A DNA stretch of 64,000 bases from Octopus vulgaris (lineage: Eukaryota). The position numbers and the translations under genes were made by a program. Position 1 is the stretch's first letter, and each line of letters begins with the position of its first letter. Below the pieces are notes generated by a model. That model was not told the origin of the DNA. It saw only the letters and a list, made by a program, of their open reading frames with translations, and ran no database searches. This document shows positions 1 to 64,000 of the stretch, in pieces. The stretch lies in contig OX597820.1 in NCBI GenBank assembly GCA_951406725.2, positions 40,424,001 through 40,488,000 on the forward strand, written 5' to 3'.

Positions 1-419
1 GCAATGCTAGACAGGAGGATTGAATGCTTACCTAAGAAAAAAAAAACCTGAAAAACAAAAAATTAAACAGAGAATATTGGAATATAGGACTATTGGAATA
101 AATCTTGAGATATATAAACAGACATTTATTTGACTGTTGAGAATATTGGAACAACTCCATGAATTTCCTTACACCTACCTCTTTGCAGGTTATGTCAATA
201 AATCTAGTTAAATGGAATACAACATGCATGTAGGATATAATTACATTGCTGTACATTATAACTACATATCTGTGGTATTTCACTACACAGTTACACATTA
301 TATAGTTACTATTTCACTGAATATTGTACATTATGCTGTAAAAGTTCGCTACAACTGTATCATTTAAGTACTGCTCATCTAGAGCAAATAATTGTAACAC
401 TAAAATTACGTATACCTTT

Positions 420-620
420 TATATTTTCTTTTATCGGTTTCAGCCATTATACTGCAGCTATGAAGGGGCACTGCCTCAAAGAATTTTTAGTCGAATGAAT
501 CGACTCCAGTACTTTTCTTTTCAGAGCCTTGTCTAATCGGACTCTTTTTTTTTTGCCGAATCGCTGATTTCGAGGGACGTAAACCAAACGAACCAACACC
601 AGTTGACAAGCGATCCATAT
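420..620. mobile_element. Degenerate SINE-like repeat (family also at ~22850-23050, 37090-37275, 45245-45475)
   Basis: Shared motifs GTTTCAG..ACTGCGGCC..TTTAGTCGAA..ATCGAC..AGTACTT..ACACCGGTTGTCAAG. Confidence 0.55.
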
Positions 621-1389
621 TGGGACAATCAATTAAAACTATTTATTAATTCTATTTATTAATTCCAAATACCTATCTACCTAGATTAAATGCTTTGTCG
701 CAAAGCCTTCGTCGTAACGCAGATCACGTCCCTCCACATACTCAAGTTTCTTTTCGAGTTAAAACTTGAGAAGTCTACGAGGGTTGAAATTGAGTGGGAA
801 GTGTCTGCATTCCGTCTTTTTTTTTTTTTTTTTGTTTCGTCCATAACATAGATTTTTTTTGTAAGACAGAGGGGGAAACTGCCAATCCTTCTCGGTTGAA
901 AGATGCTGTGGGGTGATATTCATAACACATTCATTTGAGCGGCGGTCATGCGATAACTCCGACAATATTTATTCAACATAGTTTCACAAATGCATAGAAT
1001 GATGACCAATAGAAGAGGCAGAAATTTATAACAGGTAAAGTATAGTACATTCGCCACTGTTGCCCAACATTTAGTGATAACTTTCCATCCAATATTTTTT
1101 AGCAAAACTTTCCACCCAGTTCGTAACACCGGCCAGTTCTGATCTACGTTGAGATCTGGTCTGAACTAAGCTTCAGACAACTTAATCAGTCCATCGGTCT
1201 AACTGTCCGCAACACTATCCCTACGGCATGAATTTGCTGTACAGTGTTCGGATATCAAGCCTGCCCACTTGTCTCAGTTGATCTAGTTTCTTCTATACCC
1301 ATTGTATTATTTCAGAATGGTTCTGATCTCTTGGATGATGTGGTATCTGCAAACCAGACCCATCAAACGGCTTTCGTTTCCTTGAGGTT

Positions 1390-2085
1390 TGTTAGTGGTT
1401 TGTAGGTTTTACGCGAAACGTTCTGCATTCTAGTGCTAGCGAGCGACTGGAACATCATCTTAATAGGTGGATATCATCTGGCGCTTAGAGTACAAGTTTA
1501 GTAAAAATTTACCGTTAGAGGAATCTAGAATAGGAGGAGCCCTACTTAGGAAACTAAATGTGGTACTTAGCAGAGGCACAGCGACCGATATGCTGGCGGC
1601 GAGATTGAAACTTGATCAATTTTTCAATGACAAACGCGAGGGGTTAGAAGCCATTCGATGATTTCGCGTAGCAGAAGCGCAAAGTAGCGACGAAACCATA
1701 ATTCGGTCTTTCACGGTCTGTACTAGCTCTTGTTACTCAAATCCAAGCAGATGTATGGGGAATTTCAGTGTCACTCTAAAATCATGCAGTGGGGTTGCAG
1801 CTCGACATCTGCCTCGACGGTATGCTGTGCCTTTCGGCTTCAGATACGGGGTTCTGCGAAATGTATATAAAAGCGGAGGATATGCGATACGCGATGACTA
1901 GCTGCAGAAAGGAGAAGTCGCCGAGACTGGACGGTCTACTCGTGGAGTTTTATTTCCATATACCAGGCTTGTTCAGCAATCTATAGGTGGATGTTTACCG
2001 CAACTAGAAAGAGAACACAAGAGTTCCCTTTGGGTGTGTGGGAGAAGTGGAGTGACTTTGAGTCGAGTGATAGAACAACGTAAGT
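1390..2085 (+). mobile_element. Degenerate Tx1/L1-like LINE ORF2 fragment
   Basis: Peptide AMTSCRKEKSPRLDGLLVEFY resembles the KSPGxDGLPxEFY motif upstream of non-LTR RT domains; interrupted by stops. Confidence 0.6.
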
Positions 2086-2577
2086 ATGTGTATGTGAGCA
2101 TATGTCTGTGCGCCCGTAATGTTGGGGAGGTATGTATGTATAATGACGTGAAACAGTCGTCTATGATCTATCAGCGTGCCAGAGAGCAAAATAGCGGCAT
2201 GCTGAGATGAATTAACATTGACATTTTGTCTAAACACCCGAGAGACTCGTCGCTTCGACATATATGCGATACTGTTCTCATAAATGAGATATTACCAAGC
2301 CGAACAAGATCTACAATGCCGCTGTTACTGTCTTCATAATATGCGCGTTCAGTGGGTGGGTGCGCACGTATGTGATGGAATAGGCACGTATATAAAGGGT
2401 GGTGCTAGAACGACGGCAGGGTGCATGGAAAACCATACAAATAAATACATGTAAATATTTACAATTCCAAAAAGACATCTATACATATGCATGCATGCAC
2501 ACACTTGCTCGCATGTAGGTATAGGAAGGTCATATAAGGTGGGAATAGAAAGAGAGCAAGATACGAGGAAATCCATG

Positions 2578-2628
<51 letters not shown>

Positions 2629-3942
2629 TTATATATATATATACAGCTGTATGGATCTATTTCTAAACAAACATACACAACATTACACATTCACATGCAC
2701 GCGTGGACGGGAGGGCGCGGACGGTACGCACTCATACGCACAGCTATACTCACAAACACAGAGAAATGCAGAAACACGAAATGATACACATTCCCACACG
2801 CGCGCACACACATACACACCATGCATACACACGTACACCATACACATCACACGGACGCACGGACGGGCACAGACTGCACGAACGCACACACTCACACTAT
2901 ACATACGCACACGCACAAAAATGCACATACACACGCCATATATGCACACGTACACACACTGAGATGCAAAGGCGTGTGAGTACACATACACACATACACA
3001 CGTACACTCAAATAGAGTATTGCTCAGGAATGCGCACGCATACACAAGAACGCACATAAACAAGCATAAAGACAAACGCTTACCTATTCAAAAATCTATT
3101 AATCTGCACGCTCTCAGAGATACACACGCGCACACGCACACACGCACACACACACATACACAAACACACACACACACACTCACACACAAACGTATGCAAA
3201 CAGCCACACTCACAAAACCGACTCCCCACTCAAACATGCACACTTGACCACATACTCACACATACCCCAATCTCCGCCCGCACACATCACGCATGCTCTC
3301 CCTGCGCCTCCCACTTTCCACTTTAGGAACCACATCTATAAAATCTTTTAACGTATGTCAAGGATATCCCAGCAGATCTGAGACGGAACTGACCTTGAAG
3401 AAAATTGCGAACCTTTAGAGAGATTATAGATAGTTAATGCAAATACGCACACCCCTCCGCAAAAAGAGTTGTACACGCAGATCCACACATAATTGCATGC
3501 TTTGTCGTTTACTCTCACCATAACCTTTACATCTGAGCAAACACAAATCTACACACACACACACATATAGACACACATACACACAGGCACAAATCGAATT
3601 CTGGGACAGTCTCGAACTCAGAGCAGACCTTGAAAAGTTTGCGAATAGTGACGAAAGAACTTTGATTAACAAACAACCGACTGATTTTTTAACAGGCGCA
3701 TTAAACAAACGATTGATTAGTTAGTTCTTTAGCTAGTTATTTAAATAATTGAAAACGACGAAGTGATATAGAACCAGTGCGTGTTTTACTATTTATTGTT
3801 TATGTACTTTATTGATTTGTAGAATAATATTTTTTATAGTATATTTAATTTTTTTCTATATGGTGTGAATAACGTTTTCACTATTGAATTGCTTAATACA
3901 GGTTTTTCTCTAAATTAAATATATATATATATATATATATTA

Positions 3943-4525
3943 GATCACTAGAAATAAAGTCTGGTCATAGAGTGACCAATGGCTTCGCATAAACGAAAGC
4001 TGCAAACTTGGACAGCACATCATACTCTATACGAAGACAAATTCAACTCTGCACCTCACAGAGGAGGAGAAACGCTGTGGTCAACTGGTCAAACGTCTAT
4101 CAGAGAAAAAAGCCATTAGTGAGTTCGGATTATTTCCCCTGCATTATCAATTAATTGGAAATGGAGTTCAATTTCGTAAGGTCCCTTAGGAGCCTCATCA
4201 GCGAACGGAGAATCTCAATTTTGCAGGCGATAGCACTTGAAATGAACACATTTTGTACCTATTTCTTTACGAGTGTTCAGTGAGGCAGGCCTAGCATAGT
4301 TTTTAAGAATTTTGGCTCGATCAGCAATGCTGATATTGTAGTGGTTGCTCCCATTAGTATAGGCGCCTTGTTGTTTCTAAGATCTTCCAGCTAATATTAT
4401 ATGGGTGTCCCTTGATATTGAATGGGGCTACACATGGCTGGCCATTGGTCACTCTATGGCCAGACTTTAACTTTTGTGATTTAATATTTTACTGCTCTAT
4501 TCTTTACAGAGTGCTTCTTATTTAG
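3943..4525 (-). mobile_element. 5'-truncated Penelope-like element with inverted terminal piece
   Basis: Minus strand ~4430-4217 reads (with a frameshift) YNISWKILET..AYTNGSNHYNISI..SLNTRKEIGTKCVH, a PLE GIY-YIG C-terminus. 3943-3982 and 4441-4480 are inverted repeats. (TA)n flanks. Confidence 0.75.
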
Positions 4526-4560
4526 ATATATAAATATAAATATATATATACATAAATATG

Positions 4561-4653
<93 letters not shown>

Positions 4654-4785
4654 TACATATATATATATATATAATATTTTTAGTATACTTTTTGATATGA
4701 CGTCAGAGATAGACTCATACAGCACACAAACGCGCAAGTGCGTGCAAGTGTACACAAACACTCTCACCTCTCTGTATATATATAT

Positions 4786-4848
<63 letters not shown>

Positions 4849-5271
4849 CGTTTACATCTATATGCAAATATATACCCATTTATGTGTGTATATATGTGTC
4901 TAACACACACAAACATACATGGGCATGTGCGTTTATATATATAGCCGTAAAAATAGCAAAATGCGAATTCTATAACTTCACGAATGATAAAAATATAAGT
5001 AAATTCTCACAGCATTATGCACAGACACACATATTCGTGGATGTATATGCGTGAGCATGTATGTATATGGGTTTGTGCTGTGGTATGTTCATGTGTACAT
5101 ATACTTTTGAGTATTTAAGTTGTTTTTTTTCATAGGTGAGCAGATCTAACTATAAATATGTATATTTACGCGCAATATACGTGCCAACGAATAATGCATC
5201 ACACAAAAGCAAGTAAGGAAATTTTGAAGGAAAGCCTCACAAAACTAAAATATTGTAAAATAATAACTATG

Positions 5272-5274
5272 TGA

Positions 5275-5307
<33 letters not shown>

Positions 5308-5384
5308 TTAAAGACAATAATACTAACAACTAAAGCAACAACAACTACGACAAGAACAACGACGACAGCAACAACAATAATAAC

Positions 5385-5416
<32 letters not shown>

Positions 5417-5702
5417 CGAGGGAAATATGTGCATGAAGGAGAAGAATCCAAGGAGAAGAAGTAGAAGAATAAGAAGACGAAGAGGAAGTAGTAGTAGTAG
5501 AAGAAGAAGAAGAAGAAGAAGAAGAAGAAGAAGAAGAAGAAGAAGAAGAAGAAGAAGAACAACAACAACAACAACAACAACAACAGCAGGAGAAGGAGAA
5601 GAAGAAGAAGAAGAAGAAGAAGAAGAAGAAGAAGAAGAAGAAGAAGAAGAAGAAGAAGAAGAAGAAGAAAAAGAAGAAAATAGGAATAACAATAATAATA
5701 AT
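5272..5702. repeat. Compound trinucleotide microsatellite (ATG/ACA/AAT/AGT/GAA)
   Basis: Direct inspection. Confidence 0.95.
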
Positions 5703-6294
5703 ATATTTCATATCTTTAAATAAACTTACCAAAATTTGATCGGATCAAAAATCTCTGAGATAAAAAGTAATAAAGAAAAATGAAATGCATAAAATTTGAA
5801 GCATATCATAGGAATCCGATATATGCTTTTTTTATTTATTTATTTGCTTCTTATTAGGGTTTTGTTCCTCTTATTTGCTCTACGGAGTGTACGCCTTTGT
5901 TGATATCAGTATGTATTGCTTGCTAAGCACGTGGAGGTGTGTGTATGTGTTTGTGTATGAGCGTGTTGCAAGAAAGAAAAATGTCTTCCTGGTAGATTTG
6001 CAGCATATAAGAAAAAAATATATATTTTTAAATATTTCGTTAAAGACGCATATTTGATACTATTTACGAAATTATCTTTTATTTTCTCCGGTTCAGCAAT
6101 TTTCTCTCTCGCGCGCGCACTTTCTCTCTCTCCCTCTCTCTCGCTTTCTCTCTCTCTCTCTGTCACTATGTACACACACACACACATAACATATAAGTAT
6201 ATACATACACACACACACACAAACATATATATACAAATACTTGCATATATATATATGTGTGTATGTATATATACATATATGTATGTGTTTATGC

Positions 6295-6328
<34 letters not shown>

Positions 6329-6489
6329 CTATATACATATAAATTTTTGTATAACTATTTCTAAAGATATAAGATATGTGTGTATATTTACACACACACA
6401 CACACACACATGCACACACATACATATATACACACATATATATATGTGTATGTATGTATGTATGTATAAATACACACCAATGTGTGTGT

Positions 6490-6520
<31 letters not shown>

Positions 6521-6654
6521 CATGTGCTCATAGATAAATGTATATAGACAGACAAATATTATTGAGCACTTTCCTGATAACTTACCACGTTTTGATTAGT
6601 TTTACTGTGCGATATTCTTCACCTGTATATCTTACACAATTATGCATATCTGCA

Positions 6655-6730
6655 TGCATACATGAATACATACATACACACCCATGATCATACATACATA
6701 CATACATGCATATATACATACATACATACA

Positions 6731-6764
<34 letters not shown>

Positions 6765-6857
6765 CATACATGCATACATACACACATACATACATACATA
6801 GATACATATATACATACATACATACATACATACATACATACATACATACATACATAC
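6655..6857. repeat. (ATAC)n microsatellite
   Basis: Direct inspection. Confidence 0.95.
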
Positions 6858-7099
6858 GTGCATGCGTTTATGCATAAGATGCATATATTCAAATAAGAGG
6901 ATTGATTTCTCTTTCGAAAAAGCTGAAAATTTGAAAGTGGACTTTTGACCAAGCTTTTATATTTGTTCTTATTCTTTGTGTTTCCACCTGTTCTAGTTTT
7001 TTTTTTCATAACAATACTATTGTTTTCCTTGTCGTATTATCCCTTATTGTCCTCATTATTTCATTGTTTTAAAGTTTATATATTGTCATTTAACATACC

Positions 7100-7681
7100 A
7101 GAACTAGCAGCTGAAACAAATTCTTGATGCCCCATTTTCCTTTGAGTAGAGCATGTGCCTAAATGATAATGCAGTACAGCTTATACTCTCGCTCAAGCAT
7201 CTTAGTACGATCTTCATCTGTCATACCCAAAAGGTTTCTAAAAGGCCAGTTGTGCGCAGGATTTTCTTAAATGCCTTACTTAATTCGTTCTCAGGTATAG
7301 CGTCAACAAACATTACACTGCGAAACTTCTTGTTATCATACCAAGTATTGCTTTTATTTCCTTTGTTGGTGTCCCTCTCCAGCCCATTCCAGAACTTGTT
7401 GCGGTATAGGAGGCATATACCGTTTTCGTTATCTCTTAGAATGCGTTCGAATCTTGTTTTCGGTCCCTTGTACACTCTGATCCTATCGTACTATGTGTAT
7501 CCGGAACGTTGCGTTCGGAATATGTAGTGCTGGAAGTGTTGTTGTCGTTCTTGTGGTTGGCATAGTGGGGACACATTCCCCAAGTCTGCCACGAGGATGT
7601 TGATTCTGGTAGTACTTGACATCGCTGAGTCACTACGGATTACCAGTGGATTAGCCATAGGTTTACAATAGTGTGAGTGGA

Positions 7682-7682
<1 letters not shown>
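7100..7682 (-). mobile_element. Penelope-like element RT C-terminal/linker fragment (Naiad-like)
   Basis: HYCKPMANPLVIRSDSAMSSTTRINIL...QRSGY, then LYRNKFW..ERD..NTWY..RSVMFVDAIPENELSK. This matches my recollection of the PLE YxKPM..SAM..SGY..LFVPxTP pattern; frameshifted. Confidence 0.65.
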
Positions 7683-7731
<49 letters not shown>

Positions 7732-8152
7732 CTGTGTGTGTGTGTGTATGTGTGCATACAACCTTCAACAGAGTAACAGTCATGAACAGGCACATATCAG
7801 TACATAAACATACGTTCACATGTACTCTTGTACACACACACAGACACGTCTACACACTTATTTAAAAACTTACGTACATACATATAGGCATGTACACATG
7901 CATACACATGTACACATACTCATACGCACATACATGTACACACATACATACACACATACACACATACATACGTACATATATATAATGAACTAACTGTTAC
8001 TTTCTCAGATGCAGCACGGATTTTTGTCAGTGGTCTCAAAGCGACGGAAATATTTTGGCAAATTAAATTAAAATTTTGAAGTGAATCTAATGGTTTTCGT
8101 CTGTTTTAAATGGCTTATAAACACCTTCCACGCTGCAATTGTTATATATATA

Positions 8153-8219
8153 TATAATTAATTAATAAGGGTGAGAGAATTAGATACTAATTTAATAGTA
8201 TATTTATTCCACACCAAGT
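8153..8219 (-). repeat. 67-bp inverted partial copy of the array unit at the array 5' end
   Basis: Exact reverse complement of 8573-8639; shares GT (8218-8219) with the array start. Confidence 0.93.
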
Positions 8220-8266
8220 ATTTATCGTTATGGTAAAATCTGGCGTGTGATTGAGTGGATTTCATC

Positions 8267-8360
8267 CAGATAGTCTTGGCTGAAGAGCTACAAATGGATT
8301 ACTGTAAGTAATATTACATTTAATTCATTAATAGCGAAACAATTGTCCCAAAATAATCTG
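8267..8360 (+). ncRNA. Type I hammerhead ribozyme, first of 13 copies (core starts at 8280+534k, last at 14688)
   Basis: TTGG-CTGAAGA-GCTA..(41 nt)..TAGC-GAAA-CAATTG-TC^-CCAA. CUGANGA and GAAA cores are intact. Stem II GCTA/TAGC; palindromic stem III ACAATTGT; GUC site with cleavage after 8347; stem I TTGG/CCAA extended by CAGAT/ATCTG. Confidence 0.9.
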
Positions 8361-11300
8361 TATTTTTGTTATTTTTTATTTGCCCTGTCCGTGTGAGCTA
8401 ACAGTCGTACCGGCTTTCATGGGAAACATGTATTTTTCGTGGTTGAAACCTCTTGGATTAACTGGTGCTAGAGTGATCAATATAGTGAACACTCTCTTAT
8501 ATTTATTTTGTGAAAATATTATAATATGTTATAAAATATTATAATAATCCAGGTTTCTCGTAGCACTAGGCCACTTGGTGTGGAATAAATATACTATTAA
8601 ATTAGTATCTAATTCTCTCACCCTTATTAATTAATTATAATTATGCTGCATTTATTTCTAAATGCTGTATTTGTTTTCCGTGAGAGTTTGGCGCGCTGTT
8701 GGTTGGGGCATTTGAATTATAACGTCCGATGTAATCAATTGAACCGCACGCGTATTTATCGTTATGGTAAAATCTGGCGTGTGATTGAGTGGATTTCATC
8801 CAGATAGTCTTGGCTGAAGAGCTACAAATGGATTACTGTAAGTAATATTACATTTAATTCATTAATAGCGAAACAATTGTCCCAAAATAATCTGTATTTT
8901 TGTTATTTTTTATTTGCCCTGTCCGTGTGAGCTAACAGTCGTACCGGCTTTCATGGGAAACATGTATTTTTCGTGGTTGAAACCTCTTGGATTAACTGGT
9001 GCTAGAGTGATCAATATAGTGAACACTCTCTTATATTTATTTTGTGAAAATATTATAATATGTTATAAAATATTATAATAATCCAGGTTTCTCGTAGCAC
9101 TAGGCCACTTGGTGTGGAATAAATATACTATTAAATTGGTATCTAATTCTCTCACCCTTATTAATTAATTATAATTATGCTGCATTTATTTCTAAATGCT
9201 GTATTTGTTTTCCGTGAGAGTTTGGCGCGCTGTTGGTTGGGGCATTTGAATTATAACGTCCGATGTAATCAATTGAACCGCACGCGTATTTATCGTTATG
9301 GTAAAATCTGGCGTGTGATTGAGTGGATTTCATCCAGATAGTCTTGGCTGAAGAGCTACAAATGGATTACTGTAAGTAATATTACATTTAATTCATTAAT
9401 AGCGAAACAATTGTCCCAAAATAATCTGTATTTTTGTTATTTTTTATTTGCCCTGTCCGTGTGAGCTAACAGTCGTACCGGCTTTCATGGGAAACATGTA
9501 TTTTTCGTGGTTGAAACCTCTTGGATTAACTGGTGCTAGAGTGATCAATATAGTGAACACTCTCTTATATTTATTTTGTGAAAATATTATAATATGTTAT
9601 AAAATATTATAATAATCCAGGTTTCTCGTAGCACTAGGCCACTTGGTGTGGAATAAATATACTATTAAATTAGTATCTAATTCTCTCACCCTTATTAATT
9701 AATTATAATTATGCTGCATTTATTTCTAAATGCTGTATTTGTTTTCCGTGAGAGTTTGGCGCGCTGTTGGTTGGGGCATTTGAATTATAACGTCCGATGT
9801 AATCAATTGAACCGCACGCGTATTTATCGTTATGGTAAAATCTGGCGTGTGATTGAGTGGATTTCATCCAGATAGTCTTGGCTGAAGAGCTACAAATGGA
9901 TTACTGTAAGTAATATTACATTTAATTCATTAATAGCGAAACAATTGTCCCAAAATAATCTGTATTTTTGTTATTTTTTATTTGCCCTGTCCGTGTGAGC
10001 TAACAGTCGTACCGGCTTTCATGGGAAACATGTATTTTTCGTGGTTGAAACCTCTTGGATTAACTGGTGCTAGAGTGATCAATATAGTGAACACTCTCTT
10101 ATATTTATTTTGTGAAAATATTATAATATGTTATAAAATATTATAATAATCCAGGTTTCTCGTAGCACTAGGCCACTTGGTGTGGAATAAATATACTATT
10201 AAATTAGTATCTAATTCTCTCACCCTTATTAATTAATTATAATTATGCTGCATTTATTTCTAAATGCTGTATTTGTTTTCCGTGAGAGTTTGGCGCGCTG
10301 TTGGTTGGGGCATTTGAATTATAACGTCCGATGTAATCAATTGAACCGCACGCGTATTTATCGTTATGGTAAAATCTGGCGTGTGATTGAGTGGATTTCA
10401 TCCAGATAGTCTTGGCTGAAGAGCTACAAATGGATTACTGTAAGTAATATTACATTTAATTCATTAATAGCGAAACAATTGTCCCAAAATAATCTGTATT
10501 TTTGTTATTTTTTATTTGCCCTGTCCGTGTGAGCTAACAGTCGTACCGGCTTTCATGGGAAACATGTATTTTTCGTGGTTGAAACCTCTTGGATTAACTG
10601 GTGCTAGAGTGATCAATATAGTGAACACTCTCTTATATTTATTTTGTGAAAATATTATAATATGTTATAAAATATTATAATAATCCAGGTTTCTCGTAGC
10701 ACTAGGCCACTTGGTGTGGAATAAATATACTATTAAATTAGTATCTAATTCTCTCACCCTTATTAATTAATTATAATTATGCTGCATTTATTTCTAAATG
10801 CTGTATTTGTTTTCCGTGAGAGTTTGGCGCGCTGTTGGTTGGGGCATTTGAATTATAACGTCCGATGTAATCAATTGAACCGCACGCGTATTTATCGTTA
10901 TGGTAAAATCTGGCGTGTGATTGAGTGGATTTCATCCAGATAGTCTTGGCTGAAGAGCTACAAATGGATTACTGTAAGTAATATTACATTTAATTCATTA
11001 ATAGCGAAACAATTGTCCCAAAATAATCTGTATTTTTGTTATTTTTTATTTGCCCTGTCCGTGTGAGCTAACAGTCGTACCGGCTTTCATGGGAAACATG
11101 TATTTTTCGTGGTTGAAACCTCTTGGATTAACTGGTGCTAGAGTGATCAATATAGTGAACACTCTCTTATATTTATTTTGTGAAAATATTATAATATGTT
11201 ATAAAATATTATAATAATCCAGGTTTCTCGTAGCACTAGGCCACTTGGTGTGGAATAAATATACTATTAAATTAGTATCTAATTCTCTCACCCTTATTAA

Positions 11301-14300
11301 TTAATTATAATTATGCTGCATTTATTTCTAAATGCTGTATTTGTTTTCCGTGAGAGTTTGGCGCGCTGTTGGTTGGGGCATTTGAATTATAACGTCCGAT
11401 GTAATCAATTGAACCGCACGCGTATTTATCGTTATGGTAAAATCTGGCGTGTGATTGAGTGGATTTCATCCAGATAGTCTTGGCTGAAGAGCTACAAATG
11501 GATTACTGTAAGTAATATTACATTTAATTCATTAATAGCGAAACAATTGTCCCAAAATAATCTGTATTTTTGTTATTTTTTATTTGCCCTGTCCGTGTGA
11601 GCTAACAGTCGTACCGGCTTTCATGGGAAACATGTATTTTTCGTGGTTGAAACCTCTTGGATTAACTGGTGCTAGAGTGATCAATATAGTGAACACTCTC
11701 TTATATTTATTTTGTGAAAATATTATAATATGTTATAAAATATTATAATAATCCAGGTTTCTCGTAGCACTAGGCCACTTGGTGTGGAATAAATATACTA
11801 TTAAATTAGTATCTAATTCTCTCACCCTTATTAATTAATTATAATTATGCTGCATTTATTTCTAAATGCTGTATTTGTTTTCCGTGAGAGTTTGGCGCGC
11901 TGTTGGTTGGGGCATTTGAATTATAACGTCCGATGTAATCAATTGAACCGCACGCGTATTTATCGTTATGGTAAAATCTGGCGTGTGATTGAGTGGATTT
12001 CATCCAGATAGTCTTGGCTGAAGAGCTACAAATGGATTACTGTAAGTAATATTACATTTAATTCATTAATAGCGAAACAATTGTCCCTAAATAATCTGTA
12101 TTTTTGTTATTTTTTATTTGCCCTGTCCGTGTGAGCTAACAGTCGTACCGGCTTTCATGGGAAACATGTATTTTTCGTGGTTGAAACCTCTTGGATTAAC
12201 TGGTGCTAGAGTGATCAATATAGTGAACACTCTCTTATATTTATTTTGTGAAAATATTATAATATGTTATAAAATATTATAATAATCCAGGTTTCTCGTA
12301 GCACTAGGCCACTTGGTGTGGAATAAATATACTATTAAATTAGTATCTAATTCTCTCACCCTTATTAATTAATTATAATTATGCTGCATTTATTTCTAAA
12401 TGCTGTATTTGTTTTCCGTGAGAGTTTGGCGCGCTGTTGGTTGGGGCATTTGAATTATAACGTCCGATGTAATCAATTGAACCGCACGCGTATTTATCGT
12501 TATGGTAAAATCTGGCGTGTGATTGAGTGGATTTCATCCAGATAGTCTTGGCTGAAGAGCTACAAATGGATTACTGTAAGTAATATTACATTTAATTCAT
12601 TAATAGCGAAACAATTGTCCCAAAATAATCTGTATTTTTGTTATTTTTTATTTGCCCTGTCCGTGTGAGCTAACAGTCGTACCGGCTTTCATGGGAAACA
12701 TGTATTTTTCGTGGTTGAAACCTCTTGGATTAACTGGTGCTAGAGTGATCAATATAGTGAACACTCTCTTATATTTATTTTGTGAAAATATTATAATATG
12801 TTATAAAATATTATAATAATCCAGGTTTCTCGTAGCACTAGGCCACTTGGTGTGGAATAAATATACTATTAAATTAGTATCTAATTCTCTCACCCTTATT
12901 AATTAATTATAATTATGCTGCATTTATTTCTAAATGCTGTATTTGTTTTCCGTGAGAGTTTGGCGCGCTGTTGGTTGGGGCATTTGAATTATAACGTCCG
13001 ATGTAATCAATTGAACCGCACGCGTATTTATCGTTATGGTAAAATCTGGCGTGTGATTGAGTGGATTTCATCCAGATAGTCTTGGCTGAAGAGCTACAAA
13101 TGGATTACTGTAAGTAATATTACATTTAATTCATTAATAGCGAAACAATTGTCCCAAAATAATCTGTATTTTTGTTATTTTTTATTTGCCCTGTCCGTGT
13201 GAGCTAACAGTCGTACCGGCTTTCATGGGAAACATGTATTTTTCGTGGTTGAAACCTCTTGGATTAACTGGTGCTAGAGTGATCAATATAGTGAACACTC
13301 TCTTATATTTATTTTGTGAAAATATTATAATATGTTATAAAATATTATAATAATCCAGGTTTCTCGTAGCACTAGGCCACTTGGTGTGGAATAAATATAC
13401 TATTAAATTAGTATCTAATTCTCTCACCCTTATTAATTAATTATAATTATGCTGCATTTATTTCTAAATGCTGTATTTGTTTTCCGTGAGAGTTTGGCGC
13501 GCTGTTGGTTGGGGCATTTGAATTATAACGTCCGATGTAATCAATTGAACCGCACGCGTATTTATCGTTATGGTAAAATCTGGCGTGTGATTGAGTGGAT
13601 TTCATCCAGATAGTCTTGGCTGAAGAGCTACAAATGGATTACTGTAAGTAATATTACATTTAATTCATTAATAGCGAAACAATTGTCCCAAAATAATCTG
13701 TATTTTTGTTATTTTTTATTTGCCCTGTCCGTGTGAGCTAACAGTCGTACCGGCTTTCATGGGAAACATGTATTTTTCGTGGTTGAAACCTCTTGGATTA
13801 ACTGGTGCTAGAGTGATCAATATAGTGAACACTCTCTTATATTTATTTTGTGAAAATATTATAATATGTTATAAAATATTATAATAATCCAGGTTTCTCG
13901 TAGCACTAGGCCACTTGGTGTGGAATAAATATACTATTAAATTAGTATCTAATTCTCTCACCCTTATTAATTAATTATAATTATGCTGCATTTATTTCTA
14001 AATGCTGTATTTGTTTTCCGTGAGAGTTTGGCGCGCTGTTGGTTGGGGCATTTGAATTATAACGTCCGATGTAATCAATTGAACCGCACGCGTATTTATC
14101 GTTATGGTAAAATCTGGCGTGTGATTGAGTGGATTTCATCCAGATAGTCTTGGCTGAAGAGCTACAAATGGATTACTGTAAGTAATATTACATTTAATTC
14201 ATTAATAGCGAAACAATTGTCCCAAAATAATCTGTATTTTTGTTATTTTTTATTTGCCCTGTCCGTGTGAGCTAACAGTCGTACCGGCTTTCATGGGAAA

Positions 14301-14674
14301 CATGTATTTTTCGTGGTTGAAACCTCTTGGATTAACTGGTGCTAGAGTGATCAATATAGTGAACACTCTCTTATATTTATTTTGTGAAAATATTATAATA
14401 TGTTATAAAATATTATAATAATCCAGGTTTCTCGTAGCACTAGGCCACTTGGTGTGGAATAAATATACTATTAAATTAGTATCTAATTCTCTCACCCTTA
14501 TTAATTAATTATAATTATGCTGCATTTATTTCTAAATGCTGTATTTGTTTTCCGTGAGAGTTTGGCGCGCTGTTGGTTGGGGCATTTGAATTATAACGTC
14601 CGATGTAATCAATTGAACCGCACGCGTATTTATCGTTATGGTAAAATCTGGCGTGTGATTGAGTGGATTTCATC

Positions 14675-14768
14675 CAGATAGTCTTGGCTGAAGAGCTACA
14701 AATGGATTACTGTAAGTAATATTACATTTAATTCATTAATAGCGAAACAATTGTCCCAAAATAATCTG
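14675..14768 (+). ncRNA. Type I hammerhead ribozyme, last (13th) copy of the array
   Basis: Identical to 8267-8360, offset 12 x 534. Confidence 0.88.
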
Positions 14769-14915
14769 TATTTTTGTTATTTTTTATTTGCCCTGTCCGT
14801 GTGAGCTAACAGTCGTACCGGCTTTCATGGGAAACATGTATTTTTCGTGGTTGAAACCTCTTGGATTAACTGGTGCTAGAGTGATCAATATAGTGAACAC
14901 TCTCTTATATTTATT

Positions 14916-14947
<32 letters not shown>

Positions 14948-15985
14948 CCACCCGTAATGAGGACAATAACCCTTTGTTTCGCTTTAATATATACTATCAG
15001 ATGATAATTTAATTCGATTATACATTCATTGTAGAATGGTTTTATCATAACCACCTTAACATTATGCTTAGGAAAGGCCTTATGAGCATTCTCTTACAGA
15101 GTAAAGTATCCTATTATTAGATTTTAAGTTTAATTTCTATCCTTATCCTATATATTGATTCAATTTTTTTTTCTAAGTTTAATATAATGAAATTGCTAAG
15201 TTATGAATTACTACATCCCATATCCCTCAATTCTAATTCCCTCCCTTAGTGCCTATATTACTGATCTCTTTTGTTTTTTCATTTTATTCCCCCTTTATTT
15301 GATAATCTAAATAAGTATTGGTCACTCCAATCCTTCCTTCTAGTTATCACCTCTTCCCCATCAATCATTCTCTTACTAGCAGCTCTGAGACATATAATTT
15401 TATGTAGATAAAGCTGGAGATAGGGTTCCAGTAAAATAAGGGACTGGGAGACAGTCTTTTATTAATTGATTTATCACCATCAGCTAGAGCACTGTTGACA
15501 AATCCCAATTGATTTAATTCTAAATGGTTGTCGAGCACATATCCTGTATAAAATCTTCTAAATTATAAATAACTATCTTACAACTCCTATAACTTGCCCC
15601 CCCCCCCCCCAGATGTACGAGTGGTAATTATCGTAGGCGTATTAAGATATGCATTCTTTTCTAAACTCATTCTGCCAGAAATATAACATAACGAGACAAT
15701 GCAATTATTTTGGTTTCTAATATTGATATAAATTTGTTAAAAAGGTTTACACTTTACGTTGGAAATCTGCATGATCATCTACGTCTGAGCAGTTTCTTTC
15801 AAATTGATGTAATGTTTTCATTGATCGATTAAATGGAGCCGCTCGAAACGGCCGTAATGTATTGATACCTGGACATCCTTGTTACTTGTTTACATTCTGT
15901 GCACCTAACTTGCAGATACGCAGACTACACCGAACTGGCTTAGTGCCTCAATTAAAGTACCTAATTCAACTGTATCTTAATTATA
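14948..15985 (+). mobile_element. Old PLE-like 3' fragment ending in a degenerate hammerhead
   Basis: Hammerhead relic at 15780-15861; weak GIY-YIG-like remnant near 15520-15600. Boundaries are approximate. Confidence 0.4.
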
Positions 15986-15988
15986 AAC

Positions 15989-16019
<31 letters not shown>

Positions 16020-16610
16020 AAGTGTGTGTGTGTGTATGAATTTATGTATGAATGTATGTATGAGTTCTGGAGCCTTCCCTGTGTTGGATCTGGAAGATAG
16101 AGTGGACCGTGATACTGGACACCGGAGTATGTATGTATGTATGAGATTTTACATATAGATATATAGTTATATCGATGAATATATTGATCTGTTCATGTGC
16201 ATGTGTATGTTAGTGGTAAGACAAGTCCGTATACACATTAATATGTGTGTGAGTGTCCATATATATACTGGTGATACACGGATATGCTATTCCCCACCTC
16301 AACTTGGTGTCTTATTATTAAAATAACTGTACTCAATCGGATCCTGCAAATAAGTAATATATATTTGTATATACTACAAAATATAAAAAAGAGAGGACGC
16401 ATAAGATAAATATATATATATATTTCACCATTTGATTCCATATAACGACGATTGATTCGCAGCCTTTATCATATAAAATCACTTGCTTGTTTTGTTTTGA
16501 TTTATTATGTAGCTTGTAACCTGATCGATTAAAGGAGGTTTTATCTGAGTACCTCCGGTTTAGTTTAATCCATAGATTGTGCATTAAATTTTTATGTATG
16601 TATAATAAAT

Positions 16611-16664
<54 letters not shown>

Positions 16665-17767
16665 GAAGAAAATGTAAAGACAAAACTATTGGAAAAGAAG
16701 AGAAAGAAACCACCAGTATTATAAACTTCACAGTCAAGGAAATGAAAAACTGTTATGGATATACCGTTTCGAATGTTTTCCTTCACTGTGTAGAGGAAAA
16801 GAAGGGAGGAAAAAGCAGAAAAGCCAACTGGAAAGGGAAGATAGAAGTGGAATTAAAAAGTGCAAAATTTGTCTAAAGAAGTTTGAAGGAGCTGGTTTCC
16901 TTGTTAGCCGCAGACAGACCGGACGTGAAGTGTAGAGTAATGGGGTAATTTGAGGAAGAGACTAGAATATACGAAGCTATGTCCGTGTGATGCAGTATTA
17001 CAACATGTCTGTTTTTCTCTGTGAATAGTTACTATATACGTACTTCTTTATGGGTATATCTGATATTTGTGTTGTGTGTGTTCCATGGGTTTCATATGTA
17101 GGCAATCTGTGTGCTTATTTGTGTGTGTGTACTTGTGTGTATGTGTATGTGCTTATGTGTATAAGATAGAGAGAAAGAAAGGGAGAAAGAAAGAAAGAGA
17201 GACAGACAGAGACAGAACGCAGAATTTTGTCTTGTATTGAGAGTGCATCTCTGAATTCGTGTAGATCTGGAATACAGGAAGTAGGAGAGTGGCTGAGAGA
17301 TGTGTCTGCGTACGTGTTACGGTGTACGGGTGTGAGAAATGTGACAAAATAATTATTTAATATGTGCACCTGTGAATGTATGTCATGAAGGTGCACAAAC
17401 CAAAACCTCAAAGTTACTGTGGATTTTTACCTGGTAAATTTGATTAATATATACTCAGCTAAATCTCTTGAGTGATCTTCCAGTTTAATGCTGAAGTGTT
17501 TTATTTTATGTAACCTGACTGAGAAACAAATATCAAAACATGAATATATTTACACAGTAACATACACACTACCACGCGCACGTACACGCGCGTGCGCACC
17601 CCCACACAGACACACAAACAGGCAGACACACGCACACACGCACATATATATATATGCTCATGCATCTATATATGTCTATTTATGTGTGATGTTTTAAAAG
17701 TAATAGGATGCGACATATACATATCTATTTCTCTCATACGAGAGCAGGTGAAACCTGTAGGGGTGAA

Positions 17768-17802
<35 letters not shown>

Positions 17803-18220
17803 CGTATGTGTGTGCCATTTTCAATTAGTTTTTAAACCATTATTATTTACCTTCTTATAATTGATATAATGTTCTTTACATAGATCGTACTTTTCGTTAT
17901 TTTTATGAATAAAGATATCTTATATTTGGAATGACACACCCATATCTATTCGTATTTCTTTATTTCTGTGTGAGTGTGCGTGGGCGCGCGTTTACTTGAG
18001 CTTATATGTGTGCGTGTCTTTATGGGATACATGTGAGAATGTATCTCTACATTTCTTCGAGTGGAAGATTGTACAACTACCTGTGTATTTTTATTTTCCT
18101 GCCTGTATGAAGGAGTGGGCGTGACTGCGCATGCGTGTGCATTTGTTTTTGTGTGAGGGTGTATGTTAAATATTCTTCAGTGTTATCTCAATTTTGTTTT
18201 GCAGAACTGCGGTTATTAGT

Positions 18221-18508
18221 TGCGTACCCGACACATAATGTTCTGACAATGATAATTTGTAAAGCCAAGGTTACTTTTTTTAAAACCAGACCTAATCTGA
18301 GATTCGCCTACTTTTGAAATCATCCACATATACTGTTCACAAAACAATTCATGTTAGATGAAATCCGGACCTCGTGGTCACAGTGGCGTCTTCCTTCATT
18401 CCTACGTTATTAATACACGGCCAAATTTAGATCCAAAATTTTCGGTGTCGTTCCATTTTAACAATATCTTTGATTCGTGGCCAAATTTTGAAATGTAAAC
18501 ATTTACGT

Positions 18509-18585
<77 letters not shown>

Positions 18586-19402
18586 TGTTGCATTCTCTGC
18601 TTTACTTTATTTTGAGATAATATTGTATAGAATGAATATCGCAACTGCTTATATTTTAAAAGTAAAACAATATTCGTCATTATTATAGATATTTTGAAAG
18701 AGAAAAGAGCAGAAAAATCAGAAAAGATGTTCTTAAACCAAGTATATATAGATTACTAGTTCTAAATCGGTTTCCATCTGAGTGTATATGCAAGGCATTA
18801 TTAAATATGAATATCTTTCGTCCTATAGCTATTGCCTATGATCAGTATATATTCCATTGCAATGTAATCAGTGAAGTAGATAATATAGTGGGGTACTTTA
18901 CCAACGATTATCTTGCATATGTATGACGAACTAAGACGATGCTTAATAGTAAATATAGTTATTATGAAATAAATGTGAGAGCAAATGTATGGAGTTTATA
19001 TAGTTATTATCATCTACTACATAACTGATCAACTGTAGAGGCGCGTGGCGAAACGGTTTTTTCGTTTGCATCCTTGATCGATTGATTGGTTTCGATTGCT
19101 GAACTGGTCACTACGTTATGTTCTTGAACAAAACACGCTGTTTTACGTTGCTCTCGTCCTCTCCGCTGGCAAATATCAGTAAGTCTGCAACAGACCGACT
19201 TTTCATACAAGAATGGGAGAATTTATGCGCCACAGAATCCAGGGAAAATCTCTCAAGAAGGAAGGAAATCAAATAAATCAATAATATGCATTCACGATGC
19301 GTACCCGGCACATAATGTTCTGACAATGATAATTTGTAAAGTTAAGGGTATTCTTGGAAAACCAGACCTAATCTGAGATTCGCCTACTTTTAAAATCATC
19401 CA
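18221..19402 (+). repeat. ~105-bp diverged direct repeat (18221-18326 and 19298-19402)
   Basis: TGCGTACCCG.CACATAATGTTCTGACAATGATAATTTGTAAAG...AAAACCAGACCTAATCTGAGATTCGCCTACTTTT.AAATCATCCA occurs twice. Confidence 0.85.
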
Positions 19403-20802
19403 GCGTGGCCAAGTATTGATATAATTAAACTAATTAATATTTAATTTTTGAATGAAATGCATATGATCTCTTTCGAAACATGAATATAGACAAGTCCAGC
19501 TTACGTCGTTCACTGTTGACAATGGCTCTGCACATATACTATGTACACGTATATGCTGTATACGCACATATACTGTATATGCACATATACTAAATATATA
19601 TATATAATGTATATTCATATACTCTGTATGCATCCCCGGTCAAAATTAAAAAAAATATTGACGGTTATCTATGCATGCAATCCTTCTATCTCCAAGCCAC
19701 CGATGTTTAACTATCTCCGGTTGAATCAGCATAGCTCCGAAGTCTCTGCCTTTAATGTCAGAACGTAATAAGCCGGAGTAGATGACGCTGGGTATTTCGA
19801 GCAAACAAGGGAAGAAAAAGAAGTGAAAAGCTGAAAGACATGATCGGCATCATTCATCTAAGTAGCTGCGTATGTATCTAACACATGAATTAAAATAGTA
19901 ATGTAGAATAAAAACGCTAACCAAAAGTGATTTATAACATTTGCTTCTAGTAAGAAGGTTACCATTTAAAGATAAAAATATATAGACGCATATTTTTTAA
20001 TACATATAAGAAAATTTATATGCTCATATGAATACTGATTCAGTTACCTAACATCCAGTTACATTACACATAATGTTTTCAAATTCTGAAACACGGCCTG
20101 CAATTTCAGGAGGGTGGGGAAAATCGATTACACCGACCCCAGTATTTGACAGGAACGTATTTTATCGACATGGATAGTATGAAATGCAAAATGAGCTCGT
20201 ACGAATTTGAACGTGAACAGCCACAAGAAATGCTGCGAAGTAACTTCTGCGATGCGAGAGAGGCCGGGACGGAAAGAAAAGAATTGAAAAGGCAGAGGGC
20301 AAGATTAGTATCAGGGATGTGGAAGGGGAGGGAAGTGACTGAGGAGTAAAGAATGAGGTCCAGGTATTCTGAAATGAGTCGAGCGAGGAATTTAGAGGCA
20401 GAAACGATGGAGCGGTCAGGTTTGTTGGGTTTATGGATTTTGGGGAGGAAATAGGCGGTGCATTTGCAGGAAATTTGAGCAGTGAGGTTGGTAGCAGTGC
20501 AGGGAAGGAATGGGACGAGATGATGTTCTTGAGATTAGAAGAGACCCGCTGCTGGTAGAAGATGGTTTACATGGGAGGACAGGACGTGATAGAACATGGG
20601 GTTACGAAACTGATGGGACGCTTCCTACAATTAAAATTCAGCGCTCCACACCACTACTGCTCTTTCATTGTCTGCCAGTTTGATGACGATGTCATCTCGG
20701 TGACGGAGATTAAAAGGGTTGAGGATTCAGCAAGGCTGATGTTTATACGGCGAGATTTTTTCTCGTAGTTGATGCGATTAACTGGGTATTAATTCAATTT
20801 AC

Positions 20803-20947
20803 ATGGTAAGAAGTTTGTTTCCCAACAATATGGCTTCCGGTTCAGTCCCACTGTGTGGAACCTTGGGCAAGTGTATTCGACTATAGCCTCGAGCCGACTT
20901 AATCATTTGAGTGCATTTGGTTGACGGAAACTGAAAGAAGTCCGTCG
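20803..20947 (+). mobile_element. CORE-type tRNA-derived SINE
   Basis: TGGTAAGAAG head, GGTTCAGTCCC B-box-like motif, ACCTTGGGCAAGT CORE motif, tail GACGGAAACTGAAAGAAG.CCGTCG followed by a microsatellite. Confidence 0.75.
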
Positions 20948-21085
20948 TATGTATGTATACATACATGCATACATATTTTATACATACATGTATGCATGTA
21001 TGCATGTATGTATGTATGTATGTATGTAAGTATGTATGCATGTATGTATATATGTATGCGTGTCTTTGCATCTGTTTGTTCTCTA

Positions 21086-21104
21086 GTAGCAGCAGTAGAA
21101 GTGA

Positions 21105-21161
<57 letters not shown>

Positions 21162-21198
21162 AAGTGGTAGTAGTAGCAGCAGCAGTAGTAGTAGTCAT

Positions 21199-21278
<80 letters not shown>

Positions 21279-21298
21279 GTGTTGTTGTTGCTGTTGTT
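21086..21298. repeat. Compound (AGT)/(ATT) microsatellite
   Basis: Direct inspection. Confidence 0.95.
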
Positions 21299-22167
21299 AA
21301 CTTTGAAAGACAAGACATGCTCTAATACATGCCATTCATTATTCGTGCTTCATTTTTCAGGCTTAATCTATCTAATATTTACTTTATGCAATGTATCGTT
21401 CCAGTCTAAAGATAGTATTTTGTCAGATGACGACGATTTAGCTTTTACTTGTAGCAGATTCAGTGAAGATTTTATGGTGTTCCTGAGTCATAGTTGTTCT
21501 TTAATTCCTATGTTAGGAGATATAAGTGATGGCACAACTCTTACCATTAATACACAACTCTACACACACACACACACGCGCGCGCACAAACACACACACA
21601 TATATATATGTAAATGTGTATGTGTACGTATTTGTATTTGCATAAACATAATGGACATATACATGCATAATACATATATATATACATATATGAGTATGTG
21701 TACGTATATATAAATATGGGATAAAAAGTTATTTTATTCAACGTGGTAGAAATATAGGAAAAACAGAAGTTGAAAATGCACTGAGAATAGTTAAAATATT
21801 TTTTATTAAAATATTTAAAGCTTTAACCAGTTTCACAGTTTACACTCATTTTCAAAGAGTTCAAATAGAAAGGCGTGGCTTCTATCGCAGCGGACTTGCT
21901 TTTGACTAGTGTTTGAAGTTTGCCCTGGGTTTTAAAAGTGTTCAAATTTTATACATGTTTTGAATAGGATTTGATTGGTAGAGGATAGTCACATGACTAT
22001 ATATATATATATACGTATAAATTGAGGATATAACCATTAAAATGATTATAACAGTGGCCAATGTATTAAAAAACAGCTGTATCAGTAAAATTAATATTTA
22101 CGTATATAATTATAAATATATAATTATAAATATATAATTATAATTATATTTGGCCCGGTACTATTCT

Positions 22168-22384
22168 TATTTCTTTACTGCCCACAAGGGGCTACACACA
22201 GAGGGGCCAAACAAGGACAGACATACGGATTAAGTCGATTATATCGACCCCAGTGCGTAACTGGTACTTATTTAATCAACCCTGAAAGGGTGAAAAGCAA
22301 AGTCGACCTCGGCGGAACTTGAGTAGCAAACGAAATACTGCTAAGCATTTAGCCCGGCGTGCTAACGATCTTGTCAATTCGCCG
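22168..22384 (-). mobile_element. tRNA-derived SINE (family of 61541-61771)
   Basis: Reverse complement aligns by eye with 61541-61771. Confidence 0.8.
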
Positions 22385-22694
22385 TATGGTCCGGTACAAT
22401 TCTGACAGTCATATGACTGACATAGACGATTACATATAATGTATACGTGGGAAATGAATGTATATATTGTTATCTGCACGCAAGTATTTATCGGCATGTG
22501 TATATATATTTTTCACTTATATATTGTCGGTATACTTCTACTGAAAAGTGTAAATTTTATTACAAAATACAAAATCTTAAGATATAGAGCTGACCGAAAT
22601 TTTATAAATCTTATCCATCTTTTGCACTCAGAGTGGTTTGTAGATATTTGACATCTATGTCTAGCGTACTGGAATTGTTATTGCATATTTATAG

Positions 22695-22752
<58 letters not shown>

Positions 22753-23116
22753 GAACAGATATATAGATGTGTGTGTACGCGTACGTGTGTGTTTATGTTC
22801 GTGTGTGTGTGAATAAATAAATGTATGTGTATACTCTTATTCATTTATCAATTCTTTTACGTTTCAGATATTTGACTGCGGCCTTTTAGTCGAAGAAATC
22901 AACACCTGGACATATTATTTTTAAGCCTGGTACTTATTACATCGGGTCTCTTCTGCTGAACCGCTACGTTACGGGGACATAAACACACCAACATCGGTTG
23001 CCAAGCAATGTGTCTGTGTGTGTGGGTGTGGAGGACTAACAGATACACAAAATGCACAGGTAGATATATACATATATATATTACATACACGCACACACAC
23101 ACATATATATATATAT

Positions 23117-23436
23117 ATTCTTAAATCTGCCAAACACATTAAAAAATATATACAAAAATGGGCATATAAAGGTACAGGCATAGGTATGTATATAAGTGTG
23201 TATGCAATTCATGTATATATACAAATATATATATATGTTTATATAATATATACATTTCATTCTTTACATTATTAAGCAATGAATCTAAGGTGGGCAGAAC
23301 AACAAATAATGCACTTTCTTATGCCTAAAAACATATATACATATATGTGCAGCGAGAGGATATACATACTTACACACTCACATACACACATGCACACACA
23401 CATGTATATATAAAAACATATATATGTGTATGCATA

Positions 23437-23516
<80 letters not shown>

Positions 23517-23690
23517 AAACAAAAGAGATATATTCCCACGCAGGAAAAAGTATACGAATATTTGTTGTTGAAAATGCACCTAAATTTGAAAAATATGTAA
23601 TTGTTTTGAATAATTTTATTTACATACATACCTATGGTATTTATTTACAAACAATTATGTTTTTCACATTTAGGTGAAAATTTTTTCCAT

Positions 23691-23754
<64 letters not shown>

Positions 23755-23916
23755 TTATATATAGGCGTAGGCGTGGCTATGTGGTAAGAAGCTTGCTTCG
23801 TAACCTTAGGGTTCAACCGCCCCGCATTGCACCTTGGGCAAGTGTTTTCTACTATAGTGTGTGCATTTGATTGACGGAAACTGAAAGAACCTCGTCGTAT
23901 ATATATATACATACAT

Positions 23917-23972
<56 letters not shown>

Positions 23973-24129
23973 GTATGTATATATATATATATATACGACG
24001 AGGTTCTTTCAGTTTCCGTCAATCAAATGCACACACTATAGTAGAAAACACTTGCCCAAGGTGCAATGCGGGGCGGTTGAACCCTAAGGTTACGAAGCAA
24101 GCTTCTTACCACATAGCCACGCCTACGCC

Positions 24130-24200
<71 letters not shown>

Positions 24201-24374
24201 ATGGAAAAAATTTTCACCTAAATGTGAAAAACATAATTGTTTGTAAATAAATACCATAGGTATGTATGTAAATAAAATTATTCAAAACAATTACATATTT
24301 TTCAAATTTAGGTGCATTTTCAACAACAAATATTCGTATACTTTTTCCTGCGTGGGAATATATCTCTTTTGTTT

Positions 24375-24450
<76 letters not shown>

Positions 24451-24770
24451 TATGCATACACATATATATGTTTTTATATATACATGTGTGTGTGCATGTG
24501 TGTATGTGAGTGTGTAAGTATGTATATCCTCTCGCTGCACATATATGTATATATGTTTTTAGGCATAAGAAAGTGCATTATTTGTTGTTCTGCCCACCTT
24601 AGATTCATTGCTTAATAATGTAAAGAATGAAATGTATATATTATATAAACATATATATATATTTGTATATATACATGAATTGCATACACACTTATATACA
24701 TACCTATGCCTGTACCTTTATATGCCCATTTTTGTATATATTTTTTAATGTGTTTGGCAGATTTAAGAAT
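23117..24770. repeat. Near-perfect inverted duplication, ~820-bp arms around a (TA)n centre
   Basis: 23117 ATTCTTAAATCTGCCAAACAC... is the reverse complement of ...GTGTTTGGCAGATTTAAGAAT 24770. Arms differ mainly in microsatellite lengths; the ORF track shows mirrored peptides. Confidence 0.95.
23764..23897 (+). mobile_element. CORE-type SINE (mirror copy at 23996-24129, minus strand)
   Basis: GGCGTGGCTATGTGGTAAGAAGCTTGC...GCACCTTGGGCAAGTG...GACGGAAACTGAAAGAA. Confidence 0.75.
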
Positions 24771-25181
24771 TTTTTTTCCTCTGCGTGAATGTGTATTTAC
24801 TTTTTGAGCATTGTGAAGGATAAGAAGACGTGAGATTACATCTCAGCTTGATCTCATCATGCTAGGAATATGAATCCAGTCTCTTTCTTTATTATGATTA
24901 TAATGCCACATTATTGATACTATCCTGTCTATTATGAAACGTTTAAGTATAAATTTGTGAAAGCAAGGATTTTGATGTTTAAAAATTGGGAAGCTAATAT
25001 GAAATTTTAAAATCAGTTTCTAACAGGAAAATAAGTCAAGGAAAACATTCCTAGTGCTTTCTTCGTCCTTGATAACTTTTCTTTCTTAGCTCGTAAAATG
25101 AATGAAAATAATCGTGCGCGCATCTGTGCGTGTGTACAGGTGCACAGGTATATATATATATATATATTTCTCTCTCTCTCT

Positions 25182-25248
<67 letters not shown>

Positions 25249-26299
25249 TAGATAGATAGATAGATAGATAAATAGATAGATTGATAGATAGATAGATAGA
25301 TAGATAGATAGGTAGGTGGATAGATAGATAGATACATACATACATACATACATACATACAAACATACATACATGCATACATGCATACATAGACAGATACA
25401 TACATACATATACATACATATGCACATACATACATTTATTACTGCTTTTGATCTAATACCGTATTAATAGCTCCGTGAAAAAAAGACATTTCGTCCCCGT
25501 CGCATTCTGTATTCACATCAACTAATATATCAATAATAGTCTATATTTACCATTTAACTCTGGAGGAATGTAAGAATAAGTCGTCTGCAGACGTGACAGT
25601 AATATATCTGAAGGAGAAGACGATGATTTTTCATATTAATTTCTTTGCGTATTTATTTACTTTTACTTTGGTCTGGTGGGAATGTAAATAATATCAACTA
25701 TCTGTCTCTGGTGTGTGAGAGGTGTGCGCGTGTGTAAAAGCAAAATCAACTGTGTTCTGATATCCGTCTGGGAGCTATCTTATCTCACTTGTATCATTAA
25801 TGTCTTTGGTGAAAGCCGTAATAATTATAAATTCTGTTATCTTTGCCTTCTGAATTCATATATCAGACCTAGATTTTCGGTCACATAGACATCGGTTGTG
25901 CAGTAAATGATAGACTAACGATAGACAAACGAGTTTCTGTTACGAACTGTGAGAGACAATGCGGTTCTAAGAACCACTGTGAACTGAGATTATCATGGAA
26001 GAAAGGTAGCCATTGTTCTCTGTTCTTAGTCGCGATATTTCTACCTGAATACTTAACTATAAATAAGCCCTCTGGTGTTGAATCTCTATATGTATCAGCT
26101 ATATTACATAGTTAACGAGTGCTACATTAGCATTCAATTGTGATTATGTGACAGTGAGCATTGCCATCACAAGCTCGCAGTACCGGTGGGAGTGACGTGT
26201 TTAATATCCCTATTTTTAACTGTGGTAAGTTGACTACTGCGGGAAAAATGCACGTGGAAAGATTACTAGAGAGACGCTTTCTGGGAAGGAAAAGCTGGA

Positions 26300-27530
26300 T
26301 ATTCCGGTTATTATTAAGAGTTAGTTAATGAAGCGATACGGGTGTCGAGATGAAGAGAGACAAATGAATCGGTAGTCCTTAGAGTTGGAAAGGGACTTGA
26401 CATATCCAAGAAACAGAAGTGATAGCTTTGACAGAGGTCAAATTGTATTAGCAAACAACTCCGTACCATACGGTTGCTTGGCCTTTTATCATTTTTACCT
26501 GGAATCTTAGAAGCTGGTAGTACTCAAAAGTGGGTAGTCATACATAAAGTAGATTTGCTTTTATTTCTTCAAGCATTGTCTGGTGTCAGTATTAAAATTT
26601 TTTTGATAAAATGTGGCATGATATATCAGAGAATCCTTCTTCATAGGTGACATTTATCATATTTGTTACACCAATTTTTAAGAAATTTCCCAACGATATA
26701 TCTAGTAATGACGACATATTCCTCCATCAGTAATGTTGTAATTAGGTCTGAGTTGTGCCTGCAGTGAAATAAAGGTATTTTATTCATACTTAAGATCACT
26801 AGCAGGCAAAAGTATTAGCCAAGTAAAGTCGCTTTTTTTGGCTGTTTCCCACTTAACGCATCAGAATGTTCCTTTTAACCAACTGATTTTGTTTCATAAT
26901 TTAGCTGTTTGATCAATTTCTTTTGCGTAATGTGTAGCAATTGTATTAATCCACTTCCTACAATAATTTTTTTTTTATCACAGACAAGGTCTCGCAGCAA
27001 GACATTCTGTGAGTTGTAAAGATAATAAACAACATTAAAGACGGATTTCTTGCAGTGTTCTCTGACACTCAATAATCCCATGTAGGCCTCTATTCAGCTG
27101 ATGTTCAGTAGTTGAATGTCGGATTTCTGTGTAATATATAATGCTTTCCTAATTAGATTTCTCACATTACAGTCAACAGTATACAGTTCTGTCCGGTTCA
27201 AACCAATACGATAAGGAGTTATGCCATAACTGGAATTTACAAATGTGTTGGTGTAAACAGATAATGTTCTTAATACTGAAATGAAAGTTTTACGTTTTGT
27301 ACTCTGACAAAATATTCCTTTTTTGTTCAGATACATTTTACACACAGTTTCGATTCAACGCCGAAACATATTTATGATTCTGGATTAAGGAGATCCTCTT
27401 CTGTTGTTCAATTTCCCTCACTGATGTCGCAGATATTAACATCCACGATTGATATGTCTTGCTCTATGTCAGTTTCTTGCACTTCTCTAGTCCAAACGCG
27501 CATTTTAATGTAATGACTATATAAATAGTT
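26300..27530 (-). mobile_element. Highly degenerate R4/Dong-like LINE 3' fragment
   Basis: LNRTELYTVDCNVRNLIRKALYITQKSDIQLL..GLLSVREHCK parallels WTRNELTKIDRKTRKIM..HPKSDIERLY..GRGLIQ of the adjacent copy. Confidence 0.6.
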
Positions 27531-27668
27531 GGATAACGTATTACGTATACCGAGCTAGTTAGCTACCTACCTACCTGCCTACCTACCTACCAACCAACCT
27601 ACATACCTGCCTACCTATTAATCTACCTACCTGCCTACTTATACATAGAGACATGCATACGTACATAC

Positions 27669-30025
<2,357 letters not shown>

Positions 30026-30111
30026 TATTATAGAATTTTTATATACACAACAGATTAGACTACTAGAAAAGAAAAAAATTCCTAATATCGGACTACAAGT
30101 AACTTTAGATG

Positions 30112-31045
30112 CTAAGAACCCTCCCTCCTAAGTATCCTTGGTATGTCTAATATCGCAATTTTCCGGAGCTGTACTAAACTATCTTTTAGGCCTATTTCCT
30201 CTAGCCACCTGTTCAAATCTTCAGGGCTAGTTCTCAATGCAACTATAACTACAGGCATACATTTTACCCGCACTTTCCATAGTCTCTATAATTCAATGGC
30301 TAGGTCCTAGTACTTCGCAATTTTTCGTATCCCTCCCATATTGACTGTAAAGTCAATTACCTGGGACTTTCTATTGTCCTTACCTACTATTACTAAATCA
30401 GGCCTTCTAGCATATATTACTCTGTAAGTCTGAAAGTTTAAGTCCCACAACAACTTGTATTTCTTACTTTCTAGTACTTTACTAGAGATATTTTCATACC
30501 ATTTATACTAATAAATGGTATGAAAATATCTCTCTCAAATCCTAGCTTTGTACTTAACTCCCAGTGGATTGCTCTCCTTGGGTTGTCATGTCTTTTCTTG
30601 TATTCCTTCTGTGCCAGCGTACTATGTTCACTCACTATATGATTTGCGTTACCTATATTGAGAATCTACTTGGTTTTTGTCTATATTGGTTTAATCCAAT
30701 TAAGCATTAATGTTTGATCTTATGCAGCTACTTTCTGTCCCCCTTTTCACTTTTTCTCTTTACAACTATAGACATGTCTCAATACAACTATTTGTTGCAA
30801 CTATATTTGGGAATCTACCATGCAATGTCTTCTCCTGCCAGACAGATAATTTCTATTCTTTTTCTGGTGTTTTTTTCTGGGTTTTTGGTTTCCTATGTCT
30901 TGCTGTGAGTGTAGCAGCTGTTAATAAACTTTCTTCCCTATTACCTACATTGGACTCTATATCTACTCTGGCTAACTCCACGCAGTCTACTACTGACATT
31001 GACCTACTGCCGCCTTCCTTTCTAGGTAAGTATAATCTGGCTACT
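30112..31045 (-). mobile_element. Degenerate R4/Dong-like 3' fragment
   Basis: Minus-strand remnants ARLYLPRKEGGSRSMSV, LAQKEYKKRHDN, LLWDLNFQT, RRPDLV. Confidence 0.75.
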
Positions 31046-31127
31046 TATCATCATTATTATTATGATTATCATTATTATTATTACAATTATTATCATTATT
31101 ATTATTATAGCTATTATTATTATTATT

Positions 31128-31652
31128 GAGTGAGAGACCGGTGCATGCCATTAAAGTGACACAGGGTTACAAATATACGAAACCCAGCATGCCCATCATG
31201 AATATCCATCCAGTAGGAGTACACCAGGTACTTGCATCGCAACCATATTTGCGCGACATGGATATATCATATCAAAGTAAATAGCGCATGATTTTGTACG
31301 TGGGTCTCGGAATTTTCTTCAGGTCGAGTAGGCCTCCTCTTTCAAAGGGACCCTGAATAAGAGTTAAGGATGTTGAATGAAACGCCCATGTTTCCAGAAG
31401 TGAATTTTCAACTCACCAAAATACCTCTCAACACATAGCTATGATGCTTCTCCACTTCTTCTACTCGTGATCAGAGATGCACATATCGTTAGCCACAAAG
31501 GACATGCTCAATTGGTTGTGGTAAAACAACTGAGAGACGAATCTGTGATATTGAGCAGAATATTTGCTGTAGCCCGTCTTTTTATACCAAGAGAAAACAT
31601 GTAATGATAAAACTTCCAATCAGTTAAAATTAGAAGCTATGAGTAGGGCATT
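31128..31652. mobile_element. Non-coding interspersed element abutting (TTA)n; shorter related copy at 35563-35712
   Basis: Shared blocks AAAGTGACAC.GGG, TCAA..TAAA.AGCGCATG, GAATTTTCTTCAGGT.GAGTAG, TGAATAAG. Both copies start right after (TTA/TCA)n. Confidence 0.65.
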
Positions 31653-31674
31653 TACTATTATTATTGTTGTTGTT

Positions 31675-33838
31675 TACACAATAAGCGTGCAGTTCAAAGA
31701 AATGCAGACGTTTGCAGTACACCTAGATTGTAGGGTATTTCTAAAGTTTTTAGATTGGGTGGTATTGAACCCAATGCTTTGATGACTATAGGGGTTACAC
31801 GTTTATGTCTGACTCTCATAGCTGCCGCATTATAGCGATTTCAATTCTCAGGTCTCCATATTTATCAATCTTTTCTCTTTCTTTCATGATAATATGTTGA
31901 TCCCCTGGCACTGCCACGTCAATTATTAGGCACCCTTGTTTTGTCCTGCTAAATGTTACTATATCTGGTCTTCGATGCTGTAATATTTTGTTTGGAAGTC
32001 AAATCCCCAGAGGATTTTTGGCTTCCACTTTTTGTCCATTACCTCTTCCGGCGTATGTTGGTACGAAGCCCCGTAACCTCATATCTATACTTACGGTATA
32101 GTAGCCAGTGGATTTGAGGCTACCTTGTCATGTCTACGCTTGTACTCTCTCTCTCTCTCTGCGCAAGACTTTCACAAGCTCTAACAATGTGAGTCTCGCT
32201 TTTGACCCTCTTCCCACATATTCTGCAGAGGTCCGTTGCACTTTTGTGGTACATACATATATATTTTTCACTGAGTTGGTATTCAGTGGCTGGTCCTTGG
32301 TAGTGATGATTGGGCTTTCAGCATTCTTTTTTAGGTCACCCTTGTTAAGCCATGATGCTTCCTGGTCTTTTAATTTGTTTGTTTCACGGTGGAACTGACC
32401 ATGTAATTCCATGAGGATTAGTGATTCTTCTCTCTCGTTGTCTGTTCTTGATCGGTATTCATGAGCATTCTCAAGTCCATTTTTGGTAAATTCTTTTGCA
32501 TTAGCACCATACTGTAGCAGGTTTTCTTTGCTGTTTACCAAATATTCTGCCATGTTTCTTCTTTCACTGTTGATGCACTCCCGTACGCTAAGCAGTCCAC
32601 GTTCATCTTAACTCCTCTTCATCTAGAGCCTGTGTCCGATTGCCTTAGGGTGTAGGGCACCATACATTGTCATTATCTTTCGGGTAGTTCGGGTACATTG
32701 TCATTGTCTTTCGGGTAGTTCGGTTAGTTGGTTAAACTTCGTTTGTGTCCACTTCAGGATGGATGCACGATAGCAGACTACAGTAACCGCCCATATGTTG
32801 ATGACAGTCACAAGGTTCCTTAAGTTGAATTTTGATTTCAAGAGAAGTTTGAGCTGCTTGAAATATGCAGTAATGACCTTGTCTTTCATTTTTCTGTGCA
32901 AGATACTGTCCAGCTCTAGGATCGCAAGGTACTTGTACCCATCATTAGCCGGGTTTTCCATTCTCTCTCCGTTGGCAAGTTTATGCTCCTTCAATTTAAT
33001 TTCTTTCACCCGCTTCCAAAGTAAGCACCGCACACTTCGAGATACCGAATTCCATCCCTATATCCTTGCTGCACATTTGCACAGTCTCAACCAGATTCTC
33101 CATTTCAGGTTTTGTTTTTGCGAACACTTTTATTTCCTCGATGAAGAGAAGGTGGTTGAGACGAGGTCCATTCTTTCTCAGCTCTCAGTGGGATCAAAGC
33201 TATAACGAATAACAGAAGTGAACATCAGTCTCCTTGGACGATACCTGTTTGTATTGTTACCTCGGCTAAGTGGGTGTTGTTATAATAAAGACGTGTTTTC
33301 CAACTAAGTATGCTGTTTCTAATCAGTACACACAAGTTCTCAGCTGTCCCGCATATGTCGAGTGTTTCGAAAATCCACGAAAGCGGCAAAACGTCGTAAG
33401 CCTTTCTGAAGTGTATCCAGGCCATGCATAAGTTTTTGGTACTGTTTGCAGTTCTTCATTATCTTATCTATCAGAAGGTGGCCCTTGGTGGCCTTAGATC
33501 CCTTTCGGTATCCCTTTTCTTCTACTGGCAGTAGATAGTTTTCCGCAAGGAACGCATATACTTTCCCTGTGAGGATACCTATTAATACTTTCCATAAGAC
33601 AAGCAATGGATCGGTAATTGGTAACTTCATTGCCCTTTGACCGATCTTTCGTTAACAATGTTGTTTTTCCCCTCTACCATCCATACGGAGCTGCACGGCT
33701 CTGTAGGCAGTTATCTAATTGGAACGCAGTTCTCTTCCGTGCTGACCTAAGCCACTTGAGGCAGCGGCATTGAATTCCGTTTGGTTCTGCCGCTTTCCAG
33801 TTTGGTAGTATAGATACCTGTGCAATGACATCTTCCGT
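31675..33838 (-). mobile_element. Degenerate R4/Dong-like LINE
   Basis: Frameshifted ORFs: EEKGYRKGSKATKGHLLIDK, AWIHFRKAYD, TGIVQGD, GYKYLAILE, LHGQF, SWLNKGDLK; RRPDIV near 31970. Confidence 0.85.
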
Positions 33839-33865
33839 TCATATTATTATCATTATTATTATTAG

Positions 33866-33916
<51 letters not shown>

Positions 33917-33955
33917 TGCGAGTTTCAATTTTAATTTCTTATTTTTATCATTATT

Positions 33956-34080
33956 ATCTCTATATATAAGACATCGTTTGTTTGTGTGTGTGCATGTGCC
34001 TGCGCGCGTATGATTCCAAAACTGTGTTACCGATTTCGACGTAAAAGGTATCAAAACATTCAGTAATCATTCGGCTACTA
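33956..34080 (+). mobile_element. Possible 5' end of a non-autonomous Helitron
   Basis: ATCTCTATATATAAG followed by a GT-rich repeat and ACCGATTT, as in invertebrate Helitron-N 5' ends; 3' end not located. Confidence 0.35.
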
Positions 34081-35486
34081 AATAAGGTATGCTTGTAGCA
34101 CAACAACTCTTTTTTCCTACTAAAATAACCTCGAAAATGAGGTCGGATGGCACAACCTTGAGGTCGTTTTCGGTCAATATTTCGATTCACTTTCGTCTGA
34201 AGTTTCACGCATGCGTAGAATTCTACTGAATTACCACACCTAGAAATATCAAACCACCACCACCACAACACCTCCATGCTCCCAAAGAAACTAAAACATT
34301 CCGAGTTTTTACCTTTTTGAAAGTGGGGAGGTGTTAAAGATTCGTAATTTCTGTATTCCTCTATGTGGATTACAAAAATAAAAATCCGAAAAAGTTCAAA
34401 AATAAAAATTTGGGTAGGAGGGGGAAATTTACAATGTTGAAAACATGATCTTTCGGCAAAATCGTAATCTCCTATATAGAAAACAGGAATCCCAACAAAT
34501 TTTGGAAATAAAAAGGTGTGTGGAAAAATCACATCCGACATGCTAGAAACAACAGGTACACGACACGATTTCTGTTATAAAATTCATTTGCAGTATATAT
34601 TGAAGATCAGATTTTTCAATGTGCTCATTACAAGCACGAATTACAAAATAAAGAGAGATCATTTCCACTGGAGTTGAGCCGTGTCGAAGTTTCAGCTATA
34701 TTTTCTGCTTGTATCTGAGTGTACGTGTGTATGCGTTTTTACATACCTTTCGTCATTCCAATACTTCCAAGTTTGGACTTCACTCTTGATTGTATAGCCA
34801 CCAAAAATTGTGTACGGGTGATCACGCCAGACAAACATCTATGAAAATGTACACATAAATATTGTATTGAAATAAGCCACAATCAAAAAATTTTAAGACG
34901 TCAATTTCTCTGTATGTTATGAGGAAATACAGTCAAGTGGTCGCTACTTCTGAAGATATGACATTTTTGGATGGTAAATAAATCTAGATAATTTTGCCCT
35001 TAATTTAGCAGGCCACGTTTCCCACTCCACTTCACTGATTCTGCTCACATATTGGCATTGTTTCTCTCTTTCAATTTCTCATTATAATGTATGGGGACAT
35101 TTTTTTCACAGCATGTTACAATATTACTAACTTCATCGATATATGACTAAACCTGAATTTCATTTAATTTTTTTACATGTTTTGATATTAATTATATAGA
35201 TAATTCCAAACACGATATGTAAAGATAACTTATTTTAATGAAATATTTATGCGTACATTTACATACGTTTCTCAGGCGCATCAACCCTGCAAATACGCGC
35301 ACACACTTCTTTACGGCTTCACAATGAGGGCTGAACTCCAATTTTGAAAGTAAAGTTCAAGTTTTTGTTCTATTTTTAATTAAGAAAGGCATGTCAAAAT
35401 AACTTTCTTTGGCGCGCACTGAAGTCGATGTAATCGATTTATCCGCTCCCCCAAAACTGCTGCCCTTGTGAAAAAATTTGAAACCC

Positions 35487-35532
<46 letters not shown>

Positions 35533-36431
35533 TATTATTTTCATCATCATCATCATCATCATTGAACGAGAGAGCAGTACGTTACATCAAAGTGACACTG
35601 GGGTGTTCTCATGTCAAGATAAACAGCGCATGCCCTTACGGGTGAGCCTAGTTAGAATTTTCTTCAGGTTGAGTAGCCCATCCCTCTTAAAAGATCCATG
35701 AATAAGGCTTGTTTGGCAACTTCCTTCTCTTTCTGTCTAAGCTGTTTAGTTCCTCTATATTTTCGCCAGCATTTATAGAGAAATGCCGCAAGATAATGCA
35801 ATTCTCATTTCCTATCACAGCATCTGGTACAATTCATTCTACAGACTTCAGCATAGTTTTCTTCCACTAAAATTTACTCACAGTGGTGTGGACTGATGAG
35901 GAACTATAGAAAATAACATCCTCGAAGGCGGAGTCGAACCTTTGACTTTTGCAAAGAGAATTTCGAAAACATTTGTTCTTACTATGCCACTATGTATGTG
36001 TGTGTTTGTTCGTCTGCATGCGTATGGATTTGTTTCCGTTTATGTTCCTTTTCCGTTACAACTTGTTTTGTATCAAAAAGTTATCTAAGCCTTTCGAGAA
36101 AATAGAACTAAACTGAAATAAGTACTGGAGATGTTATAATTAGTAAAACCCTTTATTGCTTCTGCCCCAACATACAAGCAGTCAAATGGACAAAACCAGC
36201 AAAAGAATATCTCAAATACTTCATTATAATCTGCCTCGAAAATTATCTTCCACTCTTTCTTAACACTACGTCTATTAGTCATCGCTGAAATGGAATGCAT
36301 TTCATCATAATTCATACACCTCCCCGATATGTAATCCATGCAGTAGCTGTTAGCATTTTTATCCGTTTCAGTCATATCGGTTTGCGAATCGTCATTCTCC
36401 CTCTCTTTCTCCTTTCCTCTCTCTGTCTCTG

Positions 36432-36465
<34 letters not shown>

Positions 36466-37044
36466 TCTCTCTCACTCACTCACTCACTCTCCATTATTTT
36501 CTTTCTCTTTCCGAATATTTGCTTGAATCTCCTCACAATTTACTCTTCTCTCTTCAACTAGCTTCAATCAATTCTTATTAGTTATACTAGATATAATAGT
36601 ATGCATGACTCAGTATTTCTGTCAGTACACGCTTGTATACTTCTTTTTTACATCCACCAAATTTCAGCAGCATGTGACAACTTCATTTATTATATTTTTA
36701 CGAAATATTCACATTGACTTTGGTGTCAATCCCATATGCATTATTTAAAGGAAGTGTATAGCAGAAATGATTGGCGGAAGAAATAAGTTCCATTATTTAT
36801 TGATATTTCGTTATGTTATCAGTTCAAATCTGACATGATCGACTTTATATTTCGTCTCACGGAGATGAGATAAAAAATGAACCCAACAAATTTAGGAGTC
36901 TCCCTAATCAAATGTTCCCCTTCGCCAAAGCGGGTTGTTTTAAGGTTATGTAAAGAATAATTACTTAAGAACAGACCAAAGCTCGAACGGGGTTATTCCA
37001 AACGAAATCATCTGCGGAATTAAGTCATATTTTTAACATTTTAA

Positions 37045-37091
<47 letters not shown>

Positions 37092-37276
37092 ATTCTTTTA
37101 CTTGTTTCAGTCCTTTGACTGCGGCCATGCTGAAGAACAGCCTTGAAGGGATTAGTGAAACAAATCACCCCAGTACTTGTTCTTTAAGCCTAGTACTTAT
37201 TCTATCAGTATATTTTGCCGGAGGTACAAACTCACCAACACCGGTTGTCAAGTGGTGATGGAGAAGACAAACACGG

Positions 37277-37370
<94 letters not shown>

Positions 37371-37371
<1 letters not shown>

Positions 37372-37517
37372 GACGGGCTTCTTTCAGTTTCCGTCTACCA
37401 AATCCTCTCTCAAGGTTATAGTAAAAGACACTTGCCCAAGATACCACGTAGGGAGACTGAACCTGGAACTATGTGGCTGAGAAGCAAAACTTTTACCACA
37501 CATCCACGCCTGTGCCT
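37371..37517 (-). mobile_element. CORE-type SINE
   Basis: CGACGGGCTTCTTTCAGTTTCCGTC...CACTTGCCCAAG is the reverse complement of the 20803 family. Confidence 0.75.
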
Positions 37518-37728
37518 ATTATAACTTTATAAATATAAATAATATACTTATGTGTTTGTGTAGGCCCATATTTTTCTCTCCCCACTGCTGGCATTTGATT
37601 GCTTATATCCTCGTACATAAGCGGTGGTGTAGAATGGTATTACTGGAATAAGTTGTAGGGCTGATGAATTTGACTAGGCCTTTGAAGGTGCCTTCCAGCA
37701 TATCCTAGGCCAATGGCTAAGACAAATA

Positions 37729-37944
37729 TTGGCTTCAAATTTTGACACAAGGCCAGCAATTTCTGCGAAGGGGTCAAGTCGATCATATCGTTCCCCCATT
37801 GTTCAACTGATACTTATTTCATCTACCCCGAAAAGAGGAAAGATAAAATTGACCCCGGCGAAATTTGAACTCGAAACATAAAGACGGATGAAATGCCACT
37901 AAGCAATTTGCCCGGCGTGCTAACGACCCTGCCAGCTCTCCGCC
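37729..37944 (-). mobile_element. tRNA-derived SINE (family of 61541)
   Basis: GGCGAAATTTGAACTC...GCCCGGCGTGCTAACG...GCCAGCTC. Confidence 0.75.
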
Positions 37945-38088
37945 TGTACTGAAACAAATATGCAAATGAAGATTAAAGAAATATCTCTTTAATGATTTAA
38001 ACAGACAATAAACCCGACAGGATCGACCCCCAAACCAAATAATAGCGGATTGAGGTTTTTAGCCACTTAAGGGTGTAGATATCTAGTC

Positions 38089-38273
38089 TAGTGCTCCGAA
38101 ACCGGTATGCCGCGGCACACTGGTGTGCTACGAGACGATGCTAGGTGTGCCATAGTGTAACCTAAATATAATATTTTTCCCTATACTTTTAGTGATATTT
38201 TTTGTTCAGATGTGCCGCCGAATTTTGAAAAGAATATAAATGCACCGCATGTGAAAACATTTGCGGTGCACTG
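38089..38273. mobile_element. hAT (Charlie-like) MITE with 8-bp TSD
   Basis: Ends TAGTGCTCCG.AA / TTGCGGTGCACTG; TSD ATCTAGTC / ATCTAGAC; internal GTGCCGC repeats. Confidence 0.75.
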
Positions 38274-41239
38274 ATCTAGACTGTCATGGATTTTTTTGCT
38301 GCATGTTTCTTCTACAGCATCGAAACTTTACTATAGATACATAGTAATCTGAGCAGATAAACTCAAAACCACCATACATACACAAATTTTTATACAAAAT
38401 TTTATACAGTTGGACGCTCATCTAACACCTAAATCAACTGATAAACTCACACACTGACACATGTAGATAGAGATGCACGGTTATGCAGATTTTTCATTGA
38501 ATAAATTTGGAAAATCGAAAGAAGCTAAGTGCACACACGTATACGACGACATATGGATATGATCACAACTATATTCATGCAAATGAATTCGCAAACACAT
38601 ACAGATTAATAATAAATTCTCGAACAGTTTGAAGTATAGTAGACGCATATGACATTGATATGGTCAATATCTCATCAGCACTTTAAGTGAAAGTTGCGCT
38701 GAGACATTAGATTTGAATGTAAGGTCAGGTCGCAGATTGTCATTCAACTCATCAACGCCATTTCTAGTTTCTTTGTCAATTTCTTTACCATTTCTAAAAT
38801 TAGGTTGTCAGTATTCAAATAAGCACCTGCTCCTCTTTAAAAGCATTCACACAGCATTCAGGTTTTCAGGTCACATCAAACCGATTCTCTAAATATTCGC
38901 ACATCCACTGGCTATTAATCACTATATGATTACTGAGAATGAAATGATTGGTTCCTAATTGGATGCCAATCTTCTGGTTAGCGAAAATGGAAGAAATTGC
39001 TGAAGCCGTAGAAGCGCCGGAATACGTGTTTTGTTGTAGCTGATTTTATATATTATTACGCAAGGTTTAGATTTCACCCTGGGTCAGCTTTACTCTCCAT
39101 TTCTTTGTGATATAAGATAAACACTAATAATATAAATTAATCAGTTAATTATAGCCTTAACACTTCTACTTCTCAAACTTTACTTCATGTATGATAAAGA
39201 ACACTATAATGTTTAAGGGTGTATTGCTTTATTTTTCAGTCCAGTGTGAAATACTTTCTAGAGTGACGTTACGTCATTCATTTAGACATTTATTGTTTAA
39301 TTTGAAGCTTAGCTACATGATTGGTGACCTAGAAAGAGGTACATATCGTTTTAAATAAGTAGTATATAAGACCCTTAGTCAGATTTATCCGGTAATTTAA
39401 ATTATCATGCTCAAAATTTAAATAAATCATTTAGCCATGTGGATGGAGAAGACTCCTAATGTTTCTATCAGGGCCCTTATTTATTCTCTTCTACTTTCTC
39501 AGCTCAAACTGAATTACTCTATTTTTAACAGATTATTTTAAATGTCTTGGTTCCTATCGTGTAACTTTATTTACTAATAAAGTTCTACACCTCTTTTCTC
39601 CCTAATGGAAAATGTTTTCATGTCTAAAATTTTAGAACTAGTTTAAAGAAACGAAACCCTGCTTCTGGTATGTTTGCATATAATTGTTTACCATTCGATT
39701 TATCCGCTAAGATTTTCTTCCTGTATGAAGGAAGATTTATTTTAGCTGATAGATTTGTCTTAATCCTTGTGATTAAATAAGTATTGAATTACATTATATT
39801 TGCGTTCAACTTTCCCCTAACAGTATTTTACAAGCAACAAACTCCAAAGCTATCAGATCTGAAGACATAAATCAATAATTCTATCTGTCAAATACACTAA
39901 AAATTCTTTTAGCTAAAGATTTAATGGAAATAATTATAAATTACGTCCAATATTATTCGCTTCAATTAAAATCTTAAGTTTAAATAATAGAAACTTAACA
40001 AGCGTCTTTCTTTGTCAAAGAAGGGTCAATTTCTTTAACAATCATACATTGTGCTATATTTTATTAACCATGTACACACACACACACACACACAAATATA
40101 TGTATGCATACATAACATACAAACATACATACATGCGTATATTAATGCATGCATACATACATACCAGCTTGCAAGAATGCTGCAAAGATAACAATATATT
40201 CTTTCTCTCCATCCTTCAGTATGAAAAACAAAATGAGCTATCCAATTTTTGCTGAATTAGATTTTCATTAGGCGTACTCTGTTTTGCTACACATTGCCCT
40301 GAAGATTCTGAAAATCTAGAAACTATAATAACAAGTAACGTACGCTGGAGGTGTATTAGACACAAGAAGAGTATCCTACACTGCGGTGTCGCTACACTTT
40401 AACGTGAACCAAAATGATTTTCATTTACATATCTTAATGTCAAACCTAGAATAAAACGATCCACTACATAAATTCACTAGTTTGAATAAAATGGAGCAGT
40501 ATTTACAAATGCTAAAAAAAGGCAAGTAAAAATCAACAATAGACTTCTGCTGAATACTAGGGTTGGCAGTTAGTGAACATTTGAGGGATTGTGTCGCGGA
40601 CTATGAAGTATTTTACAATTCGACGTCGTCAAAATCCACTTCTGGCTGTTTTAAATTTATCATGATGCAGTACGAGTAGAAAAGCTCATAGGAGCCGTCT
40701 GAGTAGTCTTATTAAATCTAAGAGGTTGCTTCTAATCTATATGTGTTAAGGTGTGTTATATTGGCTTTCTTATTTACTTAAGTATATGAGTTTCATATTT
40801 CCGTCTAATATTGTGCAATCATTTTGTGAAATTTCAAAAATTTTTAGCTAACCTTAATATATGGTATAATGGTTGTTTACTTGTCCACTCCTTTCATTTT
40901 CTTATTCTAGCTCCACGCATATCATTATTATTATTTATTTACTATTTATTTATTATTTATTAGTTATTTTTGTAACCATCCCTTTTTTCCGATGTGTGGA
41001 TGTATAAGTCCAGGCTGATAAACATTAAAGAAAATTAATTTTTTTATTAGTATTTGTTTTTATTGCCAAAGGCGACGAGATTTGGAAGTAAACATTATTA
41101 GTTTATATTGGTTTGACTGACTTCCAATCTGGCTTTCAGTACCTTGCTTCTCATAGCTTGTGTTCGATGAAATCACGTGATACAGCAGTAACAGCCATCG
41201 GTGCCGAGGAAATGTAGTCAAGTGATGGCGGTAGTCCCC

Positions 41240-41560
41240 TCATCAAGGATGTCACATGCTGTGACACCTCCTTCAGCGGCAACTTTGTATTGTCATTGGT
41301 CATCCCAGGCCCCACTGCTAGTCAGGCTAAGAAGAAAAAAAACTGTCTTGCTATCGGTCGTACTCTGATAGGTTTATGGTTGATTCTGTGGCAGCTGAGA
41401 CCTCCGGTGTCCTTGGTCCCGGACCATATCCCCGCTTATCATTATCGGGGCAGAGATTGCTGTCCACAAGTGCAAGCCCCGCGAGTTGGACTGGCTGTTC
41501 CTGCGCATCTCCCTCACTACTATCCGGAGCAACGCCTTTTCCAATTTGTCTGCTGGTGCT
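41240..41560 (+). mobile_element. REL-endonuclease C-terminal fragment of a CRE-like non-LTR element
   Basis: Frameshifted DVTCCDT...ASQAKKKK...VAAETSGVLGPG...ISLTTIRSNA, resembling DVT..K..KY..P.AxETxGxxG..LSxxxQRGNA. Confidence 0.55.
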
Positions 41561-41561
41561 A

Positions 41562-42400
41562 TGAGTAATGTTTCTATAGTGTGATAGGCAAGATTTCAGT
41601 ATTTGAGTAATACAAAAACGGATGGAAAATGACATACCTTTTCTACACTTTTAGCATTTATCGTCTACACGAAATAATATTACGGTATGTTCAATGCAAT
41701 CTTCGTTATTATAAATAATCAATTCAGGTTACATCAGGGGTGCAAGTTAATATTCGCCACAAATGTTACTTCTGTTGCTAATAACTAATTTATAGACAGC
41801 CAGCCAGCTTTTTGAGACATCACTGGCTGTTTGGCAAGTATTAATCTATATTGGTTAGGCTTGACTTTCAGTTTAACATTCCGTGCATTCCTTCTTAGGG
41901 ATGAGTCTTCACAGTTGCAATTGGGAATGAACCCTTGACGTGACTTACGAGTGATGATGTCCTTAATTTTGGCGCCGCAACTGTATATAATTTGTTACCG
42001 AGTGCCTATTAAAAATCGTCGTCAGTTTGTGGCTTACTGGGAAATATTTATTTAATAACGCCAGGAATTCCTTGCCTAAGTTAGTTTTTGTTTCTAGTGA
42101 GAAAGGGAATGTGGGCCATATTTTCCTAAGTCTAGTTGCATTTTTAACTGAAGTGTTATATGGTATCTTATATTTAAAGTTGCTGTTGGCTAGAGTATTG
42201 TTATAGTAGAGGCTCCTTCATCAAACATTTCGTTTGAAGAGGACAGGTTAGATATCCTAATACTGATGCTAGGTAGTAGGTTTTTAGATGCTACAAGGGG
42301 GATGATATGACTGTATATGTATATATGTGTGATTTTCATTCAGTTTCTAAGAGAGTTTGTATCGATTTCTATTTTTTCATGCCGCAGTTGGATATTAATG
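41562..42400 (-). mobile_element. Penelope-like element fragment (RT thumb, linker, start of GIY-YIG)
   Basis: YIHIQSYHP..KNLLPSISIRISNLSSS..YYNNTL; SLETKTNLGKEFLALLNKYFPVSHKLTTIFNRHSV; LKSCLSHY. Confidence 0.8.
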
Positions 42401-42449
42401 CCGCAAAATAAGAACAGCAGCAATTTTAAATACAGTAAATACAGATATA

Positions 42450-43199
42450 CTAGGTTTGATCAACAAGTATCCGGACTGTTGCGACAGTAACGAAGCTTGA
42501 ACTTTGCTGTGTATACACACTAGGTTTTAACGTTGTAGCTCACTTCCGCTGTTTACAGCAGTGCTTGGAAGGAAGGTATGTAACGTGTGATCGTCGCATT
42601 GGATATGACAGAAAAATGTGTCATAGTGATACCTGCTCAGAGGCCTACGAAAAGTTGCAGAAAGTGTATGGAGAGGTGTGTATGAACGAAACACAAGTGT
42701 ACGAGTGGTTCAAACGTTTCCAGCATGGCCGAAAAGATATCGATATTGACAGCAGTTCTGGGAGATCCGCAACCAGGAGATCTGAGGAAAGCATCGCGTG
42801 CAGCAGCGAGGAGAAATCGTCGAATCACAATTTGTGAGTTATCAGTGGATATGCAGATTAGTTACCGTTCAGTTCAGCTCATTATCACTGAGCAAGATCT
42901 CCATGATTGTGTCGAGAACGTTGAAAACTTTTTGAAAATTTTGCGTAGGTCTCTGAGCAGGTATCACTAAGCTTTTGGCAAAATTTGATGCAGATTCACT
43001 TCTCAACTTTGTCGTGGTGAATGTGACGACCACACGCTACAAATCTTCCTTCCGAGCGCACTACTGCAAACAGCTAGAACTTTAAAACTTAGTGCGCAGG
43101 CACAGCGGAGTCTATGGTGAATCAGTGCCAAGCGGTTTTACAGAGTGGTTTAGCTTCGTTACTATGGCAACCATCCGGATACTTATTGATCAGACCACG
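42450..43199 (+). mobile_element. Internally deleted mariner element
   Basis: TIRs GGT.TGATCAA.AAGTATCCGGA..GTTGC / GCAACCATCCGGATACTTATTGATCAGACC; TA on both sides; HTH remnant EAYEKLQKVYGEVCMNETQVYEWFKRF..SGRS. Confidence 0.88.
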
Positions 43200-43515
43200 T
43201 ATACACACAAACACGCATCTCTCTCTCTCTCTCTGTATGCATACGCACACACACGCACGCACAAACACGCACGGAAACACATACACACTCACACACACAT
43301 ATATATATATATATATACTGGACCTGAAAAATTGCTTGGAGATACATGGCATATTATATAAACCTATTACTTTAATGTATCTTAAACGCATTACGCTATT
43401 AGTAACTCTTTTCTAATTGCGTATGCTTAATATTTATTATTCACTGGATGGAGTACCTTTTGTTTATCCTACCTAGTGTAACTGTAAATTATATGTGCGT
43501 GTGTGGTGCGCGCGC

Positions 43516-43563
<48 letters not shown>

Positions 43564-43673
43564 AAAGTTTACGAAAATAAACAGAAGACGAAGGCAGGTG
43601 GTGTACAAACAAACAAATGTATTAGTATAGCGCTCGGGAATAGAAAAATTGGACGTATATATATATATATATA

Positions 43674-45152
43674 TTAAGTTAAGTTAAGTTAATTTTTTTG
43701 GCTCAAAAAGCAAAAAGCAAGGCCATGTAGGGGGACATGGAGTTATGTACAGGGTGGTGTTCATGAAAAGAGTTCAGGCAATTTCAGGTCAAGAGAGACT
43801 TTGAACCGAGCGGACGTTAGCATCTTCACTATCTCGTCCGGCAGCTTATTCCACGGATCCGCAGCCCGGACGGAGAAAGCCCCTCTCCTTCGATTGAGAT
43901 GAAATCGTAGCAGAAAGAGCTTTTCGGAGTGACCCCGCAGCCGACGCTCTGGAGTAGGAGTGAAGAACAGCTCTTTCGAGAGGTTACACTTTCCGCTTAT
44001 GATGTTGTGAGCAAGAATGAGATCACCACAGCGTCGTCGTTTTTCTAGAGAATAAAGGTCGAGCGTCTTCAGCCTTTCTTCATAAGACAAATGCTTGAGA
44101 CCAAGAACCATGCGGGTAGCCAGATTCTGGACTCTTTGGAGATGATGTATGTCTTTGAGGAGATAAGGAGAAGAGACTTGAATCCCGTACACCAATATGG
44201 GTCTCACCAGCGTGACATAGAGCGGTAGGAATATGGCTGCTGTGAGCATTCCGAATGACCGTCGAATCAAAAACAGAACTCCGCGTGCTTTGTTGGCAGC
44301 ATGGACGCACTGGGCCGAAGGCGAAGAGGAATATCCACCAAGATACCCAGGTCCTTTACCTGGTCGGTCCTCTCCAGCAGGCTCGTAATCAAGTTGAGTT
44401 GCAGGAGAAGAGCCAACAAGCAGATGACAGCACTTTGACGCGTTCAGACACAGGTCCCATTCGTTAGACCATCTCCAAAGTTGGTGGAGGCATCGACGAA
44501 GATCATCTATATCACCGCGAGGAACGACCAGTTTGACATCATCGGCAAATAGAAGAGTGTGTTGCGTGAGGTCGTCGGGCAAGTCATTTATAAAGACTAA
44601 GAACAATAAGGGCCCAAGCACTGAACCTTGAGGCACGCCACTGCTCGCACTGGAGACGTCGGACAGCGAACAATTAACTTGGACTTGGAGGAAGCGATCT
44701 GAGAGGAAGGCACCAACCCAACGTACAATATATGGATGGAAACTATATGCTTGAAGCTTGACAAGTAATAGGCGGTGGTTTACCGAGTCAAAAGCTTTGG
44801 CAAAGTCCAATAAAACGATGTCAACAGCATCACCATCATCCAGGATACGCGTCACCAATTCTTCCATTACCAGTAAGTTGGTCAAGCATGATCAACACGA
44901 AGCCGTGTTGGAAATCAGAGATAGAGGCTGTGCTTTGAAGGTGGAGCAACATACTTTTCTTAAGGATGGTTTCGAACATCTTGCTGATTATTGAAGTAAG
45001 GGAAACAGGTCGGTAGTTAAGCGGGTCTTCGCAGCTCCCTTTCTTGAATATCGGGCAGATTATCGCTGTTCTCCAGTCCGCAGGTATAACACCCGTCGCC
45101 AATGACATATTGAATAGAATTGTTAAAGGTTCGCAGATGACCGGAGCCAACG
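43674..45152 (-). mobile_element. 5'-truncated CR1-clade LINE with (TTAAC)n tail
   Basis: NYRPVSLTS, QHGF, LDFAKAFDSVNH, SGVPQGSVLGPLLFLVFINDL, FADD, LSYEERLKTLDLYSLEKRR, WNKLP; frameshift near 44890; TTAAG repeats at 43674-43692. Confidence 0.9.
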
Positions 45153-45191
45153 CTTTGATAATATATATATATGTGTATGGTTACACATACA

Positions 45192-45232
<41 letters not shown>

Positions 45233-48138
45233 CATATTTATTTTTGTCTTTTGCTTGTTTCAGGTATTAGACCGTGGACACACTGGCGGAACGCTTTGAG
45301 GAATTTTAGTCGAATGAATCGACCCCTGTAATTTTTTTAAGCTAGGTACTTACTGTGTCGGTAATTTTTTCGTTTTTCACATAATCGCTCATTTATGTGG
45401 ACATATGCGCACCAAACCCCGTTGTGAAGCGGTGCTGGGGGACAGACACAGAAACAAAAGCACACAATCACACACTTTCACACACACAAACACATACATA
45501 CACACACACAAACACGCATACATACATACTTACCAGCAGCGGACCTCTGCACACTCAATTAAACTCAAACGTACCAAACGTGTGTATCGAACTAGGAAGT
45601 TATTTATGAAGCTATATTCTTAACAATACGACCATTCCTGCGTGTTTTACCTTTTTATGAAATAAATAACAAGGCCTCTTCTTTAAGTTCCTCATTTTGT
45701 TCTTATTTATAATTTGAACAATGTTTTTTTAAGGTTAATTTTTACCGAGACCAATATACAAACTATTTAAATATTTTAAATGCATTACGCTTTAAAATAA
45801 TTATATATTCTTACGATGGAATTTCATCAATTGGGTAGAAAACGAAAAAATAATTTAGCTATTGTGATAAATGAATTCTATGAAAACAATCATGTTTTTT
45901 TTTTAGTTAATCACAAGATAATTAATTATTTTTAATTGAATAAGCAAAGATGGAACAGTAGAAATGTTTTTTCATAAATCATGATCATGAACTATTTTAT
46001 GTTGGTTCATAAATTCATTAAAAGAAAATTCTACAAGATTATTTTCGAATGATCAATATCAAGTATATTTATATATATACTGAAGTTATTTTGTTTGTAT
46101 TTTTTAGTATTTCTAAAACTATATTTGATTTTAGAAGTAACTTGCTCGCAATAAAACTTACTTAATTCTTGTTAGCTCTACATCAGCCCTTACAGACTGA
46201 TAATCAGAAGCACTCAGACTGCGACTTCATCACCTTAAGCTTTTTTAATAGTTGTGTATTTCGGATCAAATTGTACAGTGTGTCCTCTCTTTTTTTCTTT
46301 AATGAGTGCTTGTAACTCAAAGTAGATTTATTAGTTCTGCCTTTGGGATAGATTGACCAAGTTAAAGGCTTCTTACGATTTATGGTTTGGTTTTACAGTG
46401 CATAGAACCTGGCTAGGAATCAATCTGGGAGCTCCAAGTAGGAAAGAAGTATGGAGATTTTAAGGCAGTGTATAATAGCTGTCGTCAGCTTCATAGTTTT
46501 CTTAACAAAATCGGAAGTATAATAGAAATAATTATAACTGAATTTTGAAATAGTATTACGGTATTGGATTCTGGAATAGAATCGTATCCAAGTTTATATT
46601 ATTTTCAATTTCATTTATAAATGTTTACCGTTAGATAAATCCAGCCATATATCTTATACTGAACACACAGAGACATAATTGTAAAGAGAATATTAGTTTA
46701 CTCTCGCTGCTCTCAAGACAGTTTCTAATGACCTCTGTTGCTTCATTTGTGAAGATAAATTAATCAATTTGACAAATAGTAAACATTCTCACTCTCAGGT
46801 ATTTACTCACTTCATTATTTGATTAACTTTTATTGGTAAGATATTTTTGTCACCCTCCTTGTGATCTATACTTTGAACTTTACTTTTATTCAGACATTAA
46901 GAAGTTATCGAAAAGTTACTTTCCTTGGACAACAAATAATACTAAATTTTAAATTCTTGCTTAGCGAGAAAAATATTCCATTTTGATTCCTTGATAATTG
47001 TGGGCAAGTGATATGAAATAATGAATAGAGAACCTTGTAGGCATTGCCGTTGTAATCAATCTACCTTTTTTTTTTATAAAACATGCTTTTTTAAAATTAT
47101 TTTAGGTTTTTCTCATAACATAATGATCACGAATTTGTATGGTCAATAGACCGTCACATAGATTGCATATTTTCTCTATTCCGGTTTTCTGCACTGTGAC
47201 GGCAAAACCCAGCAAGACCAATTTTGCCTTTCATCGCTTCGATGGTAGATTAATAAACTGTAAATCAAGTAACGAAGTCGATTTTTCTCTCTCTTTCCTC
47301 TTCTTTCTCTCTCTTCTCCTCTCTCCCTCTCAGTCCTTCTCTCTCTTCCTCGGAACCAAGTACTTGTATCCTAAAAATATTCGTGCATGAGTTCTCACAA
47401 GCGTTAGAAGTCATTAAATTTGATAACCTACTCCATTGGTGTATGCGTAAATGTAGTGGGTAAAGTGACTGGATACTTGTCTATACTTTTCCGATAACAA
47501 ATATGAAGTAGTCCGAAAGGCTTATCACGAATTCCTATTTGAAAAGGTGGAGATTGCGCAAACACCTTCGAGGTTTTAGATATTAGCTTCTCAATAATGA
47601 CAATCACATGCATTCACATATATATCTGATGTAGCCTGTAGATATTTAGAACTGAAATTCCCGACAGCGTTAAAATAGATATATTGAAGCTCAAACATAT
47701 ATTGGTAATGAACAAAAGAAGGAATAATCAACACTCTACTGGCGATAATTTCTTGAAATAGTAGTGCTGTTGAGACAACTGCAAAAGTTTGGTGGGAATA
47801 AATTGACAATAACTCAATCGTTGTTTGAATAATGGTTGCCACACGGACATCTCCTTGTAAGTGAAGACAAATGAAATTTTGTGCGGCCAAAGACGATACT
47901 AAGGCAAAGAGTCAAGTGTAAAATTGGTTTTATATGTTGAGTATTATAAAAGTGGCAACCGGTGTCGTTTATTCAAAATTTATGTATATGAATATCTATA
48001 TTTGCAGTTCTTAATTTTATATGATACCTCAATGATTGTAATGGAATATATTTGTCTAATCATACACACACATACGCATACACACACAAACACATATATA
48101 TGATTGAATGGTACGCATCCATTTCCAAGTAAGTTTGT

Positions 48139-48139
<1 letters not shown>

Positions 48140-48176
<37 letters not shown>

Positions 48177-48355
48177 TAGATAGATAGATAGATAGATAGA
48201 TCGATAGATAGATATATAGATAGATAGATAGATAGATAAATATATAGATAGATAGATAGATAGATCGATACATAGATAGATAAATAGATAAATAGATAGA
48301 TAGATAGATCGATACATAGATTGATAAATAGATAAATAGATAGATAAATAGATAC

Positions 48356-48442
<87 letters not shown>
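48140..48442. repeat. (TA)n/(GATA)n microsatellite
   Basis: Direct inspection; a similar tract lies at 25183-25432. Confidence 0.95.
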
Positions 48443-48719
48443 TACATTCTAACTAGTTGTATTTGTGTCTCACCTTCACCCTCCCTTTGTCTCTGTATAC
48501 ATGCATACATACATATATACATGTGTGTGTGTGTGTGTGTGTATAATGTGTATATATATATATATGTTTATATATATGTGGGTGTGAGTGTGAATGTGTG
48601 TATGTGTGCGTGTGTGTATGTATATAAGATTGTTCAGGCTAAATTTGATGATGTTTTTATGCCTCATTTTTCTGGATAGGCTTCACTTATGAGGGAACAG
48701 ATTTGGAGAACATAAAGAC

Positions 48720-49350
48720 TAAAGTTATAGTTGAGAAAAAGTTTGCTGACATGGACGACTGGAAGCCATCTACATACTGGAAATATTTACATGATGATTT
48801 GCGACGGGCACCAAAATGTCGAGATGGCTACTGCTCAATTCTCTATGTAAATACTCTGTAAAAGTTGAAAGACATAACGAGGACAGCTTTAATGGAAACT
48901 ACGAAGCTGTGGCCAGCAACAAGGGACAAAGAAGTTGTTCTGACAGCATTTGAATGTCAGGATATATCACCGGCATACATTTGAACAATTCTGAAGACTA
49001 TGCAAATATGCTTGAAGCTGTGGTAGACCCTCACTGGAGGGGGTTTTTATTGGAAGGTCATATGCGTAGCAACAGGATTCGCCTAACTGCTATAACTCTG
49101 CCGTGTCAGGAATTGCTGGCGGAAGAATTCTACCACTTCTCTTGCGTCCATTTCTGGTCTTCTAATTCTCCTGATTGTAATCCTTTGGATGTTGTGAGTA
49201 TGAGACATGATTAAAAAAGACACTAGCTGCTATGCCAGCAAATCCAAGCCCGATCTAGTGGCCCAAATCAAGGAGATGTTCCTAGATGTTCCCAGGGACA
49301 CATTGATGAATGCATGCGTCATGTTCCGGAGCTGTCAAAGCCATTCCAGC
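48720..49350 (+). mobile_element. Degenerate Tc1/mariner-superfamily transposase relic
   Basis: FWSSNSPDCNPLD matches the WPxxSPDLNPxD motif, followed by LVAQIKEMF..TLMNACVMFRS. Confidence 0.7.
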
Positions 49351-51156
49351 AATGGCTCTGACGAAAGTATCGTTAATATTCTTAAGTTTTTCAATTTATC
49401 TCAGCTGATCCATAGACCAATTGAGTAAACCAATATAAAATGACTACTGGAAGAAAGAGCTGTAAGCTAAATTTGCTATAATAAAGGAATTATATATTGT
49501 GAGCACTACTTTAACTGGTCTATTATATATTATTCTGTAAAAAACAGTTTATCTGAAGTCCATCCACAGATTTGAAATATAGATTTGTGATGAATCATAA
49601 CATTGGACCCCACCAAAAGATTACATGGAGTTCTTCACTATTCTCAGTAATACTGTTCGCCTGGTGTGCCAGCAGAGAGCTTTAAAGTATTTTACCTTGA
49701 TTGATAATCCCTCACTATTTGTTCTGTAATATATAAACGCGTGTGTATGTGTGTGTGTGTGTTTGTGTGTGTGCATGCGTGTGAGTGTATGTGTCTGTAT
49801 ATATATATATATATGCCTTTGAGTGACTATATGTCCTTGTATGTAACGGGTACGCGTGGGATATATAGGGGTGCTCTATCGTTACAACAATGTCCACATG
49901 TTTCTCATTGCTTATATAAATATGTAAGACCACGAAAATTATATTTTAAAAGTGTTAGTGTCCATTCAGTTTTACATAACGCAATTTAAAAATTATAAAC
50001 TATATGTGCAAACTGCAAGCTACGATACGTTTGCCATGCTCTGGTGCTGTAATATTTGGCTCAGACACAATGGTTTTTGAATTGTGTGTATCATGTAAAA
50101 GTCACGCGTTAAAATAACGAAGTTTAAAGCAAGATAGAGTTAAGTTTTAATATTGCAATGCATATTTCAATCATGGGTCATATGATATAAAATTTTCTTA
50201 ACATCGATCGCACTGAATATCGAGGGTAAGAAAATAACAGCTGGGTACTCAGATATTTTCCTAATTACCTCCCTACTTTGCTATTTTTTTCACCACCGTA
50301 CATTTATAAACAACACATGTATCAACACTCATCCAAATATTCTTTGATTATTCATTGCCGGATATACCAACGAATGATATGCCTATAAGATCATACATAC
50401 CTACATGCATACATACACACATATATGCATACATCTACATACATATTTATATATATAAATACACGTATAAATATGCATATATATGTGTGTGCATAATGCA
50501 TAAATATTTAATATATATGTTTATATATATATATATGCATAATGCATACATATTTTAATATATATGTTTATATATATATATATATGCATGTATTTATATG
50601 TGCACACATACACAGATGCATATTTTTATGTATGTATATACTAAAATAAAATTAAAAAGTAAATGAATATATTCATCCTTATATGGAATATTCTTTAATA
50701 CGACTTTCTATAGAACGTCCAAAAAAAAACCGATATCACTGACACATAGAAACGAACCCATTCTCTTTTCAAATCGCATAAATAGCATAAATCCTCAAAT
50801 GAATTCTGCTTATATTCTCTGTCACAACACATGTGCAAAAACCACACAGACACACACACATATATACACTGCCATAAACATACATACAATGAGAGAGTGA
50901 GAGAGGAGGTAAGAGGGAGAGAGAAAAGGAATCACACTCACTTTTCCAACTACATGCTCTTTCTTTGCCTATGCATTCCACTATAAATTTTGAAGGATCT
51001 TTTACACTCTATCTATTCTAGCTTCAAATCTAGAAGAATCCAAAACAGAAAGATGGATGACATGGGTTACATAAGATATTTCATGAAAATTTGATAAATA
51101 AGTTAAAACAGATTTTTTTTTATAAATTGTGAGAAAAGAAATACTGACAAGAGCTT

Positions 51157-51318
<162 letters not shown>

Positions 51319-51443
51319 GCATTTGAGTGCATCTTTTCAGTTTCTTTCACTTATTTTTCTTTCAAATCAATGACATAGATTGGTCGTTCAGGAAATAAAG
51401 GGAATGAAAGAACTCTATTACATAATTTTGTGTATGTGTGTAC

Positions 51444-51475
<32 letters not shown>

Positions 51476-51661
51476 ATGTGTGTGTGTGTATGTATGTATG
51501 TATGTATGCATGTATGTAAGTATGTATGTATTTATGTATGTATGTACATGTGTGTGTATGTAAGTATACATATACACAGACATATATATATATACATATA
51601 TATATGCTTATGTTTATATATAGAATTATATATACACATAAATATATACATGTGTGTGCAC

Positions 51662-51697
<36 letters not shown>

Positions 51698-52900
51698 CCT
51701 ATATCATATGCTGAACAACATCTATAATATATATGTGATATAGAGAAGCACATATGCATATATGGTTTTGCGTTTGTGCATCTAGGTATGTATGCATATA
51801 ATTCAAACAGACATTGCTTGAAGGGAAGCCTACTGCAGTTTTAAAGAAGGAGACCAGAATATAAAAGAGGGGAAAAGTTAGGGGTAAAAATAATGCAAGT
51901 TGAGAAAGCATGATAGGAAATGGAAAAAGAGAAAGATAGTGTCAGTTCATTTTAAGAGTGAAATATACTGGGATATATAGCGTAACGCTGGGGTCAATTC
52001 ATCATTTTTGCAAGAATGAAAAGAAAGGAAAATGCTAAGTAATTGGTGGCGTGGATACTATAGTAATTTTAGTGCAGATCGTAAGATATTAGTATGTAAT
52101 CCAACTCTTGATTTTTCCATTCTTTTTATCCTTGTTTATATTCTTTTAAGGTTACAATCACTGTTTTCTTTCATATTTAGCTTCTCTCTCCCACTCTCTG
52201 TCTCTCTGTCTCTTCCTCTTCCTCTCACTCTCTTCCTCTCACCCCTCTATTTCGCAAAGATGTATCCTGTTGCACGAAACTAACGATTATAAATAACGTA
52301 ACGTTTCGGAGAATATCTTACAGGAAGTATGCTGACCAGGTTCTAAGGAAATGATATCGATGTATTCTAATCGGCATTTAAAATCGAGGTCTTAAATTCT
52401 ACATTATTTGGATATTTTGAACGCAATTTTCCCTGTCAGATAAATTTTGTTATACATGATGGAGATTCTCTATATGTCATTATTTGCATAAGTACGTGTC
52501 TATATATATATATAAACACATACATATATGAGGGAGGAGCATTGTGTATGTGTACGGTAACTTATTTGTCTTAGTTCATATTTATACCTTTTATGTTAAT
52601 TGCCTAGGCCTCATATGTGTCATATTTTTCATGTATGTCCAAGTGTCAACTAGAAATAAAATACAGCAACTGCTATGCTGATGATGCCTAAATACAAAGA
52701 AATGGATCCGCAGCTATCCTCTTGCTTTAAGAGAATGTGATTGTCCTTTCCCTAGTGCTGGGTGTATGTTGATGTTATCTCCTGTTCGCATTTTCAGATC
52801 ATAATAGTTGTTATAAGAAGCTGTTCTATCTTATCTGAAGCCGATGATTATTTCGATATCAATATATATATTTAAATTATATATATATAGTGCATTTGAA

Positions 52901-52938
<38 letters not shown>

Positions 52939-53831
52939 CATTTGAAAATAATATAATATATATGTGTGTATGTGTATGTGTGTAAATAGAGATAAAGCGA
53001 GAAATAGATGGATAGAAAGATAGATACATTATATGACGTACATATGTATGCACGCATGTATACGTCAAAAATAACAACACGGAAGAGAATGTGAAATGCA
53101 TGTTTACCGCTGATGCATAATTAGAATATTCTAGGCATCTCTGACATTTCGTATGTAAACCTTTTCCAGAAAGTTTGACATTCAGAAGAAGGATATATTT
53201 TTCAAGACATTTCTGGAGTCTAGTAGTATCCTCACCCTCCTGAAAGCCTGGTAATTGTTCTAAGAACAAGTACAGAAATAATGCAAACGCAAATAATTAC
53301 AGGTTGTTGTTTGGCACTCGTATCAACAATGTTTTGGAGTGAAACATCCGGGAGAAAATGATTATGGTCATCAGCAGAATAGCATGTGAATTTCCACATT
53401 GAAAGAAATTGCCACACACTGGTGATGCTATATTATGAACACTGACAAAGCAGTTCCTCAACCAATCGTTTGTTATAAATCAATTTTCCGAAGCTACGTC
53501 TATCACGGGCATATATCTCAAAGTCGAGGTATATATGTCATAGTCATATAGTCCGGAACACTGGAGGACACCTGATTGTAAGCCTTTCTTAAATACAGAA
53601 TGGAAGTTGTTGAAACTAGCCTTACTACTATGAATGGCCAACTAGGTTGAGTGATGCGTCACAATGGGACTGCCTTGTGAGAATTAATGTTTCGTATAAG
53701 TCTGTATGAATTCTCGTCAGTAACACTGTTCTTACGAGCAATAGCGTTGATATATGATATCAAAAGCAAAAAAAAGTTATCCGCACAACCAAAAACCTAC
53801 TGAGCTATCGCCAAACGACATGGATATTCGT

Positions 53832-54031
53832 TTCAAATTATTGTACAATTTTGGGGGAGGATTTAAGTTCATTACATCGACTCACTGTTTAACTGGTCTT
53901 TAATTTATCGACCCAGCAAGGATGAAAGGTAAAGTCGACCTCTGTGGTATTTGAACTCAAAAGTTAAGGATAGAAAAAATGCCAGTGAGCATTTTGCCCG
54001 ATGTACTAACGATTCTGCCTACTTGCCGCCT
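53832..54031 (-). mobile_element. tRNA-derived SINE (family of 61541)
   Basis: TTTATCGACCC..GGATGAAAGGTAAAGTCGACCTC..ATTTGAACTC. Confidence 0.7.
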
Positions 54032-54537
54032 TACACAATATGAATATTGAAAGCACAAAGGTTTCAAACTGTTTGATCATAGCACAATGTGTTTATATGC
54101 AGCTGGAAGATATGATAATAGTCAAAGTATATGCGGGCCTAAGAATTGTAATGTTTAAATACGCATTGTTCCAAGTGCATGTTCTATGTCAGCCTGCAAA
54201 ACTTAAAGATGCATTATTCTTTGTGCATGTTGAATGTCACTAAAAATGCTTTGTTCCACACAGCCCAAAAAGTACAAATGTGAAAATGAAAGTAGTAGTA
54301 GAATCGAGAGAGTGGAAGTATTATTAAGTTAAAGTTAAAAGGAAAAAACCTTAGCAATCTCAGTTGGTACATGTACAAATGAAGTGGAGAGACACCGAGG
54401 AAGGGTGGAGAGAGACAAGTATTTTAAAATCAGTGAATAAAATATGTCGATTAGAATAAGCGGAAGAGAGAACGTGTAATTAATGGCATGGTTCTATAAA
54501 TACACATATAACTACTTTAGTATTTATTTCTTTAAAA

Positions 54538-54897
54538 GGAGGCGAGCTGGCAGAAACGTTAGCAGCTGGGCGAAATACTAAGCGGTATTTCATCTGTCGT
54601 TACGTTCTGAGTTCAAATTTCGTCCTTTCGGGGTCGATTAAATATGTACCAGTTACGCACTAGGGTCAATATAATCGACTTAATCCGTTTGTCTCTCCTT
54701 GTTTGTCCTCTCTGTGATTAGCTCCTTGTAGGTAGTAAAGAAATGGGTATTTCGTCTGTCTTTACGTTCTGAATTCAAATTCCTCCGAGGTTGACTTTGC
54801 CTTTCATCCTTTCGGGGTCGATAAATTAAGTATCAGTTACGTACTGGAGTCGATCTAATCGACTAGCCCCCTCCCTTGTGCCTAGGGTAGAAAAGTA
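54538..54897 (+). mobile_element. Two tandem copies (one partial) of the tRNA-derived SINE
   Basis: GGCGAGCTGGCAGAAACGTTAGC...GAGTTCAAAT; the second unit restarts at ~54747. Confidence 0.8.
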
Positions 54898-55061
54898 TAT
54901 CTATTTCTTTAAATCTACCCTTTAAATATACCATGTCTTACGCAACGATGAAACTATAGGCCATCCCGTATTTACTGGTTATACATTACAATATCGGTAA
55001 CTGTAAAATTTTGTCACACGAATGTCCGTAACGCAAACTTGGATACATACATACTTACATG

Positions 55062-55102
<41 letters not shown>

Positions 55103-55195
55103 CACACACACACGGATCAGAGAGATGTACGTACATATAACTGCATGTGTAGAAATGTGTGTGCATGTATTCTAATATATAGATATGAATATATA

Positions 55196-55471
55196 CAGTG
55201 GCGAACTGGGTGTAAAAATATTGGTTGCCAGGGGATTAAGGAGGTTCCAACCGCAACTAAAATGCTATTTTTCTTTTTTTTTCTTTTTTTGTTAAAAATA
55301 TTCTTTTCAACTGTCTACAAACACAGCCAGAATGAAATAATTAATGCATCCTTCCGAGACTTGAGGGGATGGGCCCCTTAGATACTAACATGGGCCACCA
55401 TATATGGATTCTAATGGCGCAGGGGCCCACTTGCCATTGGGCAAGCTGGCAACCTCGCCTGTCCGCCACTG
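55196..55471. mobile_element. MITE with CAGTGGCG TIRs, flanked by TA
   Basis: CAGTGGCGAACTGG ... CCTGTCCGCCACTG; GGGCCC subterminal motifs. Confidence 0.7.
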
Positions 55472-55491
55472 TATAAACACACACACACATA

Positions 55492-56373
55492 CGGTTCGAT
55501 CAATAAGTATACGGACTGTTGCCATAGTAACGAAGATATTGCACGTAGAGTATAGCCACCAAGCACAGATTGAACTTGAACACTGATGAGTATACACGCT
55601 GAGTTTTAACGTTGTAGCTCACTTCCGCTATTTACAACAGTGCTTGGAAAGAAAGTGTGTAGCGTGTGATCGGCACATTGACCGTGACAGAAAAAGTTGT
55701 CATAGCAATACCTGCTCAGAGGCTTATACAAATTTGCAGAACGTGTAGAGAGAGAAGTGCATGAGCCGCATGCAAGTGTACGAGTGGTTCAGACGTTTCC
55801 AAGATGGCCGAAAAAATCTCGATATCGACGACCGTTCTGGGAGATCCAGAACCAGGAGAACTGAGAAAAAGATCGCAGATGCGCGTGCAGCTGTGAAGGG
55901 AAATCGTCAAATCATCATCCGTGAGTTATCAGCGGATATGCAAATTAGTTACGGTTCAGTTCAGCCATTTTTCACTGAAGATTTGGGTATGCGATGCGTG
56001 TCTGCCAAGTTTGAGCCAAAACTGCTTTCAGCTGACCAAAAAGACATTCGGCTTTCAGTTGCACAAGATCTCCTTTGATTGTATCGAGAACGATGAAAAC
56101 TTTGCGTAGGCCTCTGAGTAGGTATCGCCATTCTTTTGGCAAAATTTGAAGCAAATTCTCTTCTCAACTTTCTCTGTCATGGTCAATTCGACGATCATAC
56201 GCTACAAGCCTTACTTCCAAGCACTGCTATAAACAGCGGAATAAGACAGTACGTTCATATTTAGTGCGCATGCACAGCAGCGTTCAAGGGCAATCTGTGC
56301 CAAGCAGCTTCACTCTCTATGCTTTAGCCTCGTTACTATGGCAACAGTCCGGATAGTTATTGATCAGACCACA
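55492..56373 (+). mobile_element. Internally deleted mariner element, same family as 42450-43199
   Basis: Matching TIRs and TA flanks; ORF QVYEWFRRFQDGRKNLDIDDRSGRS..SAKFEPKLLS (HTH plus WVP-like linker). Confidence 0.9.
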
Positions 56374-58343
56374 TATATATGTTTATGCATATATTCCTAT
56401 TGATTCATTCTGTATATTCACATGTGTATGTGTGTGTGTGTGTGTGTACGCGTGAATGTATAATATATATCTATACTTTATATGTGTATACGTATGTTTG
56501 TGTATATGTACTTTTATATGTGCGTAATCACGTAAGCGCCAAGGAGCCCTTGTAATTACTTTCTGTATACAGACGTGTGTACGCGAGTGTTTGTGTGTAA
56601 CTTCGTGGAAGATTCACCAATATCAGTTGAAGAATTTTAATCAAATTTTTATTTTGTATGTTTGCTACATTCTTGCTTATCTCCTTGTCAGCATTTCAGT
56701 GTCCATATATCTATATTTCAATACTTCACATGTTTTGTTTGGACATGAAAAGAGATATGCAAATGAGAATATATATTTTTATATTTGTCAATATATATTC
56801 TTCACTCGAAAATAACTTTGATTACGTAGAAATATACATTATATGCATACGCATACATACAAATACACGCACGCACGTGCACACACACAAACACACACAC
56901 ATAGTGAGTGCAAAGGCATAGTTACACACATACATACACACACATATATATACATATATATACATACATATATATATATATATATATGTACATATTTGTG
57001 TGTGTGTGTGTATATATATATATGTGTGTGTGTGTATGTCTTTTGTATTCTAAATGAATATATATATACAAAATATTACGTGGTGTAAAACCATAACTTC
57101 ATTTTTAGTTTGTTGGGTGTATACTCTAAACCTTGAATGAAAAGATATAGAGAAAATTTACACAAGATCGTAATTGGAAAATGATTGGTAGAGTTACATG
57201 GAGAGATGCACATTCATGAGACTGAAATTGAGGCTATGGATCTTTTCTGTTTGGCGTCACTTTTTTAAGTTTTAAAATTAAGTGAAATTTTTCAAATTTG
57301 ATATATTGATGTAATTTCTGACGCTGAATCTGATGTTGTTAGTTACTTGTTCCAGAGAAATATTTAGAATAATGCTACGGATCTTTAAAGTTTGATCATT
57401 TTTACCCAATCAGAAAACAGGAGTTGGAAGCTGGCATTTTGTCCATGATGACATTACGACGACACAACATTCAACGACGGAACTTTTAATAAGTTTTAAT
57501 GAATAAAGTCTTGGAAATATTGGAACTGCATGTAATGCGAAAAATCACACTCCTCACCCACCACCACACAAAAAAATGAAACTGAACGTAAATTACGAAA
57601 AGACAAATGTTAAATTACAAAAAATGAAAAAAACCACAAATCACCTCTAGTCCAATTAATCTAACGATTAAACTGCTAGAAAAGGCAGTGAAGTCTCCTA
57701 GCAAAGAACACCATAACATCATAAAATGAGGAAGGACATACAACATTATGGAAGTCTTAGGTAAGCCTAAAACTGTGGGGCGTCCTGCATTAGATTATTC
57801 CATAACATACAAAGAACATACAACATTCTCCTCAGTTTTCAATTTTTCCATCATATACAAAAGTTGCACGAGTTGAGCAGACAGCTGAGAAAACTACACA
57901 ACAGCTTGACTTATTAATAGGGAAATATGTAGCAATATGTTTGTATCTTTCGTTTGGTTATAATTACCCCAAATTTGCAAACTTCAAAAGCTATTAAGAC
58001 AAAAGTGAATTCCCATTCCATATTTAACATACACATCTACATAAATACACCAAGTTTGAAAGCATTTGGGTGAAAAGTGTAAGAATTGAAAAATGAAACC
58101 GAAAGAGAAAGAGCCCTGGGCTATCTTTGGAAAGATATATGTATGTATATACTGATATACGTGCGTTAGTGCGAAATAAAAGATTATGTATGTATGAGGA
58201 TTCTTGATTTAATCTCACGCTATAAAGTGAGTGGAATCGATAGCAATTTGTATGCACGCATCTGTGAATGTATGTATGTGAGTGCACAAATGTGTACATC
58301 TATCGTAGTGTGTATGTGTGTATACTTCTATTTATACACTATT

Positions 58344-58673
58344 TAGCGGTTCTCAACTGTGGTCCATACGATATTTGGGAGAGTCCATGTAGCAATACTG
58401 TATATTGAGTCCACAGTAATATTTTCAGGGTAAATGAAAACAATTTTCCGTTAGTTGTGTGTATTTGTACGTAGTTGCAAGAGACAACTAGATTTCTTTC
58501 TCTAACATTTTACAAAGTTCAACTTGCACAAAATGAATGTGTGATAAACAAAATAGAAATTGTGAAAAAAGTTTGTATAAACTAATTTTTAAACATCGAA
58601 TGGCTATGGGGGTCCACCAGAATAAAATAGTAATCAAAGGGATCTATAGACAAAAAATGATTGTGAATCCCTG
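58344..58673. mobile_element. hAT-like non-autonomous element
   Basis: Ends TAGCGGTTCTCAAC / ATTGTGAATCCCTG; GGTCCA subterminal motifs. Confidence 0.55.
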
Positions 58674-58711
58674 ATAGAAATCAACCTGCATATATTTATA
58701 TATTTTTGCGT

Positions 58712-59015
58712 CCCCAAAGTCCATTCCCTCCTCACTCTGGTGGGGGACGCTGGCAACGGATAGTGTCAGAGCTATGCCGTCGGGAACTTCGGTTCCTGGT
58801 AGGGCCACCCAAGGTGGATTGGTTTGACACCGAATAGTATTAGGGCCACAACCCGGCTCTGGTGAAAATCCTTGGAGTAACTGCTTCGGCAACTGGCGGT
58901 TAATCGGACAATCTGCGGCAAACAGGATGTCGTCACATGCGGGATTGTTGGGGACCGCTTGCGAAATCCACATATTCCCACGAAATTCAACCTGCCCATG
59001 GTGAATGTTGTCACA
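58712..59015 (+). mobile_element. GC-rich fragment resembling an RTE-clade LINE 5' UTR
   Basis: GAGCTATGCCG...CCTGGTAGGGCCACCCAAGGTGGA resembles BovB/RTE 5' UTR sequence as I recall it. Confidence 0.5.
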
Positions 59016-59984
59016 AGTACAAGTAAGTAAGTATTTATAAGGGTGCGAGGGTGTTAATTCTTTTTGGATTGATAGCATCTTTATAACTGGTAAATTAACT
59101 GTGATGAGACAAAGAGCAGCTAAAATTAAGTTTATGAACAGACGAATGTACCAGCAGACAAGTTGGTATCTCGCTATGGCAACAAGTTGAATATGCACAA
59201 ATGACTTATTTTGAAGTAGAACGTTTACTGAACCTGGAGATAAGGAATTCTTCTAGTTCATATATTTGCAGCATTATTATTACCTTAGTGTGTTTAACTA
59301 TTACATAAAAAGTGAAACACGTCAATGCTAAAGTACAGACTGAGAAAGTGGTTTTATTAATTTATATTTTATATTTTTTTATTTCCATTGATTGCTTTTC
59401 AGGACATGAAGGGACACGGTATTTCGTTATGCAGCCATGATTTACTAAAAAGTGTAATCAGTAATATTTACGTGCCAGCTGCCAGCAATGTGATAATGTG
59501 TAAAATTGGTATATCCAATTATGTTACACCGCTGTATTTAGTGGCTGTTTAGGCAATGGGATCATGTCTGATTAAGGGGTTAAATGGGTGCTCATGAAAG
59601 AGTAAAATTTCGCGAAATATGGCATAGACGTCCATTACCCGCTTCTCATTTTCGATCTCATTTTCTGTTTATATTTGACGTCACAGATACGAAACATCGT
59701 AGCAAAAGTCGGTGCTGGCTATAACTTCTATCGAATATCTATATAGATAATCTTAAGAAGGGATTTGTTTATCTTATATTTTATATATTTTTTATTTGCA
59801 TCATTTTGTTTTGGCATTTTTGCCACCTGTATATCTCAATCTGCGTATTGTTCTTTGTCAAGGGAATCTTAAATTTAAAATATAGGTATAAAATAATGGG
59901 ACACAGTGATCTCAAAGCCGCTCGCCTGGTGAGTGTAGGTACACACCTATTGCTGGATCATCTCCTAACATAATAATGAGCGTA

Positions 59985-60022
<38 letters not shown>

Positions 60023-60023
60023 A

Positions 60024-60297
60024 TATCACGTGATGTAGTGACAGACCAGACCATCAGATGTTGTTACACATCGCTGGTCACAATGCGTTCGCATTATTTT
60101 AGCCTTCGAATGACGCCACCCCGCTGGTTAAGCGAGCAGGCCAACAGAAGAAAGAGTAGTGAAATAGTACAGCACCCCTGCCGGAGCCTCGTGGAGCTTT
60201 TAGGTGTTTTCGCTCAATAAACACTCACAACGCCCGGTCTAGGAATCGAAACCGCGATCCTACGACCGCGAGTCCGCTGCCCTAACCAATTGCGCCT

Positions 60298-60300
<3 letters not shown>
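60024..60300 (-). mobile_element. tRNA-derived SINE inside (TA)n
   Basis: Minus strand TGGAGGCGCAATTGGTTAGGGCAGCGGACTCGCGGTCGTAGGATCGCGGTTTCGATTCC has A- and B-box-like motifs, followed by a ~200-bp body. Confidence 0.75.
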
Positions 60301-60372
<72 letters not shown>

Positions 60373-60727
60373 TATTTGTCCAGAATCACGCCGGACGCGG
60401 AGGAAGAGAGAAAATAGTAATTCAGTGAAGGAGAAGTAGTGAGAGTAATAGTCCTGTCTGAGAGGGATTGAGGGAAAGTGATAGCAATGAGGGGTGATAT
60501 GTGAATAAGGAAGGAAGGGTGAAAAGAATCAGCGTTTCAACTGTGTGAGTATATGTGTGTATGTATGTGAGTGTACAAAGGGAAGTATGTGAATGTTTGT
60601 ATGTGTGATTATTATGCACCTTATTTTCTTACCTTAATTATATATAAAATCCTATAATTAGCCGTCATTATTGACGACCCGTGGTCAGCTTGTATTTACA
60701 TAATCCATTTAATGTATGTATATGTTA

Positions 60728-60869
60728 AGAAGTAATGTTTATCGCCATATCATTATGGCTCTTCCATAGGAATCGACATTAAAATACTATTTTAACCCCC
60801 AGGAAGAGCCTCTTCTACCTAGGATTCCTATGGAACAGCTATATTGATATGACGATAAACATTACTTCT
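60728..60869. mobile_element. Small foldback MITE with ~47-bp inverted arms
   Basis: 60728-60774 is reverse-complementary to 60823-60869 with a few mismatches. Confidence 0.7.
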
Positions 60870-61540
60870 CAGTATAGTTACTACGTTCATCTCTTACAGA
60901 TTTTCTCGGACTGGCTACTTTGCTTGTTATAAAATACTAAACACTCGGCAGTTAACAGCAGGTGCTAATGCACAAAAGCAGTTTTTATTTGTATTAAAGG
61001 CTGTTCATTTTATATTGTATTTACAATCACACTTATACACACACACACAGACACACACACACACACACGAACACGCACACACACGAAATGTACAATCGTT
61101 CGGCTAAGTTTTTCCTTCGGACACGGCTATCAATTTGCTTGGTATGAATTATCAATGTCAATATGTTTTTGGTAGTTTGTGTGTGAAAGTCTTAGTTGTT
61201 CAGCTTCCTTCTGTAGATGTCTTAAGATCTTAATTGACCTACTATAGAATTTTATTGCTGAAAAACACAATTTCTCGACATTTTATTGACTGCCTCGTCT
61301 TGAAGCAGTCATTCCTGAATTGTAGAGAAATTTAAATCATCAACTGTCTTGTCCCACGACACCCACCTATCTAATTATTTTGGTAAATAAAATATGTATT
61401 TCTTATATTTTATGTTATAAATGTTTAATTTATATGTTATTCATCTTTCTTTATTTCTATGTTCCTTCTTCTTGGTTTGCCTAGACTAAGGATGCTGAAT
61501 CCCTTAATTTCTCTCAAGCAGTTTATCTTAAATGATATGA

Positions 61541-61771
61541 GGTGGCGAGCTGGCAGAAACGTTAGCACGCCCGGCGAAATGCGTAGCCGTATTTCGTCTG
61601 CCGCTACGTTCTGAGTTCAAATTCCGCCGGGGTTAACTTTGCCTTTCATCCTTTCGGGGTCGATAAATTAAGTACCAGTTACCCACTGAGGTCGATATAA
61701 TCGACTTAATCCGTTTTTCTGTCCTTGTTAGTCCTCTCTGTGTTTAGCCCCTTGTGGGTAGTAAAGAAATA
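61541..61771 (+). mobile_element. Near full-length tRNA-derived SINE with Meta-like central domain
   Basis: GGCGAGCTGGCAGAAACGTTAGCACG head, GAGTTCAAATTCC B-box, GCCTTTCATCCTTTCGGGGTCGATAAATTAAGTACCAG; at least 6 relatives in the window. Confidence 0.82.
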
Positions 61772-62059
61772 CATATGAGGGTTTTCACATGCAAAGATAA
61801 AGTTTTAGAACCATAGTGTGTCTTTAATCTAATGGTTGCCTTTAGCTGACGCAACCAATGTAATTTTGTTCAGTTCCTGCTTCCCATATATTGTAGACAA
61901 GACTAAAAGACGCCCTGTCGGGTGGCTTTTAAGTTGGCTCCTGCGGTGGGCTCTTCGTTGGGATTTGGGTCCAACAATGACCCTTCATGCATTGAGTACA
62001 TATTAAATTTTATTCAAAAATATTTTACAAAGAATTAACAGTTTTTATCAAAACAATGA

Positions 62060-62700
62060 TATAATTTGTCTATTTGGAACTTATTGCAAAGCTGCATGAT
62101 AAACAACATTGTTGGTCTTCCCATTCGGAGTCAGTACAAATAGCTTGTTTCCATTCCCAACCCTTGGACATCCAACATAGAGCTGCTCTGAGAAAAGATA
62201 AAGCCCAGTTACTTTCAATGACTGTACCTGGGACCTATTGATTGACAGTGCATAGCTCAATCACACTGGAAACTGAAGACTTTTGAATTATCTCCACAAC
62301 GACTCGTTGCTCATTAGCATGAATGCCGCCGATTTGCATTGACTTTTTCGAGCCAAGCATAACATGTTGCTCGAGAGAAATTACTCCAGTCTACGATTGT
62401 AATTCTACTTTGTAGAGCAGATTCATGCATCATATCCTTTTTTAACATGTCACTTGACCAATAATAAATTATTAAAAGGATGTTATACAGGAACACATGA
62501 CTTTTATCACAGTATGACTCGTGACGGATTGATTTTTGCGTTTTACAAAGCTTACAGTGCCAAACTTTTCCGTTAATAATGTCACCACGTGTGATAAAGT
62601 CACATGGTGAATTGCAATATTCACAGGTGTACCTATTCATAATTAAACGGCGCCATGCCAACCATTGAAGATTGTTGCTGCATGATTCTGAAAATATGTT
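62060..62700 (-). mobile_element. Merlin (IS1016/ISXO2-like) transposase relic
   Basis: CEYC..GKVWHCKLCKTQKSIRHESY..ILLIIYYWS..TIVDWSNFSRATC; after a frameshift IGG..VVVEI and SIESNW. Confidence 0.75.
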
Positions 62701-64000
62701 GATATTCGACTATTCTTCTTACATTGTTTCACAATTGAGGATGTCCACTCGGGTACAATAAACTGCTGTGCCGCTGGTCTGCTCGATCGATTTCCAATCC
62801 CAAACCAAACTCATTTTGGTGTTATGTAAATTCATTTTGGTAAAGTAAATTAATTTGACTTACTTCCCTTTGCTTATTTAATTAATTATCTCCCCTTAAT
62901 TTTTATTTGCTTTTTGTTCAATCGTAATAAAAAATTGGGAATCCAAAATTTCAAGATTGCGTGTCCAGATTCGGCCCGTAATGTTTTTAATTTACTCATG
63001 GAGTCGACCTGATTCCAAAATGGTATAATGTGTTGGACTACGATCTGTAGGAGTAAAGTTGAAAAAGTATGACACACTGATACACTGATATTCGCATTTA
63101 TTATATTAGATATAAAGTGCAAATTTCGTGTGAATATTAGAGAGGTGGATTGTTGATGTAACCATGGTGTTCTGGTGACATGATGACTTCGTTTTCTTTA
63201 TTTGCATTAACTTATGTATATATAATTGTATTGAATAAATGCTAAGCACACATATTAATATATACATGTGTACATACTTTCTTCCATACTGAAATTAATA
63301 CTACATGGAAGACGTCACGAAACGGTCGTTATCCAATGAAAGTCACGTAGTTAAATATCTACTCACTTCCCATACTCCCAGACGTTATGTTTTTATACAT
63401 GCATAATACATGCGCACATACACACACACACATACACACACTCACACGCATACACACACACGTATAAATCTGGTGACGCATCCTTCATGTCAGGTGTATA
63501 CTGTTGATTGTCCTCCCGTCTTTCATTTGCCTTTAATTATACTCTAAGTTTACCACATGATGAAAAAAGAACGATCCATGTAGAGAATGTATTTCTATGT
63601 TGTTGTTTTTTTTTTGTTTTTTTGTGGTAACTAGTTTTTGTTCAGAAGTAAGTTGAACCCTTTGGATTGGTTCCGATTATTGGTTTGAAAGTATCTTCAG
63701 TTTGGAAAAATATGTTTAGAATTAGTTGTCCTAACTTCCTTAAGTGCCAAAATCTATGGTTAGATATGTGTTATTAGGTTGACTTCGTATTTTTAGGAGG
63801 TGTTCTTTTAGAGAGAATTATTGATATGTGTGTTGTTCTGTCGGTTATGTATCTATTATAAACTTAAATTGTGGAATGTTGACCTGAGAAGAAAGGAACG
63901 TAGTGTTTCCTTAGTCAGTACTGAGATTTGTGGTGCTGCGAGAATTGTGTGTTTGTTCTCTTCCAATTAGAAATTTTGAAGTGTGCCTTATGGATAGGTC

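Follow-up and report, generated by a model that had tools for sequence, protein, structure and literature searches.

The stretch of Octopus vulgaris DNA analysed here (64,000 nt in all, referred to as the window) carries an array of head-to-tail units with a short inverted arm at its left end, and a separate old fragment of a Penelope-like element (PLE). The features are the following:

3943–4444, minus strand: separate old PLE 3′ fragment with a Hydra-like endonuclease C-terminus and a decayed hammerhead, not homologous to the unit of the array
4441–4525, plus strand: inverted arm of the old PLE with its tail of ~40–50 nt
8143–8152: left (TA)n target, the next TATA (8153–8156) being common to the element
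8153–8219, minus strand: short inverted arm, phases 422 to 356, bounded on the outside by site B, where the 131-nt tail ends
8218–8219: GT microhomology between the arms
8218–14916, plus strand: long arm, 12.54 head-to-tail non-coding units of 534 nt, whose outer end is site A (phase 291)
8267–8360, plus strand: type I hammerhead motif of unit 1, recurring every 534 nt (motif scan and fold)
8509–8639, plus strand: 131-nt "tail" from site A (8508) to site B (8639), drawn in unit 1
12088, plus strand: private A>T of unit 8, in hammerhead stem I
14917–14920, plus strand: ATTT, in which the final 4 nt ahead of the target are copied again; similar short extras occur at other A ends
14921–14947: right (TA)n target

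The 534-nt period spans 8218–14916 and stops at the phase of 8508, and the units differ at two positions only, 9138 (A>G) and 12088 (A>T). The initial annotation had described 8153–8219 as an exact reverse complement of 8573–8639, joined through GT; this holds for 67/67 nt, the match being not extendable on either side, and the GT at 8218–8219 fits both arms. The (TA)n bounds that it gave were recovered, at 8143–8156 on the left and 14921–14947 on the right, and the region past the array-end phase (8508) in which it placed the inverted segment corresponds to the 131-nt stretch between sites A and B. Diverged older units around the locus, which it had named as evidence against a single insertion, were not found in the window. 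The target duplication of the array is unreadable inside (TA)n. Each flank (7990–8143 and 14949–15250) belongs to a dispersed repeat family of its own, and copies of the left-hand family usually run into other sequence past 8143; because both flanks are repeats, DNA contigs at the left junction are uninformative on the empty site.

The PLE at 3943–4525 has the similar geometry that had been ascribed to it (minus-strand main arm, 85-nt inverted arm, TA runs), but the part taken for a GIY-YIG remnant is the endonuclease C-terminal part and not the GIY-YIG motif. Pfam gave nothing relevant in this protein remnant, which matches residues 645–709 of an intact 717-aa PLE of the same genome (tblastn E 4e-5), and the element is related to the 717-aa family, in decayed form and identically laid out. 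Homology of the array unit to the family of the 3943–4525 element was considered and rejected: a pairwise comparison reached z 3.6 among 16 tests, but the profile of that family scores the unit like shuffles. A further PLE remnant of the window, at 41996–42373, matches residues 408–539 of a 781-aa PLE protein at 34%.

A predicted hammerhead in a non-coding unit

A type I hammerhead motif, overlooked in the initial annotation, was found by motif scan in every unit (13 copies at 534-nt spacing); 12/13 pass the strict scan, and the thirteenth has the 12088 change in stem I. In unit 1 the core consists of CUGAAGA (8280–8286), an extended stem II and GAAA (8336–8339); stem III has 2 bp with an AAUU loop, the predicted cut falls after the GUC at 8347, and stem I (8267–8279/8348–8360) closes across the cut site. 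Stem II is long, with 49 nt separating the core halves, and this is probably why Rfam gave no hammerhead match (gathering threshold over the whole window; E ≤ 10 over 8100–9300). Stems I and II are reproduced by folding (z -2.9) and stay formed in the fold of the predicted monomer, which is far more stable than those of 100 shuffles (z -7.8). The predicted cut region is intact in 206/210 hammerhead motifs of the other loci of the family.

The unit has a GC content of 33% and a longest stop-free frame of 69 codons; no ORF lies in it or is joined to it, and no flanking LTR or ORF is present at any of the 49 loci examined below. On these sequence features the unit appears to be a non-coding non-LTR retrozyme with a predicted hammerhead, belonging to a young dispersed family. 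The earlier reading of a PLE-type insertion is kept, but because of the hammerhead motif "stand-alone retrozyme" is a better name for the unit than "pseudo-LTR". It resembles the metazoan non-LTR retrozymes (PMC7229834; 10.64898/2026.07.22.740005) in its non-coding tandem units with a type I hammerhead each and GC below 50%, in its dispersed copies with target duplications of more than 4 bp (13–16 nt here) and, as in invertebrate retrozymes, in a helix III of two pairs plus a tetraloop. The 534-nt unit, unlike those of PMC7229834 (170–400 nt), exceeds that range, its stem II being long (49 nt), and falls within the 51–972 bp given in the preprint (10.64898/2026.07.22.740005). Of nine predicted Xenopus retrozymes in the same preprint, eight showed no cleavage in vitro.

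The unit is present in contigs of three runs guessed to be RNA, one of them with high contig depth and few haplotypes, a comparison that comes without a silent control and in which contigs cannot show ends or circles; none of the listed sources containing the unit is recorded as RNA, and a raw RNA run from another organism gave no matches. Other families of hammerheads with a long stem II were met by chance in retrieved loci (L082, L098, L102, L116, L151, L172, L333 and L346), so that this form is common in the genome.

Outer ends at two fixed phases

A genome search with the unit returned 822 candidate places, of which 40 were scored, and a search with a 109-nt part of the unit returned 1020 candidates and 9 further loci, so that the family size is about 800–1000 candidate places genome-wide. 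The resulting end table comprises 49 loci on many contigs, including the window array, examined with their flanks; these are the best-scoring young copies among the 822–1020 candidates and not a random sample.

Each insertion consists of one arm, or of two arms with their 3′ ends (in the hammerhead sense) facing outward. For the outer ends there are two fixed positions within the unit, phase ~291 (A) and phase ~422 (B), separated by 131 nt. The B bin (397–424) also covers the ends of L039 and L059, with small deletions, the variant end of L046 and the clipped one of L064. Among the 35 two-armed loci, 33 are clear A+B pairs, one is a probable pair (L064, whose outer end at phase 403 is clipped and without TA) and one is an exception (L036, with a B end plus an end at phase 45); pairs of A+A or B+B ends were seen in 0/35. 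By batch, the first 29 two-armed loci comprised 28 binned as A+B and L036, and the later ones were A+B in 6/6. The chance of independent priming giving the first 28 A+B loci is, in the best case, 4e-9. Single-arm insertions (n = 14) end at A in seven cases and at B in seven. Either arm may be the longer one (A in 16/28 A+B loci), and both arms exceed one unit in 14/29 inversions.

The tabulation of other copies' junctions that the initial annotation had proposed shows that inverted ends and TA flanks recur at other loci. A (TA)n run of at least 10 nt lies within 25 nt of 72/84 outer ends, compared with 3% of random window positions, and target duplications of 13–16 nt were found at the four readable sites (L038, L040, L060 and L279). 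Because the same two end phases recur elsewhere and (TA)n is enriched at the outer ends, the inverted piece of the window is not a chance arrangement; it is the short B partner of a long A arm. At about one-third of the A ends, by a count made by eye, ATT, ATTT or ATTATT is re-copied between site A and the TA run, resembling RT-initiation slippage.

The inner ends are uniform across the unit (69 ends, KS p = 0.29), with 2 seen at the hammerhead site against 1.9 expected; the absence of enrichment there shows read-through of the template across the cut site. Where two arms join, they overlap by up to 6 nt or leave a gap of up to 9 nt; overlaps of 1–6 nt are present at 16/29 junctions. One locus (L282:3210-3367) has ~150 nt of (TA)n between the inner arm ends, both of which lie at phase 136.

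Twin priming by LINEs yields 5′ inversions and duplications of the 13–16-nt order, with a second arm that starts at variable internal sites. LINE-type RT fragments are common in the flanks, and we weighed a LINE (e.g., of RTE or CR1 type) with ordinary twin priming as the mobilising element; here, however, the arm start is fixed at A or B, either of which may stand alone, and no poly(A) or repeat tail is present. The related possibility of fold-back self-priming, as for rotifer PLEs (PMC3846280), is opposed by the inner junctions, which join unequal phases with 0–6-nt overlaps and are not palindromes. We regard an origin by either of these two routes as highly improbable.

A second reading takes the units as stacked pseudo-LTR stumps of an undiscovered autonomous PLE. 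Stacked ends are known for PLEs, and a Hydra-like lineage of this genome has similar long-stem-II hammerheads in its pLTRs; against this, arms longer than one unit always enter the next unit and never an ORF at the 49 loci, inner ends are random and the unit sequence is absent from all PLEs sampled, which makes such an origin very unlikely.

The fixed ends, the one tail per inversion, the TA targets, the target duplications and the haplotype shared by the arms support the earlier proposal of a single PLE-type insertion event. We consider it likely that the array is a retrozyme copy inserted in one event by a borrowed PLE RT-endonuclease, probably copying a circular one-unit RNA. Under this model, transcripts would be cut at each hammerhead and ligated into 534-nt circles; the enzyme would nick both (TA)n strands ~14 nt apart, and one nick would prime reverse transcription at site A and the other at site B of the same RNA. 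Each cDNA would then round the template for a random length, in the window 6.7 kb for the A-primed and 67 nt for the B-primed one, and the two cDNA ends would be joined via a few matching bases. With two primed arms, the "inverted 5′ piece" of the initial annotation would therefore be the second-primed arm and not a separate structure. What is of interest here is this mechanistic evidence more than the inverted piece.

Template of the arms

Variants were counted in 47/49 loci; L045 and L049 (an N run and a degraded stretch) were left out here, yet kept in the end table. Substitutions confined to a single unit number 37 in 117 kb, corresponding to 0.32 singletons per kb within loci, with no excess at the predicted ligation site. 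Another 32 variants are fixed, each in every unit of its locus that covers the site, and 23 of these are private to one locus (17 of them in at least three units); the 47 loci represent 28 haplotypes, and the two arms agree at 72/74 shared variant sites. New variants are thus fixed over the whole insertion, in both arms, which points to a one-unit stage in its origin. The lengths of the 84 arms (mean 1473 nt) are compatible with an exponential distribution (KS p = 0.08), and the two 6.7 kb arms are roughly as expected from its tail, 2 arms of at least 6699 nt being seen and 0.9 expected.

As a third alternative, a short PLE-inserted seed could have grown in place by unequal crossover or slippage, local amplification being a scenario discussed in the preprint (10.64898/2026.07.22.740005). 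Some local duplication or conversion is shown by L061, L066 and L069, where a variant is confined to two adjacent units, and the two private substitutions of the window cannot date growth, so that for the window array alone some growth after insertion may have occurred. As a general explanation, growth in place would need to be rapid and independent at nearly all young loci and in both arms; the multimeric arms on both sides in nearly half of the inversions, the continuous, near-exponential lengths and the singleton rate also speak against it, and we hold it to be improbable.

At one locus, L047 (G000:C9:100990500-100998000), the predicted cleavage triplet is replaced in the second-last unit of both arms, in register, the only case of a variant common in register to one unit per arm. 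From this single case it follows that the two arms were copied in register from one template, which was possibly a dimer circle whose inner ribozyme site was dead, or a linear multimer; a ligation scar is another possible source of the change. Because of L047 and of the variants of L061, L066 and L069, a perfect monomer is not the origin of every array.

Repeated read-through of the hammerhead site without a pile-up of inner ends requires either a circle or an uncut multimer. The latter corresponds to a fourth alternative, with an insertion of PLE type that was copied from a long linear RNA, transcribed by read-through from a parent array. It would explain the same cleavage-site change in both arms of L047, a locus equally compatible with the dimer circle just described, and PLE transcripts are described as multi-copy, with unprocessed RNA as the main in vitro substrate (PMC11167929). 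A linear template, on the other hand, requires a still longer parent for each haplotype, with arrays shortening every generation; the 12.5-unit arms of the window and L034 cannot be mutual parents, since a single unit has to contain both A and B; and the locus-private all-unit variants and the number of haplotypes are not readily given. We judge this alternative unlikely, and for the preferred one-unit template we infer that a monomer circle was copied by rolling-circle synthesis, although an enzyme jumping repeatedly onto one monomer would leave the same picture. Opinion is evenly balanced on the fuller model of twin-primed rolling-circle reverse transcription, in which one dimeric PLE-type enzyme, with both target strands as primers, would start at two fixed sites on a single hammerhead-made RNA circle, each subunit going up to 12 rounds, with no sequence common to the circle and the enzyme's own element, and in which L047 would be a dimer-circle trace from one dead ribozyme.

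Penelope-like elements and published systems

Earlier publications already describe retrozymes and PLE tails, and propose that retrozymes are moved by PLEs via circles. For non-LTR retrozymes, PLEs as partner and tandem cDNA from a circle have been proposed (PMC7229834; 10.64898/2026.07.22.740005), and in these sources both the enzyme that moves animal retrozymes and the choice between arrival as a multimer and growth in place have the status of proposals. The preprint argues, in its available text, from co-occurrence and pLTR similarity without a junction table, and the word "inverted" is absent from the main text of PMC7229834. In the full-text literature searched, subscription papers and supplements aside, we found no junction tables for retrozymes and no two-site rule for them. 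The present family gives junction-level evidence on both points, in the form of the PLE two-site signature and the one-unit bottleneck, and its junctions support a mechanism proposed earlier but without a published test in the literature searched.

PLE insertions are known to carry an extension of 30–40 nt at one end only (PMC8557442; PMC3846280). In vitro, the PLE tail equals the distance between two RT start sites, both target strands are cut and extended, a dimer is predicted and hammerhead mutants did not block insertion (PMC11167929). The octopus family resembles EN+ PLEs (PMC8557442; PMC3846280; PMC11167929) in its head-to-head arms, one-end tail, (TA)n targets, tandem copies and two RT starts, and differs from them in that it is without an ORF and both of its arms can be many units long. 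Its tail of 131 nt is longer than the published one of 30–40 nt, although tails of 67, 93 and 120 nt, besides one of 35 nt, are present in PLE families of this genome. With non-autonomous Chlamys-type PLEs such as MRC1 (PMC8557442) it shares the non-autonomous state and multicopy head-to-tail insertions; Chlamys-type PLEs, by contrast, generally match an autonomous family at the 3′ end and form a clade without canonical hammerheads, according to the same source.

The same pairing of ends was observed in autonomous PLEs of the octopus genome. The 717-aa family has A+B in 10/11 resolved inversions and a 67-nt tail; the family with 781-aa RT plus GIY-YIG has A+B in 2/2 and a 35-nt tail; and a third, Hydra-like lineage has A+B in 5/5 and a 93-nt tail, a 980-aa relative of it having a tail of 120 nt. 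The one-tail rule is common to the retrozyme family and these three autonomous PLE families, and one A and one B end in all four sharpens the view of PLE integration as two primings, one per strand. The 717-aa protein has no Pfam match; it carries the Hydra-clade motifs RWK, DKT, CxCX5C, CxxC and CxH.

Among the ~8 families sampled by BLAST and alignment (loci L070-L224, L255-L274 and L298-L367), no autonomous PLE shares the DNA of the unit, only short AT-rich or hammerhead-core matches being obtained in this non-exhaustive sample, purpose-built queries for the Naiad and Penelope/Poseidon clades aside. In this the family differs from those retrozymes of the preprint that have pLTR similarity (10.64898/2026.07.22.740005), no pLTR homologue of the unit having been found among the sampled PLEs. 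The hammerhead closest to that of the unit, and the tail nearest to it in length, belong to the Hydra-like 980-aa lineage, but the score with its profile is borderline (3/300 core-preserving shuffles score as high). From the retrozyme family comes an RNA whose two start sites are defined, and the genome encodes several intact candidate enzymes.

Some features of these PLEs were noted in passing. The young, intact Hydra-type PLE of 717 aa (L175-L194, e.g., L188:1929-6964) has a tandem period of 2590 nt and a variant hammerhead core, and the 781-aa family (L125-L144) has an overlapping 479-aa frame ahead of its ORF. In one Hydra-like family (L348-L355) the open frame of ~980–1090 aa contains an Asn-rich insert, and the 120-nt tail stops where the frame starts; another Hydra-like family (L356-L366) has an open frame of ~842 aa.
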